59,442 bases of DNA. Origin: Azonexus sp. (lineage in GTDB: Bacteria; Pseudomonadota; Gammaproteobacteria; Burkholderiales; Rhodocyclaceae). This document shows positions 1-59,442 of this stretch, piece after piece. Every line of letters begins with the position of its first letter. Position 1 is the first letter of the stretch. Location of the stretch: the NCBI GenBank assembly GCA_041918795.1, contig JAYRUZ010000001.1, forward strand, positions 1-59,442, given 5' to 3'. A program made the translations under genes and the position numbers. The notes under the pieces are model-generated. The model worked only from the letters and a program-made list of their open reading frames with translations. It did not search any database and was not told the DNA's origin.

Positions 1-42
1 TGTAAGGCGGCGCGATAATCGACCGCGCCGGGCGCGATAAAT
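1..42 (+). repeat. Left prophage end with two putative transposase-binding sites
   Basis: Terminal TG; GGCGCGATAA at 9-18 and 31-40 (22-bp period). Confidence 0.7.
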
Positions 43-86
43 TGCAGTAATTTGAATTTAGCAATACGAAATAAAATTTCACCGCA

Positions 87-1514
87 TCAAACCCAGCCAA
101 TCGGTGAAAGACTCGACACCAACTCATTGCTACGTGGGTTGAAACTGCTGTAAAAAGTCCCCGACCAGTCGAATTGCTCGACAACGCCAGGCGCGATGCG
201 ACATTTCGAGACGCCGAGCACATTGATGTGCGAAACGTTGTTGGTGCGCCAGGCGAAGTTCGCCTTATCCCCGAACGGCGCCAACCAAAACGCGACAGTC
301 GCACCGTTGTCGGTGATGCTCAGGTCGTGGTCGGCAAGCCGCGCCGTTGAGCTGACTGATGGAAAACTGATTACATCCGGATAAAGCGGGAGGATGTCCC
401 CATCCATCCACGGAAACGTTGAAAAGTGGAAAACTTCGGCGGAAATTTCGGCCGTTCCAGATCGCACCCTGGCAGCACCGGTACTAATCGTTTCGTCATT
501 GATATCGCATGTCTGCTCGAAACACATTAAGTGCAAACTACCGTTTTTGTCATAGCCAGCATTTGCGAAGACATACTCGTTCAGTGCCCGGTAGTAGTAG
601 CTGACTCTGAGCGTGCATGGCATGTACCAAGCGCCAGCATCTTCATAGACCGCACCGGTCTGTGTCGCCTGAACTTCCCAACGTTGAGAGGGTTGAGTGA
701 CATCACCTGGCCATCTCAAAGTCGCCGGCGATGCTGACGTGCCATCGGCATTGAACACCACCTCCCAGACCTCGAAAAGCCGTTCCTTCGTATTGTCCCA
801 GACCGGTTTCGGAGCACCGCTACCATCCACCGGCCAATCAGGCGGTATTGTCGATGGGGTCTTGCCATCGCCACGAATCTTTGCCTCCAGCTTGATGATG
901 ATCTTCCTACCATCCGGCGCCGCTTCCATCGTGACAACTCGATAACTCGGGTCATAGCCAAATGACAAAGCGGGAAGTCGAGGGTAGTACTTGAACTGAT
1001 AGGTCAAGTCCTGAACCAAAACAGCATCGAACACTTCCGTTGGCGGCGTAAATGGCACAAGCGTGTTGATTTTTCCGAACACAGGACCACGGTACAAGCG
1101 AATCCTCACATTATTCGCACCGGCCGGAGACGATGTCGAAATGTCGTTGTACCAGGTGTATTCAAGGCGCATTTTCCGCCAGGCGCCGGCCGTCGAATCC
1201 CACAACAGCCATTCATAGCGGTTATTCAGCACCTTCTTTGTCGATAAGGGTGAATACCGGAAGTCGTCAGAAAAAATGATCGCATCGGTCAACAGCTGGC
1301 CGCCAAGAGCAGCAATGCTATCCGGCGTACTCACCGCCGGCAGGCCTGGCGCTTTGATATATCGAGTATCCCCGAGGTTTCCGGAGGGAGTTTTCACCGT
1401 ATGCTCGACGCCATCCACAGTAATACTGCTGACCGGCGAGCCAGGCATCAAGTCGATGGTTCCGGTACTGAGCCGACCGTGCCACGGATTCCCGAACTTC
1501 AGCGACTCGCTCAC
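87..1514 (-). CDS. Phage tail tip / putative receptor-binding protein
   Basis: 475 aa, last gene of the tail operon, beta/aromatic-rich, N-terminal FGNPWHG motif, lower GC than neighbours. Confidence 0.6.
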   Translation of the reverse strand: MSESLKFGNPWHGRLSTGTIDLMPGSPVSSITVDGVEHTVKTPSGNLGDTRYIKAPGLPAVSTPDSIAALGGQLLTDAIIFSDDFRYSPLSTKKVLNNRYEWLLWDSTAGAWRKMRLEYTWYNDISTSSPAGANNVRIRLYRGPVFGKINTLVPFTPPTEVFDAVLVQDLTYQFKYYPRLPALSFGYDPSYRVVTMEAAPDGRKIIIKLEAKIRGDGKTPSTIPPDWPVDGSGAPKPVWDNTKERLFEVWEVVFNADGTSASPATLRWPGDVTQPSQRWEVQATQTGAVYEDAGAWYMPCTLRVSYYYRALNEYVFANAGYDKNGSLHLMCFEQTCDINDETISTGAARVRSGTAEISAEVFHFSTFPWMDGDILPLYPDVISFPSVSSTARLADHDLSITDNGATVAFWLAPFGDKANFAWRTNNVSHINVLGVSKCRIAPGVVEQFDWSGTFYSSFNPRSNELVSSLSPIGWV

Positions 1515-1792
1515 ACCGGCACCTGCTTGATGACGCCAACCGTGAATTCGACACCGCTGATAGTTGTCTTGAGCGACTCAGGCCAATAAAGCGTGAATAG
1601 CCCGTCCGAGCTGGCCACGGTTTTTGTGCCGCCAGCCGTGAAAGGCCCAGCTGCGCCAGATGGCGTATTGCCAGATGTTAGAACGGCCGCTGACTTTACT
1701 GCGGGCGCCTCACCGCGCGGCTTTGGCGGCTGCTCCACCGCTTGGGAGCGATCAGTCAGATCGCGCAGTGCACTGGTCAGGTCTTTTGCCAT
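1511..1792 (-). CDS. Small tail protein
   Basis: ATG at 1792 overlaps the upstream stop (TGATG); translationally coupled on both sides. Confidence 0.6.
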   Translation of the reverse strand: MAKDLTSALRDLTDRSQAVEQPPKPRGEAPAVKSAAVLTSGNTPSGAAGPFTAGGTKTVASSDGLFTLYWPESLKTTISGVEFTVGVIKQVPV

Positions 1793-3528
1793 CAGAAACT
1801 GATCTCCAGATTGCCAGAACACATCGTTACCGCAACCGCCAACGAACCATCAACGGTGACCGGATCGCGGGCATCGGCATCGACCTGCGGCATGATGATG
1901 CGAAACTGCGTGTTGAATACCGGCTTTTCAGAATCGTAAGAGTCGGCGGTTGGCAGCACGTTGCACAAGAACCCGACGAGCGCATCCTCATCGGGTACGG
2001 CGGGCGTCTCATACGCCGCGCCGATATGATTGCCCAAAACGATCGTTCCGCCGGCATAGCTATCGGTCGGCTCTGCCGGCACAACATCAACACTGATAAT
2101 CTCGGCGAATACCGAATCTCCCTCTGGGCAGGCGATGACATACGTCGTCGTGCCGTTGCCAGCCTCCAGATCGATTGATTCATCGAACGAAATGATCTGG
2201 CCTTTGGCTGCAACGTCGTATGCCGCCACTGCCAGAACCTGGCCGATTTCGAAGCGCGGATCGCTCATTCGCGAAAAGCGCACCTGGCGCTTTCGCTTGC
2301 CCTCTGCTGCGCGCCGCAGCGCCTGAGCCACCACGTAGGTCGCAGCAAACTGAATCGTCCAGATATCGTGCGAACCGAACCAGTTCATTGCTCCGTTGGC
2401 GGGTGGCCACGGTGCCGACAATCCCTCATATCCTGTCGGCGGTGTTGTAACAGTCGGAGCGTTTGCGGAATACAGTCCAGTCGTCGTCTCGGTAGTATCC
2501 GCGCGCTCCCAGTCACCGGCATTGAAATCTGAATTCAGGGTAGCGCTCACTGTCTCATCATCGCCGATACCACCCATCGGAATCGAATAGGAATACACCG
2601 TCTCAACATCCTGATACCAGCGACGATACAGCGTTGCCGAGAGCGCATCGCAAAGGTTCGGAGCCACACTCGCATCGAGCAGGTAGTAGCGAGTTACCCC
2701 CCCAACGATCACCGGATACGACCCAGGCGTGGGCTCGGTGATAACTACCTTGCCTTTCACATACCAGTCGGAAATTCCGTCAATCGCCGCCTGCACGGTT
2801 GATTTTGGCAAGTTCGGCAAGCCGTCGAGCAGGTATCGTGAATAATCGACATGCTCCCAGCTCAGCGCTACTTCCATCGAGTGCAGGCGGTGATGGCGAT
2901 GCACCAGCTTGGCAACAACGTTAGCCGGCAACTCATCGCGATTCGGGATAGAAACCACAAGGGAATCCGCATCGACGTCGCTGGCCGTCAACGATGCTAC
3001 CTCGGTATCAATCGCCCACGGAACGGCGCGCCAGACGCCAAAAGAGTCAATAAACGTCGCCCCCAGGCTGGCCTGCTCAAGCGCTTCAAAATAGGCTAGT
3101 GGATCAGGATCGGCATAGTTCCAAGCGCCATGCACTTCCTCGCAGACATAAGGCTGTGCGTCGGCCAGCAAGTCATAAACCGCATCGGGGTCGGCACAGG
3201 CCAGGATCGTCTGCTCATAGGCATCGCGCGCGATGATTTGAAGTAAACGGCTGCTGGCGTCGAATTCCTGGCTTTCCACCTTCCCAGTGAAACGGCGATA
3301 GGTCTCTGTCGTTGCCCCGCGCTGCAGCACGATATCGATCGTCACGTCCTTGCCGGAAACAAAGCTCAGATCGGCGCTCGTTTGCGGCACGATGGCAAAG
3401 GTGGCCACGCGCGGCGCACCCTCTTCTGCGGTGATGCTGACGCTTCCAGCCAGCCATTGCGAATAGTCGACACTGTCGATCGTGACAACGACATCGAATT
3501 TAGCGGCGTGTCCAGTGTCGTGAATCAT
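1792..3528 (-). CDS. Tail tip / hub protein
   Basis: 578 aa acidic protein, two genes after the tape measure gene, coupled overlaps. Confidence 0.65.
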   Translation of the reverse strand: MIHDTGHAAKFDVVVTIDSVDYSQWLAGSVSITAEEGAPRVATFAIVPQTSADLSFVSGKDVTIDIVLQRGATTETYRRFTGKVESQEFDASSRLLQIIARDAYEQTILACADPDAVYDLLADAQPYVCEEVHGAWNYADPDPLAYFEALEQASLGATFIDSFGVWRAVPWAIDTEVASLTASDVDADSLVVSIPNRDELPANVVAKLVHRHHRLHSMEVALSWEHVDYSRYLLDGLPNLPKSTVQAAIDGISDWYVKGKVVITEPTPGSYPVIVGGVTRYYLLDASVAPNLCDALSATLYRRWYQDVETVYSYSIPMGGIGDDETVSATLNSDFNAGDWERADTTETTTGLYSANAPTVTTPPTGYEGLSAPWPPANGAMNWFGSHDIWTIQFAATYVVAQALRRAAEGKRKRQVRFSRMSDPRFEIGQVLAVAAYDVAAKGQIISFDESIDLEAGNGTTTYVIACPEGDSVFAEIISVDVVPAEPTDSYAGGTIVLGNHIGAAYETPAVPDEDALVGFLCNVLPTADSYDSEKPVFNTQFRIIMPQVDADARDPVTVDGSLAVAVTMCSGNLEISF

Positions 3529-3962
3529 ACGGTCTCACACACCAATTCCCAGCTGCGGTTGTTGGCGCGGTCGCCGGCCTGTGTCGGCTCATCGGCCAGG
3601 ACAGTCATCTTGACGTAGACGTAGCGCACATTCTTGTCGGCTTGATCAGTCACCAAATGCTCATCAAATGGCGCACTGCGCGCCGACCATCCGTCTGGCA
3701 AAACCTCGCCATCGTTCAGTGCGATAGGCAAAGGCAACTCGATCTCGAACTCTTGACTGTAATCGATGCCGAGCAACGCCGGAGGAATCCATCCCCTGGC
3801 CGACAAGCTAATCCGATGCTTCTTCCAGTGCGTCAATTTATAGGCTCGCCCGTCCGCCATCCGGCGCACCGAAGAACCCCCAATCGGCTGGATCTGTTGA
3901 TCGAATTCCAGCCAGGCAATAGTCGATACTTCAATACCGGCAATGATCAGGGTCGGCGTCAT
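3525..3962 (-). CDS. Distal-tail-like protein
   Basis: 145 aa directly after the tape measure gene, ATGA overlaps. Confidence 0.6.
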   Translation of the reverse strand: MTPTLIIAGIEVSTIAWLEFDQQIQPIGGSSVRRMADGRAYKLTHWKKHRISLSARGWIPPALLGIDYSQEFEIELPLPIALNDGEVLPDGWSARSAPFDEHLVTDQADKNVRYVYVKMTVLADEPTQAGDRANNRSWELVCETV

Positions 3963-6280
3963 TTGCGGCTTCTCCGGCGGGTGCTCAGGCGGGCCATCTG
4001 GAAGGCACGAGTCAGGTCACTGGCAGTCGAATTCGACGTTTCCGCGCGGTATTTGCCAAGCTCTCCAAGATCGATCACCAGCGGCGTCTGCGATGATGAA
4101 TGCCCAGCCCCGCCAAAACCTGGCGAACGCATGAGTCCACTCGGCTGGCCGACTTCACCGCCAAAGGCATATCGCGGCGCCCAGCGCTTCAGCGCCTTCA
4201 TGCCATCGCGGTTGAAGTCGTGCATAAACGGCAAGGCGCCCGGCTGGCGCATCGTCGGCTCCTGCACCATGAACTCCCGCGCCGTCGCCCAGACCAGGAT
4301 ATTGTCGGCACGCGAATGCGGCGACCAGCCTGGGATCGGGCCACCATAAGCGCGCGAAACCGTTCCGTCCGGGGTCGCGATTGGGGCGTTAGAGGCATTT
4401 ACCGTATTAACGGTCACTGTAACGGTCTTATCTTTCAGTGCGTCAAGCTGGCCTTGCAGCCCCTTGACCTTGGTCTCGGCATCGGTGATGTCGGCCTTGA
4501 CCTCGATGGCCCGCGCATCGGCCTTCATCTTCTCCAGCTTGGCCTGCAGTTCGTTCAGCGTGGCGGCCTGTGCGTCGGCAGTAGATTTAGCCTCTGCAGC
4601 CTTCTTCTTGTCCATGCTGGCACCAGCCTCTTGGAGCCCCGCCAGTGAGGCGGTGATCGACTGCATGGCAAAAATGTCCTTAACCTCGGAAGCCATGTCG
4701 AGCGCCGCCTGCAGCCGCTTCTCGGCGTTCTCTACCTCTTTGTCGAACAGCTTGGCGTCGCCCTTTAGGGCAGCAATGCGAGCGCTACGCGCAGCGGCAT
4801 CGCCCTGCTGCTGCAGGTCGTTCAAGCGTGCCTGCTTGGCTGCTAGCTGATCATCCTCGGAAAGGCCGGAAATAGAAGCGTTGAAAATTTTCTGCTCGCC
4901 GGCAGCGCGAATATCCGAAGCCTTGGCCAGCCGCTTCTGGGCCGACTCAGCAAATTTCTCAGCCTCGCTCAGTTGCTCTTGCCAGGACTTGCGCACCGCA
5001 TCGACCAGGCGCTGCTGATCGGCGATCCGCGCGTCGATATTTTCCTTGTCTTTCTTGGCGATGTTGTCCGAGGTCCGCCCCTGCTCGTAGGCATTTAGAT
5101 CAGCAAGACGCTTTTTCTGAACTGCCAGTTGCTCTTCAAGAAGCGCTCGCTTTTTTCCGGAATCAACGGCACTCTGGACAACTTTCTGATCAGTCAAAAG
5201 TTGCTTCTGCAACACCGCATCGATATCTCTGCCCAGCTCGTTCCAAATGGCCTTCGCACCGGCAACGTCACCCGTCAGCGCTGCCTTCGCTGCTGCCGCA
5301 TAGCCGGCCAGGCCAAGGCCGACGATCTTGATGATGCGGTACAGGCCATCGAAGCCATTGATCAGGATCTTGACGCCTTCCGCCAGCGCCGTCGAAGCCG
5401 GCCCGGCCTCATGCAGCTCCTGGGCGAGCGCGTTGATGGTATTGGCCAGTACGGAACTGCCGCCGGCGGCCTGATCGGTTGCCCCAACGAATAGCAGCAC
5501 TTCGTTTTTCAGGCCGGTCATGGCCTGGCTAACCGTTGGTGGCATTTGCGAGAAATTGGCATCGATCTCAGCTGCCATTTTCTGCAATGCACCGGCCACC
5601 AAATTGGCCGTCAGCTTCCCTTCTTCACCTAGCTTGCGCAGCTCGCCAAGAGGCACGCCCAAGCCATCGGCGATCGCTTGGGCCAATGCAGGCGTCTGCT
5701 CCAGGACGCTATTCAATTCCTCGCCGCGCAGAACGCCAGAACCAAAGCCCTGGCCGAGCTGTACCAGAGCGGCTTCAGCGGCCTGCGCCGATGCCCCGGA
5801 AAGCTGAATCGCCTGGTTGATCGTCGTGATGATCCCGACCGCCTGCTTGCCCCCCAGGCCGATCCCTTGCAGCGCCGGCAGCATCTTCGTGTAGAGATCC
5901 ACGGTCGCCACCAGGTCGGAGCGCGTGGCACGCGCCGAGTTCTGCAGCAGCACAAAGGTCTCGGAGAAATCGCCGGTGTATTGCGTGGCCAGCTTCAGCC
6001 GGCCGATCATCTGGCTATAGGTATCCGATAGCTGTACCAGCTCACGAATGGTCAGGCTGACCCCCAGGGCATTGAGCGCCTGCGCGCCCACCCCTTGCAG
6101 ACTCTTCAGCCGTGCTTCGACGGCCGCGATCCCGGCCTGGGTGTTTTGTAGCCCACCCGCCTTGTCGGTCTGCAGGAAAGTCTGCCCGAGCGACTTGCCC
6201 GCTGCCTCGGTTTGCGCCAGCGCACGGATGGCACCGGCGTTGGTGCCATCGATGATCAGCTTGAGAAGGAGTTGATTCAC
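3959..6280 (-). CDS. Tail tape measure protein
   Basis: 773 aa Ala-rich helical protein; N-terminal tape-measure motif (QLGQGFGSGVLRGEELNSVLEQTP); C-terminal AxGG motifs. Confidence 0.92.
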   Translation of the reverse strand: MNQLLLKLIIDGTNAGAIRALAQTEAAGKSLGQTFLQTDKAGGLQNTQAGIAAVEARLKSLQGVGAQALNALGVSLTIRELVQLSDTYSQMIGRLKLATQYTGDFSETFVLLQNSARATRSDLVATVDLYTKMLPALQGIGLGGKQAVGIITTINQAIQLSGASAQAAEAALVQLGQGFGSGVLRGEELNSVLEQTPALAQAIADGLGVPLGELRKLGEEGKLTANLVAGALQKMAAEIDANFSQMPPTVSQAMTGLKNEVLLFVGATDQAAGGSSVLANTINALAQELHEAGPASTALAEGVKILINGFDGLYRIIKIVGLGLAGYAAAAKAALTGDVAGAKAIWNELGRDIDAVLQKQLLTDQKVVQSAVDSGKKRALLEEQLAVQKKRLADLNAYEQGRTSDNIAKKDKENIDARIADQQRLVDAVRKSWQEQLSEAEKFAESAQKRLAKASDIRAAGEQKIFNASISGLSEDDQLAAKQARLNDLQQQGDAAARSARIAALKGDAKLFDKEVENAEKRLQAALDMASEVKDIFAMQSITASLAGLQEAGASMDKKKAAEAKSTADAQAATLNELQAKLEKMKADARAIEVKADITDAETKVKGLQGQLDALKDKTVTVTVNTVNASNAPIATPDGTVSRAYGGPIPGWSPHSRADNILVWATAREFMVQEPTMRQPGALPFMHDFNRDGMKALKRWAPRYAFGGEVGQPSGLMRSPGFGGAGHSSSQTPLVIDLGELGKYRAETSNSTASDLTRAFQMARLSTRRRSRK

Positions 6281-6304
6281 GCTTTGCTCCAGCGCCTGGT
6301 CATT

Positions 6305-6742
6305 TCATCGCCAGATCGATCGCAGCCTTGAAAACACGCCACGGATAAAACCAAACCTGGGCGTGACCGCGCTCGACAAGGACCACAGCGGCGGCTTCAA
6401 GGTCGGCGAGAGCACGGTCCGCCCGAGTTCCACTACCCGGCTCCGCATCTGAAAAAAATCCGGGTTGACCTCTTTGGCCAGTTCGAAGGCGCGCTTGATT
6501 TCGCTGGGCGGCAGGCGATCAAGATCATCGCTCTTCAGGCTGCTCAGATAGGTCATATCGGGCAGGCTGAAATCTTCGAACAGGGTCATGTCGACAACAT
6601 CGACCTGGTCGGTGCCGGAAGCCTTCAGCCACTGGCGAATCTCGCCCACCGTCAGCTCCTTGAAACCGGCACTGATTACCACGACCTTGCCTTTTAGATC
6701 GACGCCGCGCAGCGGCTCAGTGCGGACCGCGCGCATGTCCAT
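6305..6742 (-). CDS. Tail assembly chaperone (gpG-like), with predicted -1 frameshift product ending at 6300
   Basis: Lies between tail tube and tape measure genes; T-TTT-TTT heptamer at 6452-6458; -1 frame open to TGA at 6300-6302. Confidence 0.8.
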   Translation of the reverse strand: MDMRAVRTEPLRGVDLKGKVVVISAGFKELTVGEIRQWLKASGTDQVDVVDMTLFEDFSLPDMTYLSSLKSDDLDRLPPSEIKRAFELAKEVNPDFFQMRSRVVELGRTVLSPTLKPPLWSLSSAVTPRFGFIRGVFSRLRSIWR

Positions 6743-7473
6743 CAGGACACCCCGCCGATTTCAAAGTGATAGAACGGGCTTTCGCTGGCCGGCTTGGTAT
6801 CGTCAGCCAGAAGCTCAGCTTCGACGTCGAAGGAAACGTGCTCATCGCCAACCAGGTCGATATTGCTCGCCGGGCCAAAGGCAAGGCGATAGAATTCACC
6901 GAACGCTGGCTGATTGTTACGCTCATTCACCCCGTCGAATACGCAGCGAAACTCCTTGGTCGTGTTCATCAGGCCATCGATGCGCGTCACGGTCAGCGCC
7001 GTGTAATCCATGGTGATATCGTCGCCAGCGATCAACGACCCACCGGTCAGCGGCACGATACCCGCGCGCTGACGACGGTAGTCGGTGCCTTCAACTAACG
7101 AGGTCGCGCCTTTCTTGACCGTCATTGCAGCCGACATGTCCTGCCGCTTGTTAGTAAGGATCAGGCCACCAATTACGATATCGCTGTGCGCCTCGTCGGT
7201 CACCGCACCACCAGCAATGGTGGTCAGCTTGCCACCGAACACAATTTCGACGACCTGCTTCAGGAGATCGCGGAATTGGAAGCTCAGCTTTGCGGCCTTG
7301 ACCCGCTTGTAATTCTCATAATTCCCCCCGCCAGGCGTCCGCGTATTGGGAATATTCTTCTCTTCGATTTCCTGGGTAAGCTGAACTTTGGTCGGGTTCC
7401 CGGTCGACAAGAGCGGGCCATCCCCGTCCTGCAAGGAAACGATCCCTTTAAAAATCGCGGCAGTTGTAGCCAT
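6742..7473 (-). CDS. Major tail tube protein
   Basis: 243 aa, strong AAGGAG RBS, upstream of chaperone and tape measure genes; no sheath gene present. Confidence 0.8.
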   Translation of the reverse strand: MATTAAIFKGIVSLQDGDGPLLSTGNPTKVQLTQEIEEKNIPNTRTPGGGNYENYKRVKAAKLSFQFRDLLKQVVEIVFGGKLTTIAGGAVTDEAHSDIVIGGLILTNKRQDMSAAMTVKKGATSLVEGTDYRRQRAGIVPLTGGSLIAGDDITMDYTALTVTRIDGLMNTTKEFRCVFDGVNERNNQPAFGEFYRLAFGPASNIDLVGDEHVSFDVEAELLADDTKPASESPFYHFEIGGVS

Positions 7474-7524
7474 GGCGTGACTCCTTGGATTGGTTGATTA
7501 ATCGATTGATCAAATGACAACCCA

Positions 7525-7570
7525 AGTTTTTCACCGACACCCGGCAATTCGCAGGGTGAAGAACTTCAAC
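7525..7570 (-). promoter_or_regulatory. Putative activator-dependent late promoter (tail operon)
   Basis: On the minus strand GTTGAA-N4-TTCACCCTGC (7570-7551), then 20 nt, then -10-like AAAACT; same layout at 14713 and 29750. Confidence 0.75.
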
Positions 7571-7634
7571 AAGCAGAGAACTGTGATTCTGGAGAAAGGC
7601 CCGCTTCGCAAGGGAAAGGCGTCGGCGGTTAGCG

Positions 7635-7856
7635 CTACGCCCACTCACTCCCGGTCCATCGCTTCGGCACTGCCGGCACCCAAGCCGTTCCACTCCAATA
7701 CTGAATGGCGATCTGCTCCCAAGCGCTTCCGTTCCATACATACACAGCATCGACATGGCCGACCCTGAACTGAATGGCGTTTCCGGCCGGCGCGACATAC
7801 GGCTCACCGGTTACTCTGAATGCAATCGCATTACCCGCTGGCGGCTCGTAGCTCAT
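7635..7856 (-). CDS. Small virion protein with WxGxxW repeats
   Basis: 73 aa; two PAGNAIxFRV repeats and three WxGxxW repeats. Confidence 0.65.
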   Translation of the reverse strand: MSYEPPAGNAIAFRVTGEPYVAPAGNAIQFRVGHVDAVYVWNGSAWEQIAIQYWSGTAWVPAVPKRWTGSEWA

Positions 7857-7858
7857 GA

Positions 7859-8722
7859 CTAAACCGGAACCAGCCGATCAATGATTTCCGGGCGCTCAGA
7901 ACCTCCGATCAAACCCTCGACAAACGGTGAATAATCCGGGGTAAACGCAGCGCCGTAGCGACCCGCATTGACCTGCGACAGCTCTCTGAGCTTGCCATTG
8001 AGGAAGCCGATCGCCGTTGACGCCCCATTAGCACCGACAGTTGGACGATTTGAAGCAACAATGTAGTTGTTTGGCGTGGGCGACGGCTCAACATACGAAC
8101 TCCCTCGCTGCACGCCGTCTGCGAAAATTCGTGTAATACCTGACAGCCGACACAAAATCACTTCAGTTTCGACACCAACCGTAAAGACGCCGGAAGCCGA
8201 TATTCTGGTAACAGCATTGGTCATGAACTCAATGCCGCCACCCGCCTTTAAAAACAGGCTGAGGTAATAACCGTTAGTTCCGGTTGGCCGCCCATCGTAA
8301 AGCGCCCCATCTGCAGATATTGAATTGGGCGTGTACAACAATCTGATGAAGAAGTCAGACGTTCCTGGAGCACCTGGCGAATTGAAATATACATAGTCGC
8401 CATTGCCGTCCAAGTTCAGGAAGCCGCCAGAGACGACTGCGTTACCAACTGCAGTGACCGTATTGCCAAGCACATCGGCTAGATTTGTCGAAAAATGCGC
8501 TGCAATCTTGTATTTAGAAGGGAAAGCGACATCGACACTGCTGTAACTGTGAGCCGTACAAAAGTGCTCATCGGTAAATGGCGTCGTGATGCTGAATAGG
8601 CCGTTTTCATCCGCCAGCACCTGGTCGACGTACGCTCCGGTCTTTCGGCGATAGGCGCGAATCAACCAGGGCAAGCCGGTATTGCCGATCAGGTGCTTGA
8701 TATCTCCGCTCAGTGTCGCCAT
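7859..8722 (-). CDS. Virion protein with LamG/ConA-like beta-sandwich domain
   Basis: 287 aa; LDGNGDY...IFADGV...IGFLNGKLREL pattern typical of ConA-like domains; lower GC. Confidence 0.7.
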   Translation of the reverse strand: MATLSGDIKHLIGNTGLPWLIRAYRRKTGAYVDQVLADENGLFSITTPFTDEHFCTAHSYSSVDVAFPSKYKIAAHFSTNLADVLGNTVTAVGNAVVSGGFLNLDGNGDYVYFNSPGAPGTSDFFIRLLYTPNSISADGALYDGRPTGTNGYYLSLFLKAGGGIEFMTNAVTRISASGVFTVGVETEVILCRLSGITRIFADGVQRGSSYVEPSPTPNNYIVASNRPTVGANGASTAIGFLNGKLRELSQVNAGRYGAAFTPDYSPFVEGLIGGSERPEIIDRLVPV

Positions 8723-8728
8723 GGCGAA

Positions 8729-8968
8729 TTAAGGTGTCTTGATCCAAAGATCGCCGACCGAGTGCGGTCCGCTCGGCTCGGTTGATTGAACGTAGATGGT
8801 CGGTCCGGAAATTGAATTGATTTCGCTTTGCAGCTCGTTGATGGCGCCGACCAACGAGGCTTTTTCCGTCGTTGATAACGACGAGTTTTCACCTAGCTGT
8901 GTTTTCAATGCCTTGATATCGGCACCGATCGCCGATATCAGCGACGCCAGTTGGCTCTGCAGGCTCAT
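8729..8968 (-). CDS. Short fibre-like protein, paralog of the upstream gene
   Basis: 79 aa; AIGADIK...SLVGAINELQSEI shared with the gene at 9464; ends with a PSGPHSVGDLWI fibre motif. Confidence 0.7.
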   Translation of the reverse strand: MSLQSQLASLISAIGADIKALKTQLGENSSLSTTEKASLVGAINELQSEINSISGPTIYVQSTEPSGPHSVGDLWIKTP

Positions 8969-8973
8969 GCCGG

Positions 8974-9464
8974 TCAGGCCTTGGCAGTGGCGTAAAGGGC
9001 AGCCAAGTCAGTTTCTGGGTCGCCGACACCGATATTGGCGCAGGCCTGCGCTTTCTGCCCGGTCGTCAGCGACTGGGCGGCATCGTAGGCCAGCCGATTG
9101 CCGACCGCGGTCAGCAGGTTAGCGATGCGGTGTCGTCGCCCTGCAGCTCGGCCTGGATCTCGACCAGGGTGTCGTAGGCTGCACTGGCGCCGCCGAGGAT
9201 TTCCGCTTTCAGGCTGGCCAGCAGATCGAGAATCTTGTCGGCGGAATAGGTGTGCGCGGTGTCACCGTCGCCGGCGGTGTCCAGGATCGCGGCGCCACCG
9301 CTACCGACGGCGCTAATTTCACTCTGCAGCTCGTTGATGGCGGCGACCAGCGAGGTCTTCGCATCGGTAGTCAGCGTAGTCAAGTTGCCCTGGTTGGCCA
9401 ACAGGGTTTTGATATCGCCGCCGATGGCAGTGATCAGGGCGGCGATGCGTGTTAGTAAGCTCAT
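8974..9464 (-). pseudogene. Fibre-like virion protein interrupted by a 1-nt frameshift near 9127 (or sequencing error)
   Basis: ORF stops at 9111, but the adjacent frame continues IANLLTAVGNRLAYDAAQSLTTGQKAQACANIGVGDPETDLAALYATAKA* to 8974; total 491 nt = 3n-1. Confidence 0.75.
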
Positions 9465-9475
9465 GGCTCTCTCCG

Positions 9476-9655
9476 TTAAAGCTTGGCGATCTCGTACAAG
9501 AGGGCGAGGTCGTTATCGAAGGCGTCGGTTCCCGGCGGCCCCGGTGGCCCCGGCACGCCCAGCTCGACTTCGATCAGCTGGGGCTCGGGCACGATCTCGA
9601 CCAGCACCTCAATCGGGTCAGGCACGACCTGGACGATTTCCGGGAAGTCAGCCAC
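9476..9655 (-). CDS. 59-aa protein with short collagen-like GVPGPPGPPG motif (not in ORF track)
   Basis: GTG at 9655 to TAA at 9476: MADFPEIVQVVPDPIEVLVEIVPEPQLIEVELGVPGPPGPPGTDAFDNDLALLYEIAKL; fills the operon gap. Confidence 0.75.
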   Translation of the reverse strand: MADFPEIVQVVPDPIEVLVEIVPEPQLIEVELGVPGPPGPPGTDAFDNDLALLYEIAKL

Positions 9656-10001
9656 GGGTCTGTTCCCCTTCGAACTTCACCTTGCCGCGATAGAGCTTCC
9701 AGGCGTGGTCAGGGTTTCCAACCGGCCAAATCTCCATATCGTAAAACCCCTTGTCAGCATTGATCTCAGCCGTCGTCAGGGCGCCAATATCGCGATCGAT
9801 GCGGCCAGTGGGAACATCGATCCGCAGGCGGCCATTCGCTGTGGACAAACGAACCAGCAGTTCGCCATCCGCGTCGCGAATATCCATCTGCGCCTCGGCA
9901 CCCGTCAGGTCATAAACGCTGCCATCCTTGTTTTTCAGCACGACTGGCGAATACCAGCGGGCGCCGATCTCGATCGTGATGTCGCGCTTAATTGCCGGCA
10001 T
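9648..10001 (-). CDS. Fibre attachment/adaptor-like virion protein
   Basis: 117 aa from ATG 10001; DLTGAEAQMDIR...YDMEI...LYRG pattern seen in fibre-anchoring Ig-like proteins. Confidence 0.6.
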   Translation of the reverse strand: MPAIKRDITIEIGARWYSPVVLKNKDGSVYDLTGAEAQMDIRDADGELLVRLSTANGRLRIDVPTGRIDRDIGALTTAEINADKGFYDMEIWPVGNPDHAWKLYRGKVKFEGEQTRG

Positions 10002-10458
10002 AAGGCTCTTTCCAGCTGCGCGTCTGGTAGCGCAGGCGAACCGAGTGGCAAAGCACACCGCAGAACATCACCGGGCCGCTGTCCTGAATCTCCGGCACCG
10101 CCTGGCCATCGTCCTTCGGCGTCAACAACAGGCCACCCAGGCGCGGCTCGGCGCGAAAGGCATCGAGCACTGCATCGACCAGGTCGTCGAACTCCTTCTC
10201 GCTGGCGCTCGCATCGTTTAGCGAACGGAAGCCGCGAATCTCCCAGCCGGTATCGACTTCGTTATTGGCCTGGCTCTCGCGGCGCGAAACCCGGCGAATG
10301 TGCCAGCCGAGCAACTTGCTGTCGCCGCCGTACAGCTCCTTGAAATCCTTGTCCGTCTTGGCATAGCGCTCATAGTCGAACACTGCGCCTATGCCGCTCA
10401 CCGTCCTGAGCCGGGCAGCGATCGCCGACCGCAGCACACTGTTTTCGCTCTGACTCAC
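9988..10458 (-). CDS. Tail terminator / head-tail joining protein
   Basis: 156 aa, expected position after the gp10-like gene. Confidence 0.6.
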   Translation of the reverse strand: MSQSENSVLRSAIAARLRTVSGIGAVFDYERYAKTDKDFKELYGGDSKLLGWHIRRVSRRESQANNEVDTGWEIRGFRSLNDASASEKEFDDLVDAVLDAFRAEPRLGGLLLTPKDDGQAVPEIQDSGPVMFCGVLCHSVRLRYQTRSWKEPYAGN

Positions 10459-11012
10459 GCTCCGCCTCCCAGTCGTTCAATCACCCGGCGCAACATCGTT
10501 TCCCACTGCGCAACGACCCGCGCGCTATTGGCGGCGAAGGCATCGCGGAACATGAAGGCACCCTGGGTGCCGTAGCGCTTGATCTTCCAGGCGATGGCAT
10601 GCGCCGCTGCCAGCGCCGATTCCTCGACGCCCTTGTTCTTCAGCGGCTTGCCCGTCTTCAGCGACACTGCCTGGCCGAGCGGCAGCTTGCGCATCGCCCA
10701 CTGGGCAATCGACAAGATGCCGGCTTCGGAAACCGGGTGCGGCTTGGTTCCCAGCTCCACGGCCGGCGCATAGTCCAGCGGCGTGCCGATCACCCCGAGC
10801 ATGCCGCTCGGCGAAATCTCGGTGCGCCCGATGATGCTGTTGCGCAGATGCCCCTCGGCGGCTGGCGTGCGGTCCTGCACTTCCCCCTGGAGCAAGGTCG
10901 TTGCCCAGGCGAAGAAGCGCCGCATCTCCTGATCGAGCACATCCGGTGCCTCGGCCAGGGCGCGTTCGAGCGTATCCATCCCGCTCAGGTGCAGGGTGTA
11001 GTGATCACTCAT
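10455..11012 (-). CDS. HK97 gp10-like tail completion protein
   Basis: RTPAAEGHLRNSI...YAPAVELGT...GTQGAFMF motifs. Confidence 0.8.
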   Translation of the reverse strand: MSDHYTLHLSGMDTLERALAEAPDVLDQEMRRFFAWATTLLQGEVQDRTPAAEGHLRNSIIGRTEISPSGMLGVIGTPLDYAPAVELGTKPHPVSEAGILSIAQWAMRKLPLGQAVSLKTGKPLKNKGVEESALAAAHAIAWKIKRYGTQGAFMFRDAFAANSARVVAQWETMLRRVIERLGGGA

Positions 11013-11658
11013 GGCGGCGGATCAGGTTGGTCAGCCGGCCACGTCCCGGCCAGGCGACCGCTTGGCCGCTCGCCGCCTGCTGGCTGGCGCCCCCCACGCC
11101 CAGCGTGTCGCTGTAGCGGGTCTTGAGCGCTCGCGCCCGGCTGGCGTATTCCTGCGCCTTGGTACGGCGGTCCGTTGCGTCTGCGGAAATGGTCGATTCG
11201 CCATCGTTGATCGCCGCCGCCGCCAGCTGCTCAAGCAACCAGGCAGCCGCCCAGCAAGCCACCGCCTCGCGATGGCTGGGCGAGACGGTATCGACCGTGT
11301 CGGACACCACATGCGCCACCTGGAAGGTCAGCCGCACCTCGGCCCCGGCGCCCAGGCTGTCGCCCAGGCGCAGCACGTTGCCGGCCGGCAGTGAATAAAT
11401 CGAACACGGCAAGTGAGCCGGCGGCGTCTCGCCAATCGGGTACTCGGCACTGATCAACTCGGAATCGGCCTCCCAGGCCTCCGGCAGCGGCAAGGTATCG
11501 CCGCCCGGCGCCACCACGTCGGCCACTTTCTTGCGCGGCCGATCCTGGCCATAGCGCGCCACCGCCAAGCCAATGGCGGTCTCCTTGTCGGACCGCGCCA
11601 GGCGCTCCGACTCATCGCGCACCAGGCTATCGACCAGCTTCTTGAAATCGTTCAGCAT
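11005..11658 (-). CDS. Head-tail adaptor protein
   Basis: 217 aa following the capsid gene. Confidence 0.6.
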   Translation of the reverse strand: MLNDFKKLVDSLVRDESERLARSDKETAIGLAVARYGQDRPRKKVADVVAPGGDTLPLPEAWEADSELISAEYPIGETPPAHLPCSIYSLPAGNVLRLGDSLGAGAEVRLTFQVAHVVSDTVDTVSPSHREAVACWAAAWLLEQLAAAAINDGESTISADATDRRTKAQEYASRARALKTRYSDTLGVGGASQQAASGQAVAWPGRGRLTNLIRRHE

Positions 11659-11661
11659 GAT

Positions 11662-11847
11662 TCAACCCAAGACCGGCAGCAAGGCACCTTCAGGAGCCTC
11701 GGTGCTTGCTGCCGGGGTTCCCCGGGCACAACGCTCAAAACGGGAGACGGTCGCGGAAGCGGACGGATTAGCTCCATCACCTAAAGGCCGGCTGCCTTCC
11801 GCAGCAACTGCCCGGCCGTCATGACTGACCACATGCGAACCACACAT
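11662..11847 (-). CDS. Possible 61-aa ORF overlying a structured intergenic region
   Basis: AAGGGAG RBS 5 nt before ATG; stop 3 nt before the next start; protein sequence not recognisable. Confidence 0.3.
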   Translation of the reverse strand: MCGSHVVSHDGRAVAAEGSRPLGDGANPSASATVSRFERCARGTPAASTEAPEGALLPVLG

Positions 11848-11900
11848 GCTTGCTCCCTTCCAGTGTATTCAGTGGGGACGGTTGCCCGTCCCCGTATCCG

Positions 11901-14216
11901 TTAGGCGACGACGGACTTGGTCGTACCCTTTTCGCCATCGACCAGAATCAAGCCGCCGTACTCATGGCGCAGCTTGTAGGTAATCTTGTCGTTGGAGAAC
12001 AGGCTGCCGACGTTCGGCATGTCCTGGATGAACAGCTCCGGCTCTTCCTGGCCATTCACGAAGCTGATCTCCAGCACCGCGTGCCGGCGCGGATCGGCGA
12101 CGGTCACCCAGTCGTTGCCATCGGTCCAGTGATTGACCGTGATCACCTCCGGGTTGATGGCCTGGACAAAGGTCTTGTCCAGATTCTGGTTGCGCACAAA
12201 GAGGTTGAACGCGGCTTCCTGCAGCTCGTAGGGCACCAGCACAGTCGCCGGGCTGACCCCCATGCGCTTTCCGCTGCCGGCGCGCGTCTGCTTGACCATG
12301 GCCAGGCGGTGCGCGGCGAAGGCCGTGGCATCGAGCGCAGAGGTGAAGAGATTGCCGTGATCGGCGTGATAGAGCGCCTTGGTGTCGTAGATCGCCGCGT
12401 TGGTGCGGAAGAAGTCGAAGGCAAATTCGTACAGCGTATTGCCGGCCGACAGAGCCATCTCAACCGGAACGCGGCGAATCGCGCCAACATCGTCAGCGAG
12501 GATCATCTCGCGGGTGATCGATTCGGTACCGCCGCGCTTCTGCGCCGCAAAGCTGGCCTTATCGTCGCCCGGGCTGCCGAGAGGTTCGTAATTGCCGCTC
12601 TCTGCCACGATGGGCAGATTGCCGTAACCGCCGATGCGGAAACGCTCCTGGGTGCGGAAGTCGTTCACACGGCCAACGGTCGCCACCTTGCGCCAGGCCT
12701 GCAGGTCGACGTTGGACACGTATTCGGCCTGCATGCGGCGGGTGATCGAGTTACCCAGGGCGTCGGCCCAGGAGGTGCTATCCAGCGCCTCGCGATAGAC
12801 GCCAAGCGATTCGGCCAGGCGGGCGCGGTCGCAGTCCTGCAGGCGGCCGGTCACGCGCTTGTCGCCGGTGACCTCGATGTAGGCCTCCCTGAACGACTGA
12901 ACCTGGCGATGATCCTTGTGCTGCGGATCGAAGAAGGCATCGAGCATGTCGGCAACGCGCGCCGAGCGATCCTCAACCTCGACCTCGAAAGCCGGCACGC
13001 GGACGCGGCCGGATTCGACGAAGCGTGCCAGGTACTCGCGCTCATCCTTGATCGCGGCCTCGACATCGGCCTCGACGAAGCGGTCGCGAGCGGCGAAATC
13101 GCGCTGCAGGCGATCCTTGGCCGGGGTCGGCAGGTTCGAAGCGTCGATCTTGGCGCGAGCCGTCGAACGAGCTTCAACCATGCGCAGGCGCTCTTCGGCA
13201 TCGGCCACTTGTTGGCTGAGGTTGATGGCCGGCGCCTTATCGGCAGCGACCGCTTCGCGGTACAGCGCCTCCAGTGCCTCATCGGTCACCGTTTCCGGAT
13301 CGATCTTGGCGTAAGCCTCCGGCTTCTTGGCCTCGATCAGGCGCAGCATCAGTTCACGCAGTTTCATGTCAGGGTCTCCTGTATTGACAATGGGTTCAGG
13401 GGCAGCTTCGACGAGTCGAATCAGGCGGCCCCCAGCCCCCGGCTCGACAATCAAATCAACGGAATCGACACGGTCGATCTTCTTCGGCACGCGAACACGC
13501 TTGCCTTCGAGCATGCGTACGCTGCCCTTCCCGGTCGCATCGATCGACAGGCCAGCGATATCCTGCTTGCCCGCCTTGAAGGCGCCGACCAGGAGCGCGC
13601 GGGTGTTCTCGGGCAGACCGGGCAGGTTGAGCGTGGCAACCACGCGGCCGCTATCCGGGCCGGCGCCCTCGATAAAGCGCGGCGCATCGGCCCAGCCGAC
13701 CACGTTGCTCAGGTCGCGGCCGTCGCCCTTGATGTGCTTTTCGTCGCTCTTCAGGCAGATACGCGCCCCGTCAAACAGCGGCAGCGCCTCGCGCAGCAGG
13801 GCATCGCTGTAGAACACATCGTTGAGCGAAACACCGGCCTGGATCAGCGTGGCCTCCCATACCGCGCCTTCGGCCTGACCTTCGGCCTCGACCAGGCGCA
13901 GATCGCCCTCAAGCGGCGCCGACTCCTTGAGCGGCACGAAGGTCTCGATCACCTCCAGCGGTTCGGCCAGGGTAGCCACGCCGTCGACCAGCGTATAAGC
14001 GTAGGACCAGTGGCGGCCATCCAGGCAGATCACTGCATGGTCGTCATAGACTGCATCCAGCTCGAACCATTTGCGGCCCACCTCGGCACCGGGGCCAGGC
14101 GCAGGGGAATTGATCTTGGCATCGAGCGCCGCGCGCACCAGGTTGACGGTGCGCATCAGATCGGGCGATGCCTCGCGCAGCGCCAGGCCGCGCAAACCGG
14201 AGCGGGGGAATTTCAC
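11901..14216 (-). CDS. Fused prohead protease-scaffold-major capsid protein
   Basis: 771 aa; protease motifs (KHIK, GLSID, DSVDLIVEPGAGG), helical middle region, and a C-terminal ~300 aa HK97-fold/Mu gpT-like region (ITREMILADD, LYHADHGNL). Confidence 0.88.
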   Translation of the reverse strand: MKFPRSGLRGLALREASPDLMRTVNLVRAALDAKINSPAPGPGAEVGRKWFELDAVYDDHAVICLDGRHWSYAYTLVDGVATLAEPLEVIETFVPLKESAPLEGDLRLVEAEGQAEGAVWEATLIQAGVSLNDVFYSDALLREALPLFDGARICLKSDEKHIKGDGRDLSNVVGWADAPRFIEGAGPDSGRVVATLNLPGLPENTRALLVGAFKAGKQDIAGLSIDATGKGSVRMLEGKRVRVPKKIDRVDSVDLIVEPGAGGRLIRLVEAAPEPIVNTGDPDMKLRELMLRLIEAKKPEAYAKIDPETVTDEALEALYREAVAADKAPAINLSQQVADAEERLRMVEARSTARAKIDASNLPTPAKDRLQRDFAARDRFVEADVEAAIKDEREYLARFVESGRVRVPAFEVEVEDRSARVADMLDAFFDPQHKDHRQVQSFREAYIEVTGDKRVTGRLQDCDRARLAESLGVYREALDSTSWADALGNSITRRMQAEYVSNVDLQAWRKVATVGRVNDFRTQERFRIGGYGNLPIVAESGNYEPLGSPGDDKASFAAQKRGGTESITREMILADDVGAIRRVPVEMALSAGNTLYEFAFDFFRTNAAIYDTKALYHADHGNLFTSALDATAFAAHRLAMVKQTRAGSGKRMGVSPATVLVPYELQEAAFNLFVRNQNLDKTFVQAINPEVITVNHWTDGNDWVTVADPRRHAVLEISFVNGQEEPELFIQDMPNVGSLFSNDKITYKLRHEYGGLILVDGEKGTTKSVVA

Positions 14217-14653
14217 AGCGCACCCACCAGCTTCTGGCCATCGGTCGTCACGACCGTAACCGTCTCGCCGCGCACCGCCCAGGCCAGCACCTCGGCCTCA
14301 TCAACCGCGACTTCTTTCGTCTCACCTGTCGGCTTGCCGGCATCGTCCAGCACGGGAACGATGCGCTTGACGGCAGCGGCCGCGACCGAAACGTCAATCA
14401 TGACAGCGTAGCCGGGGGCCTGATATGGAGCTTGAGGCGTCTCAACCGGAGGCGTCTCAACCGGAGGCATCTCAACCGGAGGCATCTCAACCGGAGGCAT
14501 CTCAACCGGAGGCGTCTCAACCGGAGGCGTCTCAACCGGAGGCGTCTCAGCCAGTGCGCCAGTAACAGACGCCGCCGCAGCTAGCGCTGCAGCAGCAGCC
14601 GCGCCGGCAGAAACCGCGCCAGGCTTGGGGGAACTTTGATTCTTGGGGGGCAT
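14213..14653 (-). CDS. First gene of the head operon, low-complexity protein with E(T/M)PPV repeats
   Basis: 146 aa, AGGAG RBS, GTGA overlap with the capsid gene. Confidence 0.75.
   Translation of the reverse strand: MPPKNQSSPKPGAVSAGAAAAAALAAAASVTGALAETPPVETPPVETPPVEMPPVEMPPVEMPPVETPPVETPQAPYQAPGYAVMIDVSVAAAAVKRIVPVLDDAGKPTGETKEVAVDEAEVLAWAVRGETVTVVTTDGQKLVGAL
14436..14549. repeat. 15-bp tandem repeat GGCRTCTCAACCGGA, 7 full copies plus 1 partial
   Basis: Seen directly; encodes ETPPV/EMPPV on the minus strand. Confidence 0.97.
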
Positions 14654-14686
14654 GTCGGCTCCTGTCAGTCAGCGATGTGTGCTGAC

Positions 14687-14737
14687 AGGATGCCGGGCAA
14701 ATCAGGCGATTCGCAGGGTGAAACGTTTCAACGCTTT
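14687..14737 (-). promoter_or_regulatory. Putative activator-dependent late promoter (head operon)
   Basis: AAAGCGTTGAA-ACGT-TTCACCCTGC, 20 nt, then CATCCT. Confidence 0.78.
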
Positions 14738-14825
14738 CGCGCTGGGAGATATTGGAGTGGACTGCTGCGGTGCACGGCCGAAAAACGGCAAAAACCAGAA
14801 TCCGTTTATACAGCGCGTGGCACGC

Positions 14826-15284
14826 TCAATTGCACTCGTCGCGAACGCGGCTGGAAGCAGTGTCCTGCTCACGCTTGGCCTGGTTCAGGCTGTGCTGCAT
14901 GCCCAGGTCGCGATACAGGGCGGCATCGCGTTCCGCCCACTTCTGCTGCCGCTGCGCCGAAGAGCAGCGCGTTGCCTTCTGCCGGGCAATGGCAGCATCC
15001 TCCGCTCCAACCCGATTGGCCATGCGCTGGTGCTGCAGATTATCGATAGCCTTTTCAGTTTCGACGGCGCCCAACTGGCGTCGCTCCCTGGAGTTAACGC
15101 GAGCGCGGTCGAGCTGCTGCTCAGCCGGCACGTAATCATGCATTGCACTGACATTCCGGGCATTGGCCGAACACGGCACATCGGAATAAACCGACTTGCC
15201 ATTGACTACACACTTGTAGGCTTGAGCCGAGGCCTCAACAGAGAGCAACAAAGCAACGAGAAAGAGATAGCGCATGATCGTCAC
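14826..15284 (-). CDS. Exported DUF4124-like protein
   Basis: Signal peptide ending ASA-Q, then AYKCVVNGKSVYSDVPC, coiled coil, terminal Cys pair. Confidence 0.75.
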   Translation of the reverse strand: MTIMRYLFLVALLLSVEASAQAYKCVVNGKSVYSDVPCSANARNVSAMHDYVPAEQQLDRARVNSRERRQLGAVETEKAIDNLQHQRMANRVGAEDAAIARQKATRCSSAQRQQKWAERDAALYRDLGMQHSLNQAKREQDTASSRVRDECN

Positions 15285-15394
15285 TCAATAAATAGCGTTT
15301 AGAACTGTTTAGAACGCTCCGTGCTGCCTTAATGAACCGCCCCCGGCATCAGCACAGCCAAGTGGCAGGCTTTTGCTCTTCATCGCTCGTAGAT

Positions 15395-15904
15395 TTATTT
15401 TCTCTGCGCGCCACCAGGTAGTGGCTCAAGAGATACCTTGCATAGCATGAGAGCCTTGTTGAACTCATCTTTCTTCTCGGATGCTTCCTGAGCAAATACT
15501 GCGGAAGACGCCGAGGAGTCTTCCATAAAGGCGAGGAACAGATTTATAACGGTCTGCATGTACTGAACTAACGCATCGCGAGCGGGAGAAACACACTTAC
15601 CAAATTGGGCATCCTTGACTTTGCGCCGTATATCTTGAAGCCGCCCCACTGGTTGTGCCAAGGCAACGCGTGAAGTCACCGCTGCGACTTGTTTTGCCGC
15701 ATCCCATTCTTCGGCCAGACTCTTTAGTCGTGCAAGATCAGCCTCACCTTGGCGTACCTCTGCAGCTCGCTGCTCAATTGCCGCCTGCTTCGCCAATTCC
15801 TTTTGGTGACTATTCCAGGCAATCGCAGCAATAGCACCGACGATAACGATCATCAGGATATGGAAAAATCCGAAACCACGTTGTCGCTTAACCATGTTCG
15901 ACAT
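15395..15904 (-). CDS. Membrane-anchored protein with a type IV prepilin-like leader
   Basis: KRQRG/FGFFHILMIVIVGAIAAIAW, then a helical domain with two Cys. Confidence 0.7.
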   Translation of the reverse strand: MSNMVKRQRGFGFFHILMIVIVGAIAAIAWNSHQKELAKQAAIEQRAAEVRQGEADLARLKSLAEEWDAAKQVAAVTSRVALAQPVGRLQDIRRKVKDAQFGKCVSPARDALVQYMQTVINLFLAFMEDSSASSAVFAQEASEKKDEFNKALMLCKVSLEPLPGGAQRK

Positions 15905-15931
15905 CTCTGCGCCTCACGAATAACCCGAAAA

Positions 15932-16303
15932 TCAAGCCGCCCTGGCTGTCGCTGCGCCGGCCAGCATCGATAACAGCGCCAGGCCCATCGCCGGCAACTG
16001 CAATACCTGGGGCAAATGCGGCTGCCCCCACATCAATGTGCCGCTGACCGACAGACAAACCAGCATGAACCAGAAGCGCCGCCGCGCCGAACGAAGCGCG
16101 CGCTCCCGACGATCCAGCGAAAAGATATCGGCACCGCAGTGCACGCACCACTGAGTCATCTTCCAGGTCCAGCCATGACACTGGGGGCAATCACGACCAT
16201 GGCGATGCTCTGGCGGTGGCGGCACCGGGCCGCTGCTCAGATTCTGAATGGTCTCGGCCACCTGGCCGAAGTTGCTGTCGATGTCGATTCTGATCCGGGT
16301 CAT
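15932..16303 (-). CDS. Zn-ribbon protein with two C-terminal transmembrane segments
   Basis: CPQC-x10-CVHC and two hydrophobic segments; starts 1 nt after the repressor stop. Confidence 0.78.
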   Translation of the reverse strand: MTRIRIDIDSNFGQVAETIQNLSSGPVPPPPEHRHGRDCPQCHGWTWKMTQWCVHCGADIFSLDRRERALRSARRRFWFMLVCLSVSGTLMWGQPHLPQVLQLPAMGLALLSMLAGAATARAA

Positions 16304-16304
16304 C

Positions 16305-16910
16305 TCAGGTCTTGCTGCCGCTTCCCTTTCCTTGGCCGATATTCATGGCGCCGTGATTCGTCACATTCCCTTCTACCACCTGGCCGTGGTTGATACCGAC
16401 CTTCATTTCAACCCTGTCACCCTTGATGACATTGGATTGGATCATACCACCGGCATTTGGTGACTGTGTAGTGCGCTGACACAGTTTTACGACGGCTTTC
16501 GCCAGCTGCTGGGCATCGACCTTTCCTTCCAGGCTGAGCAGGTCGACGGCGTCGAGGACGGCTTGATGGACGGCATCTAGCGTGACTTGCTGCGCCGTTA
16601 TCGCTGCATGCACAGCAGCAAGCCGTTCGCCACCCCCGCCAAGGCGGGTGGCGACATCCGCTGCCGACCGAATGTTTGCCATGGCGGCATGAGCTGCCGC
16701 TGGGGTTCCAGTCAGGACATATGCAGTGTCGATCTGTAGTTCCGGATGCTTCGCGGCGAAAGCAAACAGCTTGTCCTCGGGAAACGAATCTCGCTTCTTC
16801 CTTGCGTTTAGCGCCTTTTCGCCAAGGCCGAGCAGTTCCGCCACTTCCTTATCGGTGGCAACGCGAAGCTGATTTTTCAACCGCAAAAGCGCTTGCTCAC
16901 AAAAGTTCAT
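16305..16910 (-). CDS. Prophage immunity repressor (c-like, N-terminal HTH)
   Basis: TDKEVAELLGLGEKALNARKKRDSFP HTH and YVLTG motif; divergent from the ner-like gene. Confidence 0.85.
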   Translation of the reverse strand: MNFCEQALLRLKNQLRVATDKEVAELLGLGEKALNARKKRDSFPEDKLFAFAAKHPELQIDTAYVLTGTPAAAHAAMANIRSAADVATRLGGGGERLAAVHAAITAQQVTLDAVHQAVLDAVDLLSLEGKVDAQQLAKAVVKLCQRTTQSPNAGGMIQSNVIKGDRVEMKVGINHGQVVEGNVTNHGAMNIGQGKGSGSKT

Positions 16911-16919
16911 AAAAACCCC

Positions 16920-16950
16920 TTGCAATTCTACTGTTGTAGATTTAATCTAC
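16920..16950 (+). promoter_or_regulatory. Early promoter with overlapping operator-like inverted repeats
   Basis: TTGCAA-17 bp-TAATCT; palindrome GTAGATT-T-AATCTAC (16936-16950) and TCTAC-TGTT-GTAGA; TAGAAT on the minus strand upstream of the repressor. Confidence 0.7.
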
Positions 16951-17003
16951 GTTTCACAGGCAGCAACCTAGTTACTAACCACCCCACAAACAGGAGCCCA
17001 AAA

Positions 17004-17234
17004 ATGGACCTGCCCTACAAACCGCCAACTGCTCAGCCGTACTCCACTGACCAGGTCAAACAATTCTTCGACGCCGCTGGCGTCCCCGTTGCGCGCTGGG
17101 CCGAATCCAACGGTTACAACCGCCGCGAGGTCTACATGCTGCTCAACGGCCAGTTCAAAGGCCGCTTCGGCCGCATGCACGACCTAGCTATCAAGCTGGG
17201 CCTGAAGCTCCCGCTCGAACAGCTCGCTGCCTAA
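17004..17234 (+). CDS. Ner-like / BcepMu gp16-type DNA-binding protein
   Basis: 76 aa, WAESNGY...VYMLLNG...KGRFGRMHDLAIKLGLK; AGGAG RBS. Confidence 0.85.
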   Translation: MDLPYKPPTAQPYSTDQVKQFFDAAGVPVARWAESNGYNRREVYMLLNGQFKGRFGRMHDLAIKLGLKLPLEQLAA

Positions 17235-17315
17235 TCACTATGACCACCAACACAACCGCCCTATCAAGCGCAGCCCTGGTAAATGCCGGCACCCGTCACG
17301 ACGGCAAGCGTCTAC

Positions 17316-17681
17316 TTAGTCGGGCTGATGCCCTGGCACTGCTCGCTGCGGCTGAGCCATCAATTGGCGAGTTGCCTCCTCAGACGAAATGCCCGGCCAC
17401 ACCCCAAGGACTGCCAGCTGCCAGTACAGCATCTTCGGTGCCTCATGCAGCAGCGCAGTCTCATCGCCTTCCGCTCGCTCAGGGTGGGCCAGTAGTTCCG
17501 CATAGCGCTCACTGCGCGAGCGAAGCAGCCCCTCAACCTTGCTTACCTCCGGGTGGCCTCGCAGCAAAAACGGCAGCACCGCAATCAGCGCGTGCTGAAT
17601 GCCATTGGCCCAATCGTCAACTTCATCGATTTGCTGCCGCAGCACGGCGACTTCTTGGCGCAGTAATTCGATCTCGCTCAT
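17316..17681 (-). CDS. Accessory hypothetical protein, antisense to the early operon
   Basis: 121 aa, GGGAG RBS, N-terminal coiled coil, protein-like composition. Confidence 0.65.
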   Translation of the reverse strand: MSEIELLRQEVAVLRQQIDEVDDWANGIQHALIAVLPFLLRGHPEVSKVEGLLRSRSERYAELLAHPERAEGDETALLHEAPKMLYWQLAVLGVWPGISSEEATRQLMAQPQRAVPGHQPD

Positions 17682-17790
17682 GACCTGCTCCCACTTGGTT
17701 TTGACAGCCTCAATTTAGCCAGCCGCAACGAATTTTCATATTAGCAAAACCGGAATTTTTTTGGACGCCTCACCAAAAGGACTTTTCCAA

Positions 17791-18267
17791 ATGCCCAGAA
17801 CAAATTGGAAACACCCGCCGCAAAGCCTGCAGGCCGCACTCGAAGCCTGTGTCGACTACGCGCGCTTCAAGCACAACCGCAGCATCGAAAACATCGCCGC
17901 CGACATGGGCCTTGCTAACCACTGGTCGCTCTACAAGTGGATCGAGAGCGGCCGTCTGCCGGCTGTGCTGATCCGCCCCTTCGAGCTGGCTTGCCGCTGC
18001 GACTTCGTCACGCGCTTCCTGGCACACGCCGCCCATCGTCTGATCATCGATATCCCGAGCGGAAAGATACCCGTCACCGGCGATATCCAAACGGTACAGG
18101 AAGCCAGCAACCAGGCGGTGGCCGCACTGATCGGCTTTGCCACCGGCAAGACTGGCAGCACCGTAGTGATCGATACCGTCACCGTCGCCATGGAGCAGCT
18201 GGCCTACCAGCGCGCCAACGCGGTCAAGGTCTCGCAGCCTGAGCTGGAGCTGGAGGCCGACCAATGA
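17791..18267 (+). CDS. Conserved Mu-like early regulatory protein (HTH-like)
   Basis: SIENIAADMG...LYKWIESGRLP; ends with PELEL. Confidence 0.7.
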   Translation: MPRTNWKHPPQSLQAALEACVDYARFKHNRSIENIAADMGLANHWSLYKWIESGRLPAVLIRPFELACRCDFVTRFLAHAAHRLIIDIPSGKIPVTGDIQTVQEASNQAVAALIGFATGKTGSTVVIDTVTVAMEQLAYQRANAVKVSQPELELEADQ

Positions 18268-18572
18268 GCCGCGACACCTACATCAACGGCGCCCAGCAGC
18301 GCCTGCTCAAGGCCATCGTTGTGCTGGCCGGCAATGAGTTCTCCGGCCTGGCCCCGTCCGATCTGGCCAAGGCGCTGAGCACCAGCCCCTCGAACATCAC
18401 TCGCGACCTGGCCAACCTCAAGGAGGCCGGCCTCGCCGAGCAGCTGCCGGAAAACGGCCGCTGGCGCCTCGGCCCCAAGCTGGTTCAGATCGCGCTGGCC
18501 TTCTCCGATCACCTTTCCCGTTCGCAGGGCCGCATGGCGGACCTGCAGAGCCGTTACACCCGCCAACCGTAA
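18264..18572 (+). CDS. IclR-type winged-HTH protein
   Basis: PSDLAKALSTSPSNITRDLANL...GRWRLG. Confidence 0.8.
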   Translation: MSRDTYINGAQQRLLKAIVVLAGNEFSGLAPSDLAKALSTSPSNITRDLANLKEAGLAEQLPENGRWRLGPKLVQIALAFSDHLSRSQGRMADLQSRYTRQP

Positions 18573-18584
18573 GGGAGCCTTACC

Positions 18585-19553
18585 GTGACTAACGAAACCA
18601 TCACCAAGCGCGGCCGCAAGCCTTTGCCGAGTGCTGTCGCCCCGGCGATTGAATTGAACGAAGACCAGGTGCGCGCCGACCTGCAGGCGGCCGATGCGCT
18701 GCCTGGCATGTTGGCCGCCATCGAGCAAAACGCCCAGGCCCTCGCCAAGGAACTGGCCTATGAAGGAGCTCTGACCGTCGAGTCGCTGGAAGAGGAGATC
18801 AAGTTCTACCAGCGCCGCAGCGTTGAAGCGGTGCTGGAAGTTGGTAAGCGGCTGCTGATCCTCAAGGAAGTAGCAGGCCACGGACACTTCGCGGAGCGAT
18901 TGAACGGCCTTGGCATCGGCTACGAGCTTGCAAAAAAATTCATGGGGGCAACAAAGAAATTTCAAATCGGTAGTCGACTACCGATTTTGTCTCTCCCCAA
19001 CCTCAACCAGGGAAAACTCCTCGAGCTCCTGGTCCTCGACGACGGCGAAATCGAAGCGCTGAACGCCGGCGACGAGGTACGCGGCATCCAGCTCGACGAC
19101 GTCGACTGCATGTCGGTCAGCGAACTGCGCCGCGCCCTGCGCCAGGAGAAGACAGACAAGGAAGCGCAGATCGCCAAGGCGAAGGCTGAGGTCGCTGGAC
19201 AACTGGCCGCCAAAGACAAGCTCATCGCCGAGAAGCAGATCAAGATCAACAACCAGTGCAAAGAACTGGACGATCTGGGCCGCAAGGTGCGCTTTGTGGC
19301 AACGGCCACGCCGGATGAACGCTACGAGGGTATTCGCACTGAGCTGCTCGGCTATGCAGCCGCCGTGGAAGGGCTGCTGAGCAACAAGCTAAAACCGTGC
19401 TTCGTGTCGCTCAAGGAAAATATTCACGAGAGCGGCGGTGAAGTCGACGTCTATCTGTCCAGCGCACTGGGCCAGATCGAGCGGGCGGTGCGCGAGCTGC
19501 GCGAAGAATTCGGCCTATTGCGCGCCGAAGACGTGGCCTGGGCCAACGAGTAA
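18585..19553 (+). CDS. DUF3102-like protein preceding the transposase
   Basis: EVGKRLLILKE...HGHF motif, coiled coil, position before transposase. Confidence 0.7.
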   Translation: MTNETITKRGRKPLPSAVAPAIELNEDQVRADLQAADALPGMLAAIEQNAQALAKELAYEGALTVESLEEEIKFYQRRSVEAVLEVGKRLLILKEVAGHGHFAERLNGLGIGYELAKKFMGATKKFQIGSRLPILSLPNLNQGKLLELLVLDDGEIEALNAGDEVRGIQLDDVDCMSVSELRRALRQEKTDKEAQIAKAKAEVAGQLAAKDKLIAEKQIKINNQCKELDDLGRKVRFVATATPDERYEGIRTELLGYAAAVEGLLSNKLKPCFVSLKENIHESGGEVDVYLSSALGQIERAVRELREEFGLLRAEDVAWANE

Positions 19554-21388
19554 TGGAGGCTGTCATGGCGCTGACCCCTGCCATCATCGAGGCCGTATTG
19601 GCCGCTACGCGGAAATCCATGTTCTCGCCGCATGGCGAACAGCGAGCGCCCTATCAGGCCGTCGCCGATACCTTCGGTGTCTCATATCAGACGGTGATGC
19701 GCTGGCGTAGCCAGGTAGCGACTCTGCCAGGGCGCAAGCGGCGGTCAGACCATGGCAATCGCGAGCTGTCCTATGAAGAAGCCATGGTGATCTCAGCCTT
19801 CATGGCCGAGAGCGAGCGCCGCAATGGCAAGCGCCTGGCCAGCGTTGGTCATGCGGTCACGGCGTTGCGTGCCAACGGCCTGATTCGCGCCGAGGCAATT
19901 GACCGCAAAACAGGCGAATTGCGGCCATTGTCGACCTCCGCGATTGCGCGGGCGTTGATCTCATTTGGCCTGCACCCAGATGTGCTGAACCGTCCGGCGC
20001 CTGCAATCTCGCTCGCCTCCCGGCACCCCAACCACGTCTGGCAGATCGACGCTTCGCTGTGCGTGCTCTATTACCTGAAGCGCAATCCGGACGAGCGCCG
20101 CAACGGCCTGCAGGTGATGGATCGCAAGGCGTTCTACAAGAACAAGCCGGGCAATGTCGCCAAGATCGAAAACGACCGCGTTTGGCGCTATGCCGTCACC
20201 GACCACGCCAGCGGCCATATTTATGTCGAGTATGTGCTCGGCGCCGAATCTGGCGAAAACCTCTGCACCACGTTCATCAACGCCATGTTGCCGCGCGATG
20301 GCGAGCCGGTGCACGGCGTGCCTTTCATGGCCATGCTCGACCCAGGCAGTGCCAACACGGGCGCGGTGTTCAAGAATCTATGCAAGGCGTTGCGCATCAA
20401 GGTTCAGATCAACGAACCGGGCAACCCGCGCGCCAAGGGCCAGGTTGAGAAGGCGCACGACCAGATTGAGCGCACGTTCGAATCCGGCCTTAAGTTCGTT
20501 GCGGTGCATTCGCTGGATGAATTGAATTCAGCAGCAGCCAAGTGGCGCCGTTGGTTTAACGGAAATTCGCTACACACCCGGCACGGCATGACGCGATACG
20601 CCGCCTGGATGTTGATTACCCCCGAGCAATTGCAGCTGGCGCCACCGCTTGAGGTGCTGCGCGAATTGGCGAGATCGGAGCCGGAATCACGCCTGGTCAA
20701 CAACAAGCTGCAGGTTAGCTACCGTGGGCAGAGCTACGACGTATCGAAAGTGCCGGGGGTACAGAACGGCGACAAGGTTTGGGTCTGCCGCAACCCGTGG
20801 CGACCGGAAGCGGCTCAGGTGGTCACGGTCGACCTCGAAGGGAACGATGTCTATTACGTGATCGAGCCGATCGGCAAGGGTGATTTCGGCTTCGATACCA
20901 ATGCCGTGGTTATCGGCGAAGGCTATGCCCGCCATGCCGATACGCCGGCCCAGTCGGCCGGCAAGGAAATCGAAAAACTGCTGATGGGCGCCGACACACT
21001 GAGCGAAGCCGAACTGGCGCGCAAGGAGAAGCGGCTGGCTTTCAATGGGGCCATCGATCCCTGGAAGCACATGGACCACGCCAACGAACAGGCGCCTGCT
21101 TATCTGCCGCGCCGTGGCACTGAATTGGAGACCGCCGTGCCCGGCGTGATCGCCAATCGCTCGCTCGATACGCCGCCGGCAATCGCCGTCGAGGCCCGCA
21201 CGCTCAACCTGACTCAACTGGCCAGCCGTGTCGCCGCCGCCATGCCCGGCGAATGGACGCCAGACCACTACCGCCGTCTGGCCGAGTGGTACCCGCAGGG
21301 CGCGCCGGAGAACCAGCTGGCCGCCATTGTCGATCGCATGAAGGGATTCGGGGAATCGCCACGGCTGGTTGCCGTGGGCGGTGCCTGA
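19553..21388 (+). CDS. DDE transposase (MuA-like)
   Basis: WQIDAS / MLDPGSAN / KGQVEK catalytic triad, N-terminal HTH. Confidence 0.92.
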   Translation: MEAVMALTPAIIEAVLAATRKSMFSPHGEQRAPYQAVADTFGVSYQTVMRWRSQVATLPGRKRRSDHGNRELSYEEAMVISAFMAESERRNGKRLASVGHAVTALRANGLIRAEAIDRKTGELRPLSTSAIARALISFGLHPDVLNRPAPAISLASRHPNHVWQIDASLCVLYYLKRNPDERRNGLQVMDRKAFYKNKPGNVAKIENDRVWRYAVTDHASGHIYVEYVLGAESGENLCTTFINAMLPRDGEPVHGVPFMAMLDPGSANTGAVFKNLCKALRIKVQINEPGNPRAKGQVEKAHDQIERTFESGLKFVAVHSLDELNSAAAKWRRWFNGNSLHTRHGMTRYAAWMLITPEQLQLAPPLEVLRELARSEPESRLVNNKLQVSYRGQSYDVSKVPGVQNGDKVWVCRNPWRPEAAQVVTVDLEGNDVYYVIEPIGKGDFGFDTNAVVIGEGYARHADTPAQSAGKEIEKLLMGADTLSEAELARKEKRLAFNGAIDPWKHMDHANEQAPAYLPRRGTELETAVPGVIANRSLDTPPAIAVEARTLNLTQLASRVAAAMPGEWTPDHYRRLAEWYPQGAPENQLAAIVDRMKGFGESPRLVAVGGA

Positions 21389-21497
21389 AAGGTTGCCCGG
21401 AAGGCCGTTGCAGCGGCCAACCGGGCGGATTTGAAGCAGTACTTGCCAGGAGATTTAACCATGAAATCGACCCGCAACCAAACGCCGGAGGTGCGCC

Positions 21498-22754
21498 ATG
21501 AGTGCCCAGCCGAGCGAATTTAGAGGACATCCGTACATGCCGCTCAAACTTAAAGGTGTGATGAAACGGCACGGTATCGCGGTCCGCCAACTCGCGCCAT
21601 CGATCAAGCAGGCGCGCGATATCCCGCTGAGCAGCGCCTCGCTCAGCCAGATCATCAATCACGGCTACTTCCCGCGCAATCTGCCCGAGGCAGAGATGAA
21701 GCAGCGCATCGAAGCCTCGCTGCTCAGCCGAGGCATTGATGCCGCCGAACTGGCCGATTGCTGGGAGCCCGAGGGCGACGACAAATACCGCCGCGTCATG
21801 CCGATCGGCGCCCACCTCGATAAGACCGCCGAAAACCGCACCCCGCGCCTGCATGTCGTCGAACCCGATTTCAAACCTTTGGAGAATCAGATGCTTTCCC
21901 CCCAAGCCAAGCGCCATTTCAAGCTCTTCCGCGACCCGTTCATCGATGACATCAACGGTCCGGACGACGTGTATATGAGCGAATCGCAACGGTATGTGGT
22001 GGAAGCGATGCTGCAGACGGCCATGGTCGGCGGCATCACCGCCATCATCGGCGAGTCGGGCAGCGGCAAGACCACGCTGCGCAAGCTGCTGCAGCAGCGC
22101 ATCCTGCGTGAGGGCCAGAACATCCGCCTGGTCTTCCCGCAATGCTTCGATAAGACAAAGCTCAATACCTCAGCGATCGCGCAAGCCGTGATCAACGATA
22201 TTGAGCCGGATTCCGTCGTCAAGCAGAAGCTCGAAGCCGTGGCGCGTCAGGTCAGCGAGTCGCTGCTGCGCTCCAGCCGTGCCGGCTTCAAGCATGTCCT
22301 CTTCCTGGAAGAAGCGCACGACCTATCGATCACCACGCTGAAGTACCTGAAGCGCTTCAACGAAATCGAAAGTGAGGATGGCTTCGGCAAGGTGCTGGGC
22401 ATCATCCTGATTGCCCAGCCGGAAATGCGCGTCAAGCTGGATGCCTACCGCTTTCCGATGGCCCGCGAGTTCATCAACCGCTGCGAAGTGGCCACGCTCG
22501 ATCCGCTGCACAGCCACCTGGCCGACTACATCAAGCACAAGTTCGCGCGCGCCGGTGCCAACGCTGACGACGTGCTCGCCGCCGATGCCTACGACGCGAT
22601 CCGCGTGCGCTGGACGAAGATCGACCCGAGCACCCGCGAGGCCAAGACCAACCTCTACCCGCTGATCGTGAACAACACGGTCACCCGCGCCATGAACCGC
22701 GCGGCCGAGCTGGGTATCCCGCTGGTTAGCGGAGAACTGGTCAAGGAGCTTTGA
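21498..22754 (+). CDS. Transposition AAA+ ATPase (MuB/ExeA-like) with N-terminal HTH
   Basis: Walker A GESGSGKTT, Walker B LFLEEAH; follows the transposase. Confidence 0.9.
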   Translation: MSAQPSEFRGHPYMPLKLKGVMKRHGIAVRQLAPSIKQARDIPLSSASLSQIINHGYFPRNLPEAEMKQRIEASLLSRGIDAAELADCWEPEGDDKYRRVMPIGAHLDKTAENRTPRLHVVEPDFKPLENQMLSPQAKRHFKLFRDPFIDDINGPDDVYMSESQRYVVEAMLQTAMVGGITAIIGESGSGKTTLRKLLQQRILREGQNIRLVFPQCFDKTKLNTSAIAQAVINDIEPDSVVKQKLEAVARQVSESLLRSSRAGFKHVLFLEEAHDLSITTLKYLKRFNEIESEDGFGKVLGIILIAQPEMRVKLDAYRFPMAREFINRCEVATLDPLHSHLADYIKHKFARAGANADDVLAADAYDAIRVRWTKIDPSTREAKTNLYPLIVNNTVTRAMNRAAELGIPLVSGELVKEL

Positions 22755-22755
22755 G

Positions 22756-23118
22756 ATGAGCAACCAAATCATTGCTTTCCCCGGCCAGCCAATGCCTGAA
22801 CACCTTCAGCCGGCGTTCCACGCGCCGGTCGGCGGGCCGATCCGCAAGCAGTCGCCGGGCACCTTCGAAGACTACATCCGCGATATCCGCAAGGCCGTCG
22901 AGTTTGCGCTGGCCAAGGGTTTGATGGTGATCAGTATCAACGCCGACCGCAACGGCGCCTACCTGGTCGTCGTCCCGCAGCCGACGCTCTACAAACTCTT
23001 TGGCGATGAGTGCGCCTCGGTGCAGCGCCGCACCGAGGCCGGCCTGGTCACCGAGTTGTGGCTTGGCTCGCTCGACAACGTACGCGTCTTCTGGAGGGAA
23101 GTGAAATGCGTGCACTGA
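22756..23118 (+). CDS. Phage hypothetical protein
   Basis: 120 aa, in operon. Confidence 0.7.
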   Translation: MSNQIIAFPGQPMPEHLQPAFHAPVGGPIRKQSPGTFEDYIRDIRKAVEFALAKGLMVISINADRNGAYLVVVPQPTLYKLFGDECASVQRRTEAGLVTELWLGSLDNVRVFWREVKCVH

Positions 23119-23219
23119 CTGCCCTTGGCAGCCTCGCCAGCCGCGTCTGGCTGGCCGGCAAGTACTACGTCCGCCTCGATTACTCGTGGCACCTGGCCTG
23201 GACCAAGGCCGCCCGTTAA
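23106..23219 (+). CDS. Small hypothetical protein (37 aa)
   Basis: GGAGGG RBS; fills operon gap. Confidence 0.5.
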   Translation: MRALTALGSLASRVWLAGKYYVRLDYSWHLAWTKAAR

Positions 23220-23229
23220 GGAGATTGTC

Positions 23230-23685
23230 ATGTCATCCACGCAATCCATGTATCAGGCAAACACAAAGTACCAGCAGTATCTGGCGGTTTCAGCCAAGGT
23301 TCTCGCCGCCATTGATGCGCTTGGCGAAGACGAACTCGTCACCGCCACCGATCTGGCAGAGAAACTTGGGGCCCCCGAGGAAATGGTTGAGCGTGCGCTC
23401 AACGAAGCCGCTCATTTCGATATTGCCAGCCTGCACGGCAGGCCCTGCGCCTGGTATTTCGGGCGCAGAAATGGGCTGCCGGCCCCTGATATTTCCCAAG
23501 TCGTAGAAATTCAATCGGTGCCCAACCGCCGCGCCGGCATCGTCTTCATGCATCCAGACGAAACCGAAATCGTCGTGCTCGAGAACAAGCAGATCGAGAT
23601 GAAAGACGAGTTCAACGAAATCATCGTCACGCCAGGCGTCGCCAAGAAGCTGCTGGAAGCCTTGGGTTTCATGGAGGGCTATTGA
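23230..23685 (+). CDS. Hypothetical protein with wHTH-like N-terminus
   Basis: AAGGAG RBS; TATDLAEKLGAPEEMVERAL. Confidence 0.7.
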   Translation: MSSTQSMYQANTKYQQYLAVSAKVLAAIDALGEDELVTATDLAEKLGAPEEMVERALNEAAHFDIASLHGRPCAWYFGRRNGLPAPDISQVVEIQSVPNRRAGIVFMHPDETEIVVLENKQIEMKDEFNEIIVTPGVAKKLLEALGFMEGY

Positions 23686-23686
23686 C

Positions 23687-24445
23687 ATGAAAACCATGAG
23701 CGAACGTGGCCTCAAGCCGGCCAGCGTGCTCGCCGCCAACCGGCCGCACGGCGACCGCCTGCGCTACATGGGCGGTTGCCGTTGCGACCCATGCCGGGCA
23801 GCGAACGCTGCCTATGAGCGTAGCCGCATTGAGGCGCGCAAGAATGGCGACTGGAACGGCCTCGTGCCGGCCATGGCTGCCCGCCGTCATCTCGACAAAC
23901 TGTCCAGCCAGAATGTCGGGCGGCGTTCGGTTGCTGCTGCAACCGACATCGCTGAAACCGTGCTGGTCAAGATCATGAGCGGCGAGCGCAAGAAAATCCG
24001 GGCCCGCACCGAGCGATTGATCCTTGGTGTGACTACCGATGCCGCCGCTGACCACGCCCTGGTCGACGCCGCGCCGAGCTGGAAGCTGATCCAGGAGCTG
24101 CTCGATGCCGGCTTCACCAAAACCTGCATCGCCCACTCGCTCGGCGCCAAGACCCATGCCCTGCAGCTCAGCAAGGGCCAGATCACCGTACGCCACGCCG
24201 CCGACGTGAAGCGCCTGCATCAGCGGCTGATGGCTTCGGATGAAATCCTCGTATCGGCCGAGCGCACTCGCAATCTGATCGCCCAGCTTCGGCGCGAATG
24301 GACACCGGCGGCGCGCATTGCCGAGGCACTGGGCAACGATGCCGTTCTTGAACGCGGCGAGGTGAAGATCAAATCGTTGATCCCGCGTCGCGTCGAGCGG
24401 GTCGTTGTCTCCCTTCACCAGCGCCTGATGGGAGAAGCCGCATGA
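23687..24445 (+). CDS. Putative DNA-binding protein with HG..Y..GCRCxxC motif and repeated HTH-like units
   Basis: 252 aa; Cys motif and three helix-turn-helix-like segments. Confidence 0.7.
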   Translation: MKTMSERGLKPASVLAANRPHGDRLRYMGGCRCDPCRAANAAYERSRIEARKNGDWNGLVPAMAARRHLDKLSSQNVGRRSVAAATDIAETVLVKIMSGERKKIRARTERLILGVTTDAAADHALVDAAPSWKLIQELLDAGFTKTCIAHSLGAKTHALQLSKGQITVRHAADVKRLHQRLMASDEILVSAERTRNLIAQLRREWTPAARIAEALGNDAVLERGEVKIKSLIPRRVERVVVSLHQRLMGEAA

Positions 24446-24792
24446 TCTCCCTGCTCACCCAGATCGAGGAGGCGGCGCGATGCGCCCGCCAACTCGCCAC
24501 CGAGCAAGGCGAACGCGAGGAGCGCAAACGCCTGCAGGTGCAGCGCGCCGCACTCAGCCGGCACGCCAACGGAAGCGGAAAGCACTGCGGCGTTGGCCTC
24601 AAGTCGGCCGTTCTCGAACGCTTGCCGGTCGGCGAGGAAAACGCCATCACCAGCGGTGATATCCGTGCCCTGGTATCCGACATCGCCTTCGCCCCAAGCG
24701 GCCTCTCTTCAACCCTTACCACCCTGTGCGACGCCGGCCTGATCCGCCGTGTCGGCACGGTCACCCGCTACCGCTATTACCGCCTTCCATAG
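24442..24792 (+). CDS. Hypothetical protein, C-terminal wHTH-like
   Basis: 116 aa, ATGA-coupled. Confidence 0.65.
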   Translation: MISLLTQIEEAARCARQLATEQGEREERKRLQVQRAALSRHANGSGKHCGVGLKSAVLERLPVGEENAITSGDIRALVSDIAFAPSGLSSTLTTLCDAGLIRRVGTVTRYRYYRLP

Positions 24793-24802
24793 GAGATTTC
24801 CA

Positions 24803-25393
24803 GTGATCACCATCAATATGAACACCATCCGCCAGGCCGCTCAGCGCCTGGGCACCGCCCGGCTTGAATCAACCACCCGCGCCACCGCCCTGGAGCACGA
24901 ACTGGCCGCTGCTGCTGGCCCGATCTACAAGCGCCACCGCGAGGGACTCGATACCGCAGCGGCCGAAGAAGCCGAAGCCGAGGTAGCGCTGATGATGCTG
25001 ATCAAGGCTGCGCCGCAGTTGTTCAAGAACCCGCGCTCGATCACCGTCGACGGCGTCCGCGCTGGCTACCGCAAGGAAAGTGACGGCATCGATTTCGACG
25101 ACGAAGCCGCTGTGATCGCCCGTATCCGCGCCTTTGACGATCTCTCCGATCTGGCCGGTGTGCTGATCCGCACCGAGGAGCACCTCAACCTGGCCGCCAT
25201 CGATCAACTGGATGGCAACCAGCGCAAGCAGGCCGGCATCCGCACGGTGACTGGCGTCGATCAACCCTTCATTACCTTCACCGACACCCCGGTCGAGAAG
25301 CTGGTCAAGCTGATCATCGCCGACGCCGCGCAGCGCCAGGGCGATAAGGAGCCGGCCAAGAAGAGCAAGGCGAAGCGGAAGGAGGTGGCCTAA
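24803..25393 (+). CDS. Mu Gam-like host-nuclease inhibitor family protein
   Basis: Helical N-terminus, then LFKNPRSITVDGVRAGYRK...LIRTEEHLN; AGGAG RBS. Confidence 0.65.
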   Translation: MITINMNTIRQAAQRLGTARLESTTRATALEHELAAAAGPIYKRHREGLDTAAAEEAEAEVALMMLIKAAPQLFKNPRSITVDGVRAGYRKESDGIDFDDEAAVIARIRAFDDLSDLAGVLIRTEEHLNLAAIDQLDGNQRKQAGIRTVTGVDQPFITFTDTPVEKLVKLIIADAAQRQGDKEPAKKSKAKRKEVA

Positions 25394-26299
25394 ATGTGGT
25401 TCAAAAACCTTCAAATCTACCGCCTGCCAACCCCCTGGTCGATCTCCCTCGAAGCCCTGCGTGAGCAGCTGGCGCGTGGCACCTTCGCGCCACCGGCCGG
25501 GCATGAAGCACGCTCGCGTGGCTGGGTGGCGCCGCGTGCCGATGGCGAGCTGGTCTATGCGCAAAACCGTCAGTGGCTGATCCAGTTGCGCACCGAAACG
25601 CGCCTGCTGCCGTCATCGGTGGTCAATGCCGAGGTCCGGAAGCGGGCCGATGCGCTGGCCGAGCAGCAGGGTTATGGCCCTGGCCGCCGTCAATTGCGTG
25701 AACTGCGCGAACGAGTCACAGAAGAGCTGCTGCCTCGTTCGCACCCGGTGCCATTGCACACACACGTCTGGATCGATCCGCAAGCCGGCTGGTTCATCGT
25801 CAATGCTGCTACGCCTGCCAAGGCCGAACAGGTCATCGAGCACCTGCGCTACTGCCTGGACGATTTCCCGCTCAAGTCGCTGCACACCCGGCTTTCGCCA
25901 CAAGCGGCCATGGCCGACTGGCTGGCCGGCGGCGAAGCGCCGCAGGGCTTCACCATCGACCGCGATTGCGAGCTGAAGGCTATCGGTGAGGAAAAGTCCG
26001 CCGTGCGTTACGTCCGTCATCCGCTCGGCGACACGGTCAGCGAGGAAATCAAGTCGCACCTGGCTGCCGGCCAGTTGCCGACCAAACTGGCGCTGACCTG
26101 GGACGACCGCCTCTCCTTCATCCTGACCGAGAAGCTCTCGCTGCGCCGCCTGACCTTCCTCGACCTGGTCAAGGAAGAAGCCGAGAAAAACGCCGAAAAC
26201 GCCGATGACCAGTTCGCCGCCGACTTCGCGCTGATGACCGGCGAGCTGGGCCTGTTCCTGAAGCGCCTGGTCGAGGTGCTGGGTGGGGAGGTGGCATGA
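25394..26299 (+). CDS. rdgC: Recombination-associated protein RdgC
   Basis: [11 protein letters not shown] start, [17 protein letters not shown] end; 301 aa. Confidence 0.93.
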
Positions 26300-26844
26300 G
26301 ACACAGTATTCGCCCAGACATTCTCCTCGTCTCCGGAAACTACTTTGATTTCATGAGACCCGAGAACAGTAACTTTGGCATTGAAGACGTGGCGCACGCT
26401 TTATCGCACATATGCCGCTTCGCCGGTCACTCCAGGAGCTTCTATTCGGTGGCCCAGCACAGCGTGATGGTCTCTAAGATCGTGCCGCCGGCCGACGCTT
26501 TGGCCGGGCTGCTGCACGATGCGCCAGAGGCATTCATCGGCGACGTTGCACGGCCCCTGAAGCAGCTCTTGCCCGACTACAAGGAAATCGAAAAGCGCGT
26601 CGAAGCTGCGGTGCTGGCGCGCTTTGGTCTCGACTCTCTGCCGGCTTCGGTGAAGGAGGCCGACATCATCATGCTGGCGACCGAGCAGCGCGACTTGATG
26701 GCCCCGCATGATGACGAGTGGGTTGTGATCGCCAAGGTGACGCCGCTCCCGTATCGGATCAATCCAATGCCCCCGTACCAGGCAAGGATGGAGTTCCTGG
26801 ACCGCTATTTCGAACTTATTGGTAAGGGGTTGAGCGATGCCTAA
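26296..26844 (+). CDS. HD-domain nucleotide phosphohydrolase (YfdR/YfbR-like)
   Basis: [37 protein letters not shown]. Confidence 0.88.
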
Positions 26845-27022
26845 GATCAGCATGAAGCGCCTCGCCTCCAACCAGAAACGCAGCCTGGCCAGCATCAAGA
26901 AGAAGCTGGAAGCGCTGGCTGTCGAGTGGTCCGAGGTCGATAACGGGACGATGTGGGCGCTGCAGGAAGTCGCCGACAAAGTCGAGCACGTTTCCGACGA
27001 GATGCAGGAGTTCGTCCAATGA
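26837..27022 (+). CDS. Small coiled-coil hypothetical protein
   Basis: 61 aa, overlaps both neighbours. Confidence 0.6.
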
Positions 27023-27309
27023 GCACCTGCATCAAGGTCAATAGCAGCGGCTCCTGGGCCAACCTGGTGCCGGTCGTGGGGATATCCCGCCTGGAGTCGG
27101 CCAAGGCTGCCTGTGAGGCGCTGGCGCTGGCCAGTGTCGGCGATATCTCCTTCCGCATCGTCACTGATGGCGAAGTCGTCGAGGTCTTCCACAAGAAGCC
27201 GCGCAACGGCGAGCCGTTCGGCTGGCATGCCCCGCGCCAGGTGCGCTGCGATAACCCAATTCAATCCGGCCTGGATCGCAACACTTCCGGCGCCATCGGA
27301 CAACCCTAA
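27019..27309 (+). CDS. Hypothetical protein
   Basis: ATG 27019 with AGGAG RBS, ATGA overlap. Confidence 0.6.
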   Translation: MSTCIKVNSSGSWANLVPVVGISRLESAKAACEALALASVGDISFRIVTDGEVVEVFHKKPRNGEPFGWHAPRQVRCDNPIQSGLDRNTSGAIGQP

Positions 27310-27376
27310 CCAAAAACTCTCACTTCAAGCCCGTTAGGAGCGGGCTTGGCGAGATGGTTTTCTAACGGAGATCGAG

Positions 27377-28336
27377 ATGGCAGACAAAACCGGAATCGAA
27401 TGGACCGACGCAACCTGGAACCCTGTTACCGGGTGCGCAAAGGTCAGCCATGGCTGCAAGCACTGCTATGCCGAGCGTGAGTGGCCACGTATGACCAAGC
27501 TGGTGCCGGCCTACGCTGGGCGTGAATTCACTGACGTGAGGACGCACGAAGACCGTTTGACTCAGCCGATGCGCTGGAAGCGGCCGCGCATGATCTTCGT
27601 GAATTCGATGTCGGACCTGTTCCACCAGGATGTGCCGTTCGATTTCATCGATAGCGTTTTCTTCGCGATGGAGCTCTCGCCGCAGCACGTTTTCCAGGTG
27701 CTGACGAAGCGGCCGGATCGGATGCGCGAGTACATGAAATCGCGGTTCAGCTATCGCGATCCGCTGCCGAACGTCTGGCTCGGCGTCAGCGTTGAGGATC
27801 AAGCTGCTGCAGACGAGCGCATTCTATTGCTGCTCCAAACGCCTGCCGCCGTGCGCTGGATCAGCGCCGAGCCACTACTTGGGCCGGTGCGCTTAAGCGG
27901 TCTGTTCGGCCTAATAACCGATGACGAGGATGTCAGGATAGACGCGCTCAACGGGAATTTTGTAACTAGCCGGTACCAAGAAGAGCCGACTCCGCTCGGC
28001 GCTCGCCTTGATTGGGTCGTCGTTGGCGGCGAGTCAGGGCCGAAGGCGCGGCCGATGCATCCACAGTGGGCGCGAGATCTGCGCGACCAATGCGCCGCTG
28101 CTGGCGTGCCGTTCCTGTTTAAGCAGTGGGGCGAGTGGGGCAACGACGGGCGCATTCCGATGCTCGTTTCGATTCACGAACAGAGCCACTTCCTAACCTT
28201 GGACGGGAAGCAATGGACCGGACCATCGCAATCCTGCCCTAAGGGAACTGCCGCAATGCTCCGAATTGGGAAGAAATCCGCCGGCCGACTGCTCGATGGC
28301 GTGCAACACGATGGCTATCCGGTAGGTGCGCAATGA
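27377..28336 (+). CDS. Phage Gp37/Gp68 (DUF5131) family protein
   Basis: IEWTDATWNPVTGCAKVSHGCKHCYA, FVNSMSDLFH, LTKRP, GGESG, FKQWG. Confidence 0.93.
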   Translation: MADKTGIEWTDATWNPVTGCAKVSHGCKHCYAEREWPRMTKLVPAYAGREFTDVRTHEDRLTQPMRWKRPRMIFVNSMSDLFHQDVPFDFIDSVFFAMELSPQHVFQVLTKRPDRMREYMKSRFSYRDPLPNVWLGVSVEDQAAADERILLLLQTPAAVRWISAEPLLGPVRLSGLFGLITDDEDVRIDALNGNFVTSRYQEEPTPLGARLDWVVVGGESGPKARPMHPQWARDLRDQCAAAGVPFLFKQWGEWGNDGRIPMLVSIHEQSHFLTLDGKQWTGPSQSCPKGTAAMLRIGKKSAGRLLDGVQHDGYPVGAQ

Positions 28337-28473
28337 CCCCCGCCACCAAACGCGCCATCTTCCCGCTCAGCGCCCCGCGCTGGCAGACCTACGCCTTCTG
28401 GCCGTGCCATGTCTGGACTGCTGCGGTGCACGGCTATTACGAGGCATTTTTCGCGGTGCTGCCCCGTGAATAA
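28333..28473 (+). CDS. Possible 46-aa protein
   Basis: ATGA overlap with the upstream stop; MTPATKRAIFPLSAPRW...LPRE overlaps the next start. Confidence 0.4.
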   Translation: MTPATKRAIFPLSAPRWQTYAFWPCHVWTAAVHGYYEAFFAVLPRE

Positions 28474-28924
28474 GATCCGCAAACAAGGCCTCATTCGTAT
28501 GGTGCATGCCATCTGCGGCAAGAAGGGGCTCGGCCTGTCCGAGGATGATCGCCACGCGCTCCAGCTGCAGGTCACTGGCGAGGTCAGTCTCTCTGCCATG
28601 ACATTGCCGCAGCTCGAAGACCTGGTGCGTCACTTGCGCCGCCTGCAGAAGGCGAGCGGCCAAGCGGCGAGCCCCGCTAACGAGTGGCGCTTCGTCTTCG
28701 GCCTGCCGCCGGAGCGCAAGAGCTACGCCAAGAAGATATTCCGCTTGGCCGAGCGCATCGGCGCCATGCAGCAACCGCCCGTGCCGGTCATGAGCAAGGC
28801 CTACATCGAGGGCATCACCGCCCAGATGCGCGGCGCCGATCAGCCGCTGGAATTCTGCGACTGCGAGCAGCTGCACAAGGTGATCCAGGCGCTCGAAGTG
28901 TTTGTTAAACGGCACGGAGGCTGA
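28466..28924 (+). CDS. GemA / Mu gp16-like (DUF1018) regulator
   Basis: LGLSEDDRHAL...TGEVSLSAMT..QL pattern; directly upstream of the mor-like gene. Confidence 0.8.
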   Translation: MNKIRKQGLIRMVHAICGKKGLGLSEDDRHALQLQVTGEVSLSAMTLPQLEDLVRHLRRLQKASGQAASPANEWRFVFGLPPERKSYAKKIFRLAERIGAMQQPPVPVMSKAYIEGITAQMRGADQPLEFCDCEQLHKVIQALEVFVKRHGG

Positions 28925-28925
28925 G

Positions 28926-29339
28926 ATGGCATTGCCGGGAAACGCTCAACTCATTGTTGATGGTATCGGCTTCAATGCGGCAATGGCTTTCATTCGCGAG
29001 ACTGGCGGCCGCCACTTTCGTTTTCCGGTAGGAAAAGGTTCGGCGCAGTGGGAGCACCTGGTCGAGCTGGTCGGCGAGAAGGCAGCCGAAAAGCTGATTC
29101 GTCTGTTTGGCGGTACCGACATGTACATCCCGTGCTGCTATCGTGCCATCAAGGCAGAGCGTAACCGGCGGCTGGTCACTCGCTATGAGTCACTACTCAA
29201 ACAGAACTACAGTGCGCGGGGTGCGGTCGATATCCTGGTGCCTGAATTCGGTATCTCAAACCGCATGATCTTCATCATCGTGAACGGCCCAGCCCCGGCG
29301 CAGATGCCGGAGATGGCGGAACAAGGGCAGTTGTTCTAG
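28926..29339 (+). CDS. Mor/C family transcription activator
   Basis: LIRLFGGTDMYIP...RNRRL...C-terminal HTH. Confidence 0.85.
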   Translation: MALPGNAQLIVDGIGFNAAMAFIRETGGRHFRFPVGKGSAQWEHLVELVGEKAAEKLIRLFGGTDMYIPCCYRAIKAERNRRLVTRYESLLKQNYSARGAVDILVPEFGISNRMIFIIVNGPAPAQMPEMAEQGQLF

Positions 29340-29399
29340 GTGGTGATATCTATAGGGAGCGAAGATTAGAATCTCAAATTCCTGCCGAAAGGAACTGCA

Positions 29400-29687
29400 A
29401 TGCTTAACACTGAGATCGAAAAATTTGAACAATGGGCAAAAACCAGCGGTCAGTTTTCGGACCTATCTCGGTCCGGAAGTGGATTTTTAAGGCCGCAAGT
29501 GCAGTTGTCATGGATGACATGGCAGGCTGCGGCAGGCTCAGCATCAAAGGATGAGCGTATTGCCTGTGCGAAGATAGCTTCCGATGAAGCAGAAGAGCTG
29601 AGCGACTCGACGTCGTACGCAGATCTGGTGGCAGCTGGAATAGCCGAAGATATCGCATCAAAAATCCTCAATCGGCCTTGCACATGA
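29400..29687 (+). CDS. Accessory hypothetical protein (moron-like)
   Basis: 95 aa, AAGGA RBS, lower GC, followed by a terminator. Confidence 0.65.
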   Translation: MLNTEIEKFEQWAKTSGQFSDLSRSGSGFLRPQVQLSWMTWQAAAGSASKDERIACAKIASDEAEELSDSTSYADLVAAGIAEDIASKILNRPCT

Positions 29688-29704
29688 TTTAAAGTGGCAC
29701 ATGG

Positions 29705-29731
29705 AAAAACCCTGCTTCGGCGGGGTTTTTT
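29705..29731 (+). terminator. Intrinsic terminator ending the early/middle transcript
   Basis: AAAAACCCTGC-TTCG-GCGGGGTTTTTT. Confidence 0.88.
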
Positions 29732-29744
29732 ATTGCCAGATGCC

Positions 29745-29795
29745 AAAGCGTTGAAATTGTTCATCCTGCTGAGGCTCTGGCCTGCGCCGTACCCT
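29745..29795 (+). promoter_or_regulatory. Putative activator-dependent late promoter (lysis/packaging operon)
   Basis: AAAGCGTTGAA-ATTG-TTCATCCTGC, 20 nt, then TACCCT. Confidence 0.78.
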
Positions 29796-29802
29796 GCGGG
29801 GC

Positions 29803-29988
29803 ATGAACTGCCACGCCTGCACTCACTATCAATCGACCGCTGAAGCGCTGAAGCCGCGCCCCGGCCTGGACGGCTACGGCTATTGCAAATCCGCGCCGAC
29901 GATTGAGCTGCGCGCCCGCATGTTCCATGAAAACTCGCCGTGCTGGCTGACGCCGCCGGCTTTCAAGGAGCGCAGCCATGTCCGGTAA
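29803..29988 (+). CDS. Small four-Cys protein, probably leaderless
   Basis: CHAC...GYC...C; ATG 7 nt after the predicted -10. Confidence 0.6.
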   Translation: MNCHACTHYQSTAEALKPRPGLDGYGYCKSAPTIELRARMFHENSPCWLTPPAFKERSHVR

Positions 29989-30529
29989 TTCCCTGCGCGT
30001 CAGCATTGCCGCGCTGATTCTCTCGGCCGCTGGGTTCTCATTTATCGCCCTGGACGAAGGCTATGCACCGAAGGCGGTGCCGCCGGTGCCTGGTGATGTG
30101 CCGACCTACGGCCTGGGCAGCACGACACACGCCGACGGCAGGCCGGTCAAAGCCGGCGAGACCATCACGCCGCCCGAGGCGATCCAGCTGGCCGTGCGCG
30201 ATATCAGCGTCAAGGAAGCGGCGCTGAAGCGCTGCATTCCGGCCGAGGTAAAGCTCACCCAGGGCGAGTACGACGCGATTGTCAGCCTGGCTTACAACGT
30301 CGGCGCCGGCGCGGTCTGCGCCTCGTCGATCCCGCGCAAGCTGGCGGCCGGCGACTACGCAGCCGCCTGCGCAACCTTCCTCGAATTTGTTTGCGGGCCG
30401 GCGACAGCGGCGACTCGCGCAAAGCCTGGAGAGCGCTGCTATTCAGAGAAAAAACCGTTGCGTTTTATTCAAGGCCTGAGCAATCGCCGCCAGCGCGAAT
30501 ACGCGCGCTGCATGGGAGGGCAATCATGA
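29978..30529 (+). CDS. SAR-type endolysin (GH24 lysozyme)
   Basis: N-terminal weakly hydrophobic helix followed by EG, GDVPTYGLG, YDAIVSLAYNVG, GLSNRR. Confidence 0.9.
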   Translation: MSGNSLRVSIAALILSAAGFSFIALDEGYAPKAVPPVPGDVPTYGLGSTTHADGRPVKAGETITPPEAIQLAVRDISVKEAALKRCIPAEVKLTQGEYDAIVSLAYNVGAGAVCASSIPRKLAAGDYAAACATFLEFVCGPATAATRAKPGERCYSEKKPLRFIQGLSNRRQREYARCMGGQS

Positions 30530-31032
30530 GCGGGTATGCAAAAGCAGCGGCCTGCGCGATCGCCGCCGTCCTCCTGATCGGTGCCGGCTGGAAGGTCGAA
30601 GGCTGGCGTGCCGCCAAGGCCGCCGCCGAGCGCGAGCAGGAAATCGCCCAGGCCGAAGCACGCGGTGCCCAGTCCAATCTGGCCAAGGTGGTTTCCGCTA
30701 ACGCTCGCTCCGACAAGCTGCAGGCCGCTCTAACGGCCAAGGAAGCCGCCCTCGACCAACTCACCCAGGAGAAAAACGATGCAATCCGCCGCCTCACTAC
30801 TGGCCGTCATTGCCTTAGCAGCGCTGCTGTTCGGGTGCTCAACCAATCCGTCGGCCAAGGCATCCAGCCAGGGGCTTTACCCCAAGCCGTCAGCGAGCCT
30901 GTATCAACCGATGCCGCCTTTGCCACCGATACCGATGTCGGGCTCTGGATCGGCCAGTGCCAGCGCGGCTATGACACCTGCCGGGGCCGCCTCCAAGCCA
31001 TCCACGATTTCTACGAAGGCGAGCAAGAGTGA
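30526..31032 (+). CDS. i-spanin (Rz-like)
   Basis: N-terminal TM plus coiled coil, directly after the endolysin. Confidence 0.7.
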   Translation: MSGYAKAAACAIAAVLLIGAGWKVEGWRAAKAAAEREQEIAQAEARGAQSNLAKVVSANARSDKLQAALTAKEAALDQLTQEKNDAIRRLTTGRHCLSSAAVRVLNQSVGQGIQPGALPQAVSEPVSTDAAFATDTDVGLWIGQCQRGYDTCRGRLQAIHDFYEGEQE

Positions 31033-31036
31033 ATAA
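30779..31036 (+). CDS. o-spanin (Rz1-like lipoprotein) overlapping the i-spanin in another frame
   Basis: Lipobox LLFG-C, Pro-rich mature part, AGGAG upstream. Confidence 0.6.
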   Translation: MQSAASLLAVIALAALLFGCSTNPSAKASSQGLYPKPSASLYQPMPPLPPIPMSGSGSASASAAMTPAGAASKPSTISTKASKSE

Positions 31037-31238
31037 GAACAAGCGCCAGGACTGCCTGGCCGAACTGGGTCGCGCCATGCAGCCGGCCGAGGCAGGTGAT
31101 AGCGCCCGCCGCTGCATGGATTGCGACACGCCGATCCCGGCCGATCGCCTGCAGGCGGTGCCGGATGCGACGCGCTGTATCGACTGTCAACGCGACATCG
31201 AGCGCAGCGCGCAATGGGACTGGGGGATGGCGGAATGA
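31029..31238 (+). CDS. TraR/DksA C4 zinc-finger protein
   Basis: CMDCDTPIPADRLQAVPDATRCIDCQ. Confidence 0.9.
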   Translation: MNKNKRQDCLAELGRAMQPAEAGDSARRCMDCDTPIPADRLQAVPDATRCIDCQRDIERSAQWDWGMAE

Positions 31239-31564
31239 TCGACTTCGATATCAAGGCATGGCTTCAGTTGCTCAACATGGTGGGCACGTTTGCGATTGGC
31301 GCGTGGATGTATCTCGAAAAGCGCAACGACAAAACCAATGAGCGAATTACTGACCTCGCCACCAAGATGGAAACGCTAGACAAGGATGTATCAGCCTTGA
31401 AAGCGGCTTCGGAGATCGCGCCGAATCATGCCGACCTGGCCAAGGTGTATGAGTCGGTCAATCAGCTATCTGCCACCGTCAATCAACTGGTCGGCGAAAA
31501 CCGGGGGCAGAGCGACACGCTGCGCTTGATCCTCAACCAGATAACGCAGAAAGGGATGAAATGA
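31235..31564 (+). CDS. Mu gp25-like (DUF2730) membrane protein
   Basis: N-terminal TM plus coiled coil with the PNHADL motif; Mu synteny. Confidence 0.7.
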   Translation: MIDFDIKAWLQLLNMVGTFAIGAWMYLEKRNDKTNERITDLATKMETLDKDVSALKAASEIAPNHADLAKVYESVNQLSATVNQLVGENRGQSDTLRLILNQITQKGMK

Positions 31565-31857
31565 ACACTGCGAGCGATGCAGCAATCACTGCCGGCCGCC
31601 GCCTGCAGATCCTGACCGCACTTTCCCTGCGGCCGCAATATCGTGCTGAACCGCGCAATCTGCGGCAAGAGTTGGAAGTCACCGGCTACCCGATGACGCT
31701 GACCAAACTGGCGGTCGAGTGTGCCTTCCTGGCCGATCTTGGCCTGGTTGATGCACCTGACAACGGACTCATTCGTTTGACCGATGACGGCTTGTCCGTA
31801 GCGCGTGGATTGATCCGTTTGCCTGGTATTGGAACGCCGGAGCCGGGAGCACTCTGA
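31561..31857 (+). CDS. Mu gp26-like wHTH protein
   Basis: RRLQIL...FLADLGLV...LTDDGLSVARG...PGI. Confidence 0.8.
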   Translation: MNTASDAAITAGRRLQILTALSLRPQYRAEPRNLRQELEVTGYPMTLTKLAVECAFLADLGLVDAPDNGLIRLTDDGLSVARGLIRLPGIGTPEPGAL

Positions 31858-32405
31858 TGGCTCGCAAATCGAAAATTAACGACCTGCCGGCCGATGTTCT
31901 GGAAGAACTGAATGCCCAGCTGATCAGCCGGGGATTCAACGGTTACGAAGAGCTGGCGGCCTGGTTGAAAGGGCGTGGTTTCGATATCGGCAAGAGTTCG
32001 GTGCACCGTCACGGGCAGGCGCTTGAGGCGGAGTTTGAAGAGGCAATGGCCGATGCTCGGCGCACTCGCGCACTTGCCAGGGCTGCGCGTGAGGCTGGCG
32101 ACGACAGCGACGATTCGCTAATGGCAGCAGCCTCGGGAATCATGCAGGACAATCTGCTGCGCGTTTCGCTTGAGGTCAAGCACGCCGATGATGATGTGGC
32201 CACGAAGGCAAAAACCCTTTCGCAGATCGCAAGGGCATTTTCTGATGTTGGGCGCCTCGATATCGCCCGTCAGAAATGGCAAGAGGAATTGCAGGCCAAG
32301 GCCCAGGCGACTGCTGAAAAGGTTGAAAAGCTGGCGAAGAAAGGCGGCATGTCGGCAGCCACGGTGGATGAGATCAAGCGCTCTATTCTGGGGATTGCAG
32401 CGTGA
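31857..32405 (+). CDS. Small terminase (Mu gp27 / DUF3486)
   Basis: MARKSKINDLP...GKSSVHRHG...ILGI. Confidence 0.88.
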   Translation: MARKSKINDLPADVLEELNAQLISRGFNGYEELAAWLKGRGFDIGKSSVHRHGQALEAEFEEAMADARRTRALARAAREAGDDSDDSLMAAASGIMQDNLLRVSLEVKHADDDVATKAKTLSQIARAFSDVGRLDIARQKWQEELQAKAQATAEKVEKLAKKGGMSAATVDEIKRSILGIAA

Positions 32406-32878
32406 AGAAAACAAAGAGCGTTGAGTGGTACACGCCGAAATGGGTCTTTGACGCTCTAGGACTCAGTTTTGATCTTGACCCGGCGAGTCCGCACGACTTT
32501 GAAACTGCGGTACCAGCCGAACTGAAATATACGGTATTCGATAACGGTCTAAAAAAACCTTGGAGCGGTCGCGTCTGGATGAATCCGCCGTATGGTACCG
32601 ACACGGGCATATGGGTTAGACGCTTGGCCGATCATGGGGACGGAATCGCGCTAGTGTTTAGTCGCACCGATGCCAGTTGGTTTCAGGAGGCGCTGAAATC
32701 GGCAACAGCTGTACTTTTTATAGCTGGCCGCATTCAATTTGTTGCCGGACTCGAAAATCAGCATAAAAAGAGCCGCTGCGGTGCAGCTAGTGCTCTGTTT
32801 GCTTTTGGTCACGAATGCGCCATAGCCCTTCGAAATATGGCTGATCGTGGCGTATACATAGATCTCAGCGGTGACTGA
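32402..32878 (+). CDS. Phage N6-adenine DNA methyltransferase
   Basis: EWYTP, FDLDPA, WMNPPY, RTDASWFQ, GRIQF; lower GC. Confidence 0.88.
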   Translation: MKKTKSVEWYTPKWVFDALGLSFDLDPASPHDFETAVPAELKYTVFDNGLKKPWSGRVWMNPPYGTDTGIWVRRLADHGDGIALVFSRTDASWFQEALKSATAVLFIAGRIQFVAGLENQHKKSRCGAASALFAFGHECAIALRNMADRGVYIDLSGD

Positions 32879-34493
32879 TGTGAAACTCCGCCCAGAAACC
32901 GTCGCCACCCCGCGCCTTAGCCCCCTGCAGGCAGATCTCGCTGGTCTGCCGGAAGACGCACCGCCGACCGCGCTGCTCAAATACCAGCAAGACTGGATCG
33001 CCGACGATTCGCCGCTGAAGATCGCCGAGAAGTCGCGCCGGATCGGTCTGACCTGGGCGGAGGCAGCCGACAACGTGCTGATCGCCTCCAGCGAGGGCGG
33101 CAGCAACGTCTTCTACATCTCCGCCACGCAGGACATGGCCATCGAGTACATCGAGGCCTGCGCCATGTGGGCGCGGCACTTCGACATGGCCGCCGAGGCC
33201 ATCGAGGAAGGCATCTTCATCGACGACGACGGCCGGGAGATCAAGACCTACAAGATCGACTTTCCGAAGACTGGCAAGCGCATCGTGGCGCTCTCCAGCC
33301 GGCCGGCGAACCTACGCGGCAAGCAGGGCGTCGTGGTGATCGACGAGGCGGCCTTCGCGCCGGACCTGGAAGGCCTGCTCAAGGCCGCCATGGCCATGCT
33401 GATGTGGGGCGACAAGGTGCGCATCATCAGCACGCACAACGGCGACGACAACCCGTTCAACGAGCTGATCAACGAGGTGCGCGCCGGCAAGCGCGGCGGC
33501 AGCGTGCATCGCATTACCTTCGCCCAGGCCGTAGCCGACGGTCTGTTCCGCCGCGTCTGCCTGCGCAAGGGCGTTGCCTGGACGCAAGAGGCCGAGGATG
33601 CCTGGGTGGCGGGTGTGCGCAAGTTCTACGGCGACGACTCGGCCGAGGAGCTGGACGTAGTGCCGGCACAAAGTGGCGGCGCCTTCCTGCCGCTGGCGAT
33701 GATCGAATTGCGCATGGGCGATGGCGTGCCGGTGGTTCGCGCCAAGTGGAAGCCTGATTTCAGCTTGTTGCCTGAGCCGACGCGTAATGGCGAGGTGGCT
33801 GCCTGGTGCCGCGAGGTGCTGTTGCCGATTCTCGAAGCACTGGACAAGGACCGAGCGCACGGCTTCGGCCAGGATTTCGCGCGCGTCGGCGACTTGACGG
33901 TGATGACCGTGCTGGAAGAAGGCATCGATCTGGTCTGCCGGCCTCGCCTGGTCGTCGAATTGGCCGGTTGCCCGTACAAGCAGCAGGAACAGATTCTCGA
34001 CTTCATTTGCGACCGCCTACCGCGCTTCCGCAAGGGTGCGGCCGATGCAAACGGAAACGGTGGCCAGATCGCCGAGCATGCGGCCGATCGCTATGGCCAC
34101 TATCGGTTTGAGCAGGTGCATCTGACCGAGAAGTTCTATATGGAACAGATGCCAAAATTCAAGGCGCACATGGAAGACGGCGATCTGGACGGCTTGCCGC
34201 GCGATGAACAATGCCGTGACGACCTGCGCGCGATCAAGAAGATCGGCGGCATTCCGAAAATCCCCAAAGCCAAGACGCAGACCGGCGACGGCCCAAAGCT
34301 GCAGCGCCACGGCGACTTTGCCATCTCGCTTTTCCTGGCCGACTGGGCAATGCACCAGGAAGCCGAGCCAGCTGCTGGTGAAAATGTTTCGCCGAACAAC
34401 GCCGGTCAGTTCCAGCCGGAAACCCAGCTGTTGCAGGCGCGCCGGGCGCTGCTTTCCCGGCCGTACAGCCATTCCTTATTCAATCGCCGATAA
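32871..34493 (+). CDS. Large terminase (Mu gp28-like)
   Basis: KSRRIGLTW, VIDEAAF, ISTHNG, GQDFAR, HGDFA. Confidence 0.93.
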   Translation: MTDVKLRPETVATPRLSPLQADLAGLPEDAPPTALLKYQQDWIADDSPLKIAEKSRRIGLTWAEAADNVLIASSEGGSNVFYISATQDMAIEYIEACAMWARHFDMAAEAIEEGIFIDDDGREIKTYKIDFPKTGKRIVALSSRPANLRGKQGVVVIDEAAFAPDLEGLLKAAMAMLMWGDKVRIISTHNGDDNPFNELINEVRAGKRGGSVHRITFAQAVADGLFRRVCLRKGVAWTQEAEDAWVAGVRKFYGDDSAEELDVVPAQSGGAFLPLAMIELRMGDGVPVVRAKWKPDFSLLPEPTRNGEVAAWCREVLLPILEALDKDRAHGFGQDFARVGDLTVMTVLEEGIDLVCRPRLVVELAGCPYKQQEQILDFICDRLPRFRKGAADANGNGGQIAEHAADRYGHYRFEQVHLTEKFYMEQMPKFKAHMEDGDLDGLPRDEQCRDDLRAIKKIGGIPKIPKAKTQTGDGPKLQRHGDFAISLFLADWAMHQEAEPAAGENVSPNNAGQFQPETQLLQARRALLSRPYSHSLFNRR

Positions 34494-34504
34494 ACGAGGG
34501 CGCC

Positions 34505-35902
34505 ATGGGCATTTACGACCGTATCAAGGAGTTTTTCTTTCCGCTGCGCGAAGCGGCCGGCGCCAGCGTCGAAGACGAAGATGAAGGCTGGCGCCGCCTG
34601 ACCGGCGACAGTAATCGCGATCTGGCACCGGTCACGCAAAAACGGGCGCGCGAGATTTCCACCTGGTTGTGGCAGGCCAACCTGCTCGCCAATCGCATCA
34701 TCGAACTGCCGATCGCCTTTCTGCTGGCCGATGGGGTAAAGCTCACCGCCACCGATCCGGAAGCCAAAGAGGCGCTGACGCGCTTCTGGATGGACCCGAT
34801 CAACTCGATGGACCTCAAGCTGGAGAAGAAGGTGCGCGAGCTGGCCTTGTTCGGCGAGCAGTGCTACCCGGCCTTCGTCAATGAAATGTCTGGCCACGTT
34901 CGCCTCGGTTATCTCGACCCGGCACTGATCGAGACGGTGGTGGTCGATCCGGACAATCCGGAGCAGCCGATCGGCATCGTCACAGTCCGCGACAAAAAAG
35001 GTGTTGCACGGCGTTATCGGGTCATTCTGAACGGAGATGAGAGTGATCTATTCAGTCAGCGCACTCAGGAAATCCGTGCCACCTTCGCCGACGGGGACTG
35101 CTTCTATTTCTGCATCAACAGCCTGAGCAGCGGCGTGCGTGGGCGCCCCGATCTGCTGGCCAGTGCCGACTGGCTCGATGTCTACGACGATTTCATGTTC
35201 GGCGAGCAGGACCGCCTGCGCTACCTGCGCGCTTTTGTCTGGGATGTGACGCTAAAGGGAGCGAACCCCGAATCCGTCAAGGAGCGCGCCAGACAGATAC
35301 AGCCGCCGGCGCCGAACTCGGTCAACGTGCACAACGACAGCGAAACCTGGACTGCCGTGACGCCCGGCCTGCAGTCGGCCGACACCTCGGAATCGGCTCG
35401 CCTGCTGCGCAACCATGTTCTTGGCGGCGCCACACTACCCGAGCACTGGTTTGGCGGCGGTGGCGACGTCAATCGCTCGACTGGCGAGAGTATGGGCGAC
35501 CCAGCATTCAAGATGATGAGCATGCGCCAGCGCACGATCAAGTACATCCTGGAGACCATCGGCAATTTCGTCATTCGGCAGAAATTCAAGGCCAATCAGG
35601 TGGCCTACGATGCCGCCGAGACCACGACGATGGCCGAGGCGACCTTCCCGGAAATGATCGCTCGCGACACCACGCGTTACGCCACGGCGCTGCAGCAGGT
35701 GATCGCCGGTGCGGCCATGGCGGTGGATCGTAAATTCATTTCCTCCAAGCTGGCGGTACGGCTGATCGCCGCGATCGCCTCGCAGCTCGGCGTCGAGATC
35801 GATGCCGATGAGGCCTTGTCCGAGGCGATGATCGATGCCGGCAAGAAGGCCGAGCAGGATGTCTTCGTCGATCCGCTGGCCAAGGACGATCCTGCCGAAT
35901 GA
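34505..35902 (+). CDS. Portal protein
   Basis: 465 aa between TerL and gpF; LALFGE, LPEHWFG motifs. Confidence 0.85.
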   Translation: MGIYDRIKEFFFPLREAAGASVEDEDEGWRRLTGDSNRDLAPVTQKRAREISTWLWQANLLANRIIELPIAFLLADGVKLTATDPEAKEALTRFWMDPINSMDLKLEKKVRELALFGEQCYPAFVNEMSGHVRLGYLDPALIETVVVDPDNPEQPIGIVTVRDKKGVARRYRVILNGDESDLFSQRTQEIRATFADGDCFYFCINSLSSGVRGRPDLLASADWLDVYDDFMFGEQDRLRYLRAFVWDVTLKGANPESVKERARQIQPPAPNSVNVHNDSETWTAVTPGLQSADTSESARLLRNHVLGGATLPEHWFGGGGDVNRSTGESMGDPAFKMMSMRQRTIKYILETIGNFVIRQKFKANQVAYDAAETTTMAEATFPEMIARDTTRYATALQQVIAGAAMAVDRKFISSKLAVRLIAAIASQLGVEIDADEALSEAMIDAGKKAEQDVFVDPLAKDDPAE

Positions 35903-36810
35903 GCAAGGCTCAGGAGCGCGCCTGGCGCGAAGCGGAAAAGTTGGCCAACCAGGAGCGCTTGGCGCTGTTGGAAAGCACGCGCCGCGAGGTGTTCTCACTG
36001 CTGCAAACGGCGAAGAATCAAGTCGCTGCCACGCTGGCCAGCCAGCCAAGCGATTACCAGCATTGGCGCCTGACCGAACTGAATGCCGAAATCGACCGGC
36101 TGCTTGGAGAGATTGGTAATAATGCCGGCACGGTGCTTTCCAATGCCGCCGGTCGCGCCTGGGAGGGCGGTCAGGCCGCGCTGGACAACGCCTTCAAGGC
36201 GGCCAGTATCGATGTTTCGCTGACCGTGCTCGATACCCGGCAACTGATGGCCATGCGCACCTTCATGGTCGACCGCATCAAGAATGTTACGGTCGAAGCC
36301 GCGGCCAAGATTAAAAGCGAACTCGGCCTGGCGCTTATCGGTGGCCAGAATATCAATGAAACGATTGCCAACGTCGCCGCGCATCTGGGCGACTCGGCCA
36401 CCGGCCGCGCCAAAACCATCGTCGGTACCGAACTCTCACGCGTCTGGGCAACGGCCAGCTATGAACGCGCCGTCGAGGCCGACAGCAACGGCGTCGAAAT
36501 GGACAAGATTTGGCGCCGCAGCGGCAAAATCCACTCCCGCCTGGCCCACGATCTGGCTGACGGAAAGCGCATCAAGCTGTCTGAATCATTTACGATCAAT
36601 GGCCACAAGCTGCGCTATCCACATGATCCCAAGGCGCCGGCATCCGAAACGGTCAATTGCGGCTGCATCGTCCTCTATCGCCCCCGTGGCCTATCAGGGA
36701 CTCTGTCCGACAAGCGCCCATTCACCGCACAGGAACTGGCGCTCAATCCATACAAGGAGCAGATCGCTAGAGGCAAGTCGCTATCTGAACTGCTCGGCGG
36801 TGACAAATGA
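35899..36810 (+). CDS. Minor head protein (Mu gpF-like)
   Basis: RAKTIVGTE, SRLAH, YPHDP...ETVNCGC. Confidence 0.88.
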   Translation: MSKAQERAWREAEKLANQERLALLESTRREVFSLLQTAKNQVAATLASQPSDYQHWRLTELNAEIDRLLGEIGNNAGTVLSNAAGRAWEGGQAALDNAFKAASIDVSLTVLDTRQLMAMRTFMVDRIKNVTVEAAAKIKSELGLALIGGQNINETIANVAAHLGDSATGRAKTIVGTELSRVWATASYERAVEADSNGVEMDKIWRRSGKIHSRLAHDLADGKRIKLSESFTINGHKLRYPHDPKAPASETVNCGCIVLYRPRGLSGTLSDKRPFTAQELALNPYKEQIARGKSLSELLGGDK

Positions 36811-37064
36811 GATGGCACGTTGTCAGCTATACGCACAAGGGCTGGTTCCTGCTGTGTCCTATCTATATAGGCGACATCGATTCAGAAGCGCCATGTCTCG
36901 AAGAGCGCCTGGCAATTTTCTACCCGCTGCTCGTGCTCAGCGAGCTGCTGTTCGGTCTCGCCGTCGAGCTGATGGTCCTACTTGATCCACTCTACGAGCC
37001 GCTATTTCCAATCGTGATCACCGGCCGTCTAAGGCAGCCTATCTCCCGCGTGATAGGTGAGTGA
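36807..37064 (+). CDS. Hypothetical protein with a hydrophobic segment, last prophage gene
   Basis: 85 aa, ATGA overlap. Confidence 0.6.
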   Translation: MRWHVVSYTHKGWFLLCPIYIGDIDSEAPCLEERLAIFYPLLVLSELLFGLAVELMVLLDPLYEPLFPIVITGRLRQPISRVIGE

Positions 37065-37119
37065 TTGACCCGATAAAATGGCCCGGCGTTTTTTTCGCCC
37101 TGCGAAAGTAATTTGCACA

Positions 37120-37203
37120 ACTCATCCCGCCCCATTTCACCCAGTCCCACCCAGTCCCGCATTTATCCCGCACTTCCCCCAGTAAATATCTCGCTCCCCA
37201 TCA
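37120..37203 (-). repeat. Right prophage end with putative transposase-binding sites
   Basis: ATTTATCCCGC (37161-37171) and AATATCTCGC (37185-37194) resemble the reverse complement of the left motifs. The outer copy is 9 nt from a terminal CA (37202-37203), the same distance as at the left end. Confidence 0.65.
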
Positions 37204-37286
37204 ACAAACCGTTACAACTTGGCGTCGGCGCAATCCCTTGCACTTGCGTTAATTGCTATACGAAACACTATTTTGGAACCGATAGC

Positions 37287-37613
37287 ATGTCCGCTCGCAC
37301 CACCCTGACCCGCCTCCTGATCGCTGCCAGCTTGATCGGCAGCCTGGGAGCCTGCGCCATCGCTCCGGCGCCTCCGGGGTACTATCGGAGCGGGCCGCCG
37401 GTCGTGGTCGAAACCTATCCGACCTATCGCGCCTACGGCCAGCCCTATGGCTATTATGAATACGAACGCCGCCCGTATTACGGTGGCTACGACCGTGGCT
37501 ACTATCGCGACGATCACCGCCGCCAGGAAACTATCCGGATTCCGTCACCGCTCGAAGTCCATCGGGACGTCCGGCGCAGCCTGGGGCTACCGCGCCTGCC
37601 CGGGATGCCCTGA
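37287..37613 (+). CDS. Tyr/Pro/Arg-rich lipoprotein (host)
   Basis: Signal peptide with LGA-C lipobox. Confidence 0.75.
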   Translation: MSARTTLTRLLIAASLIGSLGACAIAPAPPGYYRSGPPVVVETYPTYRAYGQPYGYYEYERRPYYGGYDRGYYRDDHRRQETIRIPSPLEVHRDVRRSLGLPRLPGMP

Positions 37614-38420
37614 TCAGCGGCCGCCCTTGGGTGGGACCAGGATCGACTCGACCCCCAGTTCCTTGAGCTTGGCCTGTGCCGCTTCAGCTTCCTGACGAGT
37701 GCGGAAGGGGCCGACCTGAACGCGGGTTTCCAGCGTCGATGGCACTCCGCTGAGCGTCAGCTTGGCGTGAATTTCCTCCGCCCGCTGGATATTGGTGAAG
37801 ACGCCTGCCTGCAGCACGAAGCCGGAGAACAGACGCAGCGGATTAGGCGGCTGCACCGGCTGAACGGGCTGCACCGGCTGGGTCGATTTGGTTTCCGCCA
37901 CGCGCGCACTCGGCTTGACCGGCACCGCGGCTTCCTTCGCTTCGCTCGGCTGTACAGCCGCCGGGGCAGGTAGCTTGGTTGCCGGAGCTGTTTCCGGCGC
38001 CGTCGTCACCTCCGGCACGGGCTTGGTTGGACGCGCGGGCACAGCGGCAGCCGGGGTTTTGCCGACCGGTGCAGCAGCGGCCGGTTTCTCCGGCATCACT
38101 TCCGGTTTCGCTTCGACCACTGGCGGCGGGGGCACTTCTGCCTTTGCCGGCTCAATCGGCTCGGCCTTTTCGGGCGGCGGCGGTTCGGGCGGATTGTCGG
38201 CCGGCAATACCGGCTTGGAGACTTCCTTTTTCGGCGCCACCGGCACGGGTTGGCTGAAGACCGGCGCTTCGCTCTCGTCGGGCGCCGAAGCGAGGTAATC
38301 GAAGAAAGCGAGAATGCCGAGCAGCACGGCGACCAGGCCGCCGGCCACAGCCAGACGGGCAATCAGCTTGTTGCGTATTTCGGCGTTATCGTTCTTTTCC
38401 GTGCTTTCTTCTTGTGCCAT
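37614..38420 (-). CDS. SPOR domain protein
   Basis: TM, Pro-rich linker, LQAGVF...RVQVGPF. Confidence 0.88.
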   Translation of the reverse strand: MAQEESTEKNDNAEIRNKLIARLAVAGGLVAVLLGILAFFDYLASAPDESEAPVFSQPVPVAPKKEVSKPVLPADNPPEPPPPEKAEPIEPAKAEVPPPPVVEAKPEVMPEKPAAAAPVGKTPAAAVPARPTKPVPEVTTAPETAPATKLPAPAAVQPSEAKEAAVPVKPSARVAETKSTQPVQPVQPVQPPNPLRLFSGFVLQAGVFTNIQRAEEIHAKLTLSGVPSTLETRVQVGPFRTRQEAEAAQAKLKELGVESILVPPKGGR

Positions 38421-38425
38421 ACCCC

Positions 38426-38986
38426 TCACCGTTCCTGACTCTTGGTCAACGCAACGACCAATTCGGCTTCCGCGCGAGCGATACCGCAGCGCTCGGCAAT
38501 CGCGGCCGGATCATAACCGGCCTGGGCCAGCTGCATCGCGTCGCCATAGATCGGCGATACGGATTGCGTCGCCCGCAAATGGGACATCTCCTGCTGCATG
38601 TCATTGCGCAAGGCGGCCAATTCGCCGCGCAGTGCATCCACCTCGTCGCGCAGGATGGCTATTTCCTGCTCCAGGCCACTTCGCAGCAGGTCGTCGGCCA
38701 TGCCGGCCGGCGCCTCTTCCCAGGCTGCCGCCGCTTGGCGCCGCGCAGCATCCGACAATCTGACAGCAGCCCCCTCGTTCTCTTCGAAGTCTTGCTCACT
38801 CCCCAGCGAAGGGGCGACCGGCTCACCCGCGCCGCCCGCCTTCGCCGCTTTCTGGGCACGCAGACGGCGCATGCGCCAGAGAACAATGGCCATGTACAGC
38901 GCGACCAGGACGATCAGCGCGATGACTGCCTCGCGCAGACCGAGCGCGATGCCGGCGATCTCGAAGGAAGTCAGGCTGACCGCCAC
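38426..38986 (-). CDS. DUF2802-like membrane protein
   Basis: TM, coiled coil, YGDAMQLA...IAERCGIARAEAELV. Confidence 0.8.
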   Translation of the reverse strand: MAVSLTSFEIAGIALGLREAVIALIVLVALYMAIVLWRMRRLRAQKAAKAGGAGEPVAPSLGSEQDFEENEGAAVRLSDAARRQAAAAWEEAPAGMADDLLRSGLEQEIAILRDEVDALRGELAALRNDMQQEMSHLRATQSVSPIYGDAMQLAQAGYDPAAIAERCGIARAEAELVVALTKSQER

Positions 38987-38992
38987 CGGTAA

Positions 38993-40180
38993 TTAGAACC
39001 CGACCGAATACTGCGCACCGAGCAGATGGGCGCCGTTTTCGTAGTGGCCGCGCAGATTCGTGCCGTTCTTGCTCTGGTTCACGCTGGCATCCTTGACGTA
39101 CAGGTAGCTGTAGCCGAGGTCGAAGCGGCCGTAGGCACCGGCATTCCACTGCCCACCCAGCGAAAACCAGACGCGATCGTTATCAGGCACGCGCGCCGAG
39201 CGGTCGTCATTGCTGACCGGTGTGCGGTCGTAGGCAATACCGAACTTCAGCTTGACCGAATCGGTCGCCTTGTAGGCCGCGCCCCAGGCGAGACGCCAGG
39301 AGTTGTCGTAATTGAAGGTTTCGCTGGTGATCAGTGCGCCGGTCGCCTGGCTGTACACGTTCAGCGCCTTCAGCGTATTCCAGCGGGTGTAAGACAGATC
39401 ACCCATCGCCTCCCAGCGGTCGGAAACCTGCTGCCAAACCGACAGGATGAAGGTATCGGGCAGCTTCACATCGGCATTGATCGGCGTCGTGTCGTTGAGC
39501 TTGCCTTCGAGGTGATACTTCATCGCCGAGCGATAGGAAACGCCAACACGCATGGCCGGCGACAGGGTGAACAGGGCCCCGGCATTCCAGCCGATGGCCG
39601 AATCGTCACCCTTCAGCTTGGCCAGCGAGTTGGTCAGTTCGGCGTTGAGGGTCTGGTAATTGATGCCGGCGCCCAGGGAAACCTTGTCGCTCAGGCGATA
39701 GGACACTGACGGGTTGTAGTTGACGGTACGGAGTTCCGACTTGACCGCCTGCCGGGCACCGATCCAGTTGGTGTTGTCGTACTCGGTTGCCAGCCCGAAA
39801 GGCGAGGAAATGCCCAGCCCCAGGTTCCAGTTTGGTGCGACCTGCCAGGAGAAGTAGGCATTCGGCACGCCATGCCAGCCACCGGCATCGCCGCCGTTGC
39901 CACCGTTACCGGTCGCTCCGGTGGAGCCCTCGTTGTGGAATTCGTAGCTCGGACCGATGGCGGCAACGCCCACGGAAACCTGAATGCCGTTCAGTTGGCT
40001 CATCCCGGCCGGGTTGTAGAAGATGGTACTGGCGTTGTCGGCAACGGCGGCCGAACCGGCGTAGGCCGTGCCCATGCCACTCGCGTTCTGCTCCCAAAGC
40101 TGAAAGGCGGCGGCCGATGCGCTTCCGGTAAAGGCCAGCGCAAGCAGGGCCGGCACGGTACGTAGCGTCATTTTGTTCAT
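38993..40180 (-). CDS. fadL: OmpP1/FadL/TodX family outer-membrane transporter
   Basis: GTAYAG...NASTIFYNPAG, terminal Phe. Confidence 0.9.
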   Translation of the reverse strand: MNKMTLRTVPALLALAFTGSASAAAFQLWEQNASGMGTAYAGSAAVADNASTIFYNPAGMSQLNGIQVSVGVAAIGPSYEFHNEGSTGATGNGGNGGDAGGWHGVPNAYFSWQVAPNWNLGLGISSPFGLATEYDNTNWIGARQAVKSELRTVNYNPSVSYRLSDKVSLGAGINYQTLNAELTNSLAKLKGDDSAIGWNAGALFTLSPAMRVGVSYRSAMKYHLEGKLNDTTPINADVKLPDTFILSVWQQVSDRWEAMGDLSYTRWNTLKALNVYSQATGALITSETFNYDNSWRLAWGAAYKATDSVKLKFGIAYDRTPVSNDDRSARVPDNDRVWFSLGGQWNAGAYGRFDLGYSYLYVKDASVNQSKNGTNLRGHYENGAHLLGAQYSVGF

Positions 40181-40225
40181 TGCTTCGCTCCCTCGAAGGC
40201 GGGCTGATAGATTAACTGGCGGATT

Positions 40226-40639
40226 TTATTCTATTTCCGCGGCATTTTCGGGCGGAACTTCACGCTTGTTGCCAGCGGCATCGATCGCCACGTAGGTCAA
40301 CTCGGCCTCGGTTACCTTCACGGTGATCGGTGCAGCGTGGTTGCGTTCGGCAAACACCTCGACCTTGACGGTGATCGACGTATTGCCGACGCGAACGATG
40401 TCAGCGTAAAAACTGACCACGTCGCCGACCGAGATGGCCTGCTTGAACTGGAAGGAATTGACCGAAACGGTCGCCACGCGGCCACGCGCCCGGCGCATGG
40501 CGGGAATGGCGCCTGCCACGTCGACCTGGGCCATGACCCAGCCGCCGAAAACGTCGCCATTCTGGTTGAGATCGGCCGGCATGGGCACGACGCGCAAGGT
40601 GCAATGCTTGTTGGGGAGGCTGCTGCGGTGCACGGTCAT
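40226..40639 (-). CDS. Acyl-CoA thioesterase (YciA-like hotdog fold)
   Basis: MPADLNQNGDVFGGWVMAQVD. Confidence 0.92.
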   Translation of the reverse strand: MTVHRSSLPNKHCTLRVVPMPADLNQNGDVFGGWVMAQVDVAGAIPAMRRARGRVATVSVNSFQFKQAISVGDVVSFYADIVRVGNTSITVKVEVFAERNHAAPITVKVTEAELTYVAIDAAGNKREVPPENAAEIE

Positions 40640-40733
40640 ATTTGGGCAAAAAATGTAAACAGCCCCGATTTTCCCGGAAAGCCGGCGCTTTTCATATACT
40701 GCCGGACAAACGACTCTCGCCTCACACATCCCC

Positions 40734-42548
40734 ATGCGTCGCACTTCCGCCCTGCCCAAGCCGCCCGTCGGCACCGCCCTGCCAGAGACCCACAGTTGGC
40801 TGACCCTGCGCACTCTCTTCCCCTATCTGTGGCGCTATCGCGGCCGCGTCGTGGCGGCGATGGCCTGCCTGATCTCGGCCAAGCTGGCCAACGTCGGCGT
40901 GCCGATGATCTTCAAGGAGATGATCGATGGGCTGTCGACCGGTGAGCAGATCCTGGCCTTGCCGATCCTGCTGCTGGTGCTCTACGGCTTTTTCCGCTTC
41001 TCCACTTCGCTGTTCACCGAGCTGCGTGAAATCCTCTTTGCCCGGGTAACGCAACGTGCTGTCCGCCAAGTTTCGCTCGAAGTCTTCCGCCACCTGCACG
41101 CCCTGTCGCTGCGCTTCCACCTCGAGCGGCAGACCGGCGGCATCTCGCGCGACATCGAACGCGGCAGCCGTTCGATTTCCAGCCTGATTTCCTACACCCT
41201 CTATTCCATCCTGCCGACCTTGGTCGAGATCGGGCTGGTTCTGGGCATCTTGTTTGTCAAATACGACGTCGGTTTCGTCATCATCACCGCCGTCTCGCTG
41301 TTCGCCTACATCGTGTTCACGGTGAAGGTCAGCAACTGGCGGATCGACATCCGGCGCGCCGTCAACGAGAACGACTCGGCGGCCAATTCGCGGGCCATCG
41401 ATAGCCTGCTCAACTACGAAACGGTCAAGTATTTCAACAACGAGGAGTGGGAAGCCCGCCGCTACGACGAGCAGCTGGTGAAATGGGAGGAAGCCGCCAC
41501 CCACAGCCAGAAGACCCTCGCCTTCCTGAACCTTGGGCAACAGGCCATCATCGCCTTGGGCGTCACTGCCATGATGTGGCGTGCCGCGCAGGGCGTCGTT
41601 TCCGGCACGATGACCATCGGCGATCTGGTGCTGGTCAATGCCTTCCTGATCCAGCTCTACCTGCCGCTCAATTTCCTCGGCATCGTCTATCGCGAGATTC
41701 GCCAGGCCATGACCGACATCGAGCGCATGTTCAATCTGCTCAAGGAAAACCGCGAAATTGCCGACGCGCCGGATGCCCGCGAGCTGCCATGCGGTCCGCT
41801 GCAAGTCAATTTCGACAATGTCAGCTTCGCCTACGAAGCCAATCGCCCCATTCTCAAGGGCGTCAGTTTCGCCATCCCACCCGGCAAGACCCTGGCGGTG
41901 GTCGGTCACTCGGGCGCCGGCAAGTCGACGCTGTCGCGGCTGCTCTACCGTTTCTACGACGTCAGCGGCGGCGCCATCCGGATCAACGGCCACGATCTGC
42001 GCAGCCTGCGCCAGAACAGCCTGCGCAGCGCCATCGGCATCGTGCCGCAGGACACCGTGCTGTTCAACGACAGCATCTTCTACAACATCAACTACGGCCG
42101 GCCCGAGGCGACACGCGACGAAGTCATCGCCGCCGCCCGTGCTGCCCAATTGCACGATTTCATCGAATCGCTGCCGGAGAAGTACGACACCAAGGTCGGT
42201 GAGCGTGGTCTCAAATTGTCCGGCGGCGAGAAGCAGCGCGTCGCCATCGCCCGCGCCCTGCTCAAAAACCCGCCCATCCTGATTTTCGACGAGGCCACCT
42301 CAGCCCTCGACTCCGCCACCGAACGTGCCATCCAGACCCAACTGGAACAGGTTGCCCTCGGCCATACCACCTTGATCATCGCCCACCGCCTGTCGACGGT
42401 CATGCTGGCCGACGAGATTTTGGTCATGCGCGAAGGTGAGGTGGTCGAACGCGGCAGCCATAGTGCGCTGCTCGCCGCCAACGGCCAGTATGCCCAGATG
42501 TGGACCTTGCAGCAGCAGGAGGCTCTCGATCATCCGGCGTCGACTTGA
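40734..42548 (+). CDS. ABCB (ATM1-like) exporter, permease plus ATPase
   Basis: LSLRFHLERQTG, NYETVKYF, GHSGAGKST, LSGGEKQ, DEATSALD. Confidence 0.93.
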   Translation: MRRTSALPKPPVGTALPETHSWLTLRTLFPYLWRYRGRVVAAMACLISAKLANVGVPMIFKEMIDGLSTGEQILALPILLLVLYGFFRFSTSLFTELREILFARVTQRAVRQVSLEVFRHLHALSLRFHLERQTGGISRDIERGSRSISSLISYTLYSILPTLVEIGLVLGILFVKYDVGFVIITAVSLFAYIVFTVKVSNWRIDIRRAVNENDSAANSRAIDSLLNYETVKYFNNEEWEARRYDEQLVKWEEAATHSQKTLAFLNLGQQAIIALGVTAMMWRAAQGVVSGTMTIGDLVLVNAFLIQLYLPLNFLGIVYREIRQAMTDIERMFNLLKENREIADAPDARELPCGPLQVNFDNVSFAYEANRPILKGVSFAIPPGKTLAVVGHSGAGKSTLSRLLYRFYDVSGGAIRINGHDLRSLRQNSLRSAIGIVPQDTVLFNDSIFYNINYGRPEATRDEVIAAARAAQLHDFIESLPEKYDTKVGERGLKLSGGEKQRVAIARALLKNPPILIFDEATSALDSATERAIQTQLEQVALGHTTLIIAHRLSTVMLADEILVMREGEVVERGSHSALLAANGQYAQMWTLQQQEALDHPAST

Positions 42549-42727
42549 GCGGCTCAACCGACATGGCGAGCGCTCTTGGCGCCTCGGGTAGGCCAGCATT
42601 CGCGCCGCGAATCGGATCGTTCGCGGTCGCCACACCATGGTAGGATTGAGCCCGAACTAAATTGAGGCGGAGAGGCGAATGCATCGTCGACTTCCCCCGC
42701 GATCCACACACAGGAAAAAACGCAGAG

Positions 42728-43645
42728 ATGAGCAAGCGTCAGGTATTGCTGGTTGATGATGAGGCCATCAACCTGGAAATCCTGCAGGACTATTTTGCGG
42801 ACGAAGAGTCGCTGGCTACGGTCGCCGCCGATGGCGGTGAGCGTGCATGGCAATTGCTGCTGAATCCCGCTAACGATTTCAAGCTGATCTTGCTCGACCG
42901 GATGATGCCCGGCGTCGATGGACTTACGCTACTGCGTCGAATCAAAAACGATGCCCGCTTCGCCAAGATTCCGGTCATCCTGCAAACCGCAGCGGATTCT
43001 GCGGAGGCAATCCGCGAAGGGCTGGAAGCCGGTGCCTATTACTATCTGACCAAGCCCTACCGACGGGACAAACTGATCGCCATCGTTCACGCCGCGCTGG
43101 CCGACTCGGAGGAACGCTCCAAGCTCGGCCAGAAACTCGCCGAACACATCAGTTGCCTGGGGCTCATGAACCGCGCCGAATTCGCCATCCGTAGCCTCGA
43201 CGAAGCCAGCCAATTGGCCGCTTTCGTCGCTCAGGCTTGCCCCAATCCGGAGACGGCTGCAATGGGGCTTTCCGAATTGCTGATCAACGCTATCGAGCAC
43301 GGCAATCTCGGACTTTCCTACAAAGAGAAAATGCAACTCAAACAGCAGGACAACTGGCACGAAGAGATTCGCCGTCGTAGCGCATTGCCGGAAAATCAGG
43401 GAAAACTGGTTCGATTGAGTTTCGAACGTAGCCATTCGGGGATTACCTTCAGGATTTCTGATCAAGGCAAGGGATTTTCCTGGCAAGACTTTCTGGAGTT
43501 CGACCCGAGTCGGGCATTCGATCCCAATGGACGGGGAATCGCCTTGGCCAAGATGCTGAGTTTCAGCAATATCCGTTATGAGGAGTCCGGCAGCGTGGCG
43601 GTTGCCCGTATCGACTTCGCCGTCACCGAGGCTTGCGCAGCATGA
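42728..43645 (+). CDS. Response regulator with C-terminal HATPase (anti-sigma/Ser kinase-like) domain
   Basis: Rec domain (LLVDD, LDRMMP, TKP) plus ELLINAIEHGN, DQGKGF, GRGI. Confidence 0.85.
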   Translation: MSKRQVLLVDDEAINLEILQDYFADEESLATVAADGGERAWQLLLNPANDFKLILLDRMMPGVDGLTLLRRIKNDARFAKIPVILQTAADSAEAIREGLEAGAYYYLTKPYRRDKLIAIVHAALADSEERSKLGQKLAEHISCLGLMNRAEFAIRSLDEASQLAAFVAQACPNPETAAMGLSELLINAIEHGNLGLSYKEKMQLKQQDNWHEEIRRRSALPENQGKLVRLSFERSHSGITFRISDQGKGFSWQDFLEFDPSRAFDPNGRGIALAKMLSFSNIRYEESGSVAVARIDFAVTEACAA

Positions 43646-43653
43646 CGAGGGCC

Positions 43654-45180
43654 ATGAAATCGATGAAGGTGCTGGCGGTCGACGACAATCGTACCAACCT
43701 GCACATCCTGCAGGTGTTCCTCAAGAAGCTCGGGCACGACGTGGTTCTTGCCGAAAACGGGGAAGAGGCTGTCAAACGCTTCGAGGCCGATCAACCCGAC
43801 CTGATCCTGCTCGACATCATGATGCCCGTGATGGACGGTTTCGAAGCTGCCCGACGAATCAAGGCAATGAACCGCGAGCGGTGGACGCCGATCATTTTCC
43901 TGTCGGCACTCAATCGCGACGAGAATCTGGTTGAGGGTCTCGATGCCGGCGCCGACGACTACCTGACGAAGCCGATCAATTTCATCGTTCTGGAAGCCAA
44001 GTTGCGTTCGATGCAGCGCTCCTTGGCCATGCAGCAGGCCTCGATCGACTCCTTGCGCCGGGTACAGACGATCTCCGACAACGTTCTGGATGCGATCGTG
44101 ACGACCGACGATCACGGTGCGATCGTTTCGACCAACCTCTCTGCCGAGCGTATTTTCGGCTGGGCGGCAAACGACATGGCCGGGCGGCAGGTTGCGATGT
44201 TACTCCCGGCCGACAGCCCGATCGGTGAAGGTTCTATTTTCGGCTTGCGTGAAAACGACAGCTGCGGTGCACTGGGCCAGGAGCGAGAAATTGAGGCCTT
44301 GCGCAAGGATGGTCGTCGCTTCCACGCGACGGTTTCCCTGAGCCAGGTCGTGCTGGATGGACAGCGCATGCACATTGCGGTGATCCGCGACATTTCCGAA
44401 CGCAAGGCGGCAGAACAGAAGCTCCAGGAAAACGCCGAGCAATTGCAGGCCTATTACGAACATACCCAGAGCGAGCAACAGTTGGCCATGCGCCTGATGG
44501 AGAAACAACTCCATCGCAGCGGCCTGAAGGACAGTTGCCTGCATTACTCGGTCATCCCGGCCGAGAATTTCAGCGGTGACATCGTCGCCGCTGCCCGCTC
44601 GCCGGAAGGGCGCTTCTACGCTCTGCTCGCCGACGCCACCGGACACGGTTTGACTGCTGCCATCAGTGTTCTGCCCGTTTTGGCGCTGTTCTACCGCATG
44701 ACCAAACTCAACCGCAGTGTGCGCGAGATCATTCTCGGGCTTAACCAGCAGCTGCGTGAATCGATGCCGATCGGCCGCTTCGTCGCCGCTACCCTAGTCT
44801 GCCTGGACGAAGTCGTGCATCGCGGTGAAATATGGGTTGGCGGGACGCCGGAAACCTTCCTCGTCAATGAGGATGGCTCGGTAGCGCGAACTTTTGTCTC
44901 CAACTATCTGCCGCTCGGCATTCTCGACAACAAGGAACTCGACGCGGCACCGGAAACCTTCTTCTGGCTCAACAACAGCCAATTGATCCTATGCTCGGAC
45001 GGCTTGTTGGAGGCCGAGAACTCGGCCGGTCAGCAGTTCAGCGTCGCTGGTCTGATTGCAGCCGCCGGGGCATCGTCGCCGACCGATCGTTTCGAGAAAA
45101 TTCAGGAAGCGCTCACCACTCATCTCGGCGACAACCTGGCCTCCGACGATGTGTCATTGATGATCATCGATTGCCCATAG
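43654..45180 (+). CDS. Rec-PAS-PP2C (SpoIIE-type) phosphatase
   Basis: Rec and PAS domains, SGD / ADATGHG / SDGLLE / DDVS motifs; start codon uncertain. Confidence 0.88.
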   Translation: MKSMKVLAVDDNRTNLHILQVFLKKLGHDVVLAENGEEAVKRFEADQPDLILLDIMMPVMDGFEAARRIKAMNRERWTPIIFLSALNRDENLVEGLDAGADDYLTKPINFIVLEAKLRSMQRSLAMQQASIDSLRRVQTISDNVLDAIVTTDDHGAIVSTNLSAERIFGWAANDMAGRQVAMLLPADSPIGEGSIFGLRENDSCGALGQEREIEALRKDGRRFHATVSLSQVVLDGQRMHIAVIRDISERKAAEQKLQENAEQLQAYYEHTQSEQQLAMRLMEKQLHRSGLKDSCLHYSVIPAENFSGDIVAAARSPEGRFYALLADATGHGLTAAISVLPVLALFYRMTKLNRSVREIILGLNQQLRESMPIGRFVAATLVCLDEVVHRGEIWVGGTPETFLVNEDGSVARTFVSNYLPLGILDNKELDAAPETFFWLNNSQLILCSDGLLEAENSAGQQFSVAGLIAAAGASSPTDRFEKIQEALTTHLGDNLASDDVSLMIIDCP

Positions 45181-45217
45181 GGCCTCGGCACTGCTCTTAA
45201 CGGCACGTACCAAAACA

Positions 45218-45243
45218 AAAAGGCCGGGAATTCCCGGCCTTTT
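45218..45243. terminator. Bidirectional intrinsic terminator
   Basis: Perfect palindrome AAAAGGCCGGGAATTCCCGGCCTTTT between convergent genes. Confidence 0.88.
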
Positions 45244-45264
45244 CATTGCTGCGAATAAATTGCT

Positions 45265-45666
45265 TTATTCGGCGGCGCTTTCTTCAATCTCAACAGCTTC
45301 GGTCGGTTCCGGACGATCAAGCAACTCGACGAAGGCCATCGGAGCGTTATCGCCGACGCGGAAACCGCACTTCAGGATACGCAGATAGCCACCCGGACGG
45401 GTTGCGTAACGCGGGCCGATTTCGGCGAACAGCTTGACGACAATCTCGCGATCGCGCAGGCGGTCAAAAGCCAGACGCTTGTTAGCCAGGGTCGGGGTCT
45501 TGCCGAGGGTGATCATCGGCTCGACAACGCGACGCAGTTCCTTGGCCTTCGGCAAGGTGGTCTTGATCGCTTCGTGACGGAGCAGCGAAACGGTCATGTT
45601 GCGCAGCATGGCCAGACGATGGCTGCTGGTGCGGTTGAGTTTACGAAGTCCATTGCGGTGACGCAT
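45265..45666 (-). CDS. rplQ: 50S ribosomal protein L17
   Basis: [17 protein letters not shown]. Confidence 0.98.
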
Positions 45667-45723
45667 GGTTAATCCTTTCTATATTCTGCAGGCGTCCCTT
45701 GACTACCCGGATCGGGAAAAGGC

Positions 45724-46698
45724 TTACGCCTTTTCCAGACCGGCGGGCGGCCAATTTTCCAGTTTCATGCCGAGGGTCAAGCCACGTGCGGCGAGCACTT
45801 CCTTGATCTCGTTCAGCGACTTGCGACCCAGGTTCGGGGTCTTGAGAAGTTCGTTCTCGGTACGCTGGATCAGATCGCCGATGTAGTAGATGTTCTCGGC
45901 CTTCAGGCAGTTCGCGGAACGAACCGTCAGTTCCAGATCATCGACCGGGCGCAGGAGCACCGGATCGACCTGGGCCGGCTTGGAAGCCTCGGCAACAGGT
46001 GCCGTGCCTTCCAAGTCAGCGAAGACAGAGAGCTGCTCCATCAGCACGCGAGCGGCGTAACGAATCGCTTCCTCCGGCTCGACTACGCCATTGGTTTCGA
46101 TGTCGACGATCAACTTATCCAGATCGGTGCGCTGTTCGACGCGAGCATTCTCGACGGCGTAGGCAACACGGCGAATCGGGCTGAACGAGGCATCCAGGAC
46201 CAGCTTGCCGATGGTCTTGGCATCGCCGAGGTTGCGCACGTTACCCGGAACGTAACCACGGCCCTTTTCGACCTTGATTTCCATTGCCAGTTTGCCACCG
46301 GTAGACAGGTTGGCGATCACGTGTTCAGGATTGATGATTTCGACGTCGTGCGGCAACTCGATGTCACCAGCACGGACGGCACCTTCGCCTTCCTTGACCA
46401 GTTTCAGGTTGACCACATCGCGGTTGTGCAGCTTGAATACGATACCCTTGAGGTTGAGAAGGATGTCGACGACATCCTCCTGTACGCCGTCAACGGTAGA
46501 GTACTCGTGCAACACGCCGTCGATCGAAACTTCGGTCGGTGCGTAACCCGGCATCGAAGACAACAGAATGCGGCGCAGCGCATTGCCCAGGGTGTGACCG
46601 TAACCGCGTTCAAACGGCTCCATGACAACCTTGGCTTGCACCGGGGAGACGCTCTGAACGTCGATGATGCGGGGTTTGAGTAGTCCACTGCTTTGCAT
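45724..46698 (-). CDS. rpoA: RNA polymerase alpha subunit
   Basis: [17 protein letters not shown]. Confidence 0.99.
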
Positions 46699-46723
46699 GG
46701 GCTTAGATTCCTCTGCTCAGTGC

Positions 46724-47353
46724 TTACTTCGAATAAAGTTCGATGACCAGACCTTCGTTCAGGGTCGGCGACAGTTCGGAACGTTGCGGCATTGCCTTGA
46801 ACGTACCCTTGCCTTCCTTGACGTCGACGGAAATCCACTCCGGGAAACCGCGCGATTCAGCTGCTTCGAGAGCGGCCTTGCAACGCAGGGAAGCACGAGC
46901 ACGCTCAGTCAGTTGCACCACGTCGCCCGGCTTGACCAGGTAGGACGGGATGTTGACGCGCTTGCCGTTAACCAGAACGCCGTTGTGACGGACGACCTGA
47001 CGGGACTCGGTGCGCGAGGCGCCGAAACCCATACGGTAGGCCACGGAGTCCAGGCGGGCTTCCAGCAGCTGCAGCAGGTTTTCACCGGTCTGGCCCTTAC
47101 GGCGCTCAGCTTCGGCGAAGGTCTTGCGGAACTGGCCTTCAAGCACACCGTAGACACGACGGATTTTCTGCTTGGCACGCAGGTGAACGCCGTAGTCGGA
47201 GAGACGGGCGCCAGACTTCTGGCCGTGCTGACCAGGGGCGTACGAGCGACGTTCAATGGCGCACTTGTCGGTGTAGCACTTTTCGCCCTTCAGGAAGAGC
47301 TTCTCGCCTTCGCGGCGGCACTGACGGCATTTCGGATCGAGATTACGAGCCAC
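46724..47353 (-). CDS. rpsD: 30S ribosomal protein S4
   Basis: Sequence and synteny. Confidence 0.98.
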
Positions 47354-47365
47354 TTGTCTTTCTCC

Positions 47366-47755
47366 TTAGATACGGCGCTTCTTCGGCGGACGGCAGCCGT
47401 TATGCGGCACCGGCGTCACGTCGGAAATAGCGCTGATCTTGATACCCAGCGCATTGAGCGCACGGACCGACGATTCGCGACCCGGGCCAGGACCCTTGAT
47501 GCGAACTTCGAGGTTCTTGATGCCACATTCCTGGGCGGCCTTACCGGCAGCTTCAGCAGCGACCTGGGCAGCGAACGGGGTGGACTTACGCGAACCGCGG
47601 AAGCCGGCGCCACCGGAGGTTGCCCACGACAGGGCATTGCCCATACGGTCGGTAATGGTAATGATGGTGTTGTTGAACGAAGCGTGAATGTGGGCGATGC
47701 CCTCGGCAACGTTCTTCTTGACCTTCTTGCGAACTTTGGTAGCAGTCTTAGCCAT
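47366..47755 (-). CDS. rpsK: 30S ribosomal protein S11
   Basis: [19 protein letters not shown]. Confidence 0.98.
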
Positions 47756-47767
47756 GTTCAGTTCCTA

Positions 47768-48130
47768 TTACTTCTTGCCAGCGATGGCCTTGCGCGGACC
47801 CTTACGGGTACGAGCGTTGGTACGGGTGCGCTGGCCACGGCAGGGCAAGCCCTTGCGGTGACGCAGGCCACGGTAGCAACCGAGGTCCATCAGACGCTTG
47901 ATGTTCATGGTGACTTCACGACGCAGGTCACCTTCAACGGTGAACTTGCCGACTTCGTCACGCAAGCGATCCATCTCTGCATCGGACAGATCTTTCATTT
48001 TGGTGGTACGACCAACACCGGCCGCATCGCAGATTTTCTGCGCGCGGGTACGGCCGATGCCGAAAATCGCGGTCAAAGCGATTTCAGCATGCTGATGGTT
48101 CGGAATGTTTACCCCTGCAATACGGGCCAT
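47768..48130 (-). CDS. rpsM: 30S ribosomal protein S13
   Basis: [10 protein letters not shown]. Confidence 0.98.
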
Positions 48131-48180
48131 TGAATCACTCCAATATGTCGAAAATTAACGTATGCCGATTCGACAGGGGA

Positions 48181-48294
48181 TTAACCCTGGCGCTGCTTGT
48201 GACGCGGATCCTTGCAAATGATGCGCACGACACCCTTGCGACGGATCACCTTGCAATTGCGGCAAACGCGCTTCACTGAAGGTTGCACTTTCAT
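48181..48294 (-). CDS. rpmJ: 50S ribosomal protein L36 (not in ORF track)
   Basis: [37 protein letters not shown]. Confidence 0.97.
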
Positions 48295-48369
48295 GTTTCA
48301 CTCCTCGTCTGCGAGAGCTTGGAAGCAGCCGTGATTCCTTGCCCTGCGGTTTATTGCGTAGAGAACTTG

Positions 48370-48588
48370 TTACTTGGCGCGGAAAACGATCCGCGCTTTC
48401 GTTAAATCGTATGGGGTCAACTGCACGGTTACCTTGTCACCTGGGAGGATGCGGATGTAGTGCATACGCATCTTGCCGGAGATGAAGCCGTGCACGATGT
48501 GCCCGTTTTCCAGTTTGACCTTGAAGGTCGCATTCGGGAGGTTCTCAACAACCTCCCCCTGCATTTCGATGTAATCTTCTTTCGCCAT
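48370..48588 (-). CDS. infA: Translation initiation factor IF-1
   Basis: [11 protein letters not shown]...ISGKMR. Confidence 0.98.
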
Positions 48589-48594
48589 GAGTAC

Positions 48595-49917
48595 TTACTT
48601 GATCATCGGCGAACCTTTGAAGTTCGCTTTCTTCAACAGGCTCTCATACTGATGGGACATCACGTAGGCTTGCACCTGAGCCATGAAATCCATCGTCACG
48701 ACGACGATAATCAGCAGGGACGTACCACCGAAGTAGAACGGGACGTTCCACTTCAAAATCAGGAACTCTGGCAGCAGACAGACTAGCGTGATGTAGGCTG
48801 CGCCAATCAAGGTCAAGCGCATCAAAATTTTGTCGATGTAGCGAGCGGTCTGCTCACCCGGACGAATACCCGGCACGAAAGCTCCGCTCTTCTTCAGATT
48901 ATCGGCAGTCTCTTTAGAATTGAAGACGAGTGCGGTATAGAAGAAGCAGAAGAAGACGATGGCCGCGGCGTACAGCATCACGTAGATAGGCTGGCCCGGG
49001 GAAAGGGTTGCAGCGATATCCTTCAACCAGCGCATGGAATCGCTGGAGCCGAACCAACCGGCAACGGTTGCTGGGAAGAGGATGATCGACGACGCGAAGA
49101 TCGGCGGGATAACGCCAGACATATTCAGCTTGAGGGGCAGATGCGAACTCTGCCCGCCGTAAACCTTGTTACCAACCTGGCGCTTGGCGTAATTCACCAA
49201 GATCTTGCGTTGGCCGCGTTCGACGAATACCACGAATGCAGTGACCAGCACAACCAACACACAAATAAAGAGTGCCGACAGCGGGTGCATGGCGCCGGTG
49301 CGAACCAGTTCGAACAACCCCCCAATGGCATTGGGCAAGCCCGCTGCAATACCACCGAAGATGATGATCGAGATACCGTTACCCAGACCACGTTCAGTAA
49401 TCTGCTCACCAAGCCACATCAAGAACATCGTTCCGGTCAGCAGCGTAGTGACCGTCGTCAGACGGAAAACGAATCCTGGGTCAGCAACCAAACCGGGTTG
49501 CGCCTCCAATGCGACGGCAATCCCCAGCCCCTGGAACAGAGCCAGGAACACGGTGCCGTAGCGCGTGTACTGCGTAATCTTGCGACGGCCGGCCTCACCT
49601 TCCTTCTTGAGTGCCTCAAGCTGCGGGCTGGCTACGCTCATCAACTGCATGATGATCGATGCCGAGATATACGGCATGATCCCCAATGCAAAAATCGTAA
49701 AACGCGAAAGAGCACCACCTGAGAACATGTTGAACATGCCCAGGATGCCGCCCTTTTGCGAATTGAACAGATCGGCCAGAACGTTGGGATCGATACCCGG
49801 CACCGGAATGTGAGCACCGATACGATAGACGATCAGTGCTCCGAGCAGGAACCACAGACGGCGCTTAAGATCGCCGAATTTGCCACCCTTGCCAACGGTA
49901 TTGGGATTTGCAGCCAA
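48595..49917 (-). CDS. secY: Preprotein translocase SecY
   Basis: [23 protein letters not shown]. Confidence 0.98.
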
Positions 49918-49935
49918 CGTTCTAACCTTTCTCGA

Positions 49936-50370
49936 TTACTCGGCGACAGAACCGCCGGCAGCCTCGATGGCTGCCTTTGCGCCCTTGGTCGCACCAACGC
50001 CCTTCAGAACAACCTTACGGGAGATCGCGCCGGACAGGATTACCTTGGCAGACAAGGCGTCACCCGGAACGATTCCGGCAGCTTGCAATGCCAGCAGATC
50101 GATTTCATCGACCGGCAGACGATCCAAGTCAGTCAGGCGAACTTCGTAGTTACGAGCACGAGTCAGGGAATTGAAACCGCGCTTCGGCAGACGGCGTTGC
50201 AACGGCATTTGACCGCCTTCAAAGCCCACCTTGTGGAAGCCGCCGGAACGGGATTTCTGACCCTTGTGGCCACGACCGCAGGTCTTGCCAAGGCCGGAAC
50301 CGATACCGCGACCGACGCGCTTGGCCGCCTTCTTGGAGCCTTCACCCGGCTTGATGGTATTCAAACGCAT
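49936..50370 (-). CDS. rplO: 50S ribosomal protein L15
   Basis: [15 protein letters not shown]. Confidence 0.98.
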
Positions 50371-50373
50371 GGT

Positions 50374-50556
50374 TTAACCCTCAACCTTAACGAGATACTG
50401 AACTTTCTGGATCATGCCGCGAACAGCCGGAGTATCCAGCAGTTCAGCAGAGCTGTTCAGTTTGCGCAGACCCAAGCCGCGCACGGTGGCGCGATGATCC
50501 TGCTTGGTACCGATGACACTCTTAACCAGCGTCACTTTGATCTTCTTGTCAGACAT
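50374..50556 (-). CDS. rpmD: 50S ribosomal protein L30
   Basis: [13 protein letters not shown]. Confidence 0.97.
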
Positions 50557-50560
50557 GCTC

Positions 50561-51088
50561 TTACCCCAGGATCTGATCAACCGAGAGGCCACGCTTGGCA
50601 GCGATCTCAGCCGGAGTGCAAACCTTGGACAGACCGTCGATGGTCGCACGCACGATGTTGTAGGGATTGGTCGAGCCGTGAGCCTTGGCAACCACGTTGG
50701 TCACGCCGACAACTTCGAAGACAGCACGCATAGCGCCGCCAGCGATGATGCCCGTACCTTCCGGAGCCGGCTGAATCATCACGGTAGTTGCACCATGACG
50801 GCCCATAACGGTGTGGTGCACCGTACCGTTCCTCAGGCTGACCTTGGCCATCTTGCGGCGAGCCTCTTCCATTGCCTTCTGGACAGCAACCGGCACCTCG
50901 CGGGACTTGCCCTTGCCCATGCCGATGCCACCATCACCATCGCCTACCACGGTCAGTGCAGCAAAGCCGAGAATCCGGCCGCCCTTCACCACCTTGGTGA
51001 CGCGGTTGACCGCAACCATCTTTTCGCGCAAACCGTCGTCGCGCTCTTCAGCCTGTTGCGGCTTCTTGTTTCTTTCAGGTTTAGCCAT
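50561..51088 (-). CDS. rpsE: 30S ribosomal protein S5
   Basis: [11 protein letters not shown]. Confidence 0.98.
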
Positions 51089-51115
51089 TTCTTAACCTCG
51101 TCCTTTCGCCGTCGG

Positions 51116-51472
51116 TTAGAACTTCAGGCCGCTTTCACGCGCAGCTTCAGCAAGCGCCTGAACACGACCGTGGTACTGGAGACCGGAACGATCAAAAGCC
51201 ACCTGCTCGACACCGGCGGCTTTAGCGCGCTCGGCGATCAGCTTGCCGATAGCGGCAGCAGCGGCCTTGTTGCCACCGTTTGCAACGGTGCCGCGAACAT
51301 CCTTGTCCAGAGTGGAAGCCGAAGCCAGAACCTTACCGCCGCAAGGCGAAATGATCTGGGCGTAAATGTGGCAATTCGTACGATTAACGCACAGCCGCAC
51401 GGCCTTGAGCTCGGCGATTTTGGCCCGGGTTTTGCGGGCACGACGCAAACGCGCTTCTTTCTTGTTAAACAT
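51116..51472 (-). CDS. rplR: 50S ribosomal protein L18
   Basis: [12 protein letters not shown]. Confidence 0.98.
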
Positions 51473-51481
51473 ATGCCACCT

Positions 51482-52012
51482 TTACTTCTTCTTGGTTTCC
51501 TTGATAACCACCACTTCGTCGGCATAGCGAACGCCCTTACCCTTATAGGGCTCCGGCTTGCGATATGCACGAATTTCGGCAGCCACCTGGCCGACTTGCT
51601 GCTTGTCGGCACCCTTGACGACGATTTCCGTCTGGGTCGGACATTCGACCTTCACGCCAGCTGGCATCTTGTGCGCAACCGGATGAGAAAAGCCGAGGGT
51701 CAGGTTCAAGGTGTCGCCAGCGGCTTGGGCACGATAGCCCACGCCAACCAACTGCAGCTTCTTTTCAAAGCCCTTGGAGACACCAGTCACCATGTTGTTA
51801 AGGTTGGCGCGCATCGTCCCCCACATTGCAGCGGCGTTCGCAGCACCATCAACCTTCGAGACCGAGATGTTCTGACCTTCCACAGCCACCAGGACAGCCG
51901 GATGAGCGGCGGTCTTCAGGGTCCCCAGGGGGCCCTTGATGGTGATCTGATCTGCGACGGTGATTTCAACACCGGCCGGCAGAACGATAGGATTCTTACC
52001 AATACGAGACAT
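51482..52012 (-). CDS. rplF: 50S ribosomal protein L6
   Basis: MSRIGK...[11 protein letters not shown]. Confidence 0.98.
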
Positions 52013-52025
52013 CTTCGTTCGCTCC

Positions 52026-52421
52026 TTAGGCCACGATGCACAGAACTTCGCCGCCAACATTGTTGGCACGAGCCTTGCGGTCGGTCATAACACCCTTCGG
52101 CGTCGAAACGATGGCCACACCCAGACCGTTCATGACACGCGGAATGTCTTCACTGGCCTTGTAAATACGCAGGCCGGGCTTGGAAACACGTTCGATGCGC
52201 TCGATAACCGGACGACCGGCATAGTACTTCAGCGCGATATCGAGCGTAGCTTTGCCGTCAGCTTGACGAACTGCGAAGTTGTCGACGTAACCCTCATCCT
52301 TCAGAACGGTAGCGATTGCAACCTTCAGTTTGGACGACGGCATGGAGACAGACGCCTTTTCGGCGAGCTGGGCGTTGCGGATGCGAGTCAGCATGTCCGC
52401 GATCGGATCGCTCATAGCCAT
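52026..52421 (-). CDS. rpsH: 30S ribosomal protein S8
   Basis: [12 protein letters not shown]. Confidence 0.98.
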
Positions 52422-52435
52422 TTCTGTATCTCCTA

Positions 52436-52741
52436 TTACCAGCTGGCCTTAACAACACCCGGAATTTCGCCGTTGAAGGCGAGCTCACGGATCTTGTTGC
52501 GGCACAGACCAAATTTGCGGAAAACACCACGCGGACGACCGGTCAGCTGGCAGCGATTGCGCAGACGAGACGGGCTGGAATTGCGCGGCAGAGCCTGCAG
52601 CTTCAAACGAGCTTCGTAACGCTCCTCGTCAGACAGGCTAGCGTCGTTGATGATCGCCTCAAGGGCAGCACGCTTCTTTGCATACTGAGCCACCAGCTTG
52701 CGGCGCTTCTCTTCACGGTTGATCAGAGCAAGTTTTGCCAT
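52436..52741 (-). CDS. rpsN: 30S ribosomal protein S14
   Basis: [12 protein letters not shown]. Confidence 0.98.
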
Positions 52742-52748
52742 GATTGCC

Positions 52749-53288
52749 TCAATTCTTGAACGGGAACTTGAACGCGGAGAGCAGAGCCTTGGCTTCTGCG
52801 TCGTTCTTCGCGGTCGTAGTGATGCTGATGTTCATACCACGGAGAGCATCGATCTTGTCGTACTCAATTTCCGGGAAGATGATCTGCTCTTTGACACCCA
52901 TGTTGTAGTTACCCTGGCCATCGAAACCCTTGCCGGAGATACCACGGAAGTCACGAACACGCGGCAGCGCAATGGTGATCAAACGATCGAGGAACTCGAA
53001 CATGCGCGGACCGCGCAAGGTAACCATGCAACCAATCGGGTAGCCGTCACGAATCTTGAAGCCAGCGATGGACTTGCGAGCCTTCGTAGTAACAACCTTT
53101 TGACCGGCAATCTTCTGCATGTCACCAACGGCGTTCTCGAGAACCTTCTTGTCAGCGACGGCCTCACCAACACCCATATTCAGAGTGATCTTGGTGATGC
53201 GCGGAACTTCCATCACGGACTTGTAGCCAAACTGCTTCGTCAGTTCGGTGACAACATTGTCTTTGTAAAACTGTTGCAAACGCGCCAT
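52749..53288 (-). CDS. rplE: 50S ribosomal protein L5
   Basis: LPRVRDFRG. Confidence 0.98.
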
Positions 53289-53297
53289 GACTACCCC

Positions 53298-53615
53298 TTA
53301 TGCGTTCACCAGCTCGCCGTTCGACTTGAACACGCGAACCTTGCGACCATCTTCCAGGGACTTGAAGCCGACACGATCAGCCTTCTTGGTCGCCGGATTG
53401 AACAGCGCAACATTGGAGATATGGATCGGCATGTCTTTTTCAACGATGCCACCAGCCACGCCCTTGATCGGGTTCGGCTTGACGTGCTTTTTCGCACGAT
53501 TCACACCCTCGACCACAACGCGCTGCTCATCGACGCGAGCCAGCACAACACCGCGCTTACCCTTGTCCTTACCGGTAATGACAACGACTTCGTCACCCTT
53601 ACGAATCTTTTCCAT
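53298..53615 (-). CDS. rplX: 50S ribosomal protein L24
   Basis: [14 protein letters not shown]. Confidence 0.98.
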
Positions 53616-53624
53616 CTCGCCTCC

Positions 53625-53993
53625 TTACAGAACTTCCGGAGCCAGCGACACGATCTTCATGAAGCGCTCGGTACGCAGTTCGCGGGTCACCGGGCCAAAG
53701 ATGCGCGTGCCAATCGGCTCGAGCTTGCCATTGAGAAGGACGGCGGCATTGCCATCGAAACGCACCAAGGAACCATCCGGACGACGCACACCCTTAGCGG
53801 TACGAACGACAACAGCGTTGTACACATCGCCCTTCTTGACGCGACCACGCGGCGCAGCATCCTTGATGCTGACCTTGATGATGTCGCCAATGCCGGCGTA
53901 ACGGCGCTTGGATCCACCGAGGACCTTGATACACATTACCGAACGCGCACCGGTGTTATCGGCGACGTCCAGAATCGTCTGCATCTGAATCAT
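53625..53993 (-). CDS. rplN: 50S ribosomal protein L14
   Basis: VADNTGA...SLAPEVL. Confidence 0.98.
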
Positions 53994-54086
53994 TTAAATA
54001 AACTCCAACTTAATCCGCCAAAGCGGTCAGTCTTGGAACCCGTACGGGTCGAAACATCTTCGCAGCACGCACGAACGGCACGCCGC

Positions 54087-54131
54087 AAAAAAAGAAGCCG
54101 GATTATACCGGCTTCTTTTCAATCAATGCAA
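54087..54131 (-). promoter_or_regulatory. Terminator hairpin after rpsQ overlapping the spc-operon promoter
   Basis: AAAAGAAGCCGG-ATTATA-CCGGCTTCTTTT; minus-strand TTGCAT-18-TATAAT with the -10 in the loop. Confidence 0.7.
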
Positions 54132-54144
54132 GCACTTTTTCTTG

Positions 54145-54411
54145 TCAAACGACAATGGCCTTTTCCAGAACCGTGGTCACAGCCCAAGCCTTCGTACGAG
54201 AGACCGGACGGGTCTCAACGATTTCAACCAGGTCACCCGCCTTGGCGGTGTTACCTTCGTTGTGGGCGTGATACTTCTTGGAACGAACCATCACCTTGCC
54301 GTACATCGGGTGCTTGACCTTACGTTCGACCAGGACGGTGACGGTCTTGTCCATCTTGTCGCTGACCACGCGACCGATCAGCGTGCGCTTGATAGTGGTG
54401 GTTTCGCTCAT
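54145..54411 (-). CDS. rpsQ: 30S ribosomal protein S17
   Basis: [11 protein letters not shown]. Confidence 0.98.
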
Positions 54412-54602
54412 TGCTGCACCGCCTTTTCACGAATGAGGGTGCGAACACGCGCAATGTCGCGACGCACCTTGGAGATTTGGCTGGTATTGGACAGCTGTTG
54501 CGTAGCCAGTTGCATACGCAGGCCGAATTGGGCCTTCAGCAGGTCCAGCAGTTCCTTGTTGAGCTCGTCCACGCTCTTGGTTCTCAGTTCACTAGCTTTC
54601 AT
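54408..54602 (-). CDS. rpmC: 50S ribosomal protein L29
   Basis: MKASELR...RRDIAR. Confidence 0.98.
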
Positions 54603-54604
54603 GA

Positions 54605-55018
54605 TTACCCCAGATGACGAGTCACAAAGGTGGTGGAAATCGGCAACTTGGCGGCCGCCAGGGCAAACGCCTCGCGAGCCAGAGCCTCATTCACACCATC
54701 CATTTCGTACAGGACTTTGCCCGGCTGGATTTCGGCAACCCAGTACTCCGGATTACCCTTACCGTTACCCATACGCACTTCGGCCGGCTTCTTGGAAATC
54801 GGCTTGTCCGGGAAAATACGGATCCAGATACGGCCGCCACGCTTGATGTGACGAGTCATGGCACGACGAGCGGCCTCAATCTGACGCGCAGTCAGACGAC
54901 CACGCCCGGTTGCCTTCAAGCCCCACTCACCGAAGGAGACTTTGGTACCACGAGTGGCTAAGCCCTCGTTACGACCTTTGTGCTCCTTGCGGAATTTGCG
55001 ACGATTAGGTTGCAGCAT
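54605..55018 (-). CDS. rplP: 50S ribosomal protein L16
   Basis: MLQP...RMGNGKG. Confidence 0.98.
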
Positions 55019-55019
55019 A

Positions 55020-55802
55020 TTAAGCACCTGCCTTTCTTACGCGCTTGGCCGGAGCTTCGCCATCGGCTTTCTTAACCGTGCGAGTGCGCGGCTTATCGCC
55101 TTCAGGCTTACCCGGTGCGCGACGCGGACGACGCTCGTCGGCTGCAGGCTCATCTGCTGCCGGCTGCTCGTTACGATCGAGCATGTCACCCTTGTAGACC
55201 CAAACCTTGATACCGATGATGCCGTAAGTGGTAAGCGCTTCGGAAGTTGCGTAATCGATGTCAGCACGCAGGGTGTGCAACGGCACACGGCCTTCGCGAT
55301 ACCATTCACTACGAGCGATTTCCGCACCATTGAGGCGACCAGCGCTCATGACCTTGATACCTTGAGCACCGAGGCGCATAGCATTCTGCATCGCACGCTT
55401 CATGGCGCGACGGAACATGATGCGCTTCTCAAGCTGCTGAGCGATCGAATCGGCGATCAACTGGGCATCGAGTTCCGGCTTGCGGATTTCTTCGATCGAC
55501 ACATGAACGGGAACGCCCATGATGCGCTGAAGATCGGAACGCAGGGTTTCGATATCCTCGCCCTTCTTACCGATAACAACGCCCGGACGGGCGGAGTAAA
55601 CGGTGACGCGGGCATTCTTTGCCGGACGTTCGATGAGAACGCGACCCACCGAGGCGTGAGCGAGCTTGCGCTTCAGGTATTCGCGAACCTTAACATCTTC
55701 CTTCAGCATGCCCGGGAAATCCTTGCTGCTGGCGTACCAGCGGGAATTCCAGTTCTTGGTGACGGCCAGACGGAAGCCAGTCGGATGAATTTTCTGTCCC
55801 AT
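55020..55802 (-). CDS. rpsC: 30S ribosomal protein S3
   Basis: [12 protein letters not shown]. Confidence 0.98.
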
Positions 55803-55811
55803 GGCTCTTCC

Positions 55812-56141
55812 TTAGTTACCAACGGTCAGATAGATATGGCAGGTCGGCTTGGAAATCCGATTGCCACGACCCTTGGCGCGCGCGGTAAAACGCTTCAGCA
55901 CCATGCCTTTTTCGACGTAGATGGTTTTCACCTTCAGTTCGTCGATATCGGCACCATCGTTGTGCTCGGCGTTGGCAATTGCCGATTCCAGCACTTTTTT
56001 AACGATACCAGCGCCCTTTTTAGGGCAGAAAGCCAGGATGTTAAGAGCCTGACCAACCGGCTTGCCGCGCACGAGATCCGCAACCAAGCGGCCTTTTTGC
56101 GCAGAGAGGCGAACGCCTCGCAGACTTGCACGAGTTTCCAT
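55812..56141 (-). CDS. rplV: 50S ribosomal protein L22
   Basis: SAIANAEHN. Confidence 0.98.
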
Positions 56142-56150
56142 GTCAGCTCC

Positions 56151-56426
56151 TTACTTCTTGGCCTTCTTGCCGGCGGTGTGACCCTTGAACGTACGGGTCA
56201 GCGAGAACTCGCCGAGCTTGTGACCGACCATATTCTCGGTAACGAATACCGGGATATGCTGCTTGCCATTGTGGACCGCAATCGTCAGACCGATGAACTC
56301 GGGGAGGATCGTTGAACGACGCGACCAGGTCTTGATCGGGCGCTTGTCATTGGTTGCGCGAACAGCTTCGACCTTGGAGATCAAATGCGCATCAATAAAC
56401 GGGCCCTTTTTGAGAGAACGTCCCAT
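56151..56426 (-). CDS. rpsS: 30S ribosomal protein S19
   Basis: RSLKKGPF. Confidence 0.98.
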
Positions 56427-56436
56427 TTCCTACCCC

Positions 56437-57264
56437 TTAACGCTTATGACGGCGCTGAACGATCATGCTGTTCGTGCGCTTGTTGCTGCGGGTGCGATAA
56501 CCCTTGGTGGGCTGACCCCACGGGTTAACCGGCACGCGACCTTCACCAGTCTTGCCTTCACCACCACCATGCGGGTGATCGATCGGGTTCATCGCCGTAC
56601 CGCGAACGGTCGGACGGATACCACGCCAGCGCTGAGCGCCAGCCTTACCGATCTTGCGAAGATTGTTTTCTTCGTTACCGACTTCACCGATGGTAGCGCG
56701 ACACTCGACGTGCACGCGGCGTACTTCACCGGAGCGGAGGCGAATCTGGGCATACGAGCCTTCACGCGCCAACAGCTGAACCGAGGTACCGGCCGAGCGA
56801 GCAATCTGAGCACCCTTGCCAGGCATCATTTCCACACAGCAGATCGTGGTACCGACCGGAATATTGCGAATCGGCAATGCATTGCCCGACTTGATCGGAG
56901 CCTCGGAACCGCTCATGATCTGCTGACCGACAACCATGCCTTTGTTGGCAATGATGTAGCGGCGCTCGCCGTCGGCGTAGCAAACCAAGGCAATGTTCGC
57001 GGTGCGGTTAGGATCGTACTCAAGACGCTCAACCTTGGCCGGGATACCGTCCTTGTTGCGCTTGAAATCGACCAGGCGATAAGCCTGCTTATGACCACCG
57101 CCCTGATGACGAACGGTAATGCGACCGTTATTGTTACGACCGGCATTCTTAGCCTGAGACTCGACGAGACCAGCAAACGGCTTACCCTTGTGCAGATTGG
57201 GATTTACAACCTGAACAACAGCACGACGACCCGGGGAGGTAGGTTTGACTTTAACGAGAGCCAT
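56437..57264 (-). CDS. rplB: 50S ribosomal protein L2
   Basis: [13 protein letters not shown]. Confidence 0.98.
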
Positions 57265-57572
57265 TATGCGTTACCCCCTTCGACGAAGTTGATCTCCTGC
57301 CCTGGCTTGAGGCTGACAAAAGCCTTTTTCCAGCCCTTGCGGCGACCAGCGGCACCACGGAAGCGCTTGACCTTACCCTTAACGTTGGCAACTTGAACGC
57401 CTTGCACTTCCACCTTGAACAACAGCTCGACCGCAGCCTTGATTTCCGGCTTGGTTGCGTCGGAAGCAACACGGAAAACAACCTGCTCGTACTTATCGGC
57501 AACAAACGTCGCCTTTTCGGAGATTTGCGGCGCCAAAAGCACCTGCATCAGACGTTCCTGGTTCATCCCCAC
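57264..57572 (-). CDS. rplW: 50S ribosomal protein L23
   Basis: [11 protein letters not shown]. Confidence 0.97.
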
Positions 57573-58186
57573 ATCTCCTCGAACTTGGCCACAGCATTCT
57601 TGGTAACCAGAACCTTACCGAAGCGAACCAGTGAGACCGGATCAGCTTCTTGGGCTTCCAGGACCAAAACATTGGGCAGATTGCGCGAAGAGAGATAGAG
57701 GTTTTCGTTCAACTCATCGGTAACGACGAGAACGCTACCCTCAAGCCCCATACCCTTCAACTTCTGGGCAAACAGCTTGGTCTTCGGCGCATCAACGGAA
57801 AGATCATCAACCACAACCAGACGATCCTGACGAGCCAGCTCGGAGAGGATGGTGGCCATACCGGCACGGAACATCTTCTTGTTGACCTTCTGGCTGTAAT
57901 TTTGCTCGGGCGAATTCGGGAAAATCCGACCGCCCCCACGCCACAGCGGGCTACCGTTGGAACCAGCACGAGCACGACCGGTGCCCTTCTGACGCCACGG
58001 CTTGGTGGTGGTGTGACGGACCTCGGAACGATCCTTTTGCTTGGAGTCAGCAGAACGCGCGTTGGCCTGATAAGCAACGACGATCTGGTGCACCAGAGCC
58101 TCGTTGAAATCACGACCGAACAGCACATCGGAAGCCTGCAGCTTCGCCGCTTCCTGACCCTGTTCGTTAATAACTTTCAGCTCCAT
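57563..58186 (-). CDS. rplD: 50S ribosomal protein L4
   Basis: [14 protein letters not shown]. Confidence 0.98.
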
Positions 58187-58195
58187 GACGCCCCC

Positions 58196-58834
58196 TTAAG
58201 CCTTAACCGCCGGACGCACGACGACGTCGGAACCCTTGGCACCCGGAACAGCACCCTTGACCAGCAGCAACTGGCGCTCGGCATCCACACGAACGACAGT
58301 CAGACCCTGAGTAGTGGTTTTCACATCACCAAGATGACCGGCCATGCGCTTACCCGGGAAAACACGACCCGGATCTTGAGCCATACCGATGGAACCCGGC
58401 GCATTATGCGAAACGGAGTTACCATGCGAAGCACGGTTGGAGCTGAAGTTGTGGCGTTTGATACCACCCTGGAAACCCTTACCAATCGAGGTACCGGTCA
58501 CATCCACCTTCTGACCTTCAGAGAAGATAGTGACGGCAACCTGATCACCCGCCTTCAGATTGGCAAGCTGATCAGCCTCAATACGGAATTCCTTGAGCAC
58601 GTGCCCGGCTTCCACTGCAGCCTTGGCCAGATGACCAGCTGCAGGCTTGGAAACACGAGAGGCACGGCGCGAGCCGAAAGTAACCTGAACGGCTGCGTAG
58701 CCATCGGTTTCCGGCGTTTTGACTTGGGTCACGCGGTTGTTCGACACGTCAAGCACCGTCACCGGGATGGAAACTCCATCCTCAGCAAAGATGCGAGTCA
58801 TGCCGACCTTGCGACCAACAAGGCCTAGACTCAT
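58196..58834 (-). CDS. rplC: 50S ribosomal protein L3
   Basis: GRKVGMT, GKGFQG. Confidence 0.98.
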
Positions 58835-58923
58835 GGTTATTCTCCTCATCGCCGGCTGCGATTGGCCGGCCGATGTAAAACAACAAATGGGCAGCCGTGA
58901 CCGGCCACCCCCGAAAGGCGCGG

Positions 58924-58953
58924 ATTATATCCGCAAAACCACTATTACTGCAA
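58924..58953 (-). promoter_or_regulatory. Sigma70-type promoter upstream of rplC
   Basis: TTGCAG-18-TATAAT on the minus strand. Confidence 0.65.
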
Positions 58954-59256
58954 CTTGATTTCGACGTCGACGCCAGCCGGCAAATCCAGCTTCATCAAAG
59001 CATCAACAGTCTTGTCAGTCGGATCGACAATATCCATCAAGCGGAGATGGGTGCGAATCTCGAGCTGATCACGGGAAGCCTTGTTCACGTGCGGGGAACG
59101 CAGGATATCGAAACGCTGCTTGCGGGTCGGCAGCGGCACAGGACCACGCACGACAGCGCCGGTACGCTTGGCAGTTTCAACGATTTCCTGAGCAGATTGG
59201 TCAATCAGGCGATAGTCGAAGGCCTTGAGGCGGATACGGATTTTTTGATTTTGCAT
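58945..59256 (-). CDS. rpsJ: 30S ribosomal protein S10
   Basis: [16 protein letters not shown]. Confidence 0.98.
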
Positions 59257-59318
59257 GATGGCTTCCAAAGAACATTGGGGCGAGAACTTTGCTCCCGCCC
59301 CGAATTAAAAAAGAGCGA

Positions 59319-59442
59319 TTACTCGATGATCTTAGCGACGACGCCGGCGCCGACGGTACGACCGCCTTCACGGATGGCGAAGCGCAGACCTTCTTCCATA
59401 GCGATCGGTGCGATCAGCTTGACGGTCATCTGGATGTTGTCA
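59319..59442 (-). CDS. tuf: Elongation factor Tu, 3' end (partial)
   Basis: [31 protein letters not shown]. Confidence 0.97.

What the first reader, a model, noticed from the sequence alone, without database searches (positions are those of the whole stretch)
15932..16460. Repressor C-terminus and the next membrane protein's N-terminus share an amyloid/RHIM-like motif: candidate homotypic signalling switch
Seen: the repressor has no recognisable S24 autopeptidase domain and ends in an N/G/Q/V-rich tail (IQSNVIKGDRVEMKVGINHGQVVEGNVTNHGAMNIGQG). The gene starting 1 nt downstream begins MTRIRIDIDSNFGQVAETIQN, followed by a Pro linker, a CxxC-x10-CxxC Zn ribbon and two TM helices. Both carry an alternating-hydrophobic strand followed by N-x-G-Q-V-x-E. 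Known: a short motif at the C-terminus of one protein and the N-terminus of the adjacently encoded partner is the layout of HET-s/NWD2, RHIM and bacterial BASS amyloid-signalling pairs. Inference: the membrane protein could bind or template the repressor tail and tie the lysis-lysogeny decision to an envelope or metal/redox cue, without RecA.
Basis: partly seen in the sequence, partly recalled or inferred. Interest (0 to 1): 0.8.

Follow-up and report, generated by a model that had tools for sequence, protein, structure and literature searches.

The report
Repressor tail matches membrane partner's head
The repressor of this Mu-like prophage ends in the same short peptide motif that begins the predicted membrane protein encoded right after it, and the two motifs change in step across dozens of other prophages, so the partner likely binds the repressor through them and may switch the phage on without the usual DNA-damage signal.

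Summary
Observation confirmed. The repressor (16305-16910, minus; CI-type HTH, no S24) ends in a G/N/Q/V-rich motif. The gene 1 nt downstream (zinc ribbon, hydrophobic helical hairpin) begins with a matching one. This pair alone is only in the top 2% of its genome's gene junctions, but the family signal is strong. In 44 dereplicated, rule-picked loci, tails match their own neighbour's head better than other heads (37.9 vs 23.5; z 12.8). Several motif types recur while repressor and partner bodies are swapped. Synonymous codons agree no more than codon usage predicts (0.43 vs 0.40), so selection acts on protein, not on a recent duplication. All 15 repressors ending in a helix instead pair with partners that begin with an acidic helix. 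It is not RHIM and lacks Bell/NLR domains; it only works like BASS/Bab-Agp pairs. Best reading: a homotypic beta-stack couples repressor to membrane partner, likely as a signal-gated, RecA-independent antirepressor. Nine literature searches found no description. This scan reported the same pairing four times before on other DNA.

The parts
16305..16910 (-). Prophage repressor, 201 aa (ORF finder extends to TTG 16925), no S24 autopeptidase
   Evidence: divergent from a BcepMu gp16-family gene
16707..16892 (-). CI-type HTH DNA-binding domain (residues 7-68)
   Evidence: PF07022 E 8e-6; best PDB fold match phage 186 CI, not significant (E 1.2)
16467..16580 (-). Conserved two-helix linker (residues ~111-148) shared by the repressor homologues
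16350..16415 (-). Repressor C-terminal beta-type motif (residues 166-187), followed by a basic tip
   Evidence: low pLDDT as monomer; top hit among 8613 genome ORFs with a profile built without this motif type
15932..16303 (-). Partner gene, 123 aa, starting 1 nt after the repressor stop; phrog_17537-related family
16238..16297 (-). Partner N-terminal matching motif (residues 3-22)
16136..16189 (-). CxxC-x10-CxxC zinc ribbon (C39, C42, C53, C56 invariant in 52 aligned homologues)
15944..16072 (-). Predicted membrane helical hairpin (about residues 78-94 and 102-120) after an Arg-rich stretch; N-terminus predicted cytoplasmic
   Evidence: topology inferred from the positive-inside rule
17004..17234 (+). 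Divergent Ner/Cro-like BcepMu gp16-family gene opening the early operon (context)
   Evidence: TIGR04111 E 4e-20; phrog_925

Best explanation
The repressor's C-terminal motif and the partner's N-terminal motif are a matched pair that co-varies across prophages and is predicted to stack together as short beta-strands, which would tie the repressor to a likely inner-membrane partner that likely acts as a signal-gated antirepressor. Shown: adjacency and translational coupling, matched motifs, co-variation, protein-level conservation, interchangeable partner bodies, no S24 domain. Inferred: (1) the motifs bind each other; (2) they do so as a cross-beta or beta-solenoid stack, as BASS11 does; (3) both proteins are made in the lysogen, so the partner must be quiet until a cue clusters it; (4) clustering templates the repressor tails and pulls the repressor off its operators to the membrane, inducing the prophage without RecA. 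The cue is set by whichever body is fused to the head (here zinc ribbon plus hairpin) and is unknown.
For: Cognate tail-head score 37.9 vs 23.5 non-cognate in 44 dereplicated loci, z 12.8, p 5e-5 (floor); repressor-anchored set n=27 z 8.5; partner-anchored set n=17 z 6.0. Score >=33 in 16 of 27 and 11 of 17, against 10 of 539 genome junctions. Tail similarity tracks head similarity (Mantel rho 0.39, p 7e-4; 0.40 after removing both bodies) but not repressor body (0.12, p 0.10). Same-residue codons identical in 127 of 293 vs 0.40 expected from usage; non-cognate pairs 0.42. Four of four listed variants across the junction in a related contig are synonymous. Motifs are enriched in Q, N, G, V, I and depleted in P, L, the bias reported for BASS (bioRxiv 2020.01.06.895854 section 9). 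All types align to one ~20-residue three-strand register. 38 of 47 partners have a hydrophobic segment. All 15 repressors that end in a helix pair with partners starting with an acidic helix, while L103/L105 carry a beta head and have tailed repressors: the facing ends change together even across module class. Some partners weakly resemble antirepressor domains (ORF6C E 6e-4, below cut-off; phrog_245 Ant E 8e-6). In Bab/Agp the protein with the N-terminal motif templates the one with the C-terminal motif.
Against: No binding, fibril or induction data. Tail and head are neighbours in DNA and travel as one cassette, so independent events number roughly the motif types, not the loci. 11 of 27 repressor-anchored loci score <33: the Aeromonas-type (L024, L031), L010 and L046 carry motifs of unlike type, and L008 has a tailed repressor with no motif in the next gene. 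The window's head is not found by a profile built without its type, and its tail scores higher with 7 other heads. Helix-headed partners keep an internal beta-rich segment with no repressor counterpart, so the motif can have a role apart from the repressor. The periplasmic loop is ~7 residues, poor for envelope sensing. The direction of signalling rests on analogy only.
Confidence: 0.45

Rival explanations
1. Constitutive tether or co-repressor: the motifs bind, but the partner permanently holds, oligomerises or shields the repressor at the membrane and so stabilises lysogeny and immunity; induction would need release or loss of the partner.
For: Translational coupling (gap -4 to +8 in most matched pairs) suits a stoichiometric complex; the helix-type pairs look like plain docking; the very short outer loop argues against a receptor.
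Against: Many related repressors have no tail and no such partner (18 of 21 in set C score <33). A constant tether would not obviously need many unrelated bodies or two motif-bearing partners (L013, L042, L081).
Confidence: 0.25
2. Repressor-coupled defence: the membrane protein is an abortive-infection or exclusion effector; the repressor tail (own, or of an incoming related phage) holds or seeds it, and stacking clusters its helices in the membrane.
For: All characterised pairs with this layout control cell death; the locus is the lysogen-expressed accessory slot; small membrane effectors are common in defence (own knowledge).
Against: No PADLOC match for the window partner and only two weak matches (E ~1e-3) among 11 other partners scanned; no Bell/HeLo domain; the motif is at the end used by sensors, not effectors, in BASS pairs; some partners lack a hydrophobic segment (9 of 47).
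Confidence: 0.15
3. By-product: old duplications of the partner's 5' end gave the repressor its tail; each copy is kept for its own self-assembly and the two proteins do not interact.
For: Physical linkage; the window pair shares 28 of 45 nt and an 11-nt exact stretch; helix-headed partners keep a beta-rich segment without a repressor copy; some loci are mismatched.
Against: Synonymous sites are at background, so the match persists after DNA similarity has gone; it recurs in many motif types; the switch to helix heads with tail-less repressors is not explained by duplication.
Confidence: 0.15

Closest known systems
Bab/Agp BASS11 amyloid-signalling antiphage system of E. coli (bioRxiv 10.1101/2024.11.07.622273; read abstract, sections 4 and 10, term passages)
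   Same: Adjacent genes in a prophage; ~20-residue motif at the C-terminus of the upstream and N-terminus of the downstream product; Gly-broken beta-strands with key Asn.
   Different: Bab is a Bell-type death effector and Agp a TPR-GreA/B-PIN sensor. Here the upstream protein is an HTH repressor and the downstream one a small membrane protein. The paper has 0 occurrences of 'repressor' or 'HTH'.
BASS1-10 Bell/NLR pairs (bioRxiv 10.1101/2020.01.06.895854; read abstract, sections 5, 7, 9, term search); HET-S/NWD2 and RHIM (recalled)
   Same: Tail-to-head layout with tiny or overlapping gene gaps; Q/N/G/V/I enrichment and P/L depletion; several parallel motif families.
   Different: No Bell, NACHT or NB-ARC domain; proteobacterial prophages rather than multicellular bacteria; no RHIM tetrad in this pair. 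0 occurrences of repressor, prophage, phage or HTH in that text. Motif logos are figures and could not be compared.
Non-cleavable phage repressors with protein antirepressors (phage 186 CI/Tum, P22 Ant, ORF6C-domain antirepressors; recalled) and the Mu repressor's regulatory C-terminal tail (recalled)
   Same: Repressor without S24 controlled by a binding partner or through its C-terminal tail; HTH of the 186 CI family; weak ORF6C/Ant similarity in some partners.
   Different: Known antirepressors are soluble, encoded apart and mostly LexA-controlled; none is known to share a motif with its repressor or to be membrane-anchored.
Burkholderia phages KS5 (gp11/gp12) and KS10 (gp13/gp12), Ralstonia phage YO107_2
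   Same: Isolated temperate phages whose repressor tail best matches the head of the next gene (scores 44, 41, 44; rank 1 of 21).
   Different: KS5 gp12 is annotated only as 'membrane protein' in PMC3091744 (term passages); no motif or function noted there.

Membership tests
BASS / NLR amyloid-signalling pair | Shared short motif at the C-terminus of one and N-terminus of the adjacent collinear gene product | tested here: met
BASS / NLR amyloid-signalling pair | Composition enriched in Q, N, G, V, I; depleted in K, P, L | tested here: met
   Q 1.6-2.3, N 2.8-3.1, G 1.8-2.1, V 1.7-1.9, I 1.6, P 0.4-0.6, L 0.1-0.2 fold; K is not depleted (1.0)
BASS / NLR amyloid-signalling pair | Bell/HeLo-type (or TIR, CHAT, hydrolase) effector upstream and NLR or TPR sensor downstream | tested here: not met
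   HTH repressor and zinc-ribbon membrane protein
BASS / NLR amyloid-signalling pair | Sequence match to a BASS1-11 profile | not testable with these tools
   logos are figures; bioRxiv supplements closed
BASS / NLR amyloid-signalling pair | Fibril formation and cross-seeding | not testable with these tools
   needs bench work; complex prediction unavailable
RHIM | (V/I)-Q-(V/I/L/C)-G core (pattern recalled) and Pfam RHIM match | tested here: not met
   absent from the window pair; tetrad in 3 of 65 tails, 0 of 65 heads, 1 of 63, 2 of 52 and 8 of 19 aligned homologues; no Pfam RHIM or in the top-25 lists
RecA-cleavable CI/LexA repressor | S24 autopeptidase domain | tested here: not met
   not among the 25 commonest families for 63 homologues; model shows helices and a loose tail
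ORF6C/Ant antirepressor | ORF6C or Ant domain | tested here: not met
   none in the window partner; weak, sub-threshold in 3 of 34 other proteins for ORF6C, Ant E 8e-6 in 1 of 25
Mu-like (BcepMu-type) transposable prophage immunity region | Repressor divergent from a gp16/Ner-like gene, then DDE transposase and AAA ATPase | tested here: met

The most novel reading that the evidence does not exclude
A prion-like lysis-lysogeny switch: a family of prophage amyloid motifs, with several sequence types, lets interchangeable membrane sensors template the repressor into an inactive, self-propagating stack. Mu-like and P2-like prophages would gain plug-in, RecA-independent induction cues, and motif type would set cross-talk between co-resident prophages.
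Probability: 0.3. Interest if true: 0.92.

Novelty: new variant of a known kind. Interest (0 to 1): 0.78.

Why it matters
How prophages with non-cleavable repressors (Mu-like and many P2-like) are induced is a long-standing gap. This names a candidate partner, a 20-residue interface, mutable residues and natural non-cognate controls, in isolated phages (KS5, KS10) as well as metagenomes. If the interface is amyloid, amyloid signalling extends from cell death to transcriptional control of a phage. Even as plain docking, it is an undescribed physical link between a lysogeny repressor and the membrane.

Tried and rejected
Complex prediction of tail x2 plus head x2 was not available, so there is no structural test of binding. 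Monomer models leave both motifs at low confidence (pLDDT ~45-65), and Foldseek gave no match at E<=0.001. A PDB profile search matched only HTH domains. Single-sequence searches of viral contigs found nothing; alignment A4 had no searchable stretch; tblastn of a partner homologue found nothing in isolated phages. Whole-genome samples gave few loci. The repressor tree was unresolved with long branches and is not used; the partner tree is quick-method only. ESM Atlas gave only unnamed or generic zinc-ribbon clusters at <=0.90. Promoter scan: 2 sites vs 1.0+/-1.0 expected, chance level. One RNA-library contig spans the junction (16225-16420) but does not show transcription. Rejected: RHIM membership; recent DNA duplication; metal/redox sensing as the general cue.

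Full report
Setting. The window holds a Mu-like prophage: a BcepMu gp16-family gene at 17004 (TIGR04111), a DDE transposase (19553-21388) and an AAA ATPase (21498-22754) run rightwards; the repressor and three accessory genes run leftwards. The repressor (likely start 16910, 201 aa) has a CI-type HTH (PF07022), a helical linker and a loose tail (model), and no S24 domain. The next gene starts one base after its stop and encodes a 123-aa protein with a head motif, Pro linker, CxxC-x10-CxxC ribbon and hydrophobic hairpin. Only the second helix passed my hydropathy threshold here.

The observation. Repressor 166-180 and partner 3-17 align without gaps around N-x-G-Q-V-x-E, and both families keep a second invariant Asn downstream. 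Score 33: shuffle p 0.003, but 10 of 539 adjacent pairs in the own genome reach it, this one included, BLASTP finds no alignment, and the tail scores higher with 7 of 43 other heads. On its own it is only suggestive.

Family evidence. I collected loci from both sides without using the motif: by the repressor linker and by the partner's zinc-ribbon pattern, plus six isolated-phage regions. Pairs were picked by rule. Of 127 loci, I left out 11 beforehand as duplicates or spurious matches; 10 more fell out for lack of a detected HTH gene or next gene (among them L109, which matches by eye); identical tails were merged to 90 pairs, and 65 remained after dereplication at 70%. For the 44 anchored pairs, cognate score was 37.9 vs 23.5 non-cognate (z 12.8, permutation floor 5e-5); repressor-anchored n=27, z 8.5; partner-anchored n=17, z 6.0; the result held at 50% dereplication (n=39, z 12.1). 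Scores >=33: 16 of 27, 11 of 17, and 3 of 21 in the HTH-only/phage set, these three being KS10, KS5 and YO107_2. The types differ in sequence but align to one ~20-residue, three-strand register broken by Gly. A profile built without the window's type finds 98 of 118 repressor-homologue tails and 68 of 128 partner-homologue N-terminal regions at >=5 bits, and ranks the window's tail first among 8613 genome ORFs; it misses the window's head.

Modularity. Tail similarity follows head similarity (rho 0.39; 0.40 after removing body similarity) and not repressor body (0.12, p 0.10) (47 loci). The window's type occurs with the same partner family behind quite different repressor bodies (L082-L084). 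A related contig shares 16250-16570 and then diverges, and another replaces 16802-16968. Partner bodies fall into several unrelated families (phrog_17537, 6521, 5825, 17822); 38 of 47 have a hydrophobic segment. In L013, L042 and L081 a third gene also starts with the motif. Because tail and head are adjacent, they move as one cassette; the independent evidence is the number of types, each matched within itself, not the number of loci.

Protein or DNA? In the 30 of 65 pairs scoring >=33, codons for identical residues are the same in 127 of 293 cases (0.43; usage predicts 0.40, z 1.15), as in equally scoring non-cognate pairs (0.42); position identities are 0.62/0.72/0.41. The window pair itself shares 4 of 6 such codons, too few to judge. 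Listed variants in related contigs are synonymous in 4 of 4 junction codons and 15 of 16 partner codons (low-depth contigs). The match is kept by selection on protein.

A second state. Among 32 zinc-ribbon loci examined, 15 have a repressor that ends in a helix with no tail; all 15 partners begin with an acidic, Leu-rich helix (E/L/D fraction 0.33-0.48 vs 0.05-0.24 in the rest). Most are close kin; the quick tree forces at least two changes (my rule mislabelled L092 in that tree). L103/L105 share the internal segment of the helix-headed partners but carry a beta head and have tailed repressors. L115 fits neither state. So the facing ends change together even between module classes, which points to a physical link (inference).

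Against. Eleven of 27 repressor-anchored pairs score <33: some were mis-picked (L055 has a short motif-bearing gene), but L024, L031, L010 and L046 carry unlike types and L008 has lost the partner motif. Helix-headed partners keep a beta-rich segment without a repressor copy.

Mechanism. Most likely the two motifs stack homotypically and couple repressor to membrane partner (about 0.8 that they interact). Layout and composition match BASS pairs, where the N-terminal-motif protein templates the C-terminal-motif one. With variable partner bodies, weak antirepressor-domain similarity in a few and no S24, I favour signal-gated sequestration of the repressor (0.45) over a constant tether (0.25), a defence effector (0.15) or a by-product (0.15). 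Direction and cue are inferred.

Literature. Nine full-text searches (listings and abstract starts only) found no description of such a repressor-partner motif. Term searches inside two BASS papers, a motif-detection paper (PMC12261475) and a 2026 review (PMC13506858, passages) found no phage repressor. The library lacks most subscription papers; BASS logos are figures and bioRxiv supplements were closed, so overlap with a listed BASS type is not excluded. This scan's earlier notes report the same pairing on four other genomes; I had reached my reading before, did not check their DNA, and count them as no support.

Verdict. Real, widespread and under selection; works like an amyloid-signalling pair but is not a member of BASS or RHIM; function untested. 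Interest 0.78.

Noticed in passing
window 15395-15904 (-): Third gene of the leftward run has a prepilin-like N-terminus (NF007660, E 9e-4, far below cut-off); possible pilus-related superinfection-exclusion accessory.
   Followed up: no
window 14826-15284 (-): DUF4124/phrog_7936 protein with a signal-like N-terminus; a close look-alike follows the partner gene in L009.
   Followed up: no
L088:2908-3390, L002:1483-1929, L061:613-1212, L004:1850-2569: Tail-less repressors ending in a helix are followed by genes starting with an acidic helix; in L004 and L110 two downstream genes share a beta-type motif. Possible second docking class or adaptor.
   Followed up: partly
L012:4276-4899, L017:4227-4979, L061:613-1212: Partner bodies with weak similarity to ORF6C, Ant, GemA and the flagellar regulator Flk (E 6e-5), all below cut-off.
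   Followed up: partly
window 16802-16968: A related contig (run X2) replaces the start of the HTH and the intergenic operator region with 176 other bases while keeping the rest: an immunity-specificity swap.
   Followed up: no
window 14755-14801: A ~40-nt intergenic element between the accessory genes and the late operon is shared by very many unrelated contigs; possibly a Mu-like late-promoter or regulatory element.
   Followed up: no
window 14213-14653 (-): Small gene with a tandem 15-nt repeat giving a Pro-rich pentapeptide array, just upstream of the 771-aa capsid-region gene.
   Followed up: no
repressor C-termini, window 16308-16330 and homologues: 29 of 30 well-matched tails end with two or more K/R in the last seven residues.
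   Followed up: no
P0141, P0144, P0167 and similar: A group of zinc-ribbon partner homologues lacks the beta head and has a long acidic, Pro-rich N-terminus with a short basic-hydrophobic peptide near the start; their neighbours were not examined.
   Followed up: no
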